In this document: positions 1-64,000 of the stretch, in pieces
Layout: every line of letters begins with the position of its first letter
How positions within the stretch are numbered: the first letter of the stretch is position 1
Assembly: GCA_030740435.1 (NCBI GenBank)
Contig: JASLXG010000048.1
Location: forward strand, 7,701-71,700
Direction: 5' to 3'
DNA length: 64,000 bases
From: Alphaproteobacteria bacterium
GTDB taxonomy: Bacteria > Pseudomonadota > Alphaproteobacteria > UBA2966
Made by a program: the position numbers and the translations under genes
Notes under the pieces: model-generated
Seen by the model: the letters and a program-made list of their open reading frames with translations, nothing else
Databases searched by the model: none
What the model was told of the DNA's origin: nothing

Positions 1-827
1 CCTCGACCTGCTTCGTCGGCGCCATGACGCCCTTCCTGCTCAAGCTGCCGCCCAGCAACCGCGATCAGGAGCACCCCATGAGGGTGGGGGTAACGATTCC
101 CTGGAACGAGGATTCGCTGCGGTTGGGCCAGCGCTACGGCATCGAGATGCGCACCGCCTTCAACATGACGGAGATCTCGGCGCCCATCGTCTCGGAGCCC
201 AATCCGCCCCAGATCGGCACCGCCGGCAAGCCCCGGCCCGGCATGGAGGTGCGGGTGGTCGACGAAAACGACTGCGAGGTGGCGCCGGGCGTGGTGGGCG
301 AGCTGATGGTGCGCAGCGATCGGCCCTGGGCGCTCAATCACGGCTATTACAAGGACCCCGAGGCCACGGCCCAGGCCTGGCGCAACGGCTGGTTCCATAC
401 CGGCGACGCCTTTCGCTACGACGACGAGGGCAATTTCTTCTTCGTCGACCGCATCAAGGACGCCATTCGGCGACGCGGCGAGAACATCTCGTCCTTCGAG
501 GTCGAGTCCGAGGTTACGCTGCACCCCGACGTGGGCGAAGCAGCCGCCATCCCGGTGCCCAGCGAGTTCAGCGAGGACGAGGTCATGGTGGTGGTGGCCC
601 CGGTGCCGGGGCGCGAGGTCGAGCCCGAGGCGCTTTTTCACTTTCTCGAGCCGCGCCTGGCCCACTTCATGCTGCCGCGCTACATCAGGATCGTCGACGA
701 CTTGCCCAAGACGCCGACCCAGAAGATCCAGAAACACCTGTTGCGCGACGACGGCGTGACGGCAGCGACCTGGGACCGCGAGGTCGCCGGCATCAAGGTC
801 AAGCGCGAACGCATCGGCGACGGCTGA
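1..827 (+). CDS. AMP-dependent acyl-CoA synthetase/ligase, C-terminal fragment (gene starts upstream of the window)
   Basis: Translation contains the C-terminal AMP-binding-enzyme signatures (GELMVRS, WFHTGD, DRIKD, PKTPTQKIQK). The frame is open to the window edge, so the N-terminus lies outside. Confidence 0.7.
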   Translation, partial: STCFVGAMTPFLLKLPPSNRDQEHPMRVGVTIPWNEDSLRLGQRYGIEMRTAFNMTEISAPIVSEPNPPQIGTAGKPRPGMEVRVVDENDCEVAPGVVGELMVRSDRPWALNHGYYKDPEATAQAWRNGWFHTGDAFRYDDEGNFFFVDRIKDAIRRRGENISSFEVESEVTLHPDVGEAAAIPVPSEFSEDEVMVVVAPVPGREVEPEALFHFLEPRLAHFMLPRYIRIVDDLPKTPTQKIQKHLLRDDGVTAATWDREVAGIKVKRERIGDG

Positions 828-840
828 CCGGAACCTCACC

Positions 841-1893
841 ATGTCCCAGAACGCTTTTCGCATCGCCGTGATGCCCGGCGACGGCATCGGTCCCGAGGTC
901 ATGGCGCCGACGCTGGCGCTGCTCGACGCCGTGGCCGCCCGGGTTGGCGGTTTTGCCTTTCACTTCGAGCACCACGCCGTCGGTGCCGGGGCTTACCTGG
1001 AAAGCGGCACGGCGCTGAGCGACGAGGCTCTGGCGGGGGCCGAGGCCGCCGACGCCATGCTGTTCGGCGCCGCCGGTGATCCCGGCGTGCGCTACCCCGA
1101 CGGCACCGAGATCGGACCGCAGCTCACGCTGCGCGAGACTTTCGGGCTTTATGCCGGGGTGCGGCCGATCCGCGCGCTGCCCGGCGGCCCGACGGTGCTG
1201 GCCGATCCGCGGGGCCGCGACATTGACCTGGTCATCGTGCGCGAATCCACCGAGGGCCTATTCGCCTCGCGCCGTTTGGGCACGGTCGAGGACGACGTCG
1301 CCCGCGGCGTCATGGAGATCACGCGGGCGACATCCGAGAAGCTTTTCGATTTCAGTTTTGCGCTGGCCCACCGGCGCCGAGCCCGGGGCCGGCCCGGCCG
1401 GGTGACCTGTGTCGACAAATCCAACGTCATTACGGCACTCGCCTTCTTTCGCGCCATCTTCGACCAGAGCGCGGCGGAGCATCCCGGGATCACGGCCGAC
1501 CACGCCTACATCGATGCCACGGCGCTCGATCTGGTGCGCCAGCCCTGGAACTTCGACGTGCTGGTGACCGAGAACATGTTCGGCGACATCCTCTCCGACC
1601 TGGGCGCCGGCCTGATCGGCGGCATGGGATTCGCCCCCTCGGCCGACATCGGCGACCGGCACGCGGTCTTTCAGCCCTGCCACGGCTCCGCCCCCGACAT
1701 CGCCGGCCAGGGCCTGGCCAATCCCACGGCGATGTTCCTCTCGGCCGCCCTGATGCTCGACTGGCTGGGCCGGCGCCATGGCCTCGAGGCCTGCCACCAA
1801 GCCGCCGAGCTGATCGAGGCGGCGGTCGACGGCAGCCCCGCCGGCACGGCCGCGGTGACCGGCGCCGTCATGGCGCGCCTTGGCACCACATGA
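841..1893 (+). CDS. isocitrate/isopropylmalate dehydrogenase family protein (tartrate dehydrogenase/3-IPM dehydrogenase-like)
   Basis: 350 aa. N-terminal IAV(M)PGDGIGPEV nucleotide-binding motif and the family's central and C-terminal blocks (NMFGDILSD, GSAPDIAG). Confidence 0.75.
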   Translation: MSQNAFRIAVMPGDGIGPEVMAPTLALLDAVAARVGGFAFHFEHHAVGAGAYLESGTALSDEALAGAEAADAMLFGAAGDPGVRYPDGTEIGPQLTLRETFGLYAGVRPIRALPGGPTVLADPRGRDIDLVIVRESTEGLFASRRLGTVEDDVARGVMEITRATSEKLFDFSFALAHRRRARGRPGRVTCVDKSNVITALAFFRAIFDQSAAEHPGITADHAYIDATALDLVRQPWNFDVLVTENMFGDILSDLGAGLIGGMGFAPSADIGDRHAVFQPCHGSAPDIAGQGLANPTAMFLSAALMLDWLGRRHGLEACHQAAELIEAAVDGSPAGTAAVTGAVMARLGTT

Positions 1894-1944
1894 GATGGCG
1901 GACCGCCTGCCTGTTAGGTCCCTGCCCTCGAAACTCCGAAACCC

Positions 1945-3192
1945 TTAGGCCGGCTGTAGGGCCGGAGTCTGGCGGTTGAAGCGCACCAAGAGGGTGCCGA
2001 CGATGGCGAGATTGAGGATGTTGAAGGCGACGCCCACGGTAAAGGCGATCTGGTACGAAGCCGTGAGATCGAAGATGAGACCGCCCAGCCAGCCGCCCAG
2101 CGCCATACCGATGGTGCCGAAAAGGTAGATCACGCCAAGCCGCCAGCCGCTCTCGCCGGCCGGGTAGAGGTCACGAATGATCATCGTATAGGTCGGCACG
2201 ATACCGCCGAAGCTGAGGCCAAACAGCGCCGCCACCAAGTAGAGGGCGCCCAGGCTCTCGGCCATGGTAAAGAGCGTCAGCGTGATGGCCTGCAGGCTGG
2301 CGCTGATGAACAGCGTGCGCAAGGACCCGATTCGGTCGCAAAGCGCCCCGAAGCCGATGCGGCTCGCGGTGCCGCAGGCCAGCAGCACGGCCAGCATCTC
2401 GGCCGCCCGGGCCGTGGGGTGGCCGAGATCGCTGGCGTGGGCGACGACATGCACCATGGGCATAGCCATGGCGACGCAGCAGCCGATGATGGCCAGGCTC
2501 AGAAGCCCCAGCACCAGGTTGGGCTTGAACCCCAGCACGCGCCCCTCCTCGCCGCCGGCCGGCGCCGTGGCGGCAACCTCGGCCAGCGGCGGCGGCCGGC
2601 GGAAAATCAGGCACATGGGCAGCATGGCGGCCAAGGCCAAGAGGCCGAGCAGGAAATAGCTCTGGCGCCAGCCGTAGTTTTCCATGACGTAGCGAAAGAG
2701 CGGCGGCCAGATCACGCCGCCGACGGACTGGCCGCTGATGACGATGGCCACGGCAACGCCCCGGTAGCGCTGGAACCAGTGCGTCACGTTGGCCACCAGC
2801 GGCGAAAACATGACGCCGTTGCCCAGCAGCCCGAGCAGCACCGCATGCACCAGCAGCAGACTCACGGGCCCCTCGCTGAAACCCGCCGCCAGGGCGCCCA
2901 GACCGACGCCGAACGAGCCCAGCAGCGCCGGCTTGAGCATGCCGACGCGATCCGACCAGCGGCCCATGGCGATGCCGCCGATGCCCATGCCCAGCATGAC
3001 CAGCGAAAAGCCCGCCGAGGGCACCCAGCGCGGCACCGCGAACTCGGCGGCGATGGTCTTCAGGCCCACCACCACGCCGTAAGTGCTACCGACGGCAAAG
3101 CTCATCAGCAACATCGAGAGCAGGGCCACGGTCCAGGCGTAGCCCCGATCGACGGCCGATGGGGCCGATTTTTCCCAAATGCGCGGGCTCAT
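1945..3192 (-). CDS. MFS transporter
   Basis: Twelve hydrophobic segments with MFS-like loop motifs. Start trimmed from the track ORF (1945..3357) to the ATG encoding MSPRIWEK at 3192, which precedes the first TM helix. Confidence 0.7.
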   Translation of the reverse strand: MSPRIWEKSAPSAVDRGYAWTVALLSMLLMSFAVGSTYGVVVGLKTIAAEFAVPRWVPSAGFSLVMLGMGIGGIAMGRWSDRVGMLKPALLGSFGVGLGALAAGFSEGPVSLLLVHAVLLGLLGNGVMFSPLVANVTHWFQRYRGVAVAIVISGQSVGGVIWPPLFRYVMENYGWRQSYFLLGLLALAAMLPMCLIFRRPPPLAEVAATAPAGGEEGRVLGFKPNLVLGLLSLAIIGCCVAMAMPMVHVVAHASDLGHPTARAAEMLAVLLACGTASRIGFGALCDRIGSLRTLFISASLQAITLTLFTMAESLGALYLVAALFGLSFGGIVPTYTMIIRDLYPAGESGWRLGVIYLFGTIGMALGGWLGGLIFDLTASYQIAFTVGVAFNILNLAIVGTLLVRFNRQTPALQPA

Positions 3193-3200
3193 GGCCGGTC

Positions 3201-4421
3201 TCAAGCGGCCTGGGCCACTATGCCGCCCCGGCCCTGGCGGCGCTCGCGGCCCAGCAGCATGCCGATGATGACCAGATGGCCGATGTTGAAGACCACGCCC
3301 AGCGCGAAGGCCCACTGGTAGGAGGCCCAAACGTCGAAGACGAAGCCGCCCAGCCAACCGCCCAGACCGGCGCCCACGGTCCCGAACAGCATGATCACGC
3401 CGATCCGCCAGCCGCTTTCGGCGGCGGCAAAATGGTCGCGGATGATCAGGGTGTAAAGCGGCACGATGCCGCCAAAGCTGAGGCCAAACAGGACCGACAA
3501 GAGGTAAAGCCCGGCCAGGCCGTCGACGAAGAGATAAAAAGACAGCACCAGGGCCTGAAAACCCGAAGCCACGAGCATCGCCTTAAAGGCGCCGATGCGA
3601 TCGGCCAGCAGCCCGAAGGCCAGCCGGCTGGCGGTGCCGAAGGCCAGCAGCACGGCCAACATCTCGGCCGCCCGGGCAGTCGGGTGGCCGAGATCGCTGG
3701 CATGGGCGACGATGTGCACCATGGGCAGCGCCATGGGCACGCAACAGGCCACGATGGCCAGGCACAAGAGACCGAAGAGCAGGTTGAGCGGGAACTCCAG
3801 CGGTCGCTCGCTGCCCGCCCCGGCCGCCTCGGTCGCCGCCGCTTGCATCGGCCGCCGGCGGCGCAGCAGCAGGCAAAGCGGCAGCATGGCAACCACTACC
3901 AGGCCATACCAAAGATAGGTCTCACGCCAGCCCGTCTCGTCGATGGAGTAACGAAAAACAGGCGGCCACAAGGCGCCGCCGAGGCTCTGGCCGCTGATCA
4001 CCATGGCCACGGCCAGGCCGCGGCGGCGTTCGAACCAGTGCGTGATATTGGCCACCAGCGGCGCGAACAGGGCGCCGTTGCCGAAAAAGCCGAGCAGCAA
4101 GGCCTGGGCCAGAACGAAGGTCAGCGGCCCGCTGCTGGCCCACACCGCCAACGCCCCCAGCCCGAGGCCCAAGCTTCCCACCAGCGCCGGTCCGAACATG
4201 TCGGCCCGGTCCGACCAGCGGCCGAAGACGATGCCGCCGAGGCCAATGCCCAGCATCAACAGGGCATAGCCAGCCGAAGGCACCCAGCGCGGCACGGCCA
4301 GGTCCAGCGCCACCGGCTTGAGGGCCACGACGATGCCGTACATGCCGCCGCTGGCCAGCACCATGAGCAGCAGCGAACCGCCCGCCACCGCCCAGGCATA
4401 GCCGCGATCAGTGGCGCTCAA
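3201..4421 (-). CDS. MFS transporter (paralog of the adjacent MFS gene)
   Basis: 406 aa polytopic membrane protein. It is collinear in sequence with the 1945..3192 product (RGYAW..., VPRWVPSAG..., FRY... blocks shared). Its start codon overlaps the stop of the upstream acyl-CoA synthetase by 4 bp. Confidence 0.75.
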   Translation of the reverse strand: MSATDRGYAWAVAGGSLLLMVLASGGMYGIVVALKPVALDLAVPRWVPSAGYALLMLGIGLGGIVFGRWSDRADMFGPALVGSLGLGLGALAVWASSGPLTFVLAQALLLGFFGNGALFAPLVANITHWFERRRGLAVAMVISGQSLGGALWPPVFRYSIDETGWRETYLWYGLVVVAMLPLCLLLRRRRPMQAAATEAAGAGSERPLEFPLNLLFGLLCLAIVACCVPMALPMVHIVAHASDLGHPTARAAEMLAVLLAFGTASRLAFGLLADRIGAFKAMLVASGFQALVLSFYLFVDGLAGLYLLSVLFGLSFGGIVPLYTLIIRDHFAAAESGWRIGVIMLFGTVGAGLGGWLGGFVFDVWASYQWAFALGVVFNIGHLVIIGMLLGRERRQGRGGIVAQAA

Positions 4422-6079
4422 GCGCCGCTCTCCGGGGTCAATTCCTTGGCCATCTCGCGCAGCTTGAATTTCTGGATCTTGCCCGACGGCGTGCGGGGAA
4501 ATTCGGCGACTATCTCGAGCCTTTCGGGCAGGTAGTTGCGGGCGATCTTGCCCTCGTTGAGGAAGGCCACCATGGCCTCGAAGTCGAGGCTCTGGCCGTC
4601 CCTGAGCTGCACGAAGGCGCAGCCCCGCTCGCCCAGACGCTCATCCGGCATGCCCACCACGGCCACGTCCTGCACCGCCGGATGGCGGTAGATCAGTTCC
4701 TCGACCTCGACCACCGGCACGTTTTCGCCGCCGCGGATGATGACGTCTTTCGAGCGCCCCGTGATGCGGATGTAGCCCTCGTCGTCAATGTGGGCCAGAT
4801 CGCCGGTCTCGAACCAGCCCTCGGCGTCGGTGCCGTGGAGTTCGGGCCGCTTGAGGTAGCCTACGAAGGAGGCGTGGCCGCGGGCCTGCAGGCGTCCCTC
4901 CCGGTAGTTTGGCAGAGGCCGGTCCTGATCGTCGACCACCCGCACCTCGAGACCGTCGAGCGGCAGGCCGTCGGTTTCGGCCGCTTTCTCCGGCCGATCC
5001 TCGGGCCGGGTGGTGGTGAAGGCGCCGTTCTCGGACATGCCCCAGCAGGAAACGATGGTGACGCCAAGCTTCTCGCGCGCCCTTTGCACCAAGGCCGGCG
5101 GGATGGGAGCGCCTGCGCATAGAAAAGTGTGCAGCGATTCCAGTTCGTGATCGCCCGCTGCCGCGACTTCCGTGAGATCGGCCAGGAAGGGTGTCGAAGC
5201 CATGGTGAAGGTGACGCCCTCGGCGGCGATCAGCCGGGCCGCCCGGTGGGGGTCCCAGACGTCCTGTAGAACGCCCGTGGCCTGCATCATGATGGGCATC
5301 ACCAGGCCGTAGAGGAACCCGGTCTGATGCGCCACCGGCGAGGCCATGAGGACAACGTCGTCGGAGCCCAGGCCGAGGCGCTTGACATAGAGTTCGACGC
5401 CGCCGTGCAGCGTGTTGGCGGTATGCAGCACGCCCTTGGGCTCGCCCGTGGTACCCGAGGTGTAGAGCACCTCGATGACCTCGTTGGGGCTCGGTCGGCG
5501 CTCGGCGAAGATCGCCTGGGCGTCCAATTCGTCCTCCCAGCGGCGCTCGATGAACTGTGCCTCGAAAGAATTCTCGCCCTCGCCGCAGACGGCAAAAACG
5601 TGCTCGAGTTTGGGCAGCTCGGGACGCACGTCGGCGATCATTTCCGGGTAATCGAAGGCCCGGAAGCTTTGCGGCACGAAGATGGCCCGGGATTCGTTCA
5701 GCCCCAGCATGAAACCGAGCTCGCGCTGGCGGAAGATCGGCATCAAGGGATTGGTGACGGCGCCGATGCGCATACACGCCATGTGCAGCGCCGGAAACTG
5801 CCACCAGTTGGGCAATTGGATCGAGACCACGTCGCCCGGCTCGATGCCATGGCCCACCAAGCCCAGCGCGATGCGCGTCACCATGGTGTCGAACTCGGCA
5901 TAGCTGTGCCGCGTGGTCTGGCCCAAAGTGCTGTTGAGGCCGATGTAAGCAGGATGGTCGGGACGCGCCGCCACGGCGGCGTCGAGATAGTCGATGACCA
6001 GCTTGTCCAGCCAATGTCCGGCCGCCGCCATGGCGTCGATACGGGCCTTGGGCAGGATACACTCGATCGCCATCACCAC
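4418..6079 (-). CDS. acyl-CoA synthetase (AMP-forming)
   Basis: 553 aa with AMP-binding motifs (YTSGTTGEPKGV, GWFETGD, GRSKD, PRTPSGKIQK). First gene of an apparent synthetase-MFS-MFS operon. Confidence 0.8.
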   Translation of the reverse strand: MVMAIECILPKARIDAMAAAGHWLDKLVIDYLDAAVAARPDHPAYIGLNSTLGQTTRHSYAEFDTMVTRIALGLVGHGIEPGDVVSIQLPNWWQFPALHMACMRIGAVTNPLMPIFRQRELGFMLGLNESRAIFVPQSFRAFDYPEMIADVRPELPKLEHVFAVCGEGENSFEAQFIERRWEDELDAQAIFAERRPSPNEVIEVLYTSGTTGEPKGVLHTANTLHGGVELYVKRLGLGSDDVVLMASPVAHQTGFLYGLVMPIMMQATGVLQDVWDPHRAARLIAAEGVTFTMASTPFLADLTEVAAAGDHELESLHTFLCAGAPIPPALVQRAREKLGVTIVSCWGMSENGAFTTTRPEDRPEKAAETDGLPLDGLEVRVVDDQDRPLPNYREGRLQARGHASFVGYLKRPELHGTDAEGWFETGDLAHIDDEGYIRITGRSKDVIIRGGENVPVVEVEELIYRHPAVQDVAVVGMPDERLGERGCAFVQLRDGQSLDFEAMVAFLNEGKIARNYLPERLEIVAEFPRTPSGKIQKFKLREMAKELTPESGA

Positions 6080-6112
6080 TCCTCCCTGTGATCTTGCGCC
6101 CTATGACACACA

Positions 6113-6131
6113 AAAGGCTGGCTTTTGCCAA
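6113..6131. promoter_or_regulatory. perfect palindrome TTTGCCA-A-TGGCAAA upstream of the acyl-CoA synthetase operon
   Basis: Read directly in the sequence (gcttttgccaatggcaaagc), about 35-50 bp upstream of the synthetase start at 6079. It could be an operator or a hairpin at the 3' end of the gene above. Confidence 0.3.
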
Positions 6132-6167
6132 TGGCAAAGCAGCAGAAAATCGTTGAGCCGCGCCGAG

Positions 6168-6992
6168 CTATCGGGCTTGCGGCCTGAGGACGGCACGGAA
6201 ATGGGCGTTGGCGCGGCGCCGCGCGGCGCTGGCCGTGGTGGCGTCGAACTTCCAGGCGATCTTGCCGGACAGGCTGCGGTGGCGCGAGGAAAAGCGCTGC
6301 TCGCCCCGCTTGTCGAAGCCGTGGTACTGGCCGGGAAAGACCTGCACCTGGGCCAGGCCCGGGCGGCTGGCGGCCCAGCGCGGACAGCGCCGGGCGCCGC
6401 CGTTGAAGTCGCGGGCGCCGATCAGGATCAACAGCGGCCCCTGCCCCTGGGCCCGGCCGGAGCCGCCCTGGCTGCATTCGGGGTAGAAGGCAACGCTGAC
6501 CGAAAACCCCGCCTCGCCGCCGCGCAGCCAGTCGCGGCGCAGCGTTTCCTGGCTGGCCAGCAACACAACCTCGGCGCCCGCCGCGAAACCCAGCAAACCG
6601 ATGCGCAGAGGATCGACCCGGCCCTGGCGGCGCAGCGCCCGCAGTGCCCCGAAGACGTGGCGCACCAGGATCTTGGGCGCCGGCGCCTGGCTGTCGCGCA
6701 CATAGCCGCCGCGCTTGAAGTCGAGCTCCAAGACGGCGATGCCATCGTCCAAGAGCGCCCCGCCGTGATAGGCATAGCGCCGGTCCGGCCCCTCGACGGC
6801 GTGCAGCATGATTACCGCCGGCACCAGCACGGCACCACCGCGCGGCAGCCGCAGGATTGCGCCGAAGGTGCGCGAGATGCGTTCGTCGGCGCTTTTGAAG
6901 CTGAAGTCGAGGCGGCTTTGGGCGCCCACGGGTGGCGCCACTAGCGCCGCCGCCAGCGAAAGGGCAAGAAAACAGCCAATGCGGTTTCTCAT
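6168..6992 (-). CDS. dienelactone hydrolase family protein, secreted
   Basis: Start trimmed to MRNRIGCFLALSLAAALVAPPVGAQS, a signal peptide. The body is alpha/beta hydrolase-like (ILVRHVFGALRALR, GLLGFAAGA, HGFD). Confidence 0.55.
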   Translation of the reverse strand: MRNRIGCFLALSLAAALVAPPVGAQSRLDFSFKSADERISRTFGAILRLPRGGAVLVPAVIMLHAVEGPDRRYAYHGGALLDDGIAVLELDFKRGGYVRDSQAPAPKILVRHVFGALRALRRQGRVDPLRIGLLGFAAGAEVVLLASQETLRRDWLRGGEAGFSVSVAFYPECSQGGSGRAQGQGPLLILIGARDFNGGARRCPRWAASRPGLAQVQVFPGQYHGFDKRGEQRFSSRHRSLSGKIAWKFDATTASAARRRANAHFRAVLRPQAR

Positions 6993-6993
6993 C

Positions 6994-7479
6994 TCACACC
7001 CCCACCACGCCGTAGATCCCGACACCGATGATGAAGGGCCCCGCCTGCAGCAGGAAACTCGCCTTGGGCTGCAGCTTCCGGGTGCAGGGATTATACCAGG
7101 TGTACTGGATCCAGGCCCGGCCGCGGCGTTGCACAAGTCGCAAGCCCTCCTGGAAGATGGAGCGGCCGTCCGGGTCGCGGCTGCCCAACACGTTGGAACC
7201 GATCAGCTCGGGAAAACGCCCGTTCACCCACATCAGACCCTCCAGGTCGAAGACGAAAACATAGAGGTCGCGCTCCATGAAGCCGGCAGCGGGATCGAGG
7301 AAGCCGGCAAAGGCCGCCTCGGGACCCAGCCGGCGCAGGTGCTCGGCGGCGCGTTGGGCCAGGGCCTCGGCCTCCTGCGGCGTTCCGGGGCGCCGGCAGG
7401 GTCCCTCGGCCGGGGCCGGCGCGGCGCCCAGCATAAACACCAGGACCAAGCCCAGCGCCACGGTCAAGAGCTTGCGCAT
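6994..7479 (-). CDS. standalone periplasmic single-Cache (sCache_2-like) domain protein
   Basis: Start trimmed to MRKLLTVALGLVLVFMLGAAPAPAEG, a signal peptide. Body motif YVFVFDLEGLMWVNGRFPELIGSNVLGSRDPDGRSIFQEG...GRAWIQYTWYNP fits a single Cache sensor fold. No TM or output domain follows. Its stop abuts the start of the hydrolase gene. Confidence 0.45.
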   Translation of the reverse strand: MRKLLTVALGLVLVFMLGAAPAPAEGPCRRPGTPQEAEALAQRAAEHLRRLGPEAAFAGFLDPAAGFMERDLYVFVFDLEGLMWVNGRFPELIGSNVLGSRDPDGRSIFQEGLRLVQRRGRAWIQYTWYNPCTRKLQPKASFLLQAGPFIIGVGIYGVVGV

Positions 7480-7510
7480 GCCACCCTCCGGCAAGCGATA
7501 CCGGCGCTTA

Positions 7511-7612
7511 TTGTGGCGCCGCCGGGGCAGGCACACAAGGCCGCCCGAGCGGCTGCTGGGGATCGCTTTGCGGCTTTTCAAAGGCCGTCTTCCCTATCTA
7601 TTGTGGCGCCTT
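7511..7612. promoter_or_regulatory. two exact 12-bp direct repeats TATTGTGGCGCC (7511-7522 and 7601-7612) in the divergent cache/mttB intergenic region
   Basis: Seen directly. Identical 12-mers with start positions 90 bp apart, both inside the 153-bp divergent promoter region. Confidence 0.35.
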
Positions 7613-7632
7613 GTCAGGCAAGGATTAGAGCC

Positions 7633-9168
7633 ATGAGGCGGGATCAACGCAAAACCGACCGGCGCCGGGCAGGTGGGCAGCAAGGCGGCGCACCGACCCA
7701 AGCGGCCTGGCGCCAGCCGCGCAACCCCTATCGCCCCCAGGAGATCTTTTCGGCCGACCAGATCGAGGCCATCCACGCCGCCTCGCTGATCGTGCTGCAG
7801 GACATCGGCATCAATTTCCTGCTGCCCGAAGCCTGCGAGCTGTGGCGCCGCGCCGGTGCCGCGGTCGAGGGCGATGGCCCGCGGGTGCGCTTCGAGGCGG
7901 GCCTGATCGAAAGCCTGATAGGCAGCCTGCCGGAGCGCTTCACGCTGCACGCCCGCAACGCCGAGCGCCACCTCGAACTGGGCGGCGACGCCGTCGCCTT
8001 CTCCGTGGTCAGCAGTGCCCCCAACGTCAGCGACCTGGAGCGCGGCCGCCGGCCGGGCAACTTCGCCGACTTTTGCGACCTCCTGCGCCTGGCCCAGGCG
8101 CTCAACGTCTGCCACCTGATCGGCGGCTATCCGGTCGAGCCCATCGACCTGGATCCGGCGACCCGCCATCTCGACGCCGTGGCCGCCATGCTGCGCCTCA
8201 GCGACAAGGTGGTGCAGGGCTACGCGCTGGACCGCCAACGCATGGCCGACGCCATCGAGATGGTGCGCATCGCCCGGGGCCTTGGCGATTACGAGCTCGA
8301 GCAGCAACCCAGCCTCTATACCGTGGTCAACGCCAACTCGCCGCTGCAGTACGACAATCTCATGCTCGAAGGCATGATGGAAATGGCCAGGCACAACCAG
8401 CCGGTCGTGGTGACGCCTTTCACCCTGGCCGGAGCCATGGCGCCGGTGACGCTGCCGGGCGCCCTGGTGCAGCAGAACGCCGAAGCCCTGGCCGGCCTGG
8501 CTTTTACCCAGGTGGTGCGGCCGGGCGCTCCGGCGGTCTATGGTTCTTTCACCTCCAACGTCGACATGAAAAGCGGCGCCCCGGCCTTCGGCACCCCCGA
8601 ATACGCCATGGCCACCATCGCCAGCGGCCAGCTGGCACGGCGCTACAAGGTGCCGCTGAGGACCTCCAACGCCACCGCCGCCAACGCCCCCGACGCCCAG
8701 GCGGCCTATGAATCGCAGATGTCGATCTGGAGCTCGCTGCTGGCCGGCGGCCACATGCTCAAGCACGGCCTGGGCTGGCTCGAGGGTGGGCTTTGCGCCT
8801 CCTTCGAGAAAGTGGTGATCGATGCCGAAATGCTGCAGATGATGTCCGCCTTCCTCGAGCCGCCAAGCATCGATAGCGCCAGTCTGGCTCTCGAGGCGAT
8901 GCGCGAGGTGGGACCGGGCGGCCACTACTTCGGCGCCGCCCACACCCTGGAGCGCTACGACAACGCCTTCTACCAGCCGCTGCTTTCGGATTGGCGCAAC
9001 TTCGAGAGCTGGAGCGAAGACGGCGCCCGCGACGCCACCCAGCGCGCCCACGGCATCTGGCAGATGCTGCTGGCGGAGTACGTCGAACCGGCCATGGACC
9101 CGGCCGTGGCCGAGGAACTCGAGGCCTTCGTGGCGCGGCGCAAAGCCGAGGGCGGCGCCACCGCCTGA
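7633..9168 (+). CDS. trimethylamine methyltransferase (MttB) family protein, non-Pyl quaternary amine/betaine:corrinoid methyltransferase-like
   Basis: 512 aa; conserved MttB-family blocks (IHAASLIVLQDIGINF, TPFTLAGAMAPVTLPGALVQQNAEAL, ERYDNAFYQPLLSDWRNFESW). Start trimmed from the 6808..9168 track ORF, whose 5' part is antisense to two minus-strand genes. Confidence 0.8.
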   Translation: MRRDQRKTDRRRAGGQQGGAPTQAAWRQPRNPYRPQEIFSADQIEAIHAASLIVLQDIGINFLLPEACELWRRAGAAVEGDGPRVRFEAGLIESLIGSLPERFTLHARNAERHLELGGDAVAFSVVSSAPNVSDLERGRRPGNFADFCDLLRLAQALNVCHLIGGYPVEPIDLDPATRHLDAVAAMLRLSDKVVQGYALDRQRMADAIEMVRIARGLGDYELEQQPSLYTVVNANSPLQYDNLMLEGMMEMARHNQPVVVTPFTLAGAMAPVTLPGALVQQNAEALAGLAFTQVVRPGAPAVYGSFTSNVDMKSGAPAFGTPEYAMATIASGQLARRYKVPLRTSNATAANAPDAQAAYESQMSIWSSLLAGGHMLKHGLGWLEGGLCASFEKVVIDAEMLQMMSAFLEPPSIDSASLALEAMREVGPGGHYFGAAHTLERYDNAFYQPLLSDWRNFESWSEDGARDATQRAHGIWQMLLAEYVEPAMDPAVAEELEAFVARRKAEGGATA

Positions 9169-9209
9169 ACGATTCCCACCAAGCCTGAATCGCACTATCG
9201 TCGGCCCCC

Positions 9210-10721
9210 ATGACAGAAAATCTCTACGCCCTCTTCGAGAGTCGTTTTCCCGCCGACCGTGGCGCCACCTTCCTCGACGCCCTCGACGGCCGGGTGTTCT
9301 CCTACGCCGATCTCGAAGACTGGACGGGCCGTCTGTCGCGGCTGCTGGACAAGACCGGCGTGGGCCTGGGCGATCGCGTGCTGGTGCAGGTCGAGAAATC
9401 GCCGGCCGCGGTCATGCTTTACCTCGCCTGCCTGCGCCACGGCGCCGTCTTCGTGCCGCTGAACACGGCCTACACGGCCCGCGAGGTGGCATTTTTCGTC
9501 AATGATGCCGAACCGGCGCTGGTGGTCTGCGATCCGGCCCGCCGGGAGGAGACCGCCGAGCTTGCCGGTAGCGCCCGGGTGCTGACGCTGGACGCCACCG
9601 GCCAGGGCACGCTGTCCGAGGGGACGAAAGCCCTGGACGGTGATGCCCCGGTGGCCGAACTGGCGGCCGACGACCTGGCTTGTATCCTCTATACCTCGGG
9701 CACCACGGGGCGCTCGAAGGGCGCCATGACGAGCCACGGCAACCTGGCCGCCAACGCCCTCGATTTGCACCGCATCTGGGGCTTCGAAGCGGCCGACGTG
9801 CTGCTCCATGCGCTGCCCATATTCCACGCCCACGGCCTTTTCGTGGCCCTCAACACGACGCTGCTCAACGGTAGCGGTATGCTTTTCCTGCCCCGTTTCG
9901 AGGCCACCGAAGTGGTGCGGCTGTTGCCCCGGGCAACGGTCATGATGGGCGTGCCGACGTTCTACACGCGGCTGCTGGCCAGCCCCGATTTCACGGCCGA
10001 GCTCTGCCGTCACATGCGGCTCTTCATCTCGGGCTCGGCGCCTCTGCTGGAGGAAACCTTCGAGGCCTTCGAAGCGCGCACCGGGCAACGCATTCTGGAG
10101 CGTTACGGCATGACCGAGGCCGGCATGATCACCTCCAACCTGCTGGCCGGCGAACGCCTGGCCGGCAGCGTCGGATTTGCGCTGCCCCAGACCGAGGTAC
10201 GCGTCGCGGACGAAAACGGCGGCGTGCTGGGCCCGGACCAGATCGGCGTTCTCGAAATCAGCGGCGCCAACGTCTTCCAGGGCTACTGGCGGCTACCCGA
10301 AAAGACGGCCGAGGAGTTCCGCCCCGACGGCTGGTTCATCACCGGCGACATGGCGCGCCAGAATACCGAGGGCCGGGTGACCATCGTCGGCCGGACCAAG
10401 GACCTGGTGATCTCGGGCGGCTTCAACGTTTACCCGAAGGAGGTCGAACTGCTCATCGACGAGCTCCCTGGCGTCGCCGAATCGGCGGTCATCGGTCTGG
10501 CGCATGCCGATTTCGGCGAGGCCGTGACGGCCGTCGTGGTAGCCGGAGACGAGGCCCCGGCGGAGAGCGAGATCATCGCCGGGCTGAAAGCGCAACTGGC
10601 TGCCTACAAAGTGCCCAAGCGGGTTGTCTTCGCGGCGGAGCTGCCACGCAACGCCATGGGCAAGGTCGAGAAGAACCACCTGCGTGAGAGCTACGCCGGA
10701 CTTTACGAGGGCGCCAAATGA
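9210..10721 (+). CDS. matB: malonyl-CoA synthetase
   Basis: 503 aa. Strong similarity to rhizobial MatB (VLVQVEKSPAAVMLYLACLRHGAVFVPLNTAYT, ILYTSGTTGRSKG, GWFITGD, PRNAMGKVEK). Confidence 0.75.
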   Translation: MTENLYALFESRFPADRGATFLDALDGRVFSYADLEDWTGRLSRLLDKTGVGLGDRVLVQVEKSPAAVMLYLACLRHGAVFVPLNTAYTAREVAFFVNDAEPALVVCDPARREETAELAGSARVLTLDATGQGTLSEGTKALDGDAPVAELAADDLACILYTSGTTGRSKGAMTSHGNLAANALDLHRIWGFEAADVLLHALPIFHAHGLFVALNTTLLNGSGMLFLPRFEATEVVRLLPRATVMMGVPTFYTRLLASPDFTAELCRHMRLFISGSAPLLEETFEAFEARTGQRILERYGMTEAGMITSNLLAGERLAGSVGFALPQTEVRVADENGGVLGPDQIGVLEISGANVFQGYWRLPEKTAEEFRPDGWFITGDMARQNTEGRVTIVGRTKDLVISGGFNVYPKEVELLIDELPGVAESAVIGLAHADFGEAVTAVVVAGDEAPAESEIIAGLKAQLAAYKVPKRVVFAAELPRNAMGKVEKNHLRESYAGLYEGAK

Positions 10722-11605
10722 CCACCATCGGCCTCCTGGGCACGGGCGACATGGGCGCCGCCGTGGGCCGGGCGCTGGGCGGCCACGGCCACCGCCTCGT
10801 CACTTCGCTGGCCGGGCGCAGCGAACGCTCGTATGCCCTGGCGGTGGCGGCCAGCATCGAGGACGCCGGTGATCTGGCGGCTTTGATGAGGCAATCCGAG
10901 TTGGTGCTGTCGATCCTGCCGCCGGCGGCGGCGCTGGAGGCGGCCGCCCAGGCCGCTACGGCGATGGCGAGCCCGCTTCCCACCTATGTCGACTGCAATG
11001 CCGTGTCGCCGGCGACGGCTACGAAGATCGCGGCGCTGCTGCAGGCCGTGGACGCCCCTTTCATCGACGGCTCCATCATCGGCGCGGCACCGGGCAAAGG
11101 CGTACCGCCGCGCTTTTTCGTCAGCGGCGCCGACACCAGCGCCATGCAGGCCCTCGACGGCCAGGGCATCGACGTGAGGGCGCTGGGCTCCAGGCCGGGC
11201 CAGGCCTCGGCCCTCAAGATGTGCTACGCCGGGCTGACCAAAGGCACCTTCACGCTGCATACGGCAGTGCTGTTGGCGGCTCATAGACTGGGTCTGGAGA
11301 GCGAGCTGCGGAGCGAGCTGGAGTACAGCCAGGCCAAAGTGCTCGAACGCATGACCGCCATCGTGCCCTGGCTGGCGGCCGATGCCGGGCGCTGGATCGG
11401 CGAGATGGAGGAGATCGCCGAGACCTTTGCCGGGGTCGGCCTGACGCCGGACTTCCACCGCGCCGCGGCCCAGGTCTTCGCGCTGCTCGACGCCACTCCG
11501 CTGGCCGCCGAGACCCGCGAGAGCCGCGCTGCCGAACGCCGCCTCGAGGACGCCATCGCCATCTACGCCAAGGCCCTCGATGAGCCGGACGCTCCCGGGA
11601 CCTGA
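10718..11605 (+). CDS. NAD(P)-binding 6-phosphogluconate/3-hydroxyisobutyrate dehydrogenase-like oxidoreductase (DUF1932-type C-terminus)
   Basis: N-terminal Rossmann motif IGLLGTGDMGAAVGRAL. ATGA overlap with matB stop suggests co-translation. Confidence 0.55.
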   Translation: MTTIGLLGTGDMGAAVGRALGGHGHRLVTSLAGRSERSYALAVAASIEDAGDLAALMRQSELVLSILPPAAALEAAAQAATAMASPLPTYVDCNAVSPATATKIAALLQAVDAPFIDGSIIGAAPGKGVPPRFFVSGADTSAMQALDGQGIDVRALGSRPGQASALKMCYAGLTKGTFTLHTAVLLAAHRLGLESELRSELEYSQAKVLERMTAIVPWLAADAGRWIGEMEEIAETFAGVGLTPDFHRAAAQVFALLDATPLAAETRESRAAERRLEDAIAIYAKALDEPDAPGT

Positions 11606-11707
11606 GCAGGCCGCCGCCAGCCCCGAGGACAATGCCCGGTTGACGGCTGGCGGTCTGCCTCGACATGATAGCCCAAGCGCGAACGCAGGCAGCAGGGGCG
11701 AGGTGCC

Positions 11708-12427
11708 GTGACCGAGATCGACGACAGGGCGTTAGCGAACATTGGCCTCTTTGAGAGCCTGACCAGCGACGAGGTGGAGAAGTTGCAGCGCCGCAGCGCC
11801 TGGCGGCGCTTTGTTCCCAACGAACAGATCCTCGACCGCATGAGCGCCAACCAGGAGGTGTTCTTCGTCGTCGAGGGCGCCGTGCGGGTGGTCAACTATT
11901 CGCTGACCGGGCGCGAGGTGGCTTACGCCACGGTACGCGCCGGCGGCTATTTCGGCGAACTGGCGGCGATCGACGGCGAGCCGCGCTCGGCCAGCGTGGT
12001 GGCCACCGAGAACTGTCTGTTGGTCAAGCTGCCGCCGAACGTCTTCATCGAGCTTTTACAAAACTATCCAAGAATCTCGCTCGACGTCATGCGCCGCCTG
12101 ACACAGATCGTGCGGCGTTGCGACAACCGCATCATGGATCTCAGCACCCTAACCGCCATCCGCCGGGTCTATGTCGAACTGCTGCGGCTTTGTGAGCCCG
12201 ATCCGGCCTCACCGGGCGGCTTCATTATCCGGCCGCTGCCGACCCACAGCGACATCGCCGCCCGGGCCAGCACCACGCGCGAGACCGTGGGCCGGGTGAT
12301 CGGGCAGTTGGCCGGCGACGAGATCGTGGTACGCAAGCCACGCACCCTTTTTATCCGCGACCGCGACCGGCTCGAACTGCTGGCCGAAACCATCGACATC
12401 GAACGCGACGAAGAACTGGCTCGTTAA
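11708..12427 (+). CDS. Crp/Fnr family transcriptional regulator
   Basis: GTG start. cNMP-binding-like N-terminal domain and C-terminal HTH (RETVGRVIGQL). Confidence 0.75.
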   Translation: MTEIDDRALANIGLFESLTSDEVEKLQRRSAWRRFVPNEQILDRMSANQEVFFVVEGAVRVVNYSLTGREVAYATVRAGGYFGELAAIDGEPRSASVVATENCLLVKLPPNVFIELLQNYPRISLDVMRRLTQIVRRCDNRIMDLSTLTAIRRVYVELLRLCEPDPASPGGFIIRPLPTHSDIAARASTTRETVGRVIGQLAGDEIVVRKPRTLFIRDRDRLELLAETIDIERDEELAR

Positions 12428-12568
12428 GGGCCTTTTCAAGTTCGACAAGATTCCATCGTCGTCGTGATAGCGATCACAGACGAGCACCCGTTCTGCACCT
12501 AGGGTGTGCCCTATCGACGGGCCGCAGACCACGGCAACCCCCACCGCGCAGCGGTCTCGATACGGGAA

Positions 12569-12618
12569 CGAAATCTAACGAAATTTGACGAAATCTAACG
12601 AAATCTAACGAAACCTAA
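12569..12618. repeat. tandem array of five 10-bp units (CGAAATCTAA; variants CGAAATTTGA, CGAAACCTAA) abutting the RBS of the first small ORF
   Basis: Seen directly: cgaaatctaa cgaaatttga cgaaatctaa cgaaatctaa cgaaacctaa, then cgtgCAGGAGAacatcATG. Confidence 0.8.
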
Positions 12619-12634
12619 CGTGCAGGAGAACATC

Positions 12635-12874
12635 ATGAGTGACCAAAGTTCAGCAGGCGTCGAGCAAGGCGGCAAGTCCGGTGGCGATGCTTCGGCAGGC
12701 GCCGGTGCGGGTTCCTATTCGGGTGCCAGCGCTGGGACCAGCCAGTGGGGCGCCAGTGGCGCCGAAGCCGACACCCACGCCCATTCGGGCGCCGGGGCCT
12801 ATGCCGGTGCCGGGGCTTCCGGCGGTGACGTCACCGACCAGACCCGCATCGGCTCGATCAACGTGAGCTCATAG
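12635..12874 (+). CDS. small Gly/Ala/Ser-rich low-complexity protein (79 aa), hypothetical
   Basis: RBS CAGGAGAA 5-6 nt before ATG. Product MSDQSSAGVEQGGKSGGDA...GGDVTDQTRIGSINVSS has no Cys and no signal peptide. Start trimmed from the track GTG at 12620. Confidence 0.5.
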   Translation: MSDQSSAGVEQGGKSGGDASAGAGAGSYSGASAGTSQWGASGAEADTHAHSGAGAYAGAGASGGDVTDQTRIGSINVSS

Positions 12875-12927
12875 GGCTCCTGAAAGCCGACGAAATTCGC
12901 CGGCAAGCCAAATTGAAGGAGAACATC

Positions 12928-13161
12928 ATGAGTGACCAAAGTTCAGCAGGCATCGAGCAGGGTGGCAAGTCGGGCGGCGATGCCGCGGCCGGCGCCAGCT
13001 CGGAATCCTCATCCTACGCCTCTGCCCACACCTGGCAGTCTGGTCGCCCCATCGATCCCACGGTGGCCGGCTCGGGCGCTTATTCGGGCGCCGGCGCGGG
13101 CGCCTCGGGCGGCGACGTCACCGATCAGACCAGCATCGGTTCGATCAACGTCAGCTCGTAA
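12928..13161 (+). CDS. small Gly/Ala/Ser-rich low-complexity protein (77 aa), paralog of 12635..12874
   Basis: Same RBS/start context (GAAGGAGAACATCATG). N-terminal 19 aa and C-terminal ~20 aa are near-identical to the first copy, while the middle diverges. Confidence 0.5.
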   Translation: MSDQSSAGIEQGGKSGGDAAAGASSESSSYASAHTWQSGRPIDPTVAGSGAYSGAGAGASGGDVTDQTSIGSINVSS

Positions 13162-13232
13162 AAATCCTGAGGATTTCTCCTCTTCATTACGTGTCTTTTG
13201 GTAAATCTTCCTTATTCCTCCCTGTGACTTAA

Positions 13233-13262
13233 AGCCCCGCCCCAGTGGCGGGGCTTCCTTTG
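13233..13262 (+). terminator. rho-independent terminator-like hairpin after the small-ORF pair
   Basis: AGCCCCGCC-ccagt-GGCGGGGCT (9-bp GC stem) followed by TCCTTTGT. Confidence 0.5.
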
Positions 13263-13502
13263 TCGCCAACGCCTATTGCTGATTCCCCTTGCTTTTTTCG
13301 GTCCACCTGGGTCAATTGGAGAGTGAGGATTCCGCACGCTGGGGACTGATCCGGACTATCGCTATGGAAATCGGCCGGAAACCGCTTCGGCAGTGTGGAT
13401 TCTTGCGACCGGCGAAGCCGCTCCTGGGCGGCCCGCTAACTTTAGAGCGAGGCGGAGCCACGATTGGCGGCCCGCCCAGATAGAAGTGCGAAAGGACTAC
13501 CC

Positions 13503-13712
13503 ATGGCGACGGGAACAGTGAAGTGGTTCAATCCCAACAAGGGCTACGGCTTCATCCAGCCGAGCGACGGATCCCGCGACGCATTCGTGCATATTTCGGC
13601 GGTTGAGAGGGCGGGTCTGAGCTCGCTCGAAGAAGGCCAGAAGGTCGAGTTTGAACTCGTGCCCGGCCGCAACGGCAAATCATCCGCAGAGAACCTCGTC
13701 CTGGTCGACTGA
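13503..13712 (+). CDS. cspA: cold-shock protein, CspA family
   Basis: MATGTVKWFNPNKGYGFIQP...FVHISAV is the canonical CSD with RNP1/RNP2 motifs. Start trimmed to the ATG before MATGTVKWFN. A ~240-nt untranslated leader precedes it. Confidence 0.9.
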   Translation: MATGTVKWFNPNKGYGFIQPSDGSRDAFVHISAVERAGLSSLEEGQKVEFELVPGRNGKSSAENLVLVD

Positions 13713-13875
13713 TCCACCAGAATGGCAACAAGCACCTCGCGTGCCTGGCCCCATTCAGTGCCCATGGCCGGACCAACTGGATTTCGGACATATTTGATCT
13801 CTCGACCCCGACCGTGTGGGGCATCAGGCGGCGTGTCGCCCAGTAACCTGGAAGGCGCCGTTAGAAAGGACCAAA

Positions 13876-14136
13876 TTGGCTCGCAAGCCTAACTACCGAT
13901 TCGAGCGTCTGGCCCGCGAAAGAGCCAAGGCAGCCAAGAAAGCCGCCAAAAGAGCTGCGCGGACCAAGGCCAAGGAAGACAAAGCAAACCTGCTGAACCC
14001 GGAAGCGATTGATCCGGAAACGGGCGAAGTGATTGCGGCCGAAGCCGGTACGGGCGAGGAGGCCACGGAGGGCGAGGCGGATACGGCCGAAGAGCAATCA
14101 GTATCGCCGGGAACGGTAGAGCCGGAACTGCGCTGA
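13876..14136 (+). CDS. small charged protein (basic KAAKKAAKRAAR N-terminal half, acidic C-terminal tail), hypothetical
   Basis: ORF in-frame from TTG 13876 (AAAGGA RBS upstream). The track's ATG at 13816 is also possible. No recognisable domain, so it may be spurious. Confidence 0.3.
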   Translation: MARKPNYRFERLARERAKAAKKAAKRAARTKAKEDKANLLNPEAIDPETGEVIAAEAGTGEEATEGEADTAEEQSVSPGTVEPELR

Positions 14137-14238
14137 GTGACCTCGGCCTTCGGCGGGATCGCCGCGGAGGTTACCAGTCAAGCTTGGTGGCACCGATGTT
14201 TCGGCGGCGGTCGAAGCAACGGGTCGTTGGCTTTGAGT

Positions 14239-15900
14239 TCAGGCCGCCACCAGGGGCTGGCCGAAGCCCAACTCGGCACGCACCCGAGCGCAGACCTCGC
14301 CGTGGCTGGTCCCGGCCATGACGGCCTCGACCACGGCCCCGAATAGATTCACCCCCTCGTCATGGCAAGCCCGGGCCAGAGCGTCCAGCGCGCGCTGCAC
14401 GGCGGCTTGGTCGCGATCACGTTTGAAAGCCTCAAGCCGGGCCAGATAGGCCTCGATGCTGGCCTCGTCGGTGCGTGGCAGCGGCGGCGGGCGTTCGTCG
14501 GCGGCCGCCACTTGGTAGGCGTTGACGCCGACCATGACCTCCTCGCCGCGCTCCAGCCGCTCCTGAAAGGCCTGGGCGGACTTGCCGATGATTTGCTGCA
14601 CCAGTCCGCTCTCGACGGCGGCGAACATGCCGCCTGCCTCGTCGATGCGCGCGATCACGGCGGCGATCTCGGCCTCCATCTGATTAGTCAGTGACTCGAC
14701 GTAGTAGGAGCCGCCGAAGGGATCGATGACGTCGTCGAGATGGGCCTCGGAGAGCAGAATGTTCTGGCTGGCGACGGCGATCCGGGCGGCTTCCTCGGTG
14801 GGCAGGCTGAGGGCCTCGTCGTAGCTGTCGGTGTGAAGCGACTGCAGGCCGCCACAGATCCCGGCCATGGCCTGGACGGCCACGCGGGCGACGTTGTTCA
14901 AGGGCTGCTGGCGCGTCAGGTCGGCACCCGAGGTCTGGCCATGGAAGCGGAAGCGCCGGGCGCGTGGGTTGCGGGCACCGAAGCGTTCTCCGGTGATGCG
15001 GTGCCAGAGCCGGCGGCCGGCGCGGAACTTGGCGACCTCTTCGAAAAAGCTGATGGAGATGTCGAAGAAAAAGCTGAAGCCGGGCAGGAAATCATCGGGC
15101 TGGTGGCCCCGTGCCACCATGTCGTCGGCGTACTGGATGGCGGAAGAAAGGGTCAGCCCCATGGCTTCGGCCGGCGTCGCCCCGGCCTGCTGCATGTGCT
15201 GGCCCACCACCGACAGCGCGTTCCAGCGCGGCACCTGGCTTCCCATCCACTCGATGTGGTCCAAGAGCATGCGCCGCTGGGCCGCCAGGGGCAGCCGGAA
15301 ATACATGTGCAGTGCAACGAAATGCGAAAGATAGTCCGACTGGTTGGTGGTGCCGGTCAGGCTCGACCAGGGCAGGCCGCGGTCGCGGGCCACCTTCAGC
15401 ATCATGGCCGACAGCGTGTAGGGCGCGGTATCGCCCAGACTCAGCGTCATCTCGTCGAAGGCCAGGCCGTCCAGGCAGCTCGCCATGTCGTCCGAGGTGT
15501 TGATGACGACACCGCAGTGGCCCAGCTGTTCTGGCTCGACCTGGTCGGCATCGTAGCCCCGCATATGCGTCGGACAGGGTGCAATGAAAAGTGTATTGAG
15601 GCCGGCCTGGCAGAGCGTGCGGATGCGGGCGTTGAAGTCCTCGGGCAGGCCCAGGCCGACGACGTGGCGCCGGTTCCAGCTGCGGCCACGGTTCATCGCC
15701 GGGTAGATGCCGCGGCTGGTCGGCGCCTGGCCGGGATAGCCGAGATCCTGGTCGTAGCGCGAGGAATCCCAGTCCTCGGGCGTATAGAGCGGCTTGACCT
15801 CCAGGCCCGAGCGGTTCCGCCGCGCCACCTCGTCGGGTAGTTGGGCTCGGTAGTCTTCCCGCCAGCGTCGGCGCGCCCGGGATTTGACGGCATCGTTCAT
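14239..15900 (-). CDS. methylmalonyl-CoA mutase family protein, catalytic (N-terminal TIM-barrel) subunit without a B12-binding domain
   Basis: 554 aa. Start trimmed to MNDAVKSR. Mutase-family blocks ([51 protein letters not shown]...). No cobalamin-binding domain in this ORF or in neighbours. Confidence 0.8.
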
Positions 15901-16073
15901 CGGCTCCCCTCCGATGTTGCTGCGACCAGCGAAGCACAGTCGCGGCACATTTTCCAGCGCTTCCCGAGGCCTGAAAGAGCAACTTGCCCAGGCCCGCCAA
16001 TCGCCTAAGATGTGGGACGACACCGCGGGGCACGAAACCGGCGGTGGACAAAAATTACTCGGGGAGATAACCC

Positions 16074-17171
16074 ATGAAACGTCGTACATTTGTCAAAGCC
16101 GCTGCGGCCGGTGTTGCCACCGCCGCCGCGGCCTCGAGCTTTCCGGCCCCCGCCCTTTCGCAGGGCAAGAAACGGTGGAAGATGGCGCTGACCTGGCCCG
16201 CCAACACGCCGGGCCTGGGCCTGTCGGCACAGCGCGTCGCCAAACGCATCGAGATGTTCACCGAAGGCAAGATCAAGATCAAAGTCTATGGTGCGGGCGA
16301 ACTGGTACCGGCCTTCGAGAGCTTCAATGCCTGTTCGGCGGGCGACGTCGAAATGTACCAGGCTGCCGAATACTATTGGCAAGGCCACCACAAGGCCTTC
16401 AATTTCTTCACCACCGTGCCCTTCGGCCTGACCGGATCCGAGCACTACGCCTGGATCAACTTCGGTGGCGGCCAGGAGCTCTGGGACGAGCTTTCGGCCC
16501 AGTTCAACCTGAAAGGTTTCGCCGGCTCCTGGACCGGCGTGCAGATGGGCGGCTGGTTCCGCAAGGAGATCAACACGATGGATGATCTCAAGGGACTGAA
16601 GTTCCGCATGCCCGGCATCGGCGGTGAGGTACTGCGCCGCCTGGGCGTCGCCGTGGTCAACCTGCCCGGTGCCGAGGTCTTCCCGGCGCTCCAGGCCGGC
16701 ACCATCGACGGTACCGAATGGGTGGGGCCGTGGCTTGATCTCAATTTCGGTTTCTACAAGGTCGCCAAGTACTTCTACACCGCCGGTTTCCATGAGCCCG
16801 GCACCGTCGGCAGCTTCGGCATCAACAAGAAGGTCTGGGACGGCCTGTCCGACAGCGAACGCGAGATCATCACCACGGTGATCCAGGCCGAAGGCCAGTT
16901 ACAGACATCGGAATTCCGGGCTCGCGATCTGGCCTCGCTGCATAAACTGGTGTCCGAGCACGGCGTACAGGTGCGCAACTTCACCAACGAGATGTATCGC
17001 GAGTTCGGCCGCCTGTCGGGCGAAGTCGTCAAGGCGATGGCGGCCGGGGATCCTCTGACCAAGAGGGTCTATGACAGCTATGCGGGCTTCCGCAAGGGCG
17101 CCATTGCGCTTTCCAAGATCCAGGAGGGCAAGTACCTGCGAGCCCGCGAACTGCCGTTCAAATGGTCCTAG
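16074..17171 (+). CDS. TRAP transporter substrate-binding protein (DctP family) with Tat-type signal
   Basis: [21 protein letters not shown] is a twin-arginine signal; DctP-family body. Confidence 0.85.
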
Positions 17172-17207
17172 CCCCCCAGGGCTGAGACTGATGAACTGGG
17201 AAGCCCG

Positions 17208-17245
17208 CTCGGATATCCGCTGCGGGCTTCCTTTGTTCGCCCCGG
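17208..17245 (+). terminator. stem-loop (GAAGCCCGC...GCGGGCTTC, inner CGGATATCCG palindrome) plus CTTTGTT between dctP and dctQ; possible attenuator
   Basis: Seen directly in the 106-bp dctP-dctQ spacer. Confidence 0.4.
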
Positions 17246-17277
17246 CAAACTCAGATCGCAATCTCAGGAGGTAGACG

Positions 17278-17829
17278 GTGGGCCGATTGAGGGCAGCGGC
17301 GCGCCTGATCGATGCCGTCAACGACGTGCTGGGCCGCGCCGTCGCCTGGCTGACGCTGATCATGGTGTTGACGCAGTTCACTGTCGTGATGATGCGCTAC
17401 GTTTTCGGGCTGAGCTCCCTCTACATGCAGGAATCCATCGTCTACATGCACGCCATCGTGTTCCTGGCGGCGGCCGGCTATACCCTGCTGCACGAAGGCC
17501 ACGTGCGCGTCGATATCTTTTACGGCAGCGCCAACGAACGCCGCCGCGCCTGGACCAACCTGCTCGGCGTGTTTTTGCTGCTGTGGCCCATGGCCGGGAC
17601 CACCTTGCTGGCGTCCTGGGGCTATGTGCTGGCGTCCTGGAGGGTCTTCGAGGTTTCGCCCGAAGGCACCGCCGGGCTGCCGGCAATCTTTCTGCTCAAG
17701 ACTTTCATTTGGGTGTTTGCCACGGTTTTGATCCTGCAGGGCTTCTCGCTGGCCGTACATTCGCTGGGCGTGATCCTGGGCCTCGAACAAAGCTCCACGC
17801 CCCAGGCGGAAGAGGAGCACGCCCTGTGA
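17278..17829 (+). CDS. TRAP transporter small permease (DctQ family)
   Basis: GTG start after AGGAGG. Four TM segments, typical DctQ size (183 aa). Confidence 0.8.
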   Translation: MGRLRAAARLIDAVNDVLGRAVAWLTLIMVLTQFTVVMMRYVFGLSSLYMQESIVYMHAIVFLAAAGYTLLHEGHVRVDIFYGSANERRRAWTNLLGVFLLLWPMAGTTLLASWGYVLASWRVFEVSPEGTAGLPAIFLLKTFIWVFATVLILQGFSLAVHSLGVILGLEQSSTPQAEEEHAL

Positions 17830-19406
17830 TCGTCACGGAAATCCTGGTGATCCTCATGTTCCTGGGGGTTTGCGGCGTCCTTATGGCCGGTTTCCCCGTG
17901 GCCTTCTCGTTGGGGGGTGCGGCGCTGATGTTCGCCGGGATCGCCACCCTGGCCGGCGAGTTCGATTCGGTTTTCTTCGGTTTCTACGCCAGCCGGATTT
18001 TCGGCCAGATGACCAACGAGGTGCTGATCGCGGTGCCGCTGTTTGTCTTCATGGGCGTCATGTTGGAACGTTCCAAGGTGGCCGAGGACTTGCTCGAGAA
18101 CATGGCCATGGCCTTTGGCTCGTTGCCCGGGGGCTTGGGCATTTCAGTCTGCATCGTCGGCGCGCTGCTGGCCGCCTCCACCGGCATCGTCGGCGCCACG
18201 GTGGTCACCATGGGCCTGTTGTCGCTGCCCACCATGCTGCGAAGGGGCTACGACCCCAAGCTGGCGACCGGCGTGATTTGCGCTTCGGGCACGCTGGGGC
18301 AGATCATTCCGCCCTCGCTCATCCTGGTGGTCCTGGGCGACCAGATCTCGGCCGCCTACCAGGAAGCCCAGCGCAAGCTGGGCAATTTCGCGCCCGATCC
18401 GGTTTCCGTCGGCGATCTCTTTGCCGGTGCGCTGCTGCCCGGCCTGATCCTGGTCGGCATGTACATCACCTATCAGTTCGGCTACGCCCTTCTGCGCCCC
18501 GAATCGTCGCCGCCGATTCCCCGTGAAGAGCTCACCGCCGGCCTCACCCGGGGCCAGGTCCGGATCAAGCTGCTCAATGCCCTGGTGGCGCCGGTGGTGC
18601 TGATCGTCTCCGTCTTGGGCTCCATCCTGGGTGGCGTCGCCACCCCCACCGAGGCCGCCGCGGTCGGTGCCATCGGCGCCACCCTGCTGGGTGGCCTGCG
18701 CTTGGGCGCCGACAAACCGTGGCCGGTCTACATCGCCGGGCTCTCTCTTATTGGGCTGCTGGTATTGACGGCCCAGGTCGACCTCAGGGTCTCGCGCGAC
18801 ATCATCAGCGCCGGCGAGTGGGCCGGCATTGTGGCCGCCGGGGTGTTCTGCCTGGCTTTGACCTGGGGTCTGCTGGTCAGTCTCGCGCGGGTTTTCGACG
18901 GCGGCGCGCTGCAAGAGGTCATGCGCTCGACCATGAAGATCAGCGCCATGGTTTTCGGCATCGTCATCGGGGCCCAGATGTTCTCGCTGGTGTTCCGCGG
19001 CCTGGGCGGCGACGACCTGGTGCATTCCTTCCTGACCTCGCTGCCCGGCGGCACGGTGGGGGCGGTGTTCTTCGTCATGCTGATCATGTTCATCATGGGG
19101 TTTTTCCTCGATTTCATCGAGATCACCTTCGTCGTCATTCCCATCGTCGCCCCCATCCTGTTGCTGATGGATCTCAATCCGGTGTGGCTCGGCATCATGA
19201 TCGCCATGAACCTACAGACCTCGTTTCTCACGCCACCCTTTGGTTTTGCCTTGTTCTACCTGCGTGGCGTCGCGCCCCCTGAGGTGACGACCGGGCAGAT
19301 CTACCGCGGCATCATTCCCTTCGTGGTGATCCAGCTCATTGCGCTGGGCCTGCTGGCGGCCTTCCCGGAACTGACGACCTGGTTGCCCAAAGTGATCTAC
19401 GGCTAG
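17826..19406 (+). CDS. TRAP transporter large permease (DctM family), unusually long (526 aa)
   Basis: GTG start overlapping dctQ stop (GTGA). Polytopic DctM-like sequence (MIVTEILVILMFLGV...). About 90 extra residues with two extra hydrophobic segments mid-protein, relative to ~430-aa DctM. Confidence 0.85.
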   Translation: MIVTEILVILMFLGVCGVLMAGFPVAFSLGGAALMFAGIATLAGEFDSVFFGFYASRIFGQMTNEVLIAVPLFVFMGVMLERSKVAEDLLENMAMAFGSLPGGLGISVCIVGALLAASTGIVGATVVTMGLLSLPTMLRRGYDPKLATGVICASGTLGQIIPPSLILVVLGDQISAAYQEAQRKLGNFAPDPVSVGDLFAGALLPGLILVGMYITYQFGYALLRPESSPPIPREELTAGLTRGQVRIKLLNALVAPVVLIVSVLGSILGGVATPTEAAAVGAIGATLLGGLRLGADKPWPVYIAGLSLIGLLVLTAQVDLRVSRDIISAGEWAGIVAAGVFCLALTWGLLVSLARVFDGGALQEVMRSTMKISAMVFGIVIGAQMFSLVFRGLGGDDLVHSFLTSLPGGTVGAVFFVMLIMFIMGFFLDFIEITFVVIPIVAPILLLMDLNPVWLGIMIAMNLQTSFLTPPFGFALFYLRGVAPPEVTTGQIYRGIIPFVVIQLIALGLLAAFPELTTWLPKVIYG

Positions 19407-19422
19407 AGCGGCGGACGGAACC

Positions 19423-20568
19423 ATGACCATCGAGACCTTCGCGGGCCAACCGCGGCCGGTTCAGCCGCCGCTGCTGGAGCGTGCCGCGGAGCTCGGCATC
19501 CGCCAGGTGCTGGACCGGGACGGCGAACTGGCCGGCGACCTGGCCGATCCCGAACTCTCGCGCGAAGACCTCGTACGAATGTACGAAATCATGGTGCTGG
19601 TGCGCCTGATCGACGAGCGCGGCTGGCAGTTGCAGCGCTCGGGCCGGGTCGAGTTCTGGATCCCCGGCCGCGGCCAGGAGGCCGCCCACATGGGCTCGGC
19701 CCTGGCGCTGGAGGAAGACGATTGGATCTTCCTGGCCGACCGCGAAGTGGGTGCCATGCTGCTCCGTGGCGCCAGCCTAGAGAGCCTGTTCGCGCAGTTC
19801 TTCGGCCGCGTCGACGAACCGCTGCGCGGCCGCCGCCTGCCGCTCCTGCTGGGCGACAGGCGCCTCAACATCGTGCCCTGCATGACCCAGGTGGGATCGT
19901 ACTTGCCTCATGCCGCCGGGGCTGCCTGGGCGGCCAAGCTGCAAGGCCACAGCACACGCACGCTGGTCTATTTCGGCGACGGCGCCACCTCGCGCGGCGA
20001 GTTTCACAGCGCACTCAACTTCGCCGGCATCCACCGCCCACCGGTGATCTTCATGTGCCAGAACAACGGCTGGGCCGTATCCACCCCCACCGACCGCCAG
20101 ACCGCCACAGACAGCTTCGCCGCCAAGGGCGAGGCCTATGGCGTGCGCAACGTGCGCGTCGACGGCAACGATCCGCTAGCCGTCTACGCCGTCACCCGCG
20201 AGGCCCACGAGCTGGCGCCCGAGGAAGGCGCCACCCTGATCGAGGCGGTGACCTATCGTTTGGGGTTCCATACCTCGTCCGACAACCCCGACCTCTACCG
20301 CCTGCCGGAAGAAGTGACGGCCTGGGAGGCCTGGGACCCGCTCAACCGCACGCGGCGCTATCTGGAAAAGCGCCAGTGGTGGAGCGAGGCCCAGGAGCAG
20401 GCGCTCCATGAAAGCTGCCTGGCCGACATCCAGGCCGCCATCGAGACGGCCGAGGGCATGACCGGGCCGACGCCCGGCGATATTTTCGACGACATCCACG
20501 CCGAGCCCACCTGGCGCCTCGAGGAACAGCGCCGGCGGTTGCTGGCCGATCTCGGCCAGGAAGACTGA
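19423..20568 (+). CDS. 2-oxoacid dehydrogenase E1 component alpha subunit (TPP-dependent; BCKDH/PDH/acetoin-dehydrogenase family)
   Basis: TPP-binding motif YFGDGATSRGEFHSALNFA...PVIFMCQNNGWAVST. Confidence 0.85.
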   Translation: MTIETFAGQPRPVQPPLLERAAELGIRQVLDRDGELAGDLADPELSREDLVRMYEIMVLVRLIDERGWQLQRSGRVEFWIPGRGQEAAHMGSALALEEDDWIFLADREVGAMLLRGASLESLFAQFFGRVDEPLRGRRLPLLLGDRRLNIVPCMTQVGSYLPHAAGAAWAAKLQGHSTRTLVYFGDGATSRGEFHSALNFAGIHRPPVIFMCQNNGWAVSTPTDRQTATDSFAAKGEAYGVRNVRVDGNDPLAVYAVTREAHELAPEEGATLIEAVTYRLGFHTSSDNPDLYRLPEEVTAWEAWDPLNRTRRYLEKRQWWSEAQEQALHESCLADIQAAIETAEGMTGPTPGDIFDDIHAEPTWRLEEQRRRLLADLGQED

Positions 20569-20569
20569 A

Positions 20570-21553
20570 GTGCCCGAACTCACCGTCCTCGAAGCCCTGA
20601 ATGCGGCCATGGCCCACGAGATGGCACGCGACGAGACGGTCGTCCTCCTGGGCGAAGACGTGGGCGTGGCCGGCGGCATCTTCCGCGCCAGCCAGGGCCT
20701 GCAGCAGCGCTTCGGGCCTGGGCGCGTGATCGACACGCCGCTCGACGAGAAAGGCATCGCCGCCCATGCCGTGGGCATGGCGCTTTACGGCCTCAAGCCG
20801 ATCGCCGAGATCCAGTTCTCCGGCTTCATCCACGACGCTTTCGAGCACATCATGTTCGGCGGCGCCAAGTACCGCTGGGCCACGGCCGGCCAGTACTCCT
20901 GCCCGATGGTCGTGCGGGCACCTTCCTTCGGCGGCATCCACGGCGGTTTCTGGCATTCCCAAAGCCCCGAGGCATATTACGTCCACGGCGGCGGCATAAA
21001 GATCGTCGTCCCCAGCACGCCGGCCGACGCCTATGGCCTGCTGCTGGCCGCCATCCGTGATCCCGATCCGGTGCTGATCCTGGAGCCGGTACCGCTTTAT
21101 CGTTCGCTGCGCGGCGAGGTGGCAGACGACGGCAAGGCCCTGGCGCTGGGCCAGGCCGCCGTGGTGCGCCCGGGGCGCGACCTCAGCCTGGCCACCTACG
21201 GCCCCATCCGCTACGACTGCCAGCGCGTGGCCGAACGCCTGGCGGCCGAGGGCCTTGAGATCGAGATCATCGATCTGCGCTCCATCGTGCCCTTCGACGC
21301 CGACGCCGTTGTCGCCTCGGTCGAGCGCACCGGACGCCTGATGATCGTGCATGAGGCGCCGCTCAGCCTGGGTTTCGGAGCCGAATTGGCGGCCACCGTG
21401 CAAGCCCGCGCCTTTGGCTACCTGGAAGCCCCCATCGAACGCGTGGCGGCGCCCGACATGCCTTATCCCTACGGCGGCGGCGATGCCTACTACCGGCCCG
21501 GCGAGGCCGTCATCGAGGCGGCGGCGCGGCGCACGCTGGGCTTCAGCCTCTGA
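20570..21553 (+). CDS. 2-oxoacid dehydrogenase E1 component beta subunit (transketolase-like)
   Basis: GTG start 2 nt after the E1alpha stop. Transketolase-pyrimidine-binding-like N-terminus (LLGEDVGVAGGIFRAS) and C-terminal domain. Confidence 0.85.
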   Translation: MPELTVLEALNAAMAHEMARDETVVLLGEDVGVAGGIFRASQGLQQRFGPGRVIDTPLDEKGIAAHAVGMALYGLKPIAEIQFSGFIHDAFEHIMFGGAKYRWATAGQYSCPMVVRAPSFGGIHGGFWHSQSPEAYYVHGGGIKIVVPSTPADAYGLLLAAIRDPDPVLILEPVPLYRSLRGEVADDGKALALGQAAVVRPGRDLSLATYGPIRYDCQRVAERLAAEGLEIEIIDLRSIVPFDADAVVASVERTGRLMIVHEAPLSLGFGAELAATVQARAFGYLEAPIERVAAPDMPYPYGGGDAYYRPGEAVIEAAARRTLGFSL

Positions 21554-22689
21554 TGTTCGCCTTCAAGCTGCCCGACGTGGGCGAAGGCATCAGTGAGGCC
21601 GAGTTGCTGGAATGGCGGGTGGCCGTGGGCGATCAGGTGGCCGAGGGCGACGATATCGCCGTGGTCAACACCGACAAGATCACTGTCGAGCTGCCGTCGC
21701 CTCGCGCCGGCACCATCCGGGCGCGCTACGGCGAAGTGGGCGAGATCATCGCCGTGGGCACGGTGGTCGTCGAGATCGACGACGGCTCGGAGGAAACCGC
21801 GGCGGCCCCGGTGGCGGCAAAATCCCCAGCCGCGCCCGCCGCCAAGCCAGGCAAGGTCGTGGCCGCCCCGGCGACGCGCCGGCGGGCCCGCGAGTTGGGC
21901 GTCGACCTGGCCCGCCTCACGGGTAGCGGCGAGGGCGGCGCCATCCGCATCGAGGACGTCGAAGCCGCGGCCGCCGGCGGCGGCAGCGACGACAGCCGGC
22001 GCATTCCCCTCAGCGGGGCCCGCGCCACGGCGGCCCGGCACCTGGCCCAGTCGGTTCACACCCTGGCCACCTCGACCACCAGCTTCGAGGCCCGCGGCGA
22101 CGGCATTCTCAAATGCCTCGAGGCGGCCCGGCCGGCGGCCGAGCAGCAAGGCCTGAAAATCAGCCCGGTCGCCGTCGTCGCCAAGTGCCTGGCCGCCGTG
22201 CTGAGCCGCCACGAACGCTTCAACGCCACCATCGACGAGAGTAGGAACGAGCTGATCGTACACCAGACCGTCGAGCTCGGCCTGGCCGTGGCGGCGCCCG
22301 AGGGTTTGATCGTGCCGGTGCTGCGCGACACCGCAAACCTTGCGCTGCTCGACATTGCCGCCGACATCGCCGAGCTATCGCTCCGGGCTCGAGAGGGCCG
22401 GCTCACGCTGGCCGACATCAAGGGCGCCAGCTTCACGCTTTCCAGCACCGGCGGCCTGGAAGAGGCCACGATTATCTCCACCCGTCCCATCATCAATCCG
22501 CCGCAGAGCGCCGTGCTCTGGGTCTCCCGTATCAACCAACGGCCCCGGGTGACGGCCGGCCGCCTGGAATCCGGTCCCCTGCTGGCCGCCAGCCTGAGCT
22601 TCGACCACCGCTACATCGACGGCGCCGAAGCCACCGCCTTCATCAACGACCTGGTGGCTCAGCTCGAGGCGCCGGGCGGCAACGCCTGA
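21553..22689 (+). CDS. dihydrolipoamide acyltransferase (E2) with single lipoyl domain, E3-binding domain and catalytic domain
   Basis: Lipoyl-attachment site DKITVELPSP. PSBD ATRRRARELGVDLARLTGSG. Catalytic motif SFDHRYIDGAEA. TGATG overlap with E1beta. Confidence 0.85.
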   Translation: MFAFKLPDVGEGISEAELLEWRVAVGDQVAEGDDIAVVNTDKITVELPSPRAGTIRARYGEVGEIIAVGTVVVEIDDGSEETAAAPVAAKSPAAPAAKPGKVVAAPATRRRARELGVDLARLTGSGEGGAIRIEDVEAAAAGGGSDDSRRIPLSGARATAARHLAQSVHTLATSTTSFEARGDGILKCLEAARPAAEQQGLKISPVAVVAKCLAAVLSRHERFNATIDESRNELIVHQTVELGLAVAAPEGLIVPVLRDTANLALLDIAADIAELSLRAREGRLTLADIKGASFTLSSTGGLEEATIISTRPIINPPQSAVLWVSRINQRPRVTAGRLESGPLLAASLSFDHRYIDGAEATAFINDLVAQLEAPGGNA

Positions 22690-22695
22690 GCCCCC

Positions 22696-23556
22696 CTATT
22701 CGAACTCGCGGGGCTGCCACCAGGGGTAATAGTCCGGCATGTCGGTGCTTGGCTTCATGCTGAATTTGGGCGGGCGTTTTTCCAGAAAGGACGCCACGCC
22801 TTCGTAAGCGTCGGGCAATTGCCCCATGGCCACGATGCCGCGGGAATCGAGCTTGTGGGCCTCCATGGGATGATCGGCGCCAAGCATGCGCCAGAGCGTC
22901 TGGCGGATCAGGGCGACGGAGACGGCCGAGGTGTTGTCGGCGATCTCGCGGGCGATCTTGCGGGCCTCGGGCAAGAGTTCCTCGGGCCGCACCACGCGAC
23001 GCACCAGGCCCGCCTCGAGGGCCTCGTGGGCCGGGAAGACGCGGCCCGAATACATCCACTCCAGGGCCTTGGAGATGCCCACGATGCGGGGCAGGAACCA
23101 GGTCGAGCAGGCCTCGGGAACGATGCCGCGGCGGCTGAAGACGAAACCGAAGCGGGCCGTTTCGGAAGCGATGCGGATATCCATGGCCAGCGTCATGGTG
23201 GCTCCGATGCCGGCGGCCGGGCCGTTGATGGCGGCGATCACCGGCTTTTTGCAGTCGTAAAGCCTGAGCGTCGTCAGGCCGCCGCCATCGCGGTTCCTCT
23301 CGGGGATCTCCTGGGCCGCGCGTTTTTCGTAATCGAAGGTCTCGGCCCCGGCCGAGAGATCGGCCCCGGCGCAGTAGCCGCGCCCCGCGCCGGTGAAGAT
23401 GATTGCCCGCACCTCGTCGTCGGCATCGGCCTGGTCGAGGGCGTCGATGATCTCCAGCCCCATGGGCTCGATCCAGGCATTGAGCTTGTCGGGCCGGTTA
23501 AGGGTGATGGTGAGGATTCTGTCTGCCACGTCGTAGAGAATGTACTTGTATGCCAT
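22696..23556 (-). CDS. enoyl-CoA hydratase/isomerase (crotonase) family protein
   Basis: ITLNRPDKLNAW, FTGAGRGYCAGADL are crotonase-fold signatures. Confidence 0.85.
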   Translation of the reverse strand: MAYKYILYDVADRILTITLNRPDKLNAWIEPMGLEIIDALDQADADDEVRAIIFTGAGRGYCAGADLSAGAETFDYEKRAAQEIPERNRDGGGLTTLRLYDCKKPVIAAINGPAAGIGATMTLAMDIRIASETARFGFVFSRRGIVPEACSTWFLPRIVGISKALEWMYSGRVFPAHEALEAGLVRRVVRPEELLPEARKIAREIADNTSAVSVALIRQTLWRMLGADHPMEAHKLDSRGIVAMGQLPDAYEGVASFLEKRPPKFSMKPSTDMPDYYPWWQPREFE

Positions 23557-23605
23557 GGCGGCTCTCCTTTGTACGCTGGTGGATCAAGTCTAACCCGAGG
23601 ATCAT

Positions 23606-25153
23606 ATGACCTGGAAACCCGAGATCGAGGAACTGCGTCGGCGCGAGGCCTTCGCCCGCGAGATGGGCGGCGAGGAAAAAATCAAACGCCAGCACGACGC
23701 CAGCCGCCTGACCGTGCGCGAGCGTCTCGAACGCCTGCTCGACAAGGGTTCGTTCCACGAGATCGGGGCACTGGGGGGCGTCGCCAGCTACGACACCGAC
23801 GGCGGCCTCGAACACGTGCGGCCGGCCAATTTCCTGTTCGGACGCGGCGATCTCGAAGGCCGCCGGGTGCTGGTCGAGGGCGACGACTTCACGGTGCGCG
23901 GTGGCGCCGCCGACGCCTCGATCTGGGACAAGATGGTGGCCGCCGAGCAGATGGCCGGCGAGCTCAGGCTGCCGCTCGTCCGCCTGGTCGAGGGCACCGG
24001 TGGCGGCGGCTCGGTCAAATCCATCGAGACCGAGGGCCGCACATACGTCAGCCAGGCCTTCGGCTGGGAACACGTGGTCGGCAACCTGGCCACGGTTCCC
24101 GTGGTGGCGCTGGGGCTAGGGCCGGTGGCCGGCCTGGGCGCGGCGCGGCTGGTTTCGAGCCACTATTCGCTGATGGTGCGGGGGCTTTCCCAGATGTTCG
24201 TGGCCGGCCCGCCGGTGGTGGCCCGGGTGGCCGCACCCATCGACAAGGAGACGCTGGGGGGCGCCGACATGCACGGCGACATGGGCGCCGTCGACGACGT
24301 GATGGAGAGCGAAGAGGCGGCCTTCGAGCAGGCGAAACGGTTCCTCTCGTACCTGCCTTCGTCGGTCTTCGAGCTGCCGCCCCGCGGCCCCTGCGACGAC
24401 GACCCCGAAAGGAGAGACGAAAGTCTCATTGATGCCGTCCCACGCAACCGGCGCAAGGTCTACAAGATGCGTCCGATCGTCGAGAGCGTGGTCGACCGGG
24501 GCTCGTTCCTCGAGCTCGGCCGGCGCTGGGGCCGGTCGGTGATCACCGGCCTGGCGCGTCTCGATGGCTGGCCGGTGGCGCTGCTGGCCAGCGATCCCTA
24601 CCACTACGGCGGCGCCTGGACGGCCGATGCCTCGCGCAAGGTGACGCGGTTCGTCGACCTCGCCCAGACCTTCCATCTGCCCGTGGTGCATCTCGTGGAC
24701 ATCCCCGGCTTCATCATCGGCCTGCAGGGCGAACAGGCCGGCACCATCCGCTTTGGATCGCAGGCCCTGGCGGCGGTCTTTCAGGCCACGGTGCCCTGGT
24801 GCAGCGTCATCGTGCGTAAGTGTTTCGGGGTGGCCGGGGCGGCCCACATGAACACCTCGCGAACCCGCATGAGATACGCCTGGCCCTCGTCGGACTGGGG
24901 CTCGCTGCCCGTCGAGGGCGGCATCGAGGCGGCCTACAAGGCGGACCTGGAAGCCGCCGACGACCCCGAGGCGCTGCGCCTAGACATCGAGGCGCGCCTC
25001 GAAAAGGCGCGTTCGCCCTTCCGCACCGCCGAGACCTATTGGGTCGAGGAGATCATCGATCCACGTGATACGCGGCCGCTGTTGTGCGAATTCGCCAACC
25101 TGGCGGCGCCGCTGCGCGAGGCCGGGCGTTCGGGGTTCGGGTATCGGCCCTAG
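23606..25153 (+). CDS. acyl-CoA carboxylase carboxyltransferase subunit (propionyl-/methylcrotonyl-CoA carboxylase beta-like)
   Basis: 515 aa with both carboxyltransferase half-domains (VLVEGDDFTVRGGA..., PVVHLVDIPGFIIG...). Confidence 0.85.
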   Translation: MTWKPEIEELRRREAFAREMGGEEKIKRQHDASRLTVRERLERLLDKGSFHEIGALGGVASYDTDGGLEHVRPANFLFGRGDLEGRRVLVEGDDFTVRGGAADASIWDKMVAAEQMAGELRLPLVRLVEGTGGGGSVKSIETEGRTYVSQAFGWEHVVGNLATVPVVALGLGPVAGLGAARLVSSHYSLMVRGLSQMFVAGPPVVARVAAPIDKETLGGADMHGDMGAVDDVMESEEAAFEQAKRFLSYLPSSVFELPPRGPCDDDPERRDESLIDAVPRNRRKVYKMRPIVESVVDRGSFLELGRRWGRSVITGLARLDGWPVALLASDPYHYGGAWTADASRKVTRFVDLAQTFHLPVVHLVDIPGFIIGLQGEQAGTIRFGSQALAAVFQATVPWCSVIVRKCFGVAGAAHMNTSRTRMRYAWPSSDWGSLPVEGGIEAAYKADLEAADDPEALRLDIEARLEKARSPFRTAETYWVEEIIDPRDTRPLLCEFANLAAPLREAGRSGFGYRP

Positions 25154-25154
25154 T

Positions 25155-25505
25155 TTACTCAGCCGCCACCTTGGTCGTGCCCTTGTGGGATTGCTCCTTC
25201 TCACTCAGCGGCATCTTCAATGCTTCGTGCACCAGAACCGGGTCATACTCGATCACTCGAAAAAGGATTCGTGCCGTCCGGTGGGGTTTCCGGCGGCCCT
25301 GTTCCCAGGCCTGCAGGGCGGAGAGCTTGAAACCGAAAAAACCCGCGAACTCACGCTGAGTCATCCCCGTACGCCGGCGGATCTCCTTGATATCGGGATA
25401 CTGTGGGACATAAACGAGCGTGGTGCGGGGAGCTTTCTTCTCTCCCCTGGCAATGGCCAAGGCATCGCGCGCCCCGCGCAGAATGCTCTCACCATATTCA
25501 CTCAT
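25155..25505 (-). CDS. type II antitoxin, HigA-like XRE-family HTH protein
   Basis: 116 aa with HTH (MTQREFAGFFGFKLSALQAWEQGRRKP). Located immediately downstream of, and overlapping by 4 bp, a RelE/HigB-like toxin gene. Confidence 0.7.
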   Translation of the reverse strand: MSEYGESILRGARDALAIARGEKKAPRTTLVYVPQYPDIKEIRRRTGMTQREFAGFFGFKLSALQAWEQGRRKPHRTARILFRVIEYDPVLVHEALKMPLSEKEQSHKGTTKVAAE

Positions 25506-25876
25506 GTCCTTCTCCGTCCTCTGTGCACCGCCTTGATCCCGGCGGTGACCTGCCGCAAATCGTTTTCCTCGGCACGGGTAAGGTTGTCCTTGTCGCTCTT
25601 GCCGAATACCGAAAACAAATAAAGCGGCATCTGGTGGCTGTGGTAGTAGTAGATCACTCGCACCCCACCGCTTTTGCCCTTGCCTTTAGACGCCCAGCGG
25701 ATCTTTCTGACCCCGCCCGTGCGCGGCAAAGGCGCCACCGTGACGGGACTGTTGGCCAGAAAATCGATCAGTTCCTCGCGCTCGGCGTGGCTCAATAACC
25801 CCTTTGCCTGGGCTATGAAGGGCTCAGTTTCGACGATCTCTACCGGCCCTGTATCCCCAGTCAGTATATAAGACAT
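25502..25876 (-). CDS. type II toxin, RelE/ParE superfamily (HigB/Gp49-like)
   Basis: 124 aa. GGVRVIYYY...LYLFSVFGKSDKDNLTRAEENDL matches HigB-2/Gp49-type mRNA interferase toxins. The toxin-first, antitoxin-second order is typical of higBA. Confidence 0.7.
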   Translation of the reverse strand: MSYILTGDTGPVEIVETEPFIAQAKGLLSHAEREELIDFLANSPVTVAPLPRTGGVRKIRWASKGKGKSGGVRVIYYYHSHQMPLYLFSVFGKSDKDNLTRAEENDLRQVTAGIKAVHRGRRRT

Positions 25877-25912
25877 TGTCGTACTTGCTCAAGGGCAGAG
25901 AAGCTGCCATCC

Positions 25913-26806
25913 CTAGCCGCCCCTGAGCGGCCGCGAGTGGCGCCACTCGGCCAACAGCGTCCGCAGGCTGGCGATGAAAGCCAGCGGCTGGTCCAGCATC
26001 AGGTGGTGGTGGGCTTCGGGGATGGCCACGAAGGGCACGTTCTGGTCCAAGACCCCGAACATGTAGTCGACGGTGTCCTGGTTCATCATCTCGCTCTGCT
26101 CGCCATAGATGACGCCGACCCGGCATTTGAGGCTGGCCAGGTCGTTGGCCATGTTGCCGCGCTTGAAGTGCTTGAAGAGCTGGTCGTCGAACTTCCAGCT
26201 CCAGCCGCCCTCTGTCTCGACCACCGAATGGCGGGCGATGAATTCGAGCACGTAATCGTTTCCGCAATCCTGCGGCGGCATCAGGCGGAAACGGCCGACG
26301 GCGGTATCGAAGTCGGGGTAGTAGCGCTTGGGCCGGATGGGCGAGCGTTTGGGGTCGAACTCCCACTTGTAGTCCGGCGGGCGCACCGGCGCATCGACCA
26401 GCACCACGCCGGTCAACTGGTCGCCGAAAAGGGTGCCGGCCTTGAGGCTGATGAAGCCGCCGAAGCTGTGGCCGACGATGATCGGCCGCTCTCCCAGCTC
26501 GGCGTGCTGGCAGACCGCCATCAGCTCGGCCGCGAAGGTCTCGGCCCGGTAGCGCTCCCGGTAGCCCGAATCGCCCATGCCGCCGAGGTTGATGGCGGCC
26601 ACCCGGTAGTGATCGAGGAAGAAGGGCGCGATGAAGCTCCACCAATAGGCATGGGCACCGTTGCCGTGCACCAGCAAAAGCCCTGGCTTGCCCACGTCGC
26701 CCCAGACCAGATAGCGGATGGGACAGCCTTCGACTTCGATCTCGCCGTGCTCATAGGGCGTATCCAGGGCGTGCTCGAACCAGGGCGGGGCGGCAATCGT
26801 CGACAC
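25913..26806 (-). CDS. alpha/beta hydrolase
   Basis: HGNGAHAYWW...IVGHSFGG nucleophile elbow (GHSFG) in an alpha/beta-hydrolase scaffold. Confidence 0.75.
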   Translation of the reverse strand: MSTIAAPPWFEHALDTPYEHGEIEVEGCPIRYLVWGDVGKPGLLLVHGNGAHAYWWSFIAPFFLDHYRVAAINLGGMGDSGYRERYRAETFAAELMAVCQHAELGERPIIVGHSFGGFISLKAGTLFGDQLTGVVLVDAPVRPPDYKWEFDPKRSPIRPKRYYPDFDTAVGRFRLMPPQDCGNDYVLEFIARHSVVETEGGWSWKFDDQLFKHFKRGNMANDLASLKCRVGVIYGEQSEMMNQDTVDYMFGVLDQNVPFVAIPEAHHHLMLDQPLAFIASLRTLLAEWRHSRPLRGG

Positions 26807-26880
26807 TATGCTGTTCCTTCTATTTGCTCTCGTTGAGCCGCTATAGTAACCCTCTTTGCCCCGCCACCGAGGAGAGTCCC

Positions 26881-27489
26881 GTGAAACTCTATGACCTGGC
26901 CGCCTCGCCCAACACCCGCCGCGTGCGCATCTACCTAGCGGAAAAGGGCATCGAGATCCCCACCGTCGCCATCGACATGAGCAAGGGCGAGCAGAAGACG
27001 CCCGAGTATCTGGCCAAGAATTCGCTGGGCAAGATGCCGGTTTTAGAACTCGACGACGGCACCTGCATCGCTGAGAGCGTGGCGATTTGCCGCTATCTTG
27101 AGGAATTGCACCCGGAGCCGCCGATGTTCGGCCGCGACGCGCTGGAGCGCGCCCGCGTCGAGATGTGGCACCGCCGGGCCGAGCTCGAGATCCTGCAGTC
27201 CTTGATGCACGTCTTCGGCCACACCCACGAGATGTGGAAGGGCGTGCTGACCCAGATCCCGGAATGGGGCGCCGCCTGCGTCGAGACCGTGCAGGAACGC
27301 TACGCCTGGCTCGACCGCGAACTCGAAGGCCGCGAGTTCATCGCCACGGACGACTACACCGTGGCCGACATCGCGCTCCAGTGCGGCCTGTTGATGGGCA
27401 AGGGCATCGGCGTCCGCGCCCCCGACGATCTGGCCAACCTGGGTGCCTGGTGGCAACGCGTCTCCAGCCGGCCCACGGCGCGGGCCTAG
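26881..27489 (+). CDS. glutathione S-transferase
   Basis: GTG start after GGAGAG. N-terminal thioredoxin-like GST domain (KLYDLAASPNTRRVRIYLAEKGI...) and C-terminal helical domain. Confidence 0.8.
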   Translation: MKLYDLAASPNTRRVRIYLAEKGIEIPTVAIDMSKGEQKTPEYLAKNSLGKMPVLELDDGTCIAESVAICRYLEELHPEPPMFGRDALERARVEMWHRRAELEILQSLMHVFGHTHEMWKGVLTQIPEWGAACVETVQERYAWLDRELEGREFIATDDYTVADIALQCGLLMGKGIGVRAPDDLANLGAWWQRVSSRPTARA

Positions 27490-27500
27490 TTTGGATTTCT

Positions 27501-28088
27501 CTAGTTGGCGGCGTGGGCGTATGAACCCGGAACGGTGAAGCGCCAGACCCCGCCGGATGACCGGACGCGCAAATTGAGGCAGGCGGTGAGCTTGCGTTGA
27601 AAAAACAGTGCCTTGACCGGGTACCAGGCGGTTTTGGGGACGCTGACCAGCACCACCCCATCGTTTTGACAGGTGTGCCTGCCATCGTGCTCGTAGACCT
27701 GAACGCCGCCCAGCGCGACACGCAGGCCGTCGTTGGAATAGAACTCGAGCTCGTGGGTCCCCGCTTCGAGGCGCAAATAGCCTTCGATGAAGGCGACCAC
27801 GAGTTCCCTGGCATCCGAGGTCAGAACCGTGTCACCAGTGGCTGAATTGGCGTAGACGAATCCCGCCAGCGGCGTGCCCGGCTTGGTGTCGTCGGCCCAG
27901 ACCTCGGCTTCATCCAGCCACTTGACCTCGCGATAGGCGTAGGCGACGGCCAGTCCGGGCCGCAGCGAGCCGGCCTCGGGCTGCGGCTCGGCCGGGGCCA
28001 GGAGAATAGGCTCCGCCGCCCGGACCGGAAAGGCCAGCAGCAGGATCGCCGCCAAGGCGATGCGGACGGAAACGCCACTCTGGCGCAT
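27501..28088 (-). CDS. secreted hypothetical protein (PA14-like beta-sandwich suspected)
   Basis: Start trimmed to MRQSGVSVRIALAAILLLAFPVRAAEP, a signal peptide. No confident family assignment. Confidence 0.4.
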   Translation of the reverse strand: MRQSGVSVRIALAAILLLAFPVRAAEPILLAPAEPQPEAGSLRPGLAVAYAYREVKWLDEAEVWADDTKPGTPLAGFVYANSATGDTVLTSDARELVVAFIEGYLRLEAGTHELEFYSNDGLRVALGGVQVYEHDGRHTCQNDGVVLVSVPKTAWYPVKALFFQRKLTACLNLRVRSSGGVWRFTVPGSYAHAAN

Positions 28089-28134
28089 GGTTGTTCCCCC
28101 GGGGCAGGCAGGTCGATCCCACGACGATAGCCTG

Positions 28135-29178
28135 CTAATCGAGATGGCGCAGCAGGAAATCCCTGAGCTCACCCGAAGACTGCTCGAATTCCGGCGAATC
28201 GCGGAAAAAATAATCGCCGTGCGACACGCCTTCGTAGACGTTGAGGTCGGCCACCACACCGGCAACGCGCATCTTGCGGTGGACGCGGACCGTGTCGCTG
28301 AGGAAAAGGTCCCGCGTGCCGGTGACCAGGTAGGTGGGCGGGAAGCCCTTGAAGGAGCCATAGACGGGCGAGATCAGCGGCGTCTTCAGGTCACGGCCAT
28401 CGGCATAGAGCTTGGCGGCGCTCTCCAGGAGTCCGTGGTAGCTCACTAGCTTGTGGTCGATGCCCTCGTTGGTGTACAGGCTGTCGCCGGTTTTCGAGAG
28501 GTCGGCCCAGGGCGTCCCGGCCCAGAGCGCACCCGGCACCTCGAGGCCGAGTTCGATGAAGCGCTGCGTCGCCGCCAGGGTCAGCCCGCCGCCGGCCGAG
28601 GTGCCGCCAAGCGCCATCGACTTGGCCTGGCGTTCGGCAAGGAGCTCACGCCAGACCGCCACCACGTCGTCGACGGCGGCGGGAAAGGGATGATCGGGCG
28701 GCATGCGGTAGTCAATGGAGACCACCGGGATACGCCCCCGATGGGCGATCAGTACGGCTTCCAACAGGATGGCCTTGCCGGCGCCAATGACGTAGGCGCC
28801 ACCGTGCAAATGCACGAACAGGCGGCTCCGATTGGCCGGATCGATCCCGGCCGGCGTCGCCGTGCGCACGCTGACGCCGGCGATCTCCGCCTTGCCAATC
28901 GTCACCCCCCAACGCTTGGCACGGAACTTGGCTTCCGCCCCGCGGCGGGCATTGGCGGCCCGGATCCTGCGGCGGAAGTCCTTTCCCGGGACGACCGTGG
29001 TCTGGCGCACGTGCTTGGCCACGTCCGGCTGCGCCCTGTTGGCGATGCCCGCCCGGATCACCTCGCTGGCGCCAGCGGGAGCCGGCAGCGTGCGTGGCCC
29101 GATTGTCCAGGGTTCGTTTCCCGCCAGCGCCGCCGACCATGGCAGAGTGAAGAACAGGGCAGCCAGGAATGCTCTCAT
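28135..29178 (-). CDS. alpha/beta hydrolase fold-3 esterase/lipase, secreted
   Basis: Signal peptide MRAFLAALFFTLPWSAALA. HGGAY oxyanion motif and GTSAGGG nucleophile elbow. Confidence 0.7.
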   Translation of the reverse strand: MRAFLAALFFTLPWSAALAGNEPWTIGPRTLPAPAGASEVIRAGIANRAQPDVAKHVRQTTVVPGKDFRRRIRAANARRGAEAKFRAKRWGVTIGKAEIAGVSVRTATPAGIDPANRSRLFVHLHGGAYVIGAGKAILLEAVLIAHRGRIPVVSIDYRMPPDHPFPAAVDDVVAVWRELLAERQAKSMALGGTSAGGGLTLAATQRFIELGLEVPGALWAGTPWADLSKTGDSLYTNEGIDHKLVSYHGLLESAAKLYADGRDLKTPLISPVYGSFKGFPPTYLVTGTRDLFLSDTVRVHRKMRVAGVVADLNVYEGVSHGDYFFRDSPEFEQSSGELRDFLLRHLD

Positions 29179-29277
29179 TGTTCGCCGGACTCCCGGTTTC
29201 GAGGGCGTATGACAGGGTGCCCATCATGGGCCATACTTTCGGGCAATCGCAACGCTCCTTCTTATGGATGAATCCGC

Positions 29278-30837
29278 GTGCTGTTCAATACGGACGTCTT
29301 CATTTTTTTGTTCCTGCCCGGCACCCTGGTCGGATTCTTCCTGCTTGGACGACTGGGTAACGAACGGGCCTCGCTGCTCTGGCTGGTGGCGGCGTCATTA
29401 TTCTATTACGGCTGGTGGAACCCGATCTATCTGCTGCTGGTGGGCGGATCGATGGCGGTCAATTATACCCTTGGCCAGTATATCAGCGGCGCCCGGGAGG
29501 CGGAGGCCGCGAAGCGGGCGCGCCATATTCTGATCGGCGGTATCGTCTTCAATCTCGGCCTGCTGGCCTATTTCAAGTACGCCAATTTCTTTCTCGACAG
29601 CATCGGCCATCTGACCGGCAGCACGCTTTCCGTGGGCGAAGTGCTGCTGCCGATCGGCATCTCGTTTTTCACCTTCCAGCAGATCGCCTATCTGGTGGAC
29701 ACCGCCAAGGGCGACGTGGGGCGCTATGATTTCGTCGAATACAGCCTGTTCGTGCTGTTCTTTCCCCAACTGATCGCCGGCCCCATCGTCCATCACAAGG
29801 AAATGCTGCCCCAGTTCGCCACCGCCCATACTTACCGGCCTGATCTCAGAAACCTCAGCGTCGGCGGTTCCATCTTCGCTATCGGTCTATTCAAGAAAGT
29901 GGTGCTGGCCGACAACCTGGCCATGGTGGCGACACCGGTATTCGCCAGTGCCGAAGGCGGCGCCACGCTCGACTTCTTCGCCGCCTGGCAAGGCACTTTC
30001 TGTTACGGCTTGCAGCTCTATTTCGATTTTTCCGGCTATTCCGACATGGCCATCGGCGCCGCCCGCATGTTCGGAATTCGCCTGCCCATCAATTTCAATT
30101 CGCCCTATCAGGCGACCGGCATTATCGATTTCTGGCGGCGCTGGCATCTGACGCTGTCGCGCTTTCTGCGCGACTATCTCTATATCGCGCTGGGCGGCAG
30201 CCGGCGCGGCAAGACGCGGCGCTACGTCAATCTGATGGCGACGATGGTGCTGGGCGGACTGTGGCACGGGGCGGGTTGGAATTTCCTGCTCTGGGGCTTT
30301 TTGCACGGCCTCTTTCTGGTGCTCAATCATCTCTGGCGCGCGCTTTGGGGCCGGCCCAGCGAGAATCCCTTGCTGCGCACCCTGGCACGACTTTTCACCC
30401 TGCTCGTGGTGACGCTGGCCTGGGTGCCGTTTCGGGCCCAGACCATGGACGGTGCCCTGGCGGTCTATCGCGGCATGATCAACCTGCCGGCGGAATGGGC
30501 CACGGTCGGACCACTGGCGCTGTTGCAATCGCTGGGCTTCAGTTTTGCCGGGCCGGCGGTGAGCCAGGCCAATCTGGAATCCCTGGTCTGGCTGGTGGGC
30601 TGGCTGATCGTGCTCTGGCAGGCGCCCAATACCCAGCAATTGATGGCGCGATACGAGCCGGCTTATGAGTTCGATGAAGAGAAAATGGCCGAGGACCCGG
30701 TACCGCCGCTGTTGCGGGGCAGATGGCCCCTCTTTTGGCGGCCGGGACTGGGCTGGGCCCTGGCCATCGGTGTGATGTTTGCCTTGGCGCTCTTGAACCT
30801 CAACCGCGTCAGCGAATTCCTCTATTACCAGTTCTGA
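29278..30837 (+). CDS. MBOAT family membrane-bound O-acyltransferase (AlgI/DltB/PatA-like)
   Basis: GTG start. Multi-pass membrane protein with MBOAT core including the conserved His region (GLWHGAGWNFLLWGFLHG). Confidence 0.85.
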   Translation: MLFNTDVFIFLFLPGTLVGFFLLGRLGNERASLLWLVAASLFYYGWWNPIYLLLVGGSMAVNYTLGQYISGAREAEAAKRARHILIGGIVFNLGLLAYFKYANFFLDSIGHLTGSTLSVGEVLLPIGISFFTFQQIAYLVDTAKGDVGRYDFVEYSLFVLFFPQLIAGPIVHHKEMLPQFATAHTYRPDLRNLSVGGSIFAIGLFKKVVLADNLAMVATPVFASAEGGATLDFFAAWQGTFCYGLQLYFDFSGYSDMAIGAARMFGIRLPINFNSPYQATGIIDFWRRWHLTLSRFLRDYLYIALGGSRRGKTRRYVNLMATMVLGGLWHGAGWNFLLWGFLHGLFLVLNHLWRALWGRPSENPLLRTLARLFTLLVVTLAWVPFRAQTMDGALAVYRGMINLPAEWATVGPLALLQSLGFSFAGPAVSQANLESLVWLVGWLIVLWQAPNTQQLMARYEPAYEFDEEKMAEDPVPPLLRGRWPLFWRPGLGWALAIGVMFALALLNLNRVSEFLYYQF

Positions 30838-30846
30838 GGACAGCCG

Positions 30847-32109
30847 ATGAATGGCGACAAAAAATTCCTCATCGGCGTGGTGGCCGTGGTCATCGCCCTG
30901 GCGCTGGTCTCGGCGGCCGTGAACCTGGTCATCGACCCCTATGGCGTCCATCGTCTGGTCGAGATCGAGGGCTTCAACGCGGTCAAGCCTTCGGCCCAAG
31001 GCAATCTGCGGCTGGCCAAGGCCTACAACATCACCAGCCAGAGCCCCGAAGGCGTGCTGCTGGGCAATTCCCGGGTCGAGCAGGGCTTCAATCCGGCCGG
31101 CGCCTCGGTGCGTTTCCACCGCTCGATCTACAATGCCGGCCTGCCCGGATCGACGATCTACGAGAACTATCGCTATCTCCAGCATGCGGCGCGCTTGGGC
31201 ACCCTGAAGGTGGCGGTGCTGGGGCTGGATATCTTTGCCTTCAACACCAACATGTTCCGCCAGGCCTCGAACTTCAGCGAGGGCCGCCTGGCGGTACAGT
31301 TGGACGGCCAAATCACGCGGCTTTGGAACCTCGCCCGATTTCGCGATCTGCATCAGATCTATGTGGCCTGGCCGACGCTGATGAAGTCGATCGCCACGGT
31401 GATGGATCAAGACGAGCCCTGGGCCTCGACCCGCACCATGCTGGGCTTCAATCCGGTCAGGGAAGGCGACGAATATGCCAAGGTAAAAAGCTATTGGCGC
31501 AGCTTTCGCAAACAAAACCGCAAGCATATTCGGCTGTTGCAGGCACATCCCATGAATTTCGGGCCGACCGCCGGCTGGCCCAACGGCTCGATGGTCTATT
31601 TCGAACGCCTGGTGGCCTTCTGCCGAGCCAAGAACATAAAGCTGATGCTGGCCATCCATCCCTATCACGCCCACATGCTCGAAGTGTTGCATGGCTCGGG
31701 CGCCTGGCCGGTGTTCGAATCCTGGAAGCGTGAACTGGTCGCCGTGCTGGCCTCGGACCGGGCCCGCCACCCCGGGGCGGTGGAATTCGAGCTTTGGGAT
31801 TTCAGCGGCTACAACTCCATCACCACGGAAAAGGTACCGCCGCAAGGCAGCACGCAAGTGACCAAATGGTACTGGGGATCGTCCCACTACAAACAGTCCG
31901 TCAGCCCGCTGATGGGACAGCGCGCCTTCGACTATGGCGACCTGGCACCGGTCCCGGCCGACTTCGGTATCCTGCTCAGGCCCAACAACCTGGAAACCCA
32001 CATGCAGGGCTTCGCCGCCCGGCGCCAGGCCTATCGCCAGGCCCGGCCCAAAGAGATGGCGGACATCCAGCGCCTGTTCGCACAGGAGAGGCACCGGCGC
32101 GGGCGATGA
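30847..32109 (+). CDS. membrane-anchored periplasmic protein encoded directly after the MBOAT gene; putative acyl-transfer partner (AlgJ/DltD/PatB-like role)
   Basis: Single N-terminal TM anchor (FLIGVVAVVIALALVSAAVNLVI), then a ~390-aa soluble domain. Function is inferred from gene context only. Confidence 0.45.
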   Translation: MNGDKKFLIGVVAVVIALALVSAAVNLVIDPYGVHRLVEIEGFNAVKPSAQGNLRLAKAYNITSQSPEGVLLGNSRVEQGFNPAGASVRFHRSIYNAGLPGSTIYENYRYLQHAARLGTLKVAVLGLDIFAFNTNMFRQASNFSEGRLAVQLDGQITRLWNLARFRDLHQIYVAWPTLMKSIATVMDQDEPWASTRTMLGFNPVREGDEYAKVKSYWRSFRKQNRKHIRLLQAHPMNFGPTAGWPNGSMVYFERLVAFCRAKNIKLMLAIHPYHAHMLEVLHGSGAWPVFESWKRELVAVLASDRARHPGAVEFELWDFSGYNSITTEKVPPQGSTQVTKWYWGSSHYKQSVSPLMGQRAFDYGDLAPVPADFGILLRPNNLETHMQGFAARRQAYRQARPKEMADIQRLFAQERHRRGR

Positions 32110-32127
32110 CCCGGTGACAAATCCGGA

Positions 32128-33852
32128 CTACCCATCCCGGCCCTCGAAGGCAGCAAACTCGCTCATGAAGGGGGCGGCAATGTCGGCGTTGATCTTGCAG
32201 TCCAGGAAGATCGGCCCCTGAGGGTCGTTCAGCAAAGGGGCGACGGCGCCCAAGTCGTCCAGGGTGCGTATGGTCGCTGCCTGGAAACCGAACGCTTCGG
32301 CGACAGGGGCAAAATCGACGTCCGGAAACAGCGACTTTTCGACAGGCTGCTGATGCGCCCGAAGCAGATGCAGCTCGGCCCCGTAGGCACAATCATTCAT
32401 CAACACCACGATGAGGGGAAGATCTTCGCGGGCCGCGGTATCAAGCTCGCTCATGGTCATGACGAAGGCACCGTCGCCGATGATCAGCACCGTCGTCGTC
32501 TCCGGCCGCGCCTTGGCGACGCCCAGCGCTGTACCGAAGCCGAGGCCGATGGAGGCGAATTCATTGGTCATTTTGAAATGCCCCGGTCCGGGCGTCGTGA
32601 GGTAAGGAACCACGCCCAGGAAATTGCCCCCGTCATAGATCAGTTGGCGCTGGGCCGGCAAAAGCCGGTCGAGCTCAATGGCCAGGGAGCGCGGATCGAC
32701 GGTGCGGGCGGTGGGGGCGGCCGAGAAATCGGTGGCGATGTCAAAATCGGCAAGACTTTGCCGCACCTCGCCGGAGTGGAAGGGCTTTTCGGCCGGCGAC
32801 CGGGTCGGCACCGCCTCCAGGATCTGTTCCGCCACGACACGGGCATCGCCGACCAGAGCAACATCGGCGTTGGTCCAGCGGCCAATATTGCTGCGCACCT
32901 GATCCACTTGAACCAGCGGCGCGGCGGGCAGGGCATTACCGAAACTCATGGTCAGGAAGTTCAGGCCGGCGCCAAAAACCAGCACGCAATCGGCTTCGGC
33001 CACATAGCGCCGCCCCAATGAATGGGAGAAGGAACCCAGGATGCCCAGGTTGTTGGGGTTGCCCCGGAACATGTCCTTGCCCCGGGCCGTGGTAATCAGC
33101 AAGGCGCCGATTTTGTCAGCCAGGCTTTCCAGCGTCGGCCCCGCCTCCGCCAGATGGGCGCCCCAACCGGCAACGATCAGGGGCCGTTGGCTGGCTGCCA
33201 GCAGGCCGATGGTGGTGGCGATGCCCGGCGGCCGGGCCCCGGCGCCGAGCCTTGAGGGTGGCTGGGCGATGGGCTTTTGGTCATCCTGCACCTCGAGATC
33301 GGCAAGCTGAACGTCAGTGGGCAGGTGGAGCGTTATCAACCGGCCCCGCATGGCCATCGCCACGGCATCGGCAAGCGCCGTCCGGGCGGCCCGGGGCGTG
33401 GTGGGAAAGTAGGCCTGCAAGCCGGCGGCGGTGAAGACGCCACGGGAATCAAAGGTCTTGTAATCGGGCCCGATGCTGTTCGGCCCGCCGCCGCCCACCG
33501 GCGCCTCGCCGTAAATGAGCAGGACCTTCGAGCCCGTCCGCGAGGCACTGACGGCCCCGTGCAGCCCATTCGCCGCGGCCGGCCCGCGGCCGATGACGGC
33601 GACGCCCAGCCGGCCGGAGGCGGCGGCATAACCTTCGGCCATGGCGATGGCGCTGTTCTCGTGCCGGGCGCCCAAAAAGGGGATGCCGATGGCGTCGATC
33701 TCCGTCGCCAGCATCGCCGTGTCGTCGCTCATCAGGCCGAATACCGTATCGACACCAAGATTCTTGAGGTCGTGGGCCAGCGCCTCATAGGTAGGTATGG
33801 AGCGCCCTGTCCCAGTGCCGCTGGCGGCACTATCTTTTGCCGATTTGTTCAT
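32128..33852 (-). CDS. thiamine-pyrophosphate-dependent enzyme (acetolactate synthase large subunit/benzoylformate decarboxylase family)
   Basis: 575 aa. Start trimmed to MNKSAKDS, which follows a GGGGGGAA RBS. TPP-binding motif IIGDGAFVMTMSELDTA...NDCAYG. Confidence 0.8.
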   Translation of the reverse strand: MNKSAKDSAASGTGTGRSIPTYEALAHDLKNLGVDTVFGLMSDDTAMLATEIDAIGIPFLGARHENSAIAMAEGYAAASGRLGVAVIGRGPAAANGLHGAVSASRTGSKVLLIYGEAPVGGGGPNSIGPDYKTFDSRGVFTAAGLQAYFPTTPRAARTALADAVAMAMRGRLITLHLPTDVQLADLEVQDDQKPIAQPPSRLGAGARPPGIATTIGLLAASQRPLIVAGWGAHLAEAGPTLESLADKIGALLITTARGKDMFRGNPNNLGILGSFSHSLGRRYVAEADCVLVFGAGLNFLTMSFGNALPAAPLVQVDQVRSNIGRWTNADVALVGDARVVAEQILEAVPTRSPAEKPFHSGEVRQSLADFDIATDFSAAPTARTVDPRSLAIELDRLLPAQRQLIYDGGNFLGVVPYLTTPGPGHFKMTNEFASIGLGFGTALGVAKARPETTTVLIIGDGAFVMTMSELDTAAREDLPLIVVLMNDCAYGAELHLLRAHQQPVEKSLFPDVDFAPVAEAFGFQAATIRTLDDLGAVAPLLNDPQGPIFLDCKINADIAAPFMSEFAAFEGRDG

Positions 33853-33969
33853 TTCCCCCCCGTCGCGTTCGCCTTTGCCTGGCACGATCTGCGCAACTGC
33901 CAGCGCGACCATCCGCGGGCAGGCTAGCACAATCACGTCGCTTCGGCCCCGCCCCCGGTCACGGATGAT

Positions 33970-35292
33970 CTATGGCCGATTGCCAGACCTGAATTTCTGC
34001 CGCAATTCGTCGGCGAGATCTCGAAGATGAATTGTTTCATCCGCCAAGTCCTCAAAGGCAAAAGGATTCAGAAATTGGCGGCCCCAGAATAGATTTCCAT
34101 CGGCATCGCTAAGTTCGGCGGCCTGGCAAACCTTGGCCCAATTCTCGCCGATACCAATCATCTGTTTTTCGATGATGGCGACAGCTTCTTCAATCGAGAG
34201 CTGGAACAAATGGGCGGCTTCCAAGCAGGCGGAGATTCGGCTCATGCGATTGTCACCAGATATCAACATGGCTTGAGAAGCCTCGTTGCCGGAACGCCCC
34301 TGCGGGCAAATGTCATAGGCGGGGGTTAGGGTCAGTATTTCGCCGTCCCAGAAGGCGGCGTGGTTGCGCGCATGGTCATCGGTATTACCGCTGAGGATGT
34401 TAAACGTCATCCGGCCAAAGAGTTCCCTTAAGCTTGCGGGCGCATCGCTGAATCTGTGGCGGACAATTTCCGCCAAGTCCTCATAGCTGGCGTAACGGGC
34501 CATCATCTCATCGAGTTCAAAGAGGGTCAGGGCCGAGACCATGCTTTTGCGTTGCCACCCCTGCGCTGACAGCACGCGGTCAAACCGTTCAATCAGCAGC
34601 ACGTCCTTGCTAGCGGTCTTCTTAAGCGTCACCGGTGCGACGCTCAGGCCGACAATGTGGGCCAAGCGCATGGCGACAAACTCGCCTTTGACTACGCTAT
34701 GGAGGTCCGAGCTGGAGGAAAACTTGGCGATAAATTTCTTCTTGTGATCCTCGACAAGCGCTTTCGGACGGGCCCCGCCAATCGAACTTCCATAGTGCAG
34801 GGCTTGATCAAGTTCAGCAGTCAGGGGAATGCCTTTCTCGACGCGTTCGGCGGCCTCGAGCAGCTCGTCCAGCGACGCGTTTGTCGGCGAACGGGGGACG
34901 TATTCACTGGGAGAGCGCTGAAAATCCAAAGCGCCAATACGGTCGGAGCCAGATTCCAGCAGGTAGGTCAACTCGTCGAGTTGGTTGTCGGTAACATTTT
35001 TCCCCTGGCGGCTCAGCTTCCTGTTGATGATGACGCGCCGTCCCCACGCATCGGGAGCACCGTCTCGGATGCAGTTGGGCAGGGAAAGGCCGGGGAGCAG
35101 GGGAATCATCCCCGCTTGCAACGGCAGTTCCGGCTCATGGATTGGCATGGCGTTGTCGCGTTCCAGATAGCTTTTACCGTAGTTGAACAGCAACACCTCG
35201 CCTTCGGCAAATAGCCGACCGGCGACCACCGGCTGCGTCTCTGCCGGCAGCCAAATCCAGACATAAGCCTCGGTGTAGCCGTTAGAAGTCAT
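33970..35292 (-). CDS. hipA: type II toxin HipA family serine/threonine kinase
   Basis: 440 aa with HipA N-terminal and C-terminal kinase-like regions (GARPKALV, DDHARNHAAFWDGEILTLTPAYDI). Confidence 0.85.
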   Translation of the reverse strand: MTSNGYTEAYVWIWLPAETQPVVAGRLFAEGEVLLFNYGKSYLERDNAMPIHEPELPLQAGMIPLLPGLSLPNCIRDGAPDAWGRRVIINRKLSRQGKNVTDNQLDELTYLLESGSDRIGALDFQRSPSEYVPRSPTNASLDELLEAAERVEKGIPLTAELDQALHYGSSIGGARPKALVEDHKKKFIAKFSSSSDLHSVVKGEFVAMRLAHIVGLSVAPVTLKKTASKDVLLIERFDRVLSAQGWQRKSMVSALTLFELDEMMARYASYEDLAEIVRHRFSDAPASLRELFGRMTFNILSGNTDDHARNHAAFWDGEILTLTPAYDICPQGRSGNEASQAMLISGDNRMSRISACLEAAHLFQLSIEEAVAIIEKQMIGIGENWAKVCQAAELSDADGNLFWGRQFLNPFAFEDLADETIHLRDLADELRQKFRSGNRP

Positions 35293-35620
35293 CTTCTACG
35301 ACCCTTCGCGGCTTATGGGTGCTTTTGGGGAGCAGGGCCAGCTTTTCGTCTGCCAGCTTGGTGTGCCTGGTCAGCGTCGATTTTTCGGCATCGAACAGCG
35401 TGACGCCAACAATCGTTGCCACTTCGAAGACGAGGCCGATTTCACACTTGAGGTCACCGTTTTCGATCTTGCGCAGCGTGTAACGCGTGATGCCCGCCCG
35501 ATCCGCCACGTCCTCTGCGGTCAGCTTGCGTTCTTTCCGGCCCAGCCTAATGAGCTTGCCGAGCAGCGCGGCGGCTTCCTTGCTGTAGCGCGAATATGCT
35601 CGCGATTTTGTCCGCCCCAT
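35282..35620 (-). CDS. hipB: HipB-like XRE-family HTH antitoxin
   Basis: 113 aa from the ATG of MGRTKSRAY. HTH motif LTAEDVADRAGITRYTLRKIENG. Overlaps hipA by 11 bp. Confidence 0.75.
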   Translation of the reverse strand: MGRTKSRAYSRYSKEAAALLGKLIRLGRKERKLTAEDVADRAGITRYTLRKIENGDLKCEIGLVFEVATIVGVTLFDAEKSTLTRHTKLADEKLALLPKSTHKPRRVVEDDF

Positions 35621-35632
35621 AGCTTTACTCGA

Positions 35633-35767
35633 ATGGTTACTGTAACGACCATATTTCCCAAATATGGTCGTTACAGTAATCATTCTAATGCCAAGCGTTG
35701 ATAGCGTCAAACACAAATGATTACCGTGGTAACCATTTTTTTGAATATGGTTAATCAGGTGACCATC
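35633..35767. promoter_or_regulatory. four 20-bp palindromic operator-like boxes (ATGGTTAC-N4-GTAACCAT consensus) bracketing a sigma70-like promoter upstream of hipBA
   Basis: Boxes at 35633-35652, 35664-35683, 35717-35736 and 35748-35767. Boxes 1-2 form a near-perfect 54-bp palindrome. On the minus strand, TTGACG (35705-35710), a 17-bp spacer and TAGAAT (35682-35687) lie between boxes 2 and 3. Confidence 0.55.
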
Positions 35768-35808
35768 GCCCACGACGTCCGCTCAAGTTCGCGAGCAACG
35801 CAAACGCT

Positions 35809-36138
35809 TCAGCCCCCGGCGCAGTCGATACAAAGCGGCACCGCCGGATCGAGCTCCAAGCGCGCCGGTTCGATCTCCTCGCCGCAGCGCAGGCAGTCGC
35901 CGAATTCGTCGGCTGCCAGGCGGGCCAGCGCGGCGTCGATGCGGCGGATTTCCTGGCCGCGGCGGCGATCGGTTTCCAGCGACATGGCCTGAACCTGCAG
36001 CGCGTCCATGCGCGAGAGCCGGCCGACGCGGGACTGGTCGAGCTCGACGGGGGCCCGTGCGGCGTCCGAGGCGGCGGCTATCTCGACCAACTCCTGGCGC
36101 CTTTGCTCAAGGCGGGCTTTGGCCTTGGCGGCTTTCAT
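35809..36138 (-). CDS. DksA/TraR family C4-type zinc-finger protein
   Basis: C-terminal CLRCGEEI...CIDCA four-Cys finger and an N-terminal coiled-coil-like region. Confidence 0.8.
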   Translation of the reverse strand: MKAAKAKARLEQRRQELVEIAAASDAARAPVELDQSRVGRLSRMDALQVQAMSLETDRRRGQEIRRIDAALARLAADEFGDCLRCGEEIEPARLELDPAVPLCIDCAGG

Positions 36139-36142
36139 CCGC

Positions 36143-37696
36143 TCAGCCCACCTGGCGGTCCTGGCCCTGCCAGTAGCGCTGGCGAATGTCGCGCTTCAGC
36201 ACCTTGCCCACCGGGCTGCGCGGCAGGGTCTCGATGAAGTCGACGCTTTTGGGCGCCTTGACGGAGCCCAGCTTCTCTTTGCAGAGCGCGATGATCTCCT
36301 CGACCGCGACGCTGGCGCCGGGCTTGAGTTCGATCACCGCCTTGACGGCTTCCCCCCATTTTTCGTCGGGCACGCCGACCACGGCGCAATCCTGTACCGC
36401 CGCGTGGCTCCAGATCACGCGTTCGATCTCGCTGGGATAGACGTTGAAGCCGCCCGAGATGATCATGTCCTTCAAACGGTCGACGATATAAATGTAGCCG
36501 TCCTCGTCCTTCTGGCCGATGTCGCCGGTGTGGTGCCAGCCGAACTTCGAGACCTTGGCGGTTTCCTCGGCGTTGCGGTAGTAGCCCAGCATCACCATGT
36601 TGCCGCGCACCACGATCTCGCCGGGCTGGCCCGGGCCCAGGATATTGCCCTCTTCGTCCATGATCTCGGTCGGCGTCAGCAGCGTCGGGCGGCCGCAACT
36701 GGCCAGCCGGCCGGCCTGGTTGCCGGCCAGCGCCTCGGTGTGTTCGGCGGGCGAGAAATAGGTGCAGATCATCGGCGCCTCGGCCTGGCCAAAGGTCTGG
36801 GTCATGATCGGCCCGAAGATCTCGATGGCCTGCTTGAGCTTGTCCACCGACATGGGCGCCGCGGCGTAAATGAAATACTTCAGCGAGGAATAGTCGAACT
36901 CGCGTACCCGGGGATGGGCCAGCATGACGTAGACCGCCGTCGGCGGCAGGAAGAGGTGGCTGACGCGGTGGCGCTCGATGGCCTGCATCACCGCCAGGGC
37001 GTCGAATTCCTTGAGGATGACGTTGCTGGCACCCAGGCCCATAAGAGTCAGCGCCATGACGCCGGCGGCATGGGTCATGGGCGCCACCACCAGGTGCACC
37101 GGCGGCTCGGGGCTGGGCATGCAGAGGTTCATGGTGGCGATCATGGTTTCCAGATTGAGGCTCGAAAGCATGACGCCCTTGGGTGCGCCGGTGGTGCCGC
37201 CCGAGCCGATGATCATGGCCAGGCGGTGCGGATCGTCGGGCCAGTCAGCCAGTTCGCCCGGCGGCTCGACGATCCAGTCGGCCAGCGCCGGCACATCGCC
37301 GTCGACCCGGTCGATGCAGACGAAGGTGGCGAGAGCGGGGCATTGCTCGCGCATCCGGGCCACGTTTTCCGCAAACGACGAATGGTAGAACAGCACCTCG
37401 GCCTCGGTGTTGTTCAAGATGTAGCAATTGTCGTCGATGGCGTTGCGGGCGTTGACCGGCACCCAAACGGCGCCGGCCCGGGCCAGGCCGATGATGCATT
37501 CGAAGGCCCGGGCGGCGTTGGGGCTGTAGACCGCCACCTTGGTGCCGTCGCCCAGGCCCAGGGCCTGAAGCGCCTGGGCGATGCCCTGGCTGAGCTCGTG
37601 GCTCTGAGCATAAGTGCGGCTCTCCTCGTCATCGACGAGAAAGGCCCGTTCGGGGGCCAGGGCGGCGCCCCGGTCGAAGAAATCGATGATACGCAT
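36143..37696 (-). CDS. acyl-CoA synthetase/fatty-acid-CoA ligase (AMP-forming)
   Basis: 517 aa. IIGSGGTTGAPKGV, GWHHTGD, DRLKD, PRSPVGKVLK. Confidence 0.85.
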   Translation of the reverse strand: MRIIDFFDRGAALAPERAFLVDDEESRTYAQSHELSQGIAQALQALGLGDGTKVAVYSPNAARAFECIIGLARAGAVWVPVNARNAIDDNCYILNNTEAEVLFYHSSFAENVARMREQCPALATFVCIDRVDGDVPALADWIVEPPGELADWPDDPHRLAMIIGSGGTTGAPKGVMLSSLNLETMIATMNLCMPSPEPPVHLVVAPMTHAAGVMALTLMGLGASNVILKEFDALAVMQAIERHRVSHLFLPPTAVYVMLAHPRVREFDYSSLKYFIYAAAPMSVDKLKQAIEIFGPIMTQTFGQAEAPMICTYFSPAEHTEALAGNQAGRLASCGRPTLLTPTEIMDEEGNILGPGQPGEIVVRGNMVMLGYYRNAEETAKVSKFGWHHTGDIGQKDEDGYIYIVDRLKDMIISGGFNVYPSEIERVIWSHAAVQDCAVVGVPDEKWGEAVKAVIELKPGASVAVEEIIALCKEKLGSVKAPKSVDFIETLPRSPVGKVLKRDIRQRYWQGQDRQVG

Positions 37697-37713
37697 GCCG
37701 GATGCTCTCGAGG

Positions 37714-38052
37714 CTAGTCGGGGTCTTGCAGCAGCTCACTCAAGTGCGCCTCTGCCCGTTCGGCGCTTTCGGCGGCCTCGCGGGCAGCCCGGCCGCTATC
37801 GGTGACCGCCTCGTGGGCATAATCGGCGGCCCGGGCGGCGCGCTCGGCGGCCTGGCCGATGTCCTCGAAGCGGCTGCGCGCTTCTTCCAGGGCCCGGCGG
37901 TTAGCGGCTCTCGCGCCCTCCAGCGCCTGGCCCGCCGCAGCCACCTTGTGTTTTGGGCAAAGGCCGGGCGGCTGGCAGCTGCAAGGCGTGGCCTCCAGAT
38001 CATCGGCCAACTCGTCGAGCAGCCGGCTCAGGGTAGCGATTTCATCCGTCAT
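37714..38052 (-). CDS. hypothetical small protein with CSCQPPGLC Cys cluster and Ala/Glu-rich helical C-terminus
   Basis: ORF sits between the dioxygenase and acyl-CoA ligase genes on the same strand. No family recognised. Confidence 0.35.
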   Translation of the reverse strand: MTDEIATLSRLLDELADDLEATPCSCQPPGLCPKHKVAAAGQALEGARAANRRALEEARSRFEDIGQAAERAARAADYAHEAVTDSGRAAREAAESAERAEAHLSELLQDPD

Positions 38053-38083
38053 GGGCCGATCTTAGCCCTCATTTTTCACTTGG

Positions 38084-38950
38084 TCACGGCCTGCGGTGAC
38101 CCCAGTCGCTGAGGCGGTCGTAGCTGCCGATCCGCCAGTCGGCGCCGATGGTGCGGCCGCCCCAGCCCAATTCGAACTGGAAGCCCGAGGGCGTGCGGCC
38201 GTAGAAAGAGGTCATGCGGTCGTTGGGGTGGCGGCCGATGCCCTGGACGATCTCGACACCCTGGTCCTGGCAGCGATCGAAGGCGCGGCCGAAGTCGTCC
38301 CAATCGGCCACTTGGAATATGATGTGGTGGGTGCGCTTGCGGCGCGCCATGCCGACCACCGAGAGCGAATGGTGGCGGGGATTGGCGTGAAAGAAGGTGA
38401 CGCTGAGGGGCCCGGCCGGCGTCGTGGCCTCGATGGTGTCCGAGAGGCCGAGGCCCAGGAGATCACGGTAGAAGGCGATCGTGGGGCCATATTGCGCCGG
38501 CGCGACGTTGATCACCACGTGCCCCAGGCCCTGGTCGCCGGTGACGAAACCGCCGGGCACCAGGGGCGAGGCGAAGCTCTGGGCCGCGTTCTCCGCGCCA
38601 TGGCCGATCTCCAGCGGATTGCCGGCGGGATCGCTAAGCGCCACGAAGCCGGCAACGCCGCGCCGCCGGGCTTGATCGGCGCCGCCGGCCCGCCACGCCA
38701 CGCCGGCCGCGGTCAGGCGCTGCTCCAGCGCCGTCAGCGCCGCTCCGTCGCTGGCCAACCAGCCGCTATAAGCGACATCGTCGGCCGCACCCGGCTCGAT
38801 GACATAGCGCCGCATCCGGGCGTCCATGCGGAAACCAAAATCATCGGCGCCCCGCGTAAGTCCCACGGTGGCAGTAAGAAAATCGCACCAAGCCTCGGGC
38901 CTGCTGGCTTCGATGCCCAGATACCCCAGTTCGACGATGCCACTTTCCAT
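38084..38950 (-). CDS. extradiol ring-cleavage dioxygenase, type I (VOC/glyoxalase fold; catechol/biphenyl-2,3-diol dioxygenase-like)
   Basis: Two tandem VOC modules (LGYLGIEASR..., LGHVVINVAP...) with conserved His/Glu positions typical of 2,3-dioxygenases. Confidence 0.75.
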   Translation of the reverse strand: MESGIVELGYLGIEASRPEAWCDFLTATVGLTRGADDFGFRMDARMRRYVIEPGAADDVAYSGWLASDGAALTALEQRLTAAGVAWRAGGADQARRRGVAGFVALSDPAGNPLEIGHGAENAAQSFASPLVPGGFVTGDQGLGHVVINVAPAQYGPTIAFYRDLLGLGLSDTIEATTPAGPLSVTFFHANPRHHSLSVVGMARRKRTHHIIFQVADWDDFGRAFDRCQDQGVEIVQGIGRHPNDRMTSFYGRTPSGFQFELGWGGRTIGADWRIGSYDRLSDWGHRRP

Positions 38951-39307
38951 GAGAAAACCCCAAGAGCTGCCGTATTGGCCTCAAACTTAGGAGTTACGGC
39001 ACCGAAAGCAAGTTGCCGGCGCCCCTCGTCAGGCTGGAACAGAGATTGATATCCTGGCTCTATATCTTTGATATTTCACAATATTTCAGGGTCGAATTCA
39101 TTTTTCCGAGTTCGACCGCGATCACGGCGCCAAGTTCTGAAGCGAATACCTTAGTAAGAACAAACTGCGAACACAATTCTGCCACAATTCAAGCCTAGAC
39201 AAAATCGAGGCAGCATTTGAGACCCCCGGGAGGGCTCTTGGCGATATCTGGAGCGTTTAACAATGACGGCTAACTAGTTCTTGAACCATACATTTTTGAC
39301 TTGGTTT

Positions 39308-39352
39308 CCCATTGACTCCCATGTTTTCCCATGATACCCCATACCGTCCCAT
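39308..39352. promoter_or_regulatory. five direct CCCAT repeats at exact 10-bp periodicity upstream of mraZ (putative MraZ operator; ATGGG on the opposite strand)
   Basis: tttCCCATtgactCCCATgtttttCCCATgatacCCCATaccgtCCCATgaag. Repeats at 39308, 39318, 39328, 39338, 39348; about 95 bp upstream of the mraZ start. Confidence 0.5.
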
Positions 39353-39445
39353 GAAGAGGCCTGAGGCGCAATCGGCAAGGGAAAGCGCGCATTTCAGGCG
39401 GTCGGGTGATGGGACCGAGGCTTGGCTTCGGAAAGGGGCTGGGGG

Positions 39446-39913
39446 ATGGCATTGTTCTCATCCACCTTTGTTAACAAGGTCGACAAAAAGGGGCGCGTTT
39501 CCGTGCCGGCCCCCTTTCGCGCCGAGCTTGTCGGCCAGACCTTTCACGGCATCGTCGCCTACCCCTCGCTTAGCGAACCCGCCATCGACGCCAGCGGCAT
39601 CGACCGCATGGCCATGCTTTCGAACCGGCTCGATGCCGAGGATCCCTTCGCCGCGGAGTACGACCCGCGGGCCGACGCCATCTTCGGCGATTCGGTGCAG
39701 CTCTCTTTCGATCCCGAAGGCCGCGTGATGCTGCCCGAGATCCTGCGCCAGCACGCCGCCATCGGCGACCAGGCGGCCTTCGTTGGCCGCGGCCCCACCT
39801 TCCAGATCTGGGAGCCCGAGGCCATGCGCCGAAGCCGGGCCGAGATCCGCCAGCGCGCCCGCGAGACCATCACCGCGGCGCGGCGCCAAACCGACGACCG
39901 GAACCAAGGGTAG
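39446..39913 (+). CDS. mraZ: division/cell wall cluster transcriptional regulator MraZ
   Basis: Two MraZ/SpoVT-AbrB repeats ([18 protein letters not shown]; [14 protein letters not shown]). Start taken at MALFSS; the track ATG at 39422 is an alternative. Confidence 0.85.
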
Positions 39914-39933
39914 AGGGGACTAGAGAACCAAGC

Positions 39934-40947
39934 ATGCGCGACGGAGACAACATGGGGCAAGGCGGCCACGTACCGGTCATGCTGGCCGAAGTACTGGGCG
40001 CCCTGTCACCGGCGGCCGGCGAGATCATGGTCGACGGCACTTTCGGTGCCGGCGGCTACGCCCGGGGGTTGCTCGACGCCGCCGATTGCACCCTCTTCGC
40101 CATCGACCGCGACGCCCAAGCAGTGGCCCGGGGCGAGGCCCTGGCCGAGCGTTTTGGCGGCCGCCTGAAAATGCTGGAGGGCCGATTCTCGGAAATGCCC
40201 GACCTGCTGGCCGGCGCCGGCATAGCGGCCGTCGACGGCATCGCGCTTGATCTTGGCCTCTCGTCACTGCAACTCGACAGTGCCGCCCGCGGCTTCTCGT
40301 TCCGCCACGATGGCCCGCTCGACATGCGCATGGGCGGCCCAGGACCCAGCGCCGCCGAGTTGGTCAACCAGGCCGACGAGCCGACCCTAGCCGACGTCAT
40401 CCGCCGCTTCGGCGAGGAACGCCACAGCCGCCGCATCGCAGGCGCCATCGTGGCGGCCCGCCAAGGCGCCGCCATCCAAGGCACCGCCGAGTTGGCCGAG
40501 ATCGTCGTCGCCGCCATACCGGCCGGCAGCCGACGTGGTCCCCGGGGTCCCCGTGGCCAGCCCAAAATCCATCCCGCCACCCGCACCTTCCAGGCGCTGC
40601 GCATCTGGGTCAACGACGAGATCGCCGAGCTGCGCCGCGGCCTGGCCGCCGCCGAGATCCTGCTCAGGCCCCGGGGCCGGCTGGCCGTGGTCTCCTTCCA
40701 TTCCCTCGAGGACCGCGAGGTCAAGCGCTTTTTGGCTCAGCGTAGCGGCCGTGGCGCCGGCCAGCATCGTCACGCCCCGGCCAGCGAAACGCCGGAGCCC
40801 AGCTTCGAGCTCATCCGCCGCCGTGTCGGCCGCCCCGGCGCGGCCGAGCTGGCAGCCAACCCGCGGGCCCGCTCGGCCCGCCTGCGGGCGGCCCGGCGCA
40901 CCGCCGCCCCGGCCTGGCAGGCCCCGGCGGGGCAGGAGGGCCCATGA
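39934..40947 (+). CDS. rsmH: 16S rRNA (cytosine1402-N4)-methyltransferase
   Basis: [10 protein letters not shown]...DGTFGAGGY...[10 protein letters not shown]...SFHSLEDR motifs of RsmH/MraW. Position right after mraZ. Confidence 0.9.
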
Positions 40948-41309
40948 GGCGCCCGCTGACCATCGCCGCGGTGCTGCTGGCCGCCCTCATGGCCTACGGC
41001 CTCTACAACATGAAGTACGAGGTCAAGGGGCTGGAGGGCCGGCTGACAGGGCTCAACCGCCAGCTTCTGGAGCAAGACGAGGCCATCCAGGTGCTGCGCG
41101 CCGAGTGGAGCTACCTCAACCGGCCGGCCCGGCTGCAACGCCTGGCGCAGCGCCACCTGGAACTGGCGCCGGTTTCGGTACACGGCATCGAGGCCCTGGC
41201 GACGGTGCCACTGAAGGTCAGCAGCCGGCCCGTGGCAAACCTCAAGACCCTGCTGCCGGGCAGCAAGCCGGTCCGCCCGGGCACCAGCAAAAGGAAGCAA
41301 AGCCGATGA
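40944..41309 (+). CDS. ftsL: cell division protein FtsL (alphaproteobacterial type)
   Basis: 121 aa with one N-terminal TM segment and a coiled-coil. ATGA overlaps at both ends with rsmH and ftsI. Canonical position. Confidence 0.7.
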
Positions 41310-42991
41310 CGCCAGCCCGGCCAGCCCGTCCCGAGACCAACCCGGCGCTGGAAACCGGCCGCAACCGGCTGGTCCTGGTGGCAACGCTGTTTGCCCTGGC
41401 CTTTGCCGTGATTGCCGGACGCTTGGTCGATTTGACGGTGCTGCGGGGCAGTGGCGGCGAGCCGGCGCTGGGTCGCGACCTGGCGGCCGTGGTGGCGCCG
41501 GTACGGCGCGACATCATCGACCGCCGCGGCGTGCTGCTGGCCACCAACGTGGCCACCGCCTCGCTCTATGCCCGGCCGGCCAAGGTACGCGATGCCGGTG
41601 AGGCGGCCCGGCGCCTGGCCGAGGTACTGCCCGAGCTCGATGCCCGGATCCTGGCAGCCAAGCTGGCGGCACGGCGGAGCTTTGTCTGGATCAAGCGCCA
41701 CCTGACGCCGCGCCAGCAATACCAGGTCAACGCCCTGGGCCTGCCGGGTCTGGGATTCCAGCGCGAGAGCCGGCGCATCTATCCGCACGGCAATCTGTTC
41801 GCCCACACACTGGGCTATACCGGCATCGACAACCACGGCCTGGCCGGCCTGGAAAAGCATTTCGACAGCGATCTCGCGGCCGGCAGCAACACGGCCGGCC
41901 AAGCGCTCAGGCTCGGCCTCGATACCCGCGTCCAGCACGTGCTGCACGGCGAGCTCAGCCGCGCCGTCGAGGAGTTTCGCGCCCGCGGCGCCAGCGGCCT
42001 GGTGCTCGACGTCGACAGCGCCGAAGTGGTGGCCCTGGTGTCGCTGCCCGACTTCGATCCCAACCGCCTGGCCACCGCCTCGTCCGAGGCTCGCTTCAAC
42101 CGAGCCACGCTGGGGGTCTACGAGATGGGCTCGACCTTCAAGACGCTGACCATGGCCATGGCGCTGGAGGCCGGCGTCGGGCTGAAGCGGAGCTTCGATG
42201 CCCGCCAGCCCATTCGGGTGGCCCGCTTCACCATCCGTGACGACCACGCCAAGGCACGCTGGCTGACGCTGCCCGAGATCTTCATCTATTCCTCCAACAT
42301 CGGCGCCGCCAAGATAGCCTTGGACATCGGCGCCAAGCATCAGCGCCAGTTCCTCGGCGATCTCGGCCTGCTGCGCCGGGCCGCCATCGAACTGCCCGAG
42401 GTGGGCAAGCCGCTGATGCCCCGGCCCTGGCGCGAGATCAACACCATGACGGTGGCCTTCGGCCACGGTGTCGCCGTGAGCCCGCTGCAACTGGCCAATG
42501 CCGTGGCGGCGCTGCTCAACGGCGGCCTGATGCGCAATCCGACGTTGCTGGCCCGCGAGGGCACCGTGCCCGGCCGCCGGGTGGTCTCGCAACGCACCTC
42601 GGATGTCATGCGCTGGCTGATGCGCCTGAATGTCGAACAGGGCACCGGCAAGAAGGCCCGGGCGCCGGGCTATTTGGTCGGCGGCAAGACCGGGACGGCG
42701 GAAAAGGTAGGCACCGGAGGCTATCGCCAACGCGCCCTGCTGTCGTCGTTCGTTGGCGCCTTCCCCATGAAGCAGCCGCGCTACGTCGTGCTGGCGGTGC
42801 TGGACGAGCCCCAGGGCCGGCCAGAGACCTTCGGCTATGCCACCGGCGGCTGGACGGCGGCGCCGGTGGTGGGCCGGGTGATCGCCCGGGCCGGACCGTT
42901 GCTGGGCGTCGGCAAGACGGCCGACCAGACGCCGGCCAGCGCTTTTTATGTTTCCTTCAAACAGGCAACGGGGCGCCGTGCGACTTTCTGA
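41306..42991 (+). CDS. ftsI: peptidoglycan D,D-transpeptidase FtsI (PBP3)
   Basis: 561 aa. TM anchor, dimerisation domain, transpeptidase motifs STFK, SSN, KTGT. Confidence 0.9.
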   Translation: MTPARPARPETNPALETGRNRLVLVATLFALAFAVIAGRLVDLTVLRGSGGEPALGRDLAAVVAPVRRDIIDRRGVLLATNVATASLYARPAKVRDAGEAARRLAEVLPELDARILAAKLAARRSFVWIKRHLTPRQQYQVNALGLPGLGFQRESRRIYPHGNLFAHTLGYTGIDNHGLAGLEKHFDSDLAAGSNTAGQALRLGLDTRVQHVLHGELSRAVEEFRARGASGLVLDVDSAEVVALVSLPDFDPNRLATASSEARFNRATLGVYEMGSTFKTLTMAMALEAGVGLKRSFDARQPIRVARFTIRDDHAKARWLTLPEIFIYSSNIGAAKIALDIGAKHQRQFLGDLGLLRRAAIELPEVGKPLMPRPWREINTMTVAFGHGVAVSPLQLANAVAALLNGGLMRNPTLLAREGTVPGRRVVSQRTSDVMRWLMRLNVEQGTGKKARAPGYLVGGKTGTAEKVGTGGYRQRALLSSFVGAFPMKQPRYVVLAVLDEPQGRPETFGYATGGWTAAPVVGRVIARAGPLLGVGKTADQTPASAFYVSFKQATGRRATF

Positions 42992-44444
42992 CCTCATAGA
43001 TGACGCCCCCGGGAACGTCCACGGCGGCGATTTTTCGTTTGAAGTCAAAGGCTTGACGGCAGACAGCCGACAGGTGCGCCCGGGCTTTCTGTTTGCCGCC
43101 CTGCCCGGCAGCGAGCACGACGGCCGCGACTTCATCGCCCAGGCCCTGGATGACGGCGCCGTCGCCGTGCTGGCGCCGCCCGGCACCCAGCTTGACGAAC
43201 GCCGCGCCGTTCTCATCATCGATGCCAACCCGCGGCGCCGCCTGGCCCGCCTGGCGGCGCGCTTCTTTGGCCGCCAGCCGGCGCACATCGCCGCCGTCAC
43301 CGGCACCAACGGCAAAACCTCGGTGGCGCGCTTTACGGAACAGCTTTGGGCCAGCCTTGGCCACCAGGGTGCCAGCCTGGGCACGCTCGGTCTCTCTGGT
43401 GCCAGCCTCGACGAGGCCGCCGCCCTGACCACGCCCGACCCGGTGGCGCTGCACCGCAGCCTGGCCGGGCTGGCCGACCAAGGCGTCAGCCACCTGGTCA
43501 TGGAGGCCTCGAGCCACGGCCTCGATCAATTCCGCCTCGATGGCGTCGACCTGGCCGCCGCCGCCTTTACCAACCTGAGCCAGGACCATCTCGACTATCA
43601 CCGCGACGAGGCCAGCTATTTGGCCGCCAAGCAGCGCCTGTTCGACGAACTGTTGGCAGCCGATGGCACGGCGGTGCTGAATGCCGACGTGCCCCAATTC
43701 GAGGCGCTCCGCGCTATCTGCCGTGAGCGCGACCAGCGCCTCATGAGCTACGGCCGGCGGGGCAGCGAGCTGCGGCTGGTGGCCGAGCGCCAAGATGGCG
43801 AAGGACAAAAGCTCGACCTCGAGATCGAGGGCCGGCGCTTCGAGGTTCGCCTGCCCCTGGTCGGCGGCTTCCAGGCCGACAACGCGCTCTGCGCCCTGGG
43901 TCTGGTGCTGGCGTTGGGAGCGCCGGCCGATGCCGCCGTGGCGGCGCTGGAGCATCTGCGGGGGGTACCCGGGCGGCTCGAGAAAGTCGCCGTGCATACT
44001 TCGGGAGCGCCGGTTTACGTCGATTATGCCCACACCCCGGATGCCCTGGCCCACGCCCTCACGGCCCTGGCGCCGCAGGCCGCCAACCGCCTGGTCGTGG
44101 TATTCGGCTGCGGCGGCGACCGCGACCGCGCCAAGCGACCGCTGATGGGCAACATCGCCTGCCGCCTGGCCGACCGCATCATCGTCACCGACGACAACCC
44201 GCGCGGCGAGGAGCCGGGCGCCATCCGCCGGGCCGTCCTGGAGGGCTGCGACCGCGGCGTCGAGGTGAACGACCGCGGCGTGGCCATCCGGGCGGCGGTC
44301 GGCGGCCTCGACCGGGGAGACGTGCTGGTGATCGCCGGTAAGGGCCACGAGCAGGGTCAGCTGGTGGGCCACGAGATCAGGCCCTTCGACGACGCCCAGG
44401 AGGCGCGCCGCGCCGTTCGGGCCAGCGCCGAGGTGCAACCATGA
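42948..44444 (+). CDS. murE: UDP-N-acetylmuramoyl-L-alanyl-D-glutamate--2,6-diaminopimelate ligase
   Basis: Mur ligase with GTNGKTS P-loop and the DNPR motif expected in a meso-DAP-adding MurE. The true start may be the GTG at 42978 (VRLSDLIDD). Confidence 0.9.
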   Translation: MFPSNRQRGAVRLSDLIDDAPGNVHGGDFSFEVKGLTADSRQVRPGFLFAALPGSEHDGRDFIAQALDDGAVAVLAPPGTQLDERRAVLIIDANPRRRLARLAARFFGRQPAHIAAVTGTNGKTSVARFTEQLWASLGHQGASLGTLGLSGASLDEAAALTTPDPVALHRSLAGLADQGVSHLVMEASSHGLDQFRLDGVDLAAAAFTNLSQDHLDYHRDEASYLAAKQRLFDELLAADGTAVLNADVPQFEALRAICRERDQRLMSYGRRGSELRLVAERQDGEGQKLDLEIEGRRFEVRLPLVGGFQADNALCALGLVLALGAPADAAVAALEHLRGVPGRLEKVAVHTSGAPVYVDYAHTPDALAHALTALAPQAANRLVVVFGCGGDRDRAKRPLMGNIACRLADRIIVTDDNPRGEEPGAIRRAVLEGCDRGVEVNDRGVAIRAAVGGLDRGDVLVIAGKGHEQGQLVGHEIRPFDDAQEARRAVRASAEVQP

Positions 44445-45871
44445 CCCCGGAAGTGCTGTGGACGACCCGCGAGGCCCGCGAGGCCACCGGCGGCCGGGCG
44501 CTGGGCGACTGGGTCGCCACCGGCGTCTCCATCGACAGCCGCAGCATCGAGGCGGGCGAACTTTTCGTGGCCCTCGAAGGCCCCCACAACAACGGCCACG
44601 ACCATGTGGCCGAGGCTTTGGCCAAAGGCGCCGCGGCGGCCCTGGTGCGGCGCATTCCAGAGGGACTGAGCCGCGCCGCGCCGCTGCTGCAGGTGGCCGA
44701 CACCCAAGCCGCACTTGAGGCTCTGGGCAGCCACGCCCGGGGCCGGGTCGGCGCCCGCATCGCCGCCATCACCGGCAGTGTCGGCAAGACCGGCACCAAA
44801 CAGGCCCTGGACCGGGCACTCGGCCGCTCGGGCGCCTGCCACGCCAGCCTGGCCAGCTACAACAACCTCTGGGGCGTGCCGCTGAGCCTGGCCCGCATGC
44901 CGCGCCACAGTGTCTACGGCGTCTTCGAGATCGGCATGAACCACGCCGGCGAGATCGTGCCGCTGGCCCGCCAGGTGCGGCCGCAGGTGGCCATCGTCAC
45001 GGCGGTGACGGCGGCGCACCTCGAGTTCTTCGCATCAATGGCCGAGATCGCCGAGGCCAAGGCGGAAGTCTTCCAGGGCCTGGAGCCCGGCGGCAGCGCC
45101 ATCATCAACCGCGACTGCGAGTACTTCGAGCTGCTGGCCGGGCGCGCCCGCGAGCACGGCGCCCGGGTGCTTTCCTTCGGCCAAAACGACGACGCCGACG
45201 TGCGCCTCGAACGCCTGGCACTGCATGCCACATGCAGCTGCGCCAGCGCCGACATCGCCGGCCAGCCCATCACCTACAAGATCGGCCTGCCCGGCCGGCA
45301 CTGGGCGCTGAACAGCCTGGCGGTGCTGGCGGCGGTCAAGGAGATGGGCGCGGATCTCGGCCTGGCGGCACTGGCGCTGGCCGAGCTGGAGGCGCCGGCC
45401 GGACGCGGGCGCCTGCACCGGGTGGAACTGGACGAGGGCCACTTCAGCCTGATCGACGACAGCTACAACGCCAACCCGGCTTCGGTGGAGGCTGGTCTGG
45501 CGGTACTGGGCGGGGCCCAGGTCGAGGCCGGCGGCCGCCGCCTGGCGGTGCTTGGCGACATGCGCGAGTTGGGAGACGGAGCCATCGACCTGCACGCCGG
45601 CCTGGCCGCGACGGTCGAGCAAAACGCCATCGATCTGGTGTTCACATGCGGCCCCCTGATGACCCACCTGGCGGCCTCGCTGCCGGCCAGTCGGCTGGGC
45701 AGCCACGCCGACAGCGCCGAAGAAATCCTGCCCCAGGTGCTGGCCGCCTTGCGGCCCGGCGACGTGGTGCTGGTCAAGGGCTCGCTGGCCAGCCGCATGG
45801 GGCTCGTGGCCGAAGCGCTGCTGGCACCTCGGCCCCGGAGTCGTGCAGCGCGCCAGGCAGTCAACGGATAG
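44441..45871 (+). CDS. murF: UDP-N-acetylmuramoyl-tripeptide--D-alanyl-D-alanine ligase
   Basis: Mur ligase with [12 protein letters not shown]-loop. ATGA overlap with murE. Confidence 0.9.
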
Positions 45872-45891
45872 CGCTGGGAGGGGCGACACAC

Positions 45892-46977
45892 ATGCTTTTC
45901 CTGCTCTCCCAGTTCGCCGATCAGTTCGGGCCCTTCAATCTGTTTCGCTATCTCACCTTCCGCACCGGAGGTGCCGTGCTGACGGCGCTGTTGGTGGCCT
46001 TCATCGTCGGTCCGGTGCTGATCCGCTGGCTCAAATCAAAACAGACCAACGGCCAGCCCATCCGCGACGACGGGCCGGTCAACCACATCGTGGGCAAACA
46101 GGGCACGCCGACCATGGGTGGCTTCCTCATCCTGCTGGGGCTCTCGATCGGCACGCTGCTGTGGGCCGATCTGAGCAACGATTACGTCTGGGCGACGTTA
46201 TTGGTGACCATCGGCTTCGGCATGATCGGCTTCGCCGACGACTATTTGAAGGTGACCCGCCAAGATCACCGCGGCCTGCCGGGACGCCTCAAGCTGCTGC
46301 TGGAAATCCTGGTGGCGGCAGTCGCGGCCTGGTGGATGGTCGAAATTACCGGAGGTGCCGGGGCCACCGGCCTGGCGCTGCCTTTCTTCAAGGATGTGCT
46401 CATAGACCTGGGTATCTTCTTCATACCCTTTGCCGTGCTGGTCATGGTCGGCGCCTCGAATTCGGTCAACCTGACCGACGGCCTGGACGGCCTGGCCATC
46501 ATGCCGGTGATCATCGCCGCCGGCGCCTTCGCCATGATCTCCTACGTCGTCGGCAACGTCGTGTTCTCGCAATACCTGCAGCTTCACGCCGTCCCCGGGG
46601 CCGGCGAACTGGCGGTCTTTTGCGGCGCTCTGGTGGGGGCGGGACTGGGCTTTCTGTGGTTCAACGCGCCGCCCGCCATGGTCTTCATGGGCGATACCGG
46701 CAGCCTGGCCGTGGGCGGCGCGCTGGGCGCCACGGCCGTGGTTACCAAGCACGAGTTGGTGCTGGCCATCGTGGGCGGGCTTTTCGTGCTCGAGACGGTG
46801 TCGGTGATCGTGCAGGTGGTGTCGTTCAAGACCACCGGGCGTCGGGTCTTCCGGATGGCGCCGCTGCATCACCACTTCGAGGAAAAAGGCTGGCCCGAAT
46901 CGACCATCGTCATCCGCTTTTGGATCATCGCCGTGGTGCTGGCGCTGATCGGCCTGGCCACCCTGAAGTTGCGTTGA
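45892..46977 (+). CDS. mraY: phospho-N-acetylmuramoyl-pentapeptide transferase
   Basis: 361 aa polytopic. Conserved MraY motifs ([28 protein letters not shown]). Confidence 0.9.
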
Positions 46978-46984
46978 GGCGGGC

Positions 46985-48372
46985 ATGATCAGCATGGACC
47001 ATCTCAAGCAACAAAAGATCGCCCTTTTCGGCCTCGGCCAGAGCGGCCTGTCGGCGGCCCGGGCGCTGCTGGCCGGCGGCGCCGAGGTGAGGGCCTGGGA
47101 CGACGCCGCCGGGCGCCGCGACGAGGCCGCCGCCAGCGGCGTGCCGCTGGCCGATCCCGAAGACCTGGACTGGTCCGAAATCCGGCTGCTGGTGCTCAGT
47201 CCCGGCGTGCCGCTGAGCCATCCCCAGCCGCACCCGGTGGTGGCGCGGGCCAGGGCGGCGGGCTGCGAAGTCATCGGCGACGTCGAGCTCTTTGTGCGGC
47301 GCGGCCTGCCGGCCCGGGTTGCCGCCATCACCGGTACCAACGGCAAATCCACGACCACGGCGCTGTGTGGTTTTCTGCTCGAGGCCTGCGGCCAACGCGT
47401 CGCCGTCGGCGGCAACATCGGCACACCGGTGCTTGATCTGCCCGAGTTGGACGCCGGCGGCACCTATGTGCTCGAGATGTCGTCATACCAGATCGACCTG
47501 GCGCCCTCGCTGGCCGCCGACGTGGCGGTACTGCTGAACCTCAGCCCCGATCATCTCGAACGCCACGGCGGCTGGCCGGGCTACGTCGCCGCCAAGCAGC
47601 GCCTGTTCGAGCAGCAGCGCCCGGGCCAGACCGCCATCGTCGGCATCGACGACAGCGAAAGCGCCGGCCTTTTCGAACGCCTCAACGGGCTGGGCGACCG
47701 TACCGTGGTGCCCATCTCGGTGCAGGGCGCGGCAGCGGCACGGCACAACGGCGTCTCGGTCGAGGCCGCCCAACTTCACGAAGCCGGCAGCACGGCAAGC
47801 GCCGATCTCGGCGCCGCCCGCGCCCTCAAAGGAATTCACAATTGGCAGAACGCGGCGGCCGCCTTTGCCGCCGTGCGTGCCCTGGGTTGCCCCGGGCCGG
47901 ACGCCGCCAGATCACTGCTCGAGTTTCCCGGACTTGCACATCGCATGGAAGACTTGGGAGTGATCGGCGGCGTCCGGTTTATCAACGATTCGAAGGCCAC
48001 CAACGCCGAAGCCGCGGCCCGCGCCCTGGCCTGCTTCGAGCACATCCACTGGATCGCCGGCGGCCGGCCCAAGGCCGGCGGCTTTGCCGCGCTGGAGCCC
48101 TACATCGAGCGCCTGGAGGGGGCCTATCTGATCGGCGAGGCGGCCGAGGAGTTGGCCAACTGGCTCGACGGCCGGGTCCCCGCCCGGCGCTGCGCCGACC
48201 TGGCCAGCGCCGTCGATTCCGCCCGTTCTGTGGCCCGTTCTGTGGCCCGCTCGGCGGCCTCCGGCGCCACCGTGCTGCTGTCGCCGGCCTGCGCCTCTTT
48301 CGACCAATTCGCCAACTTCGAGGCCCGCGGCGAGGCTTTTCGCGAGCTGGTGACGGCGGCGGAGGCGGCGCC

Positions 48373-48376
<4 letters not shown>
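46985..48376 (+). CDS. murD: UDP-N-acetylmuramoylalanine--D-glutamate ligase
   Basis: IALFGLGQSG Rossmann-like N-terminus, ITGTNGKSTT P-loop. Contains an in-frame 12-bp tandem duplication at 48221-48244 (ARSVARSV). Confidence 0.9.
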
Positions 48377-49493
<1,117 letters not shown>

Positions 49494-49494
<1 letters not shown>

Positions 49495-50680
49495 TGGCCG
49501 GCCGCGTCATCCTGGCGGCCGGCGGCACCGGCGGTCACCTCTTTCCGGCCGAGGCTCTGGCCGAGGAGTTGCTGGCGCGGGGCCACCAGCCGGTGCTGCT
49601 GACCGACAGCCGCGGCGCCGATCTGGGCACCGTCCTGGGCAACATCGAACGCCACACCGTGCGCGCCGGCACCGTCACCGGCCGCTCCATCGGCGGCCGC
49701 ATCCGGGGCATGGCGGAGATCGCCGCCGGCACCCTGCAGGCCGGCCGGCTGCTGGGCCGCCTCACGCCATTGGCCGTGGTCGGCTTCGGCGGCTATCCCT
49801 CGCTGCCCACCATGCTGGCGGCGACGCGGGCCGGTCTGGCCACGGTGATCCACGAACAGAACGCCGTGCTGGGCCGGGTCAACCGGTTGTTGGCCGGCCG
49901 CGTCACGGCCATCGCGCTGTCGTTCACTGAAACCGCCCGGCTGCGCCCAGGCGACGCCGCCAAGGTCTCGCTGATCGGCAATCCAGTGCGCCAGGCGGTT
50001 CAGGCGGTGCGCCACATCGCCTACCTGGCACCGCCACCCGAAGCCGCCATCAACCTCTTGGTGCTGGGCGGCAGCCAGGGCGCCCAGGTCCTGGCCGACG
50101 TGGTGCCGGCGGCGCTGGGCCTGCTGCCCGAGGCGCTGCGCCGCCGCATCCGCTTGACCCAGCAGTGCCGCCCCGAGGACCTGGAACGGGTGCGCGAGGC
50201 CTGCGCGCAGATGGCCATCGCCGCCGACCTGGCGAGCTTTTTCGCCGACCTGCCGGCGCGGCTGGCGGCCACCCACCTGGCCATCACTCGGGCCGGCGCC
50301 TCGACGGTCAGCGAATTGGCGGTAGCCGGTCGGCCGGCGCTCCTGGTGCCGCTGCCCTCGGCCACCGACGACCACCAGACGGCCAATGCCCGGTTGCTGG
50401 AAGCGGCCGGCGGCGGCTGGCTGGTGCCGCAGCCGCGCTTCCAGCCCCAGCCCTTGTGCGAAACCATCGCGGCCCTGACCGGCGACCCCCACTTCCTGGC
50501 CAGCACGGCCGAAAAGGCGCGCCAGATGGGACGGCCCGAGGCGGCCCACGACCTGGCCTCGCTGGTCGAGAGCCTGGCCAACGAGAGCCAGAGCCGGCAT
50601 AACGCCGGCGCGCCAAGCAGCCAAGGCGCGGCGCCGCGGGCGGCAGTCGAACCCGAGGTCGAGCGGCGCGAGGTGGCGGC

Positions 50681-50684
<4 letters not shown>
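49494..50684 (+). CDS. murG: UDP-N-acetylglucosamine--N-acetylmuramyl-(pentapeptide) pyrophosphoryl-undecaprenol N-acetylglucosamine transferase
   Basis: [15 protein letters not shown]-terminal motif. GT28 family. TGATG overlap with ftsW. Confidence 0.9.
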
Positions 50685-52107
<1,423 letters not shown>

Positions 52108-52111
<4 letters not shown>

Positions 52112-53052
52112 TGATGGCCGCCGAAGCCCAGCCTCCCAGCCTGATCGAGCAACTGCCACCGGTGCGCGGCCGACTGAGCGAGAACGTCGCGCTCTCCGGC
52201 ATCACCTGGTTCCGGGTGGGCGGTCCGGCCGAGGTCATGTTCCGCCCCGCCGACTGCGACGACCTGGCGGATTTCCTGCGCCAGCGCCCGCCCGAGGTGC
52301 CGCTGACGGTGATCGGCGTGGGCTCGAACCTGTTGGTGCGCGACGGCGGTGTGCCGGGCCTGGTCCTTCGCCTGGGCCGTGGCTTCGCCCGCATCACCTG
52401 CCGCCAACAACGGATCCGCGTGGGCGCCGCGGCGCTGGACGCCAACGTCGCGCTAACGGCCAAGCTGGCCGGCCTTTCCGGGCTCGAATTCCTCAGCGGC
52501 ATTCCCGGCACCATCGGCGGCGCGCTGCGCATGAACGCCGGCGCCTATGGCCGTGAAATCAAGGACGTGCTGGTCGAGGCCGAGGCCATCGACCCGCAGG
52601 GCCAGGCACATCTGCTGAGCCCGGCCGACCTCGACTTCGGCTACCGCCGATCGGGCCTGCCCGAGGACTGGATCGTTACCGCCGCCGTGCTGGCCGGCGA
52701 GCCGGCCGAGCCGGAAACCGTGGCTCACCGCATGGCCGCCATTCGCCAAGCCCGCGAGGCCAGCCAGCCGGTGCGCAGCCGCACCGGCGGCTCGACCTTC
52801 CGCAACCCCCAAGGCGCCCAGGGCCCCAAGGCCTGGGAGCTCATCGATCAGGCCGGCTGCCGGGGCTTGAGGCGCGGCGGCGCCATGGTTTCGGAACAGC
52901 ACTGCAACTTCCTCATCAACACCGGCCGTGCCACCGCCGCCGATCTCGAATCCCTGGGCGAGGAGGTGCGCCGGCGCGTCGCCGCCGAGACCGGCATCGA
53001 GCTGCACTGGGAGATCCGCCGCATCGGCCGCCACCGGGAGCTGCCGACTTGA
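52108..53052 (+). CDS. murB: UDP-N-acetylenolpyruvoylglucosamine reductase
   Basis: FAD-binding PCMH domain ([10 protein letters not shown]...) and MurB C-terminal domain (GGSTFRNP). Confidence 0.9.
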
Positions 53053-53963
53053 GCCGCCACGTCGCCATACTGATGGGCGGCTGGTCCGCCGAACGCGAGG
53101 TCTCGCTGGTCTCGGGCGCCGCCGTGGCCGAGGCGCTGGTCGAGCTCGGCCACCGCGTCAGCCCGATCGACGTCGACCGCAACGCCGGACGCGAGATCAC
53201 GGAGCTGGGGCCCGACGTGGTCTTCAATGCGCTGCATGGCCGCTACGGCGAGGACGGCTGCTTCCAGGGACTGCTGGAGGTGCTGGGCATTCCCTACACC
53301 CACTCCGGCGTGCTGGCCTCGGCCCTGGCCATGGACAAGCCCATGGCCAAGACGCTGTTCGCCCGCGAGGGGCTGCGCTGCGCCGAGGGCCGGGTGGTGC
53401 ACCGCGACGAGGTGCTGGCCGACGAGGTCATGGAGGCGCCCTACGTCATCAAGCCCCTCAACGAGGGCTCCAGCGTCGGCGTCAAGATCGTGCTGGAGGG
53501 CGACAATTGCGAGCCCCAGGCGGACGAGCCCTGGAACTTCGGCGATCAGGTACTTGTGGAACGCTACATCCCGGGCCGCGAGATCCACGTGGCGGTGATG
53601 GGCGATGCCGCCGTGGGGGCCGTCGAAATCCGCCCCAAGGGCCGCTTCTACGACTACCAGGCCAAATACACCGAGGGCTTCGCCGAGCACCTGATGCCGG
53701 CCCCCATGGCGCCCGAGCGCTACCGCGAAAGCCTCGACATCGCGCTGCGGGCCCACGTCGCGCTGGGCTGTCGCGGGGTCAGCCGGGCCGATCTGCGCTT
53801 CGACGAGGAAAGCGCCGAGGAGGGCGGTTTTTATCTGCTCGAAATCAACACCCAACCGGGCCTGACGCCACTCTCGCTGGTGCCCGAAATAGCCGCCCAT
53901 TCCGGCATCGGCTTCGTCGAGCTGGTGGAATGGATGCTGGAGGACGCCGGATGCCAGCGTTGA
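53049..53963 (+). CDS. ddl: D-alanine--D-alanine ligase
   Basis: TTG start overlapping murB stop. ATP-grasp motifs (HGRYGEDG, YVIKPLNEGSSVG, EINTQPG). Confidence 0.9.
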   Translation: MSRHVAILMGGWSAEREVSLVSGAAVAEALVELGHRVSPIDVDRNAGREITELGPDVVFNALHGRYGEDGCFQGLLEVLGIPYTHSGVLASALAMDKPMAKTLFAREGLRCAEGRVVHRDEVLADEVMEAPYVIKPLNEGSSVGVKIVLEGDNCEPQADEPWNFGDQVLVERYIPGREIHVAVMGDAAVGAVEIRPKGRFYDYQAKYTEGFAEHLMPAPMAPERYRESLDIALRAHVALGCRGVSRADLRFDEESAEEGGFYLLEINTQPGLTPLSLVPEIAAHSGIGFVELVEWMLEDAGCQR

Positions 53964-54841
53964 TGCGCCATAGCATGCCCCGCGACTTGGGGCGCTTGAA
54001 AAGCAAGTCCCGGCCCGCCAACCGCAATCGGGGAGGCCGACAGGGCCGCCGCCAGGGCCTCAACCGCCGCCTGCTGGGCAGCGCTCTGGCGCTCAGCGCC
54101 GCCGCGCTGCTGGCCCTGGCGGGTTACTGGCTGGTGCGCCACGACTATCCCGGCCGCGCCGTGGCCTGGAACGAAGAGCAATTCGACAAGGCCATAGAGG
54201 GCGCCGGCCTGAGCATCGTCGACGTCGTCGTCCAGGGTCGCCACGAGACCAGCCGGCGCGACCTGGCTCGCGCCCTGGCCGCCCCCAAGGGCGGCTCGAT
54301 CATCGCCTTCGACAACAAAGCCGCCCAGCGCCGCATCGAGGCCCTGGGCTGGGTAGCCCGGGCCGCGGTGGCACGGCGGCTGCCCCACACCATCGCCGTA
54401 ACCCTCGTCGAGCGCCGGCCCTTCGCCATCTGGCGGCGCGGCCGGCGGCATTCGCTGATCGACCGCGAGGGCGTCGTCATCGGCGACCGCATCGCCAAGC
54501 GCTACGCCGACCTGCTGGTATTGGAGGGGCGCCAGGCGCCGGCCCAGGCGGGCGCGTTGGTCGACTTGCTGGCGCGTCAGCCGGCGCTCTATGCCCGCGT
54601 TGTCGCGGCCCGCCGCCAGGGCGGCCGGCGCTGGGACGTGCGCTTGCAGAACGGCGTCTGGGTGCGACTGCCCGAGGACGACGGCGCCCAGGCCTGGGCT
54701 CGCCTGGCGGTACTGGAGCACGAGCACCGCATTCTTTCGCGGCAGTTACAGGTCATCGACCTGCGCCTGCCGGACCGTCTGATCGTGCGCCTGACGCCCG
54801 GGGCGGCAGCGCGGCGACGCCATCCCGGCAAGAGCACCTGA
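53951..54841 (+). CDS. ftsQ: cell division protein FtsQ
   Basis: N-terminal basic cytoplasmic tail, one TM segment (LALSAAALLALAGYWLV), POTRA-like and FtsQ beta domains. Start ambiguous among ATGs at 53951, 53963 and 53975. Confidence 0.8.
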   Translation: MPALMRHSMPRDLGRLKSKSRPANRNRGGRQGRRQGLNRRLLGSALALSAAALLALAGYWLVRHDYPGRAVAWNEEQFDKAIEGAGLSIVDVVVQGRHETSRRDLARALAAPKGGSIIAFDNKAAQRRIEALGWVARAAVARRLPHTIAVTLVERRPFAIWRRGRRHSLIDREGVVIGDRIAKRYADLLVLEGRQAPAQAGALVDLLARQPALYARVVAARRQGGRRWDVRLQNGVWVRLPEDDGAQAWARLAVLEHEHRILSRQLQVIDLRLPDRLIVRLTPGAAARRRHPGKST

Positions 54842-54847
54842 AGGAGG

Positions 54848-56110
54848 ATGGGCAGCGTGAACGGCATCAACAAACGCGGCACCGCACGTAGCGGAACAAT
54901 GGCCGCCCTCGACATCGGCAGCCGCAAGGTCTGCTGCTTTATCGCCCACATCGACGCCGCCGGCAGCAGCCGTGTGGTCGGCATCGGCCACCAGATCTCG
55001 GAGGGCCTGCGGGGCGGCGCCGTGGTCGATCTGGAAGCCACGGTGGCAGCGATCACCGCCGCCGTGGCGGCGGCCGAGCGCATGGCCGAGGTCAATGTCA
55101 AGCGGGTGCTGGTGAGTTTCTCCTGTGGCGACCCGGCTTCGCACACGGTCGGCGTCGAGGTGCCCGTCTCGGGCCACGAGATCAGCGACGCCGACCTGCG
55201 CCGGGTGCTGGCCCAGGGTCGGCCGCGAGCCGAAAACGGCGAACGCGAGGTGGCCCATGCCGTGCCCGTGGGCTTTCGCGTCGACGGCGCCAGCGGTGTG
55301 CGCGATCCGCGCGGCATGTTCGGCTCTCGTCTGGGTGTCGACATTCACGTCGTGACCGCCGGCGTCGGCGCCATGCGCAACCTCAGAATCTGTCTCGAAC
55401 GGGCCCATCTCGACGTCGAGGAAACGCTGATTTCGAGCTACGCCTCGGGACTTTCCGTGCTCGACGAGGACGAGTTGAACCTGGGCGTCACGGTCATCGA
55501 CATGGGTGGCGGCACCACCTCGATCGCCGTGTTCTACGAGGGCGATCTGCATTTCGCCGACGTGGTCACGCTGGGTGGCCAGCACGTCACCAACGATATC
55601 GCTCGCGGCCTGGCCACTCCGGTGGCCCATGCCGAGCGCATGAAGACACTGTATGGCACGGCCACCGCCAGCCCCGCCGACGAGAGCGCCATGATCGACG
55701 TTCCCAGGGTCGGCGAAACCGAACAGGCCGAGCCCAACCACGTGCCGCGTTCGGTGCTGAGCTCCATCATCCAGCCCCGCGCCGAGGAGATCCTCGAGTT
55801 CGTGCGCGAGCGCCTCGAGCTCTCGGGCTACGCCCGCACGGCCGGCCGCCGGGTGGTGCTGACCGGCGGCGCCAGCCAGCTCACCGGCATGCGCGAATTG
55901 GCCGCCCGGGTGCTCGACAAACAGGTCCGCATGGGCCGGCCGGTGCATATCCAGGGACTGGCCGAAGCCACTGGCGGTCCCGCTTTCGCCACCTGCGCCG
56001 GTCTTTTGTGCCACGCCGCCCAGGGCCGCAGCGCGCTCCTCGAGGCCGCCGAGACGGCGCCCCGGCAGGGTCTGGCGCGCGTCGGCCATTGGCTGCGCGA
56101 GAATTTTTGA
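54848..56110 (+). CDS. ftsA: cell division protein FtsA
   Basis: Actin-fold ATPase (ALDIGSRKVCC, DMGGGTTSIAVF). C-terminal amphipathic membrane-targeting region. Confidence 0.9.
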   Translation: MGSVNGINKRGTARSGTMAALDIGSRKVCCFIAHIDAAGSSRVVGIGHQISEGLRGGAVVDLEATVAAITAAVAAAERMAEVNVKRVLVSFSCGDPASHTVGVEVPVSGHEISDADLRRVLAQGRPRAENGEREVAHAVPVGFRVDGASGVRDPRGMFGSRLGVDIHVVTAGVGAMRNLRICLERAHLDVEETLISSYASGLSVLDEDELNLGVTVIDMGGGTTSIAVFYEGDLHFADVVTLGGQHVTNDIARGLATPVAHAERMKTLYGTATASPADESAMIDVPRVGETEQAEPNHVPRSVLSSIIQPRAEEILEFVRERLELSGYARTAGRRVVLTGGASQLTGMRELAARVLDKQVRMGRPVHIQGLAEATGGPAFATCAGLLCHAAQGRSALLEAAETAPRQGLARVGHWLRENF

Positions 56111-56231
56111 GGAGCCCGGAATGGGCCACGGGGGAGGAAAGTGAAGTGAACAAGAAAAGGGCCGCAAAACCGACGGGCCACGACTGCAATCCCGGGGAAT
56201 GGGGAATTCCCCGTCATAACTGGAGGTAGCT

Positions 56232-57923
56232 ATGCCGATCAATCTAACTATGCCGGAACCCACCGAGCTAAAACCGAGGATCACCGTCATCGGTGTCGGC
56301 GGCGCCGGGGGCAACGCCGTCAACAACATGATCAACGCCCAACTCGAGGGCGTCGAATTCATCGTCGCCAACACCGACGCCCAAGCGTTGGCCCAGACCT
56401 TGACCGAGCGCCGTATCCAGCTCGGCACCAACGTCACCTACGGCTTGGGCGCCGGCGCCAATCCCGAGGTCGGCCGCGATGCCGCCCTTGAGGCGCTGGA
56501 CCAGATCATGGACCATCTGGAAGGCAGCCACATGGCCTTCATCACCGCCGGCATGGGCGGCGGCACTGGCACCGGGGCGGCGGCCGTGATGGCCCAGGCG
56601 GCCCGCGAGGCCGGCATCCTGGCCGTCGGCGTGGTGACCAAGCCCTTTCATTTCGAAGGCGCCCGGCGCATGGCCATGGCCGAGGCCGGTATCGAGGAGC
56701 TCAAGCGCTACGTCGATACCCTGATCGTCATTCCCAACCAGAACCTGTTCCGTGTGGCCAACGAGAAGACGACCTACGCCGAGGCCTTCAAGATGGCCGA
56801 CGACGTGCTTTATTCCGGCGTCCGCGGGGTCACCGACCTGATGATCATGCCTGGCCTGATCAACCTCGATTTCGCCGATGTGCGTGCGGTGATGGGCGAG
56901 ATGGGCAAGGCCATGATGGGCACCGGCGAGGCGGAAGGCGAGAAACGGGCGCTGGAGGCCTCCGAGGCGGCGATTTCCAACCCGCTCTTGGACGATGTTT
57001 CCATGCAGGGCGCGACCGGGGTCTTGATCAACATCACCGGCGGCATGGACATGACGCTGTTTGAAGTCGACGAAGCCGCCAACCGGGTGCGCGACGAGGT
57101 GCATGCCGAGGCCAACATCATCTTCGGCTCGACCTTCGACCAGAACCTCGAAGGCCGCATGCGGGTGAGCATCGTCGCCACCGGCATCGATTCCGAGACT
57201 GGCCAGCAGCCCTTGCCCGTTCCCGGCCTGCGCCTGCAGGTGGTCGGCGGGGCCCAGACCGAGAGCGCCACGGAGGCAGGCTCGGAAGCGGAAACCGACG
57301 ACGTCGAAGCCGATGCCGGTCCGGCCCAGGTCCGGCAACTGGCCGAAGCCCGCACGCCGGCCGTGGCGCTACGCTCGAAGGCGCCGATCGGTCCGGTTCC
57401 GGCCCCGGCCCCGGCCCCGGCAGCGGCAGTCGAAATCACGCCGGCAACAGCCGAGGCAGCGAGCGAAACCGTGACTTCGGCCGCGGTCGAGAGTCAGCCC
57501 GGCCAGCCCGCGGTAGCGGCCAAGGAGACGTTCATCCCACCGCCGCCGGTCGAGCCCCTGCTCAAGAGCCAACCTCTGCGGGCCCCCGAGCCCTTCGCCA
57601 CGGCGGCACTCGACAACGCTGCCAAGCCGCAGAAGAAGCATCTTCGCGGGCCCAGCCTGCTGGAGCGCATGACCGGCACCGGGCGGGCGCGCCAGGCGAC
57701 GGAGGAGGACAAAAAGCCCGAACCCGCCGTAGCGCCGGCGGCCAAGGCAGTCGGCCGGGTGCCCGAAGAGCGGCCCCAGCCGGCTCCGGCCCCAACGCCG
57801 GCCAAAACGGTCGAGGCCACAGCGCAAGTGGCGGAGTCCCCGGCAGCCAGCACCTTGAGCCCGCTACCCAATGACGACGACCTGCTTGACATCCCGGCCT
57901 TCCTGCGTCGTCAGGCCAACTGA
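56232..57923 (+). CDS. ftsZ: cell division GTPase FtsZ with long Pro/Ala/Glu-rich C-terminal linker and conserved C-terminal peptide
   Basis: GGGTGTG tubulin signature, NTDAQAL, T7 loop. About 230-aa disordered linker. Terminal [14 protein letters not shown] peptide. Confidence 0.95.
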
Positions 57924-58243
57924 GGCGGCTTCGGCATCAGCCCCCGGGAGACGGTGGCGGAATTCCCCCCGAACGGATTTCGTTCGGCCGCCTGCCGTCG
58001 CCCCGCGGGTGCCCCTGGAGGTTCAGAGAAGTCTAGCGAAATCCCTGGCGGAATATCCGGCGGATAGCCCGTAACAAACTGCAATAACAAGTGATTTGAG
58101 ACCTTCGGGGGATGTTGTTAGAATCGCCGAAGTGCTTGTTCCACTGGTCATTTTCCGCGATCTGGAGGATGGCTGGAAAGCCGCGGGGGCGGCTACTCTG
58201 GAGGGTTGGTTCCATCGCATTCGATCTTCAAGCGTCGCCCGGC

Positions 58244-59182
58244 GTGCGTCAACAAACACTGAGAAATCCCATCAGTTGCACCGGCATCGGACTCCATAGC
58301 GGCGTTCGCGTGGCCATGACGCTACGACCGGCCGAGGCCGGCAGCGGCATCGTCTTCCGCCGCCTCGACCGCCCGGCCCCGGTGGCCGATGTGGCGGCGC
58401 GCTGGGACGGCGTCTCGGACACCACGCTCGGCACCACCATCGGCAACGACGAGGGCACCAGCGTAGCCACGGTAGAACACCTGATGGCGGCTTTATACGG
58501 CTGTGGCGTCGACAACGCCATCGTCGAGCTTGACGGCGGCGAAGTTCCCATCATGGACGGCTCCGCCGCACCTTTCGTTTTCCTCATCGAGTGCGCCGGC
58601 CTGATCGAGCAGATCCCCGAGCGCAGCAGCATTTGCGTGCTCAAGACGGTGGAGGTCGAGGACGACGATCGCTACGCATGCCTCAGCCCCTACGACGGCT
58701 TCATGCTTGAGGTCGAGATCGATTTCGACAACCCCTTGATCGCGCACCAGAGCTGGCAATTCGATGCCGCCCTGGGCACCTTCAAGGACCAGTTGTGCCG
58801 CGCCCGCACCTTTGGCTTCCTTGACGACGTCGAGGCGCTGAGGGCCCGCGGCCTGGCCCGCGGCGGCTCGCTGGAAAACGCCATCGTGGTCGGCAGCGAA
58901 GGCGTCATTAATCAGGATGGACTGCGCTACGGCAATGAATTCGTGCGCCACAAGGCCCTCGATGCGGTCGGCGACCTTTATCTCGCCGGCGCCCCGCTCT
59001 TGGGCCGCTATCACAGTCAGCGCGGCGGCCACAGCCTCAACAACCGGCTGCTGGCGGCTTTGTTCGCCGATGCCGAGGCCTGGTGCCGGGTGACGGCGGG
59101 TGGTGCCCTGGCGGCCGCCCCCGCCCTGGCCCCGGACGAAGCTCCCGCCTGGCAGCCGGCCACCGCCGCCGCTATCGCCTGA
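58244..59182 (+). CDS. lpxC: UDP-3-O-acyl-N-acetylglucosamine deacetylase
   Basis: Start set at the GTG of VRQQTLRNPISCTGIGLHSG by N-terminal alignment logic. HKALDAVGDLYLAG and other LpxC blocks present. The track ORF begins at 58112. Confidence 0.85.
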   Translation: MRQQTLRNPISCTGIGLHSGVRVAMTLRPAEAGSGIVFRRLDRPAPVADVAARWDGVSDTTLGTTIGNDEGTSVATVEHLMAALYGCGVDNAIVELDGGEVPIMDGSAAPFVFLIECAGLIEQIPERSSICVLKTVEVEDDDRYACLSPYDGFMLEVEIDFDNPLIAHQSWQFDAALGTFKDQLCRARTFGFLDDVEALRARGLARGGSLENAIVVGSEGVINQDGLRYGNEFVRHKALDAVGDLYLAGAPLLGRYHSQRGGHSLNNRLLAALFADAEAWCRVTAGGALAAAPALAPDEAPAWQPATAAAIA

Positions 59183-59253
59183 AGGTATCTTTTGAGCTTG
59201 CCGGGCCGGCAACGGCACTTGCAATAATTTCGCCCGTGATATACTCCGCCGCG

Positions 59254-59283
59254 CTTGGCCCGAGCTTGGCCCGAGCTTGGCGG
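59254..59283. repeat. 11-bp tandem repeat (cttggcccgag x2 plus a partial third) in the lpxC-bamD spacer, adjacent to a TGATATACT -10-like element
   Basis: Seen directly. Confidence 0.6.
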
Positions 59284-59295
59284 ACGGATGAGGGT

Positions 59296-60150
59296 ATGAC
59301 GGTTTTGCAGCGATCGATGGCGTTTTGGCGCGGCCGACACAAGGCGGCATGGGCGGCACGGGCGGCACTCTTGCTGACGCTGGGTCTGGTGGTGGCCTGC
59401 TCGTCGGACGACGAACGCGAATACGTCGAGCGTCCGGTCGAGGATATCTACAACGAAGCCCACGCCACCATGCTGGCCAACGACTATTTCGAAGCGGCCG
59501 AGCTGTTTGACGAGGTCGAGCGCCAGCACCCCTACTCCACCTGGGCCACCAAGGCCCAGCTCATGGCGGCCTATTCCTATTACAAGATCAACGAGTACGA
59601 CCAGGCCATCCTGGCCGCCGACCGCTTCCTGCAGCTCCACCCCGGCAACGAAAGCGCGCCCTACGCCTTTTATCTGATTGCGGTCAGCTACTACGAGCAG
59701 ATCGCCGACGTCGGCCGCGACCAGAATGTCACGAAAATGGCCCTGGGATCCTTGCAGGAGTTGGTGCGGCGCTACCCGGCCAGCGAATACGCCCGCGACG
59801 CCCGCCTCAAGATCGACCTGGCCCGCGACCACCTGGCCGGCAAGGAGATGGAAATCGGCCGGTTCTATTTGCGCCGCGGCACGCCGATCGCCGCCATCAA
59901 CCGCTTCCGCGTGGTCATCGAGGACTTCCAAACCACGAGCCACGCGGCCGAGGCGCTGCATCGGCTGACCGAGGCCTACCTGCAACTCGGGGTGACGAAG
60001 GAGGCACAGACGGCGGCCGCCGTGCTGGGCCACAATTTCCCCGGCAGCCCCTGGTACCAGGACAGCTACCTGCTGCTGACCGGCGTCGACCTGAGGCCAC
60101 AGGGCGATCCCGAATCGTGGATCACCAAGACCTGGAAAAAGGTATTCTGA
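59296..60150 (+). CDS. bamD: outer membrane protein assembly factor BamD (lipoprotein, TPR-like)
   Basis: Start trimmed to MTVLQRS. Lipobox LVVACSS. TPR-like repeats. Conserved position after lpxC in alphaproteobacterial dcw clusters. Confidence 0.8.
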   Translation: MTVLQRSMAFWRGRHKAAWAARAALLLTLGLVVACSSDDEREYVERPVEDIYNEAHATMLANDYFEAAELFDEVERQHPYSTWATKAQLMAAYSYYKINEYDQAILAADRFLQLHPGNESAPYAFYLIAVSYYEQIADVGRDQNVTKMALGSLQELVRRYPASEYARDARLKIDLARDHLAGKEMEIGRFYLRRGTPIAAINRFRVVIEDFQTTSHAAEALHRLTEAYLQLGVTKEAQTAAAVLGHNFPGSPWYQDSYLLLTGVDLRPQGDPESWITKTWKKVF

Positions 60151-60159
60151 GGGGCAGGG

Positions 60160-60645
60160 TCAGGCGTTCTTTTGCAGGGCAAGGCGTCGATTGCGGGGGA
60201 CAAATCGTGCCGCAACGAGATTGGCATCCGCCTCAAAGCTGTCGCAGGCTAATTTTACGGCAGTGGGGACAAGGTTACGGCGGTGATAGTTCTTGACGGT
60301 CGCCAACGATACGCCAAGCAAGTCCGCGGCTTCACTGTTCGAGAGGCCAAGTATCTTCTGCCAGGCCTTGAATTGGCTTCCCGTCATGTCCTCTTGAGCG
60401 CGCCCCAGCCGAAGAAGGGCGCCGGCCGAATAGTCAAGGCCGTTGTCCCACTCGATGCCGATGCCGTTATGGACCAAGTGGAAGAATTCAAATAGTTCGG
60501 GCTGATCAAGAAAGATCCGAAAATGCCTCGATCGGGCGCAGAGGCCCGCGAGGTTTGCGTACACCTCTTGACCGTCAGCGAATTCAGCATGGAATGATAG
60601 CGGGCCGCCCAGTTCCAGTTTCGTGATGCGTTCCACTTCACTCAT
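60160..60645 (-). CDS. DUF2442 domain protein fused to a C-terminal XRE-like HTH
   Basis: Start trimmed to MSEVERIT. DUF2442 signature (LSFHAEFADGQEV...NGIGIEWDNGLDYSAGALL) followed by QFKAWQKILGLSNSEAADLLGVSLATVKNYHRR. Confidence 0.6.
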   Translation of the reverse strand: MSEVERITKLELGGPLSFHAEFADGQEVYANLAGLCARSRHFRIFLDQPELFEFFHLVHNGIGIEWDNGLDYSAGALLRLGRAQEDMTGSQFKAWQKILGLSNSEAADLLGVSLATVKNYHRRNLVPTAVKLACDSFEADANLVAARFVPRNRRLALQKNA

Positions 60646-60868
60646 GGAATTCTTCCCACTTGGCGAAAAGGAAATCCTGGTTGTCGAAGATCCAGGCGCG
60701 GGCCCGGCGTTCGGCCCTAGGCGACACCGAGCCGGCAAACACGGTGCCGTCACTGATGGCCAACTTTGCGGCGTTCCCGCCAGCAATGACGTGAACGTGC
60801 GGCGGGTTGTGGTCGTTGAAGTACATACGGACCTGAATCCCGTCAATTTCGATCAGCGTGGGCATCAA
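60638..60868 (-). CDS. DUF4160 domain protein
   Basis: MMPTLIEIDGIQVRMYFNDHNPPHVHV matches the DUF4160 consensus. Overlaps the DUF2442 gene by 8 bp. Confidence 0.6.
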   Translation of the reverse strand: MMPTLIEIDGIQVRMYFNDHNPPHVHVIAGGNAAKLAISDGTVFAGSVSPRAERRARAWIFDNQDFLFAKWEEFHE

Positions 60869-60879
60869 TGAATAAAATA

Positions 60880-60898
60880 TAGGCTAATATTTAGCCTA
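60880..60898. promoter_or_regulatory. inverted repeat TAGGCTAA-tat-TTAGCCTA in an AT-rich stretch immediately upstream of the DUF4160 gene
   Basis: Seen directly. 12-30 bp upstream of the DUF4160 start codon. Confidence 0.4.
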
Positions 60899-60942
60899 GT
60901 CAAGGGAGGACAAAAACAATACCAAGGCCGCTGTCGGCTGCC

Positions 60943-62553
<1,611 letters not shown>

Positions 62554-62557
62554 CGAT

Positions 62558-63034
62558 CTATTTCTTGCGAAAGCTGTCCAGCACCACAACCTCGGCCGTG
62601 CCGTCGTCGGGGCCATCGTCCTGGACCTCGCTGACGGCTGCCGTTGTCGGGGCATTGTCGCCCACCGGCAGCTGCCTCTCGTCGGTGCGGAACTGCAGCC
62701 CGAATTCGACGCTGGGATCGGCGAAACCGGTGAGCGCCGAGAAGGGTACGACCAGGCGTTCGCTCTTGCCGCTGAAGCTCAGCGTCACGGCGAACTGCTC
62801 GTTGGTCACCTCGAGATCCCAGAACTGGTGCTGAATGACGATGGTGATCTCGTCGGGATAACGTTCGCGCAAATAGCTCGGTATTTCGACCCCGGGATCG
62901 CCGGTCAGGTAGGAGACGTAGAAGTGATGCTCGCCCGGCAGACCGCCCACGGCCACGTACTCCAGCGCCTCGCGCACCACGCCCTTGAGCGCGCGCTCGA
63001 CGATATCCTTGTATTGCATCAGGTCTTCGACCAT
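62558..63034 (-). CDS. sspB: ClpXP protease specificity-enhancing factor SspB (alpha-type)
   Basis: 158 aa. SspB-like beta-rich substrate-binding body followed by an acidic/disordered tail ending [10 protein letters not shown] (ClpX-binding-like terminal motif). Confidence 0.65.
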
Positions 63035-63615
63035 CGCGGAGACAATACTAATGCCCCGGCAGACCAAGTCGACCATGAAATTTTTTGATTGATGTCGCCG
63101 AGCCGCCCGCCGAACCCCGAAGAGCACCCCCGCCGGGCCAGCCTCGACGGCTGCCGCGGCCAAGCGCGCGGATGCGCGCGCCCGGTGAGGGCCTAAATAA
63201 AGTGGAGGGCTTCTGTTGCCAGGTGCCCCCCGAACCCCGCAGTTAACTGCTAAGCAGCAACTGCAAATGCCTCGTTGTCGTTGGCATTTGTGAATGTGAC
63301 CCGATAACGGTGGTATCATGCCGGGCGAAAAGTACACCTTTAATACGCACGTCGATCCTGTGTCGCCCCCAGCAAAACCGCACCGCCAATCGAGCCTCCC
63401 GGCGCGCCGCCGGGTCATGCGGTTATGGTGGAGGCGCCGGGTACTGCCCCCGGGTCCGTAACGCCTATTTCGCGCACCGTTTATCGCCATAGTCGGTTGC
63501 CCGACACAATGTATATAGGCTTTTTTGCCGCTTTTTGGAAGTGCCGCGAGAGCATCTGTTGGCGCCGCGCGGCGGCCGGCGTTATGGTGCTGATCGTCTG
63601 CCAAGGAGATCAGCG

Positions 63616-64000
63616 ATGCACGTGACGCCCGAGCAAGAGGCCGAGATCGAGGCCCAACGGCAAGAAACCTTCAGCACCCGCCGCAACACCTCGCCCGGGC
63701 TCGAGGAAATCCTCTACCAGGTCATTCCGGTCCTCGACCACGGTTTCATCCGGGTGGTCGACTACATGGGCGACGACAGCGCCGTGGTGCAGGCGGCGCG
63801 GGTCTCCTACGGTCGCGGCACCAAGGCCGTACGCGGCGATGCCGGCCTTATCAACTACCTCCTGCGCCACCGCCACACCACGCCCTTCGAGATGGCCGAG
63901 ATCAAGTACCACGTCAAGCTGCCGATCTTCGTGGCGCGCCAGTGGATCCGCCACCGCACCGCCAACGTCAACGAATACTCGGCCCGCTATTCCATCCTCG
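63616..64000 (+). CDS. thyX: flavin-dependent thymidylate synthase ThyX, 5' partial (continues beyond the window)
   Basis: AAGGAGAT RBS 5 nt before ATG. Translation contains the ThyX signature [14 protein letters not shown] (RHRxxSxxxxSxR). Absent from the ORF track because no stop falls in the window. Confidence 0.8.

What the first reader, a model, noticed from the sequence alone, without database searches (positions are those of the whole stretch)
12560..13265. Tandem pair of small Gly/Ala/Ser-rich paralogous ORFs led by a 10-bp x5 direct-repeat array, immediately upstream of cspA
Two adjacent ~78-aa ORFs share near-identical 19-aa N-termini (MSDQSSAGxEQGGKSGGDA) and ~20-aa C-termini (GGDVTDQTxIGSINVSS). 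Their low-complexity G/A/S cores diverge, a conserved-ends/variable-middle pattern. Both have strong RBSs, no Cys, no signal peptide and no TM. The first is fronted by five head-to-tail 10-bp units (CGAAATCTAA) ending 5 bp before the RBS. One repeat per helical turn suggests a same-face protein-binding array or phase-variation-like element. The second copy lacks the array. A GC-hairpin terminator follows, then the long-leader cspA gene. The GGKSGG segments loosely resemble KGG-repeat general-stress proteins (YciG type), but I cannot assign a family. This is the most novel-looking element in the window.
Basis: seen in the sequence. Interest (0 to 1): 0.75.

Follow-up and report, generated by a model that had tools for sequence, protein, structure and literature searches.

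The report
Dispersed precursor genes of a modified secreted peptide
The two small glycine-rich genes are real and belong to an undescribed peptide family that, in relatives, sits beside a ring-forming ATP-grasp enzyme and a leader-cleaving export pump, so they are most likely "orphan" precursors of a secreted modified peptide; the 10-bp repeat in front of them varies in copy number between natural populations.

Summary
Observation confirmed. ORF A (12635-12874, 79 aa) and ORF B (12928-13161, 77 aa) are 73% identical paralogues, and the 10-bp x5 array (12569-18) is the strongest tandem repeat in the window. Both ORFs are under purifying selection in this frame (for example 18 synonymous against 3 non-synonymous codon changes versus the sister species). 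No Pfam or NCBIfam family matches, including KGG.

In close relatives and in Skermanella, Magnetococcales, Hyphomicrobiales and Syntrophobacteraceae, family members lie in 1-3 tandem copies next to an ATP-grasp ligase. A profile of that ligase hits the plesiocin macrocyclase PsnB at E=2e-41. The same clusters carry a HlyD adaptor, a cNMP-binding/C39-peptidase ABC exporter with intact catalytic Cys/His, TolC-like proteins, PP2C and FHA proteins.

The window has none of these genes, so its pair is a dispersed copy served in trans. The likeliest identity is graspetide-type, double-glycine-processed peptide precursors; no chemistry has been tested.

The repeat array is a lineage-specific VNTR with 3-6 units in otherwise identical metagenome contigs and one unit in the sister species. 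It lies downstream of a conserved CRP-type box, and its regulatory role is unproven. Linkage to cspA is local synteny only.

The parts
11708..12427 (+). Crp/Fnr-family regulator gene (cNMP_binding + HTH_Crp_2; recognition helix RETVGR). It is a candidate activator of ORF A/B; this is context, not proven.
   Evidence: Pfam cNMP_binding 5.4e-19 and HTH_Crp_2 2e-10; NCBIfam CRP 1.8e-20, below cutoff. Same gene order in L017-L029.
12464..12477 (.). CRP-type palindrome GTGA-N6-TCAC (cGTGATAGCGATCACa).
   Evidence: It lies in the only 18-nt block perfectly conserved between the window and the sister species L029 in a diverged spacer. Only 2 such sites occur in 64 kb, against 0.52 expected. Function is inferred.
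12500..12505 (+). Possible -10 hexamer TAGGGT (TAAGGT in L029). It starts 29.5 nt from the box centre, the class II CRP geometry, which predicts a TSS near 12512.
   Evidence: My reading of the alignment. The sigma-70 consensus scan found no promoter, so this is inference only.
12569..12618 (+). Tandem array of five 10-bp units (CGAAATCTAA type). It is a VNTR, probably within the 5' leader of ORF A.
   Evidence: TRF score 87. There are 3, 4, 5 or 6 units in otherwise identical contigs from different assemblies, and an N-gap at the array in L026. L029 has one unit. The array is predicted unpaired in the RNA fold, z=+2.18.
12624..12629 (+). Shine-Dalgarno AGGAGA of ORF A.
   Evidence: Read.
12635..12874 (+). 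ORF A, 79 aa, 'type A' precursor. Invariant Lys14-x-Gly16-Gly17-Asp18 (GG codons 12680-12685). C-terminal motif GG|DVTDQTRIGSINVSS (12821-12871).
   Evidence: The exact protein is present on many metagenome contigs (the index lists it in 61 blocks of the collection).
12917..12922 (+). Shine-Dalgarno AGGAGA of ORF B.
   Evidence: Read.
12928..13161 (+). ORF B, 77 aa, 'type B' precursor (middle segment HTWQSGRPIDPTVAG). GG codons at 12973-12978. C-terminal motif GG|DVTDQTSIGSINVSS (13108-13158).
13233..13263 (+). GC-rich hairpin plus T-rich tail, the likely terminator of the A-B transcript.
   Evidence: Terminator scan. Conserved in L029. A homologous hairpin follows the type-B copy in the main cluster L041.

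Best explanation
ORF A and ORF B are genuine genes for intrinsically disordered Gly/Ala/Ser-rich precursor peptides of an uncatalogued family.

The family's dedicated machinery lies elsewhere in the genome. It comprises a PsnB/MdnC-type ATP-grasp macrocyclase, a HlyD adaptor, a cyclic-nucleotide-binding/C39-peptidase ABC exporter, TolC-like outer-membrane factors, and PP2C and FHA proteins. The window pair is therefore a dispersed 'orphan' copy of the first two precursor genes of that cluster, served in trans.

Proposed course of events:
1. (Inferred) A and B are co-transcribed from a promoter just downstream of the Crp-like gene, probably activated through the conserved GTGA-N6-TCAC box.
2. 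(Sequence shows) Both are efficiently translated. Each has a strong SD, an AT-rich first ten codons, and an unstructured A-rich leader that includes the repeat array.
3. (Inferred from homology) The ATP-grasp ligase recognises the conserved N-terminal motif (Q-x-G-K-x-G-G-D) and makes side-chain ester or amide cross-links. These use the only invariant donor and acceptor residues: Asp18 and Asp68 as donors, Lys14 and Thr/Ser70 as acceptors.
4. (Inferred) The C39 domain cuts after an invariant Gly-Gly, most simply Gly16-Gly17, which gives a 17-residue leader. The product is exported through HlyD and the outer-membrane factor.

The extracellular role (antagonism, signalling or protease inhibition) is unknown.

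The 10-bp array arose by local amplification of a single ancestral AACGAAAC(C) unit and is a polymorphic VNTR of 3-6 units. At most it tunes expression of ORF A/B quantitatively.
For: Coding status: the codon-position and synonymous/non-synonymous patterns support this frame.

Family: about 12 clusters in 5.8 billion proteins, only 8 hits in the 1.84-billion representative library, and no Pfam or NCBIfam model.

Conserved neighbourhood in close relatives: 2-3 tandem precursors, then ATP-grasp, HlyD, cNMP-C39-ABC, PP2C, FHA, OEP, OEP (L009-L016 and L041-L046).

The same linkage holds in distant lineages:
- Hyphomicrobiales L036, Magnetococcales L037 (3 copies), Skermanella L038 and L049, Syntrophobacteraceae L039, and L047 and L048.
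- Each ATP-grasp homologue examined has a family ORF near it (directly upstream in most loci; about 7 kb away, beyond HlyD and the exporter, in L039).

ATP-grasp identity:
- The profile against PDB gives PsnB 1.8e-41 over the full length. MdnC, MdnB, CdnC, an MvdD-like protein and AMdnB score 1e-16 to 1e-11. RimK scores only 4e-8.
- All 22 homologues best-match the NCBIfam 'ATP-grasp ribosomal peptide maturase' models.

C39 domain: it retains Gln/Cys/His/Asp (QNEEADCAAACL, FHYVVV, ADPA).

Family-wide invariant residues over 25 distinct sequences: K14, G16, G17, D18, G63, G64, D68, I72, G73, I75.

Structure: the AF2 model has no secondary structure and pLDDT 52.6.

Trans arrangement:
- The window has no ATP-grasp, HlyD, PCAT, PP2C, FHA or OEP homologue.
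- MAG GCA_030743775.1 carries both an orphan locus (L004) and the full cluster (L012).
- Window-identical loci and the 90%-identity cluster co-occur in the same assemblies: GCA_024712185.1 (L022 + L053) and ERZ23491264 (L026 + L052).

VNTR. CRP-type box.
Against: - No maturase or exporter is in the 64-kb window, and physical linkage to the same genome is shown only by co-occurrence in metagenome assemblies.
- MAG ARS1032 has four precursor loci, but no cluster was recovered. The MAG may be incomplete.
- The N-terminal region lacks the hydrophobic -4/-7/-12 pattern of classical double-glycine leaders and the hydrophobic leader motif that PsnB and MdnC bind.
- There are two, and in distant members three, invariant 'GG-D' sites, so leader and core cannot be assigned.
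- D65 and T67 of the C-terminal motif are not invariant.
- No cross-link, cleavage, export or transcription has been observed.
- The sigma-70 scan found no promoter.
- The ATP-grasp scores are far below every curated NCBIfam cutoff.
Confidence: 0.68

Rival explanations
1. The peptides are unmodified double-glycine-leader peptides (class II microcin-like bacteriocins or secreted signals). The C39 ABC transporter/HlyD/TolC system cleaves and exports them, and the ATP-grasp enzyme has another substrate or role.
For: They are 75-90 aa, Gly-rich and Cys-free, with an invariant GG at residues 16-17. The PCAT is catalytically intact and comes with HlyD and OEP. Orphan copies lie far from the ligase.
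Against: A family ORF lies beside (usually directly upstream of) the ATP-grasp gene in every lineage examined, even where the PCAT is not adjacent (L036, L047, L048, L049). The ligase is clearly of the peptide-macrocyclase clade. Invariant Lys, Asp and Thr residues are present in the conserved motifs. No immunity-like membrane protein lies next to the window pair.
Confidence: 0.13
2. The peptides are subunits of an extracellular polymer or fibre. The conserved N- and C-terminal motifs of neighbouring subunits would be joined, covalently by the ATP-grasp ligase or by strand pairing, and the Gly/Ala/Ser middle acts as a spacer.
For: The conserved-ends/variable-middle pattern is retained across phyla. 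The composition is silk- or curli-like. There are several paralogues per genome. The C39 domain gives weak hits to FapD and FilB fibre-system peptidases. Clusters carry multiple OEP proteins and large unknown proteins.
Against: There is no precedent for intermolecular ATP-grasp polymerisation of RiPP-like peptides. AF2 shows no strand propensity. The FapD and FilB hits are far weaker than the bacteriocin-exporter hits.
Confidence: 0.07
3. The proteins are cytoplasmic intrinsically disordered stress proteins (hydrophilin or KGG/YciG-like), co-regulated with the adjacent cold-shock gene.
For: They have a hydrophilic, low-complexity composition. A CSD gene lies next to them in the window and in L029.
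Against: There is no KGG (PF10685) or any other Pfam hit at E<=10. A terminator separates ORF B from the csp gene, which has its own ~240-nt leader. The csp adjacency is absent from all other family loci, whereas ATP-grasp/PCAT linkage recurs across phyla.
Confidence: 0.05
4. Concerning the array only: it is a selectively neutral slippage product (a microsatellite-like VNTR) with no regulatory role.
For: There is one unit in the sister species and in the paralogues. Copy number drifts between 3 and 6 among populations. The same 10-mer forms short arrays in about ten unrelated low-GC loci (16 contigs), which is what chance predicts for short tandem repeats in a very large database.
Against: The array sits immediately before the SD of a gene with otherwise tightly conserved translation-initiation signals. 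It forms an unusually unstructured A-rich leader in a 66% GC genome. Unit-sequence variants indicate turnover rather than a single recent event.
Confidence: 0.45

Closest known systems
Graspetides (omega-ester/amide peptides), e.g. plesiocin PsnA2/PsnB and microviridin MdnA/MdnB/MdnC
   Same: The associated ligase is a clear homologue of PsnB (profile E=1.8e-41, full length including the pre-ATP-grasp domain) and of MdnB, MdnC and CdnC. The precursors are small and sit next to the ligase, directly upstream of it in most loci. They have conserved Asp, Thr/Ser and Lys residues and a GG site. PCAT and HlyD are among the commonest graspetide neighbours (PMC8939145; PMC13097080).
   Different: The precursor sequence matches none of the 174 precursor cluster alignments of PMC8939145 held as text. 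There is no hydrophobic leader motif. A long low-complexity G/A/S spacer separates two conserved motifs. There are very few invariant donor and acceptor residues. The clusters carry cNMP-binding, FHA and PP2C accessories. Precursor genes are dispersed over several loci. No cross-link has been demonstrated.
Double-glycine-leader peptides exported by peptidase-containing ABC transporters (class II microcins such as MccV with CvaAB-TolC; NHLP/Nif11 systems)
   Same: The cluster has a catalytically intact C39 domain fused to an ABC exporter, with HlyD-family adaptor and TolC-like OEP. A 17-residue N-terminal segment ends in an invariant GG. The peptides are Gly-rich and Cys-free, of 60-90 aa.
   Different: The leader lacks the amphipathic hydrophobic pattern. 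A second invariant GG-D precedes the conserved C-terminal 15-mer. No immunity gene was recognised. A modifying ATP-grasp enzyme is always present.
HetC of Nostoc PCC 7120 (a PCAT with an N-terminal cNMP-binding domain)
   Same: The domain order is the same: cNMP_binding, Peptidase_C39, ABC_membrane, ABC_tran (PMC10986499).
   Different: The exporter here has two cNMP-binding domains and is clustered with HlyD and OEP genes, whereas hetC has no adjacent membrane-fusion protein gene. The HetC substrate is unknown, and HetC bound ppGpp in vitro rather than a cyclic nucleotide. Only the architecture was compared; homology beyond that was not analysed.
Prochlorosin-type organisation (many dispersed precursor genes served by one maturase in marine bacteria; recalled from my own knowledge, not tested)
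   Same: Several precursor loci per genome lie away from the single maturase/export cluster: four loci in MAG ARS1032, and orphan plus cluster in GCA_030743775.1. The recognition motif is conserved and the middle is variable.
   Different: The enzyme class differs (ATP-grasp, not LanM). Only 5-6 precursors per genome were seen. The C-terminus is conserved rather than hypervariable.
Simple-sequence-repeat contingency loci upstream of genes (e.g. repeat tracts 5' of Neisseria or Haemophilus surface-protein genes; from my own knowledge)
   Same: A short tandem repeat lies directly 5' of a gene for a secreted product, and its copy number differs between natural populations.
   Different: The unit is 10 bp, so helical phase is preserved. 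The array is not in the ORF and has not been shown to lie between -35 and -10. No on/off consequence is evident, and no expression data exist.
KGG-repeat stress proteins (YciG, PF10685)
   Same: They are also small hydrophilic Gly-rich proteins, and these ORFs have a 'GKSGG' segment.
   Different: There is no HMM match at E<=10, and the genomic context is entirely different.

Membership tests
Graspetide (ATP-grasp-modified RiPP) precursor | Genomic association of the precursor family with an ATP-grasp macrocyclase of the MdnB/MdnC/PsnB clade | tested here: met
   Met for the family: there is adjacency in L009-L016, L036-L039 and L041-L054, and the ligase profile hits PsnB at 1.8e-41. It is not met in cis for the window locus, which has no ligase.
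Graspetide (ATP-grasp-modified RiPP) precursor | Conserved acyl donors (Asp/Glu) and acceptors (Thr/Ser/Lys) in a core motif | tested here: met
   Invariant D18 and D68; invariant K14; Thr/Ser at position 70 in all 25 sequences. The number of invariant pairs is small, and the ring pattern cannot be deduced.
Graspetide (ATP-grasp-modified RiPP) precursor | Leader region with a conserved recognition motif for the ligase | tested here: inconclusive
   A conserved N-terminal motif Q-x-G-K-x-G-G-D-A exists. It is not hydrophobic like the motifs bound by PsnB (Phe15) or MdnC (PMC/bioRxiv 10.1101/2021.03.09.434688).
Graspetide (ATP-grasp-modified RiPP) precursor | Side-chain macrolactone or macrolactam linkages in the mature product | not testable with these tools
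   Needs co-expression and mass spectrometry.
Double-glycine (GG) leader peptide / PCAT substrate | Cognate ABC exporter with a C39 domain that retains the catalytic Cys and His | tested here: met
   L041 exporter: Pfam Peptidase_C39 1.8e-28; the motifs DCAAACL and FHYVVV are present. It is in trans to the window.
Double-glycine (GG) leader peptide / PCAT substrate | N-terminal leader of about 15-30 residues ending in Gly-Gly (or Gly-Ala/Ser) | tested here: met
   G16-G17 are invariant in 25 sequences.
Double-glycine (GG) leader peptide / PCAT substrate | Hydrophobic residues at leader positions -4, -7 and -12 (the consensus is from my own knowledge of the family) | tested here: not met
   The window leader is MSDQSSAGVEQGGKSGG: position -4 is Lys and -7 is Gln, and the only hydrophobic residue is Val/Ile at -9.
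KGG-repeat stress protein (PF10685) | Match to the Pfam KGG model | tested here: not met
   Zero Pfam families at E<=10 for both ORFs.
Phase-variable / contingency simple-sequence repeat | Repeat copy number polymorphic between closely related genomes | tested here: met
   3, 4, 5 or 6 units with identical flanks in ten independent assemblies.
Phase-variable / contingency simple-sequence repeat | Repeat placed so that copy number switches expression (in-frame tract, or between -35 and -10) | tested here: inconclusive
   The array is outside the ORF. No sigma-70 promoter was found around it. The inferred CRP-dependent promoter would put the array in the 5' UTR. No expression data exist.
mmgR / alpha-r8 sRNA (Rfam RF00519), for the 13203-13270 element | Score at or above the Rfam gathering threshold (41 bits) | tested here: not met
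   27.8 bits, E=8e-4. The first hairpin is missing; the UUCCUCCCU motif and the terminator hairpin match.

The most novel reading that the evidence does not exclude
The family would define a new graspetide topology and biology, in three parts.

First, the ATP-grasp ligase joins the invariant N-terminal Lys14/Asp18 to the invariant C-terminal Asp68/Thr70 across the variable Gly-rich spacer. The join could be intramolecular, giving a giant ~50-residue macrocycle, or head-to-tail between subunits, giving a covalent extracellular polymer.

Second, export is gated by cyclic-nucleotide and phospho-threonine signalling. The candidate components are the cNMP domains on the exporter, a cyclase-FHA protein, PP2C, and the Crp-like activator beside the window pair.

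Third, the 10-bp VNTR acts as a population-level rheostat of how much of the dispersed precursors is made.
Probability: 0.1. Interest if true: 0.85.

Novelty: new variant of a known kind. Interest (0 to 1): 0.55.

Why it matters
If the reading is right, this is an uncatalogued group of ATP-grasp-modified, PCAT-exported peptides with several unusual traits.
- The precursors are long and low-complexity, and both ends are conserved.
- Precursor genes are scattered over several loci and served in trans.
- The export cluster is coupled to cNMP-binding, FHA and PP2C signalling parts.

The family occurs in abundant uncultured marine Rhodospirillales-like bacteria (Tara and Red Sea assemblies). It also occurs in the cultured genus Skermanella, which makes it experimentally accessible.

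It also serves as a caution for genome mining: an 'orphan' pair such as this one cannot be recognised from its own neighbourhood. The naturally polymorphic 10-bp array is a ready-made allelic series for testing how leader repeats tune expression.

Tried and rejected
1. Pfam and NCBIfam scans of both peptides at E<=10 gave nothing apart from a meaningless TafF hit at E=6.4. The KGG idea was rejected.
2. tblastn of all cluster proteins (ATP-grasp, HlyD, PCAT, PP2C, FHA, OEP) against the window found only a 35-37% paralogue of the methylmalonyl-CoA-mutase-like gene at 14239-16089. The window therefore has no maturase.
3. The sigma-70 promoter scan of 12380-13560 found no sites. I considered a sigma-54 reading of CTGCAC-N5-GTGTG at 12493-12508 and rejected it, because the GG and GC doublets are not both present. 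I also considered an EcfG-type GGAAC...CGTT reading and rejected it because no CGTT lies at the required spacing. A -35-like TTGACG inside unit 2 has no acceptable -10 and is absent from other alleles.
4. Rfam on 12300-13800 found nothing over the array or the ORFs. The cspA-thermoregulator hit (16.6 bits) lies inside the CDS and is noise.
5. The profile search of the 1.84-billion representative library gave 8 hits only, so the family is rare or is masked by its low complexity.
6. The JGI metagenome scan for two perfect repeat units found 16 contigs, all unrelated low-GC organisms and none from this locus. This is chance recurrence of a short tandem repeat, and it gave no additional alleles.
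7. Literature searches found no paper containing the family motifs and none combining ATP-grasp, FHA, PP2C and C39. The precursor alignments of PMC8939145 do not contain the motifs. Its 'cluster 977' with three GG motifs turned out to be a Bacteroidota family. The large table of PMC13097080 is truncated in the held copy, so absence there is not conclusive.
8. AF2 of ORF A gave pLDDT 52.6 with no secondary structure, so no fold search was attempted.
9. An all-against-all comparison of neighbours of orphan loci found only generic histidine kinases and response regulators shared between them. I did not take this as meaningful.
Full report
**1. What is there**

- ORF A (12635-12874, 79 aa) and ORF B (12928-13161, 77 aa) each start 5 nt after an AGGAGA.
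- They are 73% identical overall, with almost identical first 19 and last 19 residues.
- They contain no Cys and are about 60% Gly+Ala+Ser.
- Five head-to-tail 10-bp units occupy 12569-12618 and end 5 nt before the SD of ORF A.
- Tandem Repeats Finder scores this array 87, the best of 85 rows in the 64-kb window.
- A two-unit pattern is found only in the array (plus one 3-mismatch hit elsewhere), against 0.16 chance matches expected.
- Upstream lies a Crp/Fnr-family regulator gene (11708-12427; cNMP_binding + HTH_Crp_2).
- Downstream, after a GC hairpin, lies a cold-shock-domain gene (13503-13712).

**2. The ORFs are real genes**

The exact proteins recur on dozens of marine metagenome contigs. 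Relatives exist in a handful of 90%-identity clusters, all from marine Alphaproteobacteria MAGs or Tara samples.

Nucleotide differences against orthologues fall overwhelmingly on codon position 3 of this frame:

| Comparison | Differences by codon position | Synonymous codons | Non-synonymous codons |
|---|---|---|---|
| winA vs L029A | [2,0,19] | 18 | 3 |
| winB vs L041 copy 2 | [5,3,35] | 30 | 8 |

Between the two window paralogues, the conserved termini differ at 12 synonymous but only 2 non-synonymous codons. The end conservation is therefore selection on the protein, not recent gene conversion. The overlapping alternative-frame ORFs listed are the usual by-product of 66% GC DNA.

**3. 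What the family is linked to**

Neither peptide matches any Pfam or NCBIfam model, including KGG. The genomic context of relatives is informative.

In a sister species (L009-L016), two or three tandem copies (79, 77 and 79 aa, the same A and B types) lie directly upstream of three genes:
- a 326-aa ATP-grasp protein;
- a HlyD-family adaptor;
- a ~1,100-aa protein with two cNMP-binding domains, a C39 peptidase domain and an ABC exporter.

A 90%-identical version of this cluster (L041-L046, L050-L054) continues with a PP2C phosphatase, an FHA/YscD-like protein and two TolC-like OEP proteins.

A scan of one genome per GTDB species found the family in several other lineages, again beside homologues of the same proteins. 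The ATP-grasp homologues are 47-51% identical, and HlyD, the exporter, FHA and PP2C recur. The lineages are:
- Skermanella (a cultured genus);
- Magnetococcales;
- a Hyphomicrobiales MAG;
- a Syntrophobacteraceae MAG.

Three further ATP-grasp homologues chosen from the 65 found each have a small ORF with the family motifs immediately upstream.

Across 25 distinct sequences, the invariant residues are Met1, Lys14, Gly16, Gly17, Asp18, Gly63, Gly64, Asp68, Ile72, Gly73 and Ile75. Thr/Ser is always present at position 70.

**4. Identity of the enzymes**

A profile of 22 ATP-grasp homologues was searched against PDB sequences:

| PDB match | E-value |
|---|---|
| PsnB, the plesiocin macrocyclase (full length) | 1.8e-41 |
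| MdnC | 1.6e-16 |
| MdnB | 1.4e-15 |
| CdnC | 2.9e-13 |
| An MvdD-like protein | 9.8e-13 |
| AMdnB | 1.8e-11 |
| RimK | 4e-8 |

All 22 homologues best-match the NCBIfam 'ATP-grasp ribosomal peptide maturase' models, although far below the curated cutoffs. The enzyme is thus a divergent member of the graspetide-synthetase clade.

The C39 domain of the exporter keeps the catalytic Gln/Cys/His/Asp, so it should cleave a double-glycine site. PCAT and HlyD are the commonest neighbours of graspetide ligases (PMC8939145; PMC13097080). The cNMP-C39-ABC architecture is that of HetC (PMC10986499).

**5. Status of the window pair**

The window contains no homologue of the ligase, adaptor, exporter, PP2C, FHA or OEP proteins and no further family member. 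Dispersed copies are normal for this family:
- MAG ARS1032 has four loci.
- MAG GCA_030743775.1 has an orphan copy (L004) and the full cluster (L012).

Window-identical contigs and the P0014-type cluster co-occur in two metagenome assemblies: GCA_024712185.1 (L022 and L053) and ERZ23491264 (L026 and L052).

The A-then-B order followed by a homologous GC hairpin mirrors copies 1 and 2 of the main cluster.

I therefore read the pair as orphan precursor genes served in trans. Presence of the cluster in the very same genome is inferred, not shown.

**6. How it probably works**

Shown:
- The genes are real and have strong translation signals.
- The first ten codons are AT-rich (GC3 0.50 against 0.74-0.81 for the rest).
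- The predicted peptide is disordered (AF2 pLDDT 52.6, no secondary structure).

Inferred:
- The ligase binds the conserved N-terminal motif and forms side-chain esters or amides using Asp18 and Asp68 with Lys14 and Thr70.
- The C39 domain then cuts after an invariant Gly-Gly, and the product leaves through HlyD and the outer-membrane factor.

Leader and core cannot be assigned with confidence, for three reasons:
- Two invariant GG-Asp sites exist (residues 16-18 and 63-65), and distant members have a third.
- The N-terminal segment lacks the hydrophobic pattern of classical GG leaders and of the leaders bound by PsnB and MdnC.
- Asp65 and Thr67 are replaced in some members.

The extracellular function is unknown.

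**7. The repeat array**

In ten independent assemblies with otherwise identical flanks, the array has 3 units (L024), 4 units (L018, L020/L027, L022, L023), 5 units (window, L021/L028) or 6 units (L017, L019/L025). Unit 2 also varies in sequence (CTAA, CTGA or TTGA). One scaffold (L026) is broken by Ns exactly at the array.

The sister species L029 has a single AACGAAACC unit at the same place. Single ACGAAA(T/C) units lie 27-38 nt before the ATG of other close paralogues. The array is therefore a recent local amplification and a genuine VNTR.

A perfectly conserved 18-nt block upstream contains a CRP-type palindrome, GTGA-N6-TCAC (12464-12477). This is one of two such sites in 64 kb. The adjacent regulator has the CRP-like recognition helix RETVGR.

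The box centre lies 29.5 nt before a conserved TAGGGT/TAAGGT. This is the class II activation geometry and would start transcription near 12512, putting the array in the 5' UTR. That placement is inference: the generic sigma-70 scan found nothing.

Folded as RNA, the leader is less structured than shuffled controls (z=+2.18), and the array is unpaired in the centroid. It may therefore act as an open, A-rich standby region whose length tunes translation. It may equally be neutral. It cannot act as a frame-shifting phase switch.

**8. Comparison with known systems and novelty**

The system works like a graspetide/PCAT biosynthetic system. Membership is supported for the ligase clade and the exporter, and partly for the precursor. 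The defining chemistry is untested.

The precursor family was not found in three places:
- curated HMM libraries;
- the 174 precursor alignments of the 2022 census;
- any searchable paper.

The 2026 RODEO census lists 21,584 predicted graspetides. I could not fully inspect it because the held table is truncated, so prior cataloguing cannot be excluded.

The distinctive features are:
- the two-ended conservation around a low-complexity spacer;
- the dispersed precursors;
- the recurring cNMP, FHA and PP2C parts, plus a cyclase-FHA protein in Skermanella;
- the VNTR.

I rate it a new variant of a known kind.

**9. Verdict**

| Claim | Assessment |
|---|---|
| Observation | Confirmed |
| Stress-protein interpretation | Rejected |
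| RiPP-precursor lead | Supported by comparative context |
| Regulatory role of the array | Open |
| Confidence that the ORFs are genuine genes | About 0.97 |
| Confidence that they are substrates of the ATP-grasp/PCAT system | About 0.7-0.8 |
| Confidence that the product carries graspetide-type cross-links | About 0.6 |

Noticed in passing
window 13203-13270 (+): There is a sub-threshold match to Rfam RF00519 (mmgR / alpha-r8 sRNA): 27.8 bits against a gathering score of 41, E=8e-4. The UUCCUCCCU anti-SD-like motif, GACUU and the terminator hairpin match, but the first hairpin is absent. The block TATTCCTCCCTGTGACTT plus the hairpin is conserved in the sister species L029 while its surroundings diverge. 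It could be a 3'-UTR-derived or independent sRNA sharing the terminator of ORF B.
   Followed up: partly
window 12464-12477, and L029 9871-9884: A CRP-type palindrome cGTGATAGCGATCACa lies just downstream of the Crp-like gene. It sits inside an 18-nt block that is perfectly conserved between species. The regulator has the CRP-like helix RETVGR and no Fnr-type N-terminal Cys cluster.
   Followed up: partly
L041 16449-20981; L037, L038, L039, L047, L049: PP2C phosphatase and FHA/YscD-like proteins are conserved parts of the ATP-grasp/PCAT clusters across phyla. In Skermanella pratensis there is also an adenylate/guanylate-cyclase-FHA fusion. The exporter carries two cNMP-binding domains. Together these suggest phospho-threonine and cyclic-nucleotide control of export. 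No kinase was identified.
   Followed up: partly
L009 7788-10070 compared with L010, L011 and L041-L046: The HlyD-family adaptor varies in length between near-identical clusters (760, 669, 663, 662 and 660 aa). L009 carries a visibly repetitive ~32-residue coiled-coil motif (...SRTRASALKGRILQTEQ.IATARRNQPRIVEQ...), so differing repeat number is the likely cause, though I did not align the variants. This may be a second variable-number repeat in the system.
   Followed up: no
L009 6395-6646: The third precursor copy in this contig is frameshifted: an 83-aa ORF whose C-terminus is out of frame, with the conserved C-terminal motif readable in the +1 frame. The same copy is intact in L010, L012 and L041. 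This is either an assembly error or a pseudogene.
   Followed up: no
L033 about 9890-9910, L040 about 3825-3845, L047 7551-7566: Distant family members are preceded by near-perfect sigma-54 promoter motifs (TGGCACGgagcTTGCT and TGGCACGccatTTGCg). The window locus has no such motif. L047 also has a TGTGA-N6-TCAC box about 310 nt upstream.
   Followed up: no
window 12635-12664 and 12928-12957; same codons in L001, L012, L041: The first ~10 codons (ATGAGTGACCAAAGTTCAGCAGG...) are almost identical at the nucleotide level among paralogues and species. They use A/T-ending codons (GC3 0.50) in a genome with GC3 of about 0.85. This is consistent with selection for an unstructured translation start.
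   Followed up: partly
window 9210-11605 and 14239-16089; L001; L041 2249-8858: Precursor loci repeatedly sit among acyl-CoA metabolism genes: AMP-binding/PaaK-like ligase, methylmalonyl-CoA-mutase-like, B12-binding and Oxidored_FMN. The window mutase-like gene is a 35-37% paralogue of the one next to the main cluster. This could be coincidence in a genome rich in such genes, or a trace of segmental duplication.
   Followed up: no
L055-L070 (JGI metagenome contigs): The identical unit CGAAATCTAA forms 2-4-copy arrays in about ten unrelated loci across 16 low-GC (40-54%) contigs from other organisms. Several are preceded by AAATCTAA and some are followed by a hairpin. I judged this chance recurrence of a short tandem repeat in a very large database.
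   Followed up: partly
window 13263-13502 compared with L029 10660-10946: The cold-shock gene has a ~240-nt conserved leader. L029 carries a 42-nt insertion in it, relative to window position ~13410. The only Rfam cspA-thermoregulator hit is weak (16.6 bits) and lies inside the CDS, so the leader is not the enterobacterial element.
   Followed up: no

What the first reader, a model, noticed from the sequence alone, without database searches (positions are those of the whole stretch)
33970..35770. HipBA toxin-antitoxin module with a non-canonical four-box palindromic operator array around a sigma70-like promoter
HipA kinase and the HipB HTH gene overlap by 11 bp. Upstream lie four 20-bp boxes with ATGGTTAC-N4-GTAACCAT-like symmetry: 35633-52, 35664-83, 35717-36, 35748-67. 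Boxes 1-2 and 3-4 each have 31-bp centre-to-centre spacing. They flank a -35 TTGACG / 17 bp / -10 TAGAAT promoter on the minus strand. Four operators match known HipB biology, but the half-site differs from the E. coli TATCC-N8-GGATA motif. This suggests a distinct HipB specificity class. The locus is AT-richer than its surroundings, hinting at horizontal acquisition.
Basis: partly seen in the sequence, partly recalled or inferred. Interest (0 to 1): 0.6.

Follow-up and report, generated by a model that had tools for sequence, protein, structure and literature searches.

The report
HipBA toxin-antitoxin with four-operator promoter
This is an intact hipBA toxin-antitoxin gene pair whose promoter carries four palindromic repressor sites; more than 100 related loci keep the same layout, so it is a real but ordinary self-regulating module from an unstudied HipBA subfamily.

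Summary
hipA (33970-35292, minus) and hipB (35282-35620, minus) overlap by 11 bp. Four 20-bp palindromes lie at 35633-52, 35664-83, 35717-36 and 35747-66. They surround a TTGACG/17/TAGAAT promoter.

The array is not chance. ATGGT-N10-ACCAT with at most 1 mismatch occurs 6 times in 64 kb against 0.68 expected, and 4 of the 6 are here.

It is also conserved. Across 81 loci encoding this 112-aa HipB family, 45 have four boxes and 20 have two, at about -146, -115, -61 and -30 from the ATG. Pair spacing is 31 bp in 85 of 88 pairs. The -10 ends 2 nt inside box 2 in 74 of 107 loci.

The inner half-site bases co-vary with the HipB recognition helix: ATGRTY-RY in the window's subclade (TRxTLRK) against ATGRTC-TA in the main clade (SRGLLQR).

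So HipB almost certainly binds these boxes and represses hipBA, as in E. coli (TATCC-N8-GGATA ×4) and Shewanella (GTGTA-N6-TACAC ×4).

The locus is the most AT-rich stretch of the window. Close relatives carry a deletion scar there instead. It is a new member of a known kind, of modest interest.

The parts
33970..35292 (-). hipA, a 440-aa HipA-family Ser/Thr kinase toxin
   Evidence: Pfam HipA_C 1.4e-46 and Couple_hipA 1e-6. The catalytic loop GNTDDHARN and Mg-site YDI align to SoHipA GNADAHGKN / YDL. All 66 complete downstream ORFs in related loci are orthologues (E <= 1e-130).
35282..35620 (-). hipB, a 112-aa XRE/Cro-type HTH antitoxin and autorepressor
   Evidence: Pfam HTH_3/HTH_19/HTH_31. 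The family has 827 homologues, and 71 of 81 loci encode exactly 112 aa. The AlphaFold model has pLDDT 79 with the recognition helix at residues 46-53. The best PDB matches are HipB proteins.
35282..35292 (-). 11-nt hipB/hipA overlap (GATGACTTCTAA region; HipB ...DDF* and HipA MTS...), implying translational coupling
   Evidence: Read directly from the sequence. The same 11-nt overlap occurs in 41 related loci and a 14-nt overlap in 18. It is also seen.
35633..35652 (.). Box 1 (promoter-proximal operator, in the 5' UTR): ATGGTTACTGTAACGACCAT
   Evidence: The homologous box lies at about -30 from the ATG in related loci.
35664..35683 (.). Box 2 (operator overlapping the -10 and the predicted start site): ATGGTCGTTACAGTAATCAT
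   Evidence: The homologous box lies at about -61. The -10 ends 2 nt inside it in 74 of 107 loci.
35682..35687 (-). -10 hexamer TAGAAT
   Evidence: position conserved across the family.
35705..35710 (-). -35 hexamer TTGACG
   Evidence: The family -35 is TTGACA in 56 loci and TTGACG in 9, with a 17-nt spacer in 85 of 107.
35717..35736 (.). Box 3 (operator 6 nt upstream of the -35): ATGATTACCGTGGTAACCAT
   Evidence: The homologous box lies at about -115.
35747..35766 (.). Box 4 (distal operator): ATGGTTAATCAGGTGACCAT
   Evidence: The homologous box lies at about -146. The distal pair plus the -35 is retained in the deletion scar of relatives.
35631..35685 (.). 26-nt inverted repeat formed by boxes 1 and 2; it could fold as a 17-bp hairpin at the 5' end of the mRNA
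   Evidence: 96% complementary. RNA fold -29.2 kcal/mol, z = -5.4. By inspection of the upstream sequences of the window-type and main-clade relatives, the extended mirror symmetry is absent there.

Best explanation
This is a functional type II hipBA toxin-antitoxin operon that represses itself.

HipB dimers bind four 20-bp palindromic operators. The family core is ATGRTY-N8-RAYCAT. In this subclade the half-site extends to ATGRTY-RY.

The operators form two pairs. Boxes 4 and 3 lie just upstream of the -35. Box 2 covers the last 2 nt of the -10 and the predicted start site (about 35675). Box 1 lies in the 5' UTR. Occupancy of boxes 2 and 1 would exclude RNA polymerase.

The near-invariant 31-bp spacing within a pair is three helical turns, so both dimers sit on the same DNA face. 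This should allow cooperative binding, probably through HipA bound to HipB as co-repressor, as in E. coli.

hipB and hipA overlap by 11 nt and are therefore translationally coupled. When HipB is lost, the promoter is derepressed and the HipA kinase is freed. By family analogy it would then phosphorylate an aminoacyl-tRNA synthetase and arrest growth.

Shown here: gene identities; the reality, conservation and fixed geometry of the boxes; the promoter geometry; and the co-variation of operator and recognition helix. Inferred: actual HipB binding, cooperativity and HipA bridging, the start site, toxicity and the kinase target.
For: - Clustering. There are 4 of 6 window matches here against 0.68 expected, and the boxes are the top four sites in 64 kb.
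- Conservation. Among 81 loci of this HipB family, spanning Alpha- and Gammaproteobacteria, Desulfobacterota, Chloroflexota and Nitrospinota, 45 have four boxes and 20 have two. Background is 0.014 sites per 260 nt outside the upstream regions.
- Geometry. Boxes sit at -146/-115/-61/-30. Spacing is 31 bp in 43 of 44 distal and 42 of 44 proximal pairs. The window's boxes lie at -146/-116/-63/-32.
- Promoter. The -10 ends 2 nt into box 2 in 74 of 107 loci and the spacer is 17 nt in 85 of 107. The window matches this.
- Co-variation, with sites chosen on the outer hexamers only. Half-site position 7 is a purine in 53 of 54 half-sites next to HipBs with recognition helix TR[YNFT]TLRK, against 26 of 704 for SRG[LM]xQR. 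Position 8 is a pyrimidine in 51 of 54 against 156 of 704. The modelled recognition helix spans residues 46-53.
- Precedent. E. coli HipB binds four TATCC-N8-GGATA operators cooperatively with HipA as co-repressor (PMC3920265). S. oneidensis has four GTGTA-N6-TACAC operators (PMC4150777).
- Intact toxin. HipA keeps its catalytic motifs. The exact HipA protein is indexed in 84 blocks of the assembly collection (24 contigs carrying it were read).
Against: - There is no binding, start-site or toxicity experiment; everything is comparative.
- The weight matrix was seeded from the ATGGTC/GACCAT pattern, so site counts are partly self-fulfilling. The background control and the fixed positions argue against an artefact.
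- The window-type subclade has only 8 loci, one of them nearly identical to the window. They share ancestry, so the Fisher p-values overstate independence.
- The window's distal pair is spaced 30 bp, not the family's 31.
- About one third of loci lack the distal pair, so four boxes are not obligatory.
- S. oneidensis HipB showed no cooperativity between adjacent operators (PMC4150777), so cooperativity here is not guaranteed.
Confidence: 0.85

Rival explanations
1. Only the proximal pair (boxes 1-2) acts as the HipB operator. The distal pair (boxes 3-4) does something else, such as binding another factor or acting as an AT-rich upstream element, or it is dispensable.
For: Of the 81 loci, 20 carry only the proximal pair. 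The deletion scar in relatives keeps the distal pair although hipB is gone.
Against: The distal boxes share the same consensus, the same 31-bp phasing and the same subclade-specific position 7/8 switch as the proximal boxes. The scar is simply what a deletion left behind.
Confidence: 0.08
2. The main function of boxes 1-2 is at the RNA level. Their 26-nt inverted repeat would form a 5'-terminal hairpin that stabilises or translationally controls hipBA mRNA.
For: A 17-bp hairpin is predicted at -29.2 kcal/mol with z = -5.4.
Against: By inspection of the relatives' upstream sequences, the extended mirror symmetry is confined to the window's lineage; in L005 the two boxes are direct repeats, and main-clade pairs could form only about 6 bp. 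Each box is a palindrome on its own. Boxes 3-4 lie upstream of the promoter and are not transcribed. No Rfam family matched; the only hits were sub-threshold miRNA hairpin look-alikes. The hairpin may be an add-on, not the explanation.
Confidence: 0.04
3. The module is no longer a working toxin-antitoxin pair. HipB would be only a transcription factor, or the locus is decaying.
For: Several related loci have hipB with a degraded or missing hipA. Close relatives of the window organism carry a hipBA deletion scar at this very site.
Against: Here both ORFs are intact and the catalytic residues are conserved. The overlap and operators are intact. The identical protein recurs in many samples.
Confidence: 0.08
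4. The boxes are chance repeats or ends of a small mobile repeat unrelated to hipB.
For: None beyond the AT-rich intergenic context.
Against: None of 100 shuffles reached the observed count. Positions relative to hipB are conserved in more than 100 loci from several phyla. Background outside the upstream regions is 22 sites in 419 kb.
Confidence: 0.01

Closest known systems
E. coli K-12 hipBA and its O1-O4 operators (TATCC-N8-GGATA)
   Same: - The gene order is hipB then hipA, with a Cro/XRE HTH antitoxin.
- Four palindromic operators with widely separated half-sites are arranged as two close pairs around a sigma-70 promoter.
- HipB acts as autorepressor with HipA as co-repressor (PMC3920265, PMC4150777).
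- From my own knowledge (Schumacher 2015, Nature 524:59; not held in the library), HipA-HipA contacts between complexes on adjacent operators silence the kinase.
   Different: - The half-site is ATGRTY(RY), not TATCC, and no E. coli-type site occurs here.
- The site is 20 bp, not 18 bp.
- Start-to-start spacings are 31 / 53-56 / 31 bp, against 28 / 39 / 28 bp (from the 10, 21, 10 bp gaps in PMC4150777).
- The gene overlap is 11 nt, not 1 nt.
- HipB is 112 aa, not 88 aa, with a basic N-terminal arm and a conserved C-terminal LALLPKS...DDF tail.
- HipA is only remotely similar (profile E 1e-8, kinase core only).
Shewanella oneidensis MR-1 HipBA (PDB 4pu3/4pu4)
   Same: It has four copies of a family-specific palindrome upstream of hipBA. 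Its HipA is the closest solved HipA by sequence (E 7e-13 with the family profile). The HipB HTH core superposes at rmsd about 1.9 Å.
   Different: - The operator is GTGTA-N6-TACAC.
- The operators are evenly spaced with 34-bp gaps, and one lies inside the hipB ORF.
- No cooperativity was measured (PMC4150777).
- No such site occurs in the window's hipBA region.
Pseudomonas fluorescens 2P24 HipB (PDB 9u9g, released 2026)
   Same: It is the best sequence match (E 1.2e-5) and the best fold match (Foldseek E 2e-4, TM 0.80 on the target, including the helix after the HTH).
   Different: Identity is only 27%. It is 153 aa, not 112 aa. I found no paper on it or its operator.
Caulobacter crescentus HipBA1/HipBA2
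   Same: They are alphaproteobacterial hipBA modules with repeated palindromic operators in the promoter (PMC8545095).
   Different: Three operators are reported, not four, and their sequence was not in the text I could read. The relationship of these HipA/HipB proteins to the window's was not tested.

Membership tests
HipBA type II toxin-antitoxin (HipA kinase family) | Toxin with a HipA_C kinase domain | tested here: met
   PF07804 at E 1.4e-46, 159 bits against a cutoff of 30.5.
HipBA type II toxin-antitoxin (HipA kinase family) | Long-form HipA with the N-terminal subdomain (Couple_hipA), i.e. not a split HipS/HipT | tested here: met
   PF13657 at 29.6 bits against a cutoff of 22.5, residues 23-124, within a single 440-aa ORF.
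HipBA type II toxin-antitoxin (HipA kinase family) | Catalytic Asp/Asn loop and Mg-binding Asp conserved | tested here: met
   GNTDDHARNH aligns to SoHipA GNADAHGKNY, and TPAYDI to TPWYDL. These residues are invariant in the 11-sequence family alignment.
HipBA type II toxin-antitoxin (HipA kinase family) | P-loop with the autophosphorylated Ser (E. coli S150) | tested here: inconclusive
   An invariant S169..GGARPKA motif resembles the HipA P-loop, but the HMM alignments to solved HipAs did not cover it.
HipBA type II toxin-antitoxin (HipA kinase family) | Upstream, co-oriented HTH antitoxin gene in one operon | tested here: met
   hipB (HTH_3) overlaps hipA by 11 nt, and this is conserved in relatives.
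HipBA type II toxin-antitoxin (HipA kinase family) | HipA toxicity neutralised by HipB; phosphorylation of an aminoacyl-tRNA synthetase | not testable with these tools
   Requires expression and phosphoproteomic experiments.
HipB autoregulation through repeated palindromic operators | Multiple dyad-symmetric sites overlapping the hipBA promoter | tested here: met
   Four boxes surround the -35 and -10. The layout is conserved in 65 of 81 loci.
HipB autoregulation through repeated palindromic operators | HipB physically binds the sites | not testable with these tools
   The only indirect support is the co-variation of half-site positions 7/8 with the recognition helix.
E. coli-type HipB operator class | TATCC-N8-GGATA half-sites | tested here: not met
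   There are 3 matches at up to 2 mismatches in 64 kb against 8.6 expected. The one in the region is a poor match bridging two boxes.
Shewanella-type HipB operator class | GTGTA-N6-TACAC half-sites | tested here: not met
   There is 1 match in the window, at 15497, against 4.2 expected.
NCBIfam TIGR03070 couple_hipB (Y4mF-family antitoxin) | Score above the curated cutoff | tested here: not met
   40.7 bits against a cutoff of 71.65.
NCBIfam NF007297 YjjJ-type HipA | Score above the curated cutoff | tested here: not met
   40.1 bits against a cutoff of 401.

The most novel reading that the evidence does not exclude
This 112-aa HipB family may be a natural set of orthogonal repressor-operator pairs. 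The outer hexamer (ATGRTY) stays fixed. A two-base switch at half-site positions 7-8 (TA versus RY) tracks recognition-helix residues, with Leu48/Arg51 in one class and Thr48/Lys51 in the other.

The near-invariant 31-bp phasing of box pairs would reflect an obligatory HipA-bridged (HipA2HipB2)2 assembly. That would make the kinase-silencing architecture proposed for E. coli general across distant HipBA clades.
Probability: 0.3. Interest if true: 0.5.

Novelty: new member of a known kind. Interest (0 to 1): 0.35.

Why it matters
Only a few HipBA modules have been studied (E. coli, Shewanella, Caulobacter and the HipBST variants). This locus belongs to a large, widely transferred and uncharacterised HipBA subfamily.

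- Size and spread: 827 or more HipB homologues, found in several phyla and on 105 plasmids.
- What the comparison provides: a ready-made operator model with a consensus, four positions, 31-bp phasing and a defined relation to the promoter.
- A testable specificity rule: a two-base operator change matched to recognition-helix changes.
- Practical uses: better annotation of hipBA promoters, correction of over-extended hipB ORF calls, and designs for EMSA and specificity-swap experiments.
- Broader question it opens: whether paired-operator, HipA-bridged repression is general among HipBA systems.

It does not change how HipBA systems are understood.

Tried and rejected
- **Known operator types.** The E. 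coli and Shewanella patterns are absent from the region.
- **RNA element.** Rfam returned only sub-threshold miRNA hairpin look-alikes caused by the inverted repeat. By inspection of the relatives' upstream sequences, the 5'-UTR hairpin is not conserved.
- **Prior description.** I found no paper describing an ATGGTC...GACCAT HipB operator. The only 'GACCAT' plus HipB hit was a primer table. I found no paper for PDB 9u9g.
- **Gerdes Hip-tree clade.** I could not place the kinase in a clade. The supplement held no matching organisms, and the family is too distant from clade I references to place by sequence.
- **HipA structure.** I judged a further database search unnecessary because the Pfam and motif evidence suffices.
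- **Schumacher 2015.** The paper is not held, so the HipA-bridging precedent is cited from memory.
- **DksA/TraR-like gene (35809-36138).** I considered it as part of the module and rejected that. It belongs to a conserved block (mraZ ... BphC-like, AMP-binding, DksA-like) that is present in relatives lacking hipBA.
- **PADLOC.** Only weak generic hits appeared, so there is no evidence that this is a catalogued defence system.
Full report
**Observation.**
The minus strand carries hipA (33970-35292, 440 aa) and hipB (35282-35620, 112 aa). HipA matches Pfam HipA_C at 1.4e-46 and Couple_hipA at 1e-6. HipB matches HTH_3, HTH_19 and HTH_31. The two genes overlap by 11 nt. A longer GTG-started ORF (35773, 163 aa) reads through the promoter and is an artefact. 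The HipB family is 112 aa in 71 of 81 loci and aligns from the ATG at 35620.

Upstream lie four 20-bp palindromes at 35633-52, 35664-83, 35717-36 and 35747-66. Spacing is therefore 31 bp for the proximal pair and 30 bp for the distal pair.

ATGGT-N10-ACCAT with at most 1 mismatch occurs 6 times in the window against 0.68 expected. None of 100 shuffles reached 6, and four of the six matches are here.

The promoter scan finds one site on the minus strand: TTGACG (35710-05), a 17-nt spacer and TAGAAT (35687-82). The -10 overlaps box 2 by 2 nt. Box 3 ends 6 nt upstream of the -35.

**What it is: comparative evidence.**
HipB has at least 827 homologues, most of them exactly 112 aa. A scan of one genome per species returned 80 loci from Alpha- and Gammaproteobacteria, Desulfobacterota, Chloroflexota and Nitrospinota. 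Their upstream regions show the same design by eye.

A symmetrised weight matrix converged on ATGGTCTATATATAGACCAT. At 8 bits or more, 45 of 81 loci have exactly four sites within 260 nt upstream and 20 have two. Only 22 sites occur in the other 419 kb of these loci, or 0.014 per 260 nt.

Positions are nearly fixed at -146, -115, -61 and -30 from the ATG. Spacing is 31 bp in 43 of 44 distal pairs and 42 of 44 proximal pairs. The gap between pairs is 54-56 bp. The window's boxes sit at -146, -116, -63 and -32.

The promoter is conserved in register. The -35 is TTGACA in 56 loci and TTGACG in 9. The spacer is 17 nt in 85 of 107 loci, and the -10 ends 2 nt inside box 2 in 74 of 107.

In 66 loci the downstream ORF is a HipA orthologue (E <= 1e-130). 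It overlaps hipB by 11 nt in 41 loci and by 14 nt in 18.

**Who binds the boxes.**
I re-picked sites using only the outer hexamers, so the interior could not bias the choice. I then grouped loci by the HipB recognition helix, which is residues 46-53 in the AlphaFold model (pLDDT 79).

- *Main clade (helix SRG[LM]xQR, 118 loci).* The half-site is ATGRTC-(T/C)-A-(T/C)-A.
- *Window's subclade (helix TR[YNFT]TLRK, 8 loci).* The half-site is ATGRTY-(A/G)-(C/T)-T.
- *Position 7.* It is a purine in 53 of 54 half-sites in the window's subclade against 26 of 704 in the main clade.
- *Position 8.* It is a pyrimidine in 51 of 54 against 156 of 704.

The loci share ancestry, so the p-values are inflated, but the switch is clean. 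It ties the boxes to HipB rather than to another factor. More distant plasmid homologues (56-57% identity) have other upstream sequences again. Operator specificity therefore drifts with HipB.

**Mechanism.**
The best-supported model is classical HipB autorepression. Boxes 2 and 1 cover the -10, the predicted start site (about 35675) and the 5' UTR. Boxes 4 and 3 abut the -35.

The 31-bp phasing is three helical turns. It puts paired dimers on one face of the DNA. This would allow cooperative binding, possibly bridged by HipA as proposed for E. coli (Schumacher 2015, cited from my own knowledge because the paper is not held).

HipA keeps the catalytic GNTDDHARN loop and the YDI Mg site. I therefore expect it to be an active kinase toxin, but its target is unknown. 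Binding, cooperativity, the start site and toxicity are all inferred.

**Comparison with known systems.**
E. coli HipB binds four TATCC-N8-GGATA operators cooperatively, with HipA as co-repressor (PMC3920265). The gaps between those operators are 10, 21 and 10 bp. S. oneidensis has four GTGTA-N6-TACAC operators separated by 34 bp and shows no cooperativity (PMC4150777). Caulobacter HipBA1 and HipBA2 have three operators (PMC8545095).

Neither the E. coli nor the Shewanella motif occurs in this region. The HipA family here is only remotely similar to the solved HipAs. With the family profile, SoHipA scores 7e-13 and EcHipA 1e-8, covering the kinase core only.

The nearest HipB structure is P. 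fluorescens 2P24 HipB (PDB 9u9g, 27% identity). I found no paper for it. I found no publication describing this operator.

So this is a member of the HipBA kind with a family-specific operator. The logic is the same as in E. coli. The sequence, spacing and protein termini differ.

**Horizontal acquisition.**
The hipBA segment has the lowest GC of any 1850-nt window in the 64 kb, at 0.558 against a mean of 0.665. Its GC3 is 0.67-0.72, against 0.79-0.89 in neighbouring genes.

The HipB family is 57-65% identical across phyla. It occurs on 105 plasmids. One close homologue lies next to a phage-type integrase.

The sister lineages are the most informative. One contig is 97.6% identical to the window from 40000 down to 35809, and others are 82% identical. 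All lose homology exactly at the stop codon of the DksA/TraR-like gene. About 45 nt later they carry two window-type boxes 31 bp apart and a TTGACG. These are fused directly to the last ~36 codons of a hipA that is 83% identical to the window's.

This is a deletion scar. It removed the -10, boxes 2 and 1, hipB and most of hipA. Beyond the scar the relatives carry unrelated genes, and their contigs break off within 1-2 kb.

Other relatives have no hipBA at all, and one has an IS21 element nearby. hipBA is therefore an accessory, present/absent element at a synteny breakpoint. The scar in relatives only 82% identical also implies long residence or repeated allelic exchange at this site, not a single recent insertion.

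**Rivals.**
- *RNA hairpin.* The box 1-2 mirror repeat is predicted to fold at -29.2 kcal/mol with z = -5.4. By inspection of the relatives' upstream sequences, the extended mirror symmetry is specific to this lineage. It also cannot explain the untranscribed boxes 3-4. Rfam gave nothing real.
- *Chance or a mobile repeat.* This is excluded.
- *Different role for the distal pair.* This is possible, because one third of loci lack it, but it is unlikely given the shared consensus and co-variation.
- *Decaying module.* Some relatives show decay. The window's copy is intact and widespread.

**Verdict.**
Novelty is modest: a new member of a known kind, with a well-defined and experimentally testable operator model.

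Noticed in passing
L104 4913-5140 (also L102, L103, L185); corresponds to window 35808 and 34082-33970: Sister lineages (97.6% and 82% nt identity in the flank) carry a hipBA deletion scar: two window-type boxes 31 bp apart plus TTGACG, fused to the last ~36 codons of a hipA allele only 83% identical to the window's. The mismatch between flank identity (97.6%) and scar identity (83%) suggests recombinational exchange at this site.
   Followed up: partly
window 35631-35685: Boxes 1 and 2 are mirror images and form a 26-nt inverted repeat. It is predicted to fold as a 17-bp hairpin at the very 5' end of the hipBA mRNA (-29.2 kcal/mol, z -5.4). Inspection of the relatives' upstream sequences did not show this extended symmetry, so it may be a lineage-specific add-on affecting mRNA stability.
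   Followed up: partly
window 35621-35773 (minus strand): An upstream GTG extends the hipB ORF to 163 aa across the operators. A public database entry (P0001, 155 aa) uses such an over-extended start. The family alignment and the operator positions show that the ATG at 35620 is the real start.
   Followed up: yes
L007, L038, L068, L075, L076 (degraded hipA); L008, L025, L036, L051, L056 (no hipA found): Several related loci keep hipB and its boxes but have a frameshifted, internally deleted or missing hipA. These are orphan antitoxin/repressor genes, and some contigs may simply be incomplete.
   Followed up: partly
L019, L026, L079 upstream of hipB: These HipB variants (recognition helices ARSTLQK / SRSTLQR) keep one or two boxes upstream of the -35. 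In place of the proximal pair they have a different conserved sequence (…ATTGCCCTTTTAAAGAATGGGATAATCTC…). This may be a different proximal operator or leader.
   Followed up: no
L081-L086 (P0004 loci, 83% HipB identity): The closest non-identical hipBA homologue sits about 480 bp upstream of a phage-type integrase gene, consistent with carriage on an integrative element.
   Followed up: no
window 35809-36138 (minus strand): A 109-aa DksA/TraR-type C4 zinc-finger gene ends 42 bp before box 4. It belongs to a block conserved next to the mraZ-rsmH-ftsI-mur cell-division cluster in relatives that lack hipBA, so it is not part of the module. No terminator was seen between it and the hipBA promoter.
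   Followed up: partly
L185-L192 and L099-L104, 1-2 kb downstream of the DksA-like gene: Every relative's contig ends or changes gene content just beyond this point. The contents include a hybrid histidine kinase, glutamate dehydrogenase or IS21. The region downstream of hipA in the window (TPP enzyme, 420-aa ORF, MBOAT) is therefore strain-variable.
   Followed up: partly
L193 (Agrobacterium fabrum pAt2788a), L194 (Sphingomonas sp. MM-1 pISP1): Cultured-organism plasmid homologues (56-57% HipB identity) are annotated as HTH regulator plus HipA family toxin. They have different upstream palindromes, for example AAGGCTTATATATAAGCCAT before a TTGACA in pISP1. They could serve as tractable experimental models.
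   Followed up: partly
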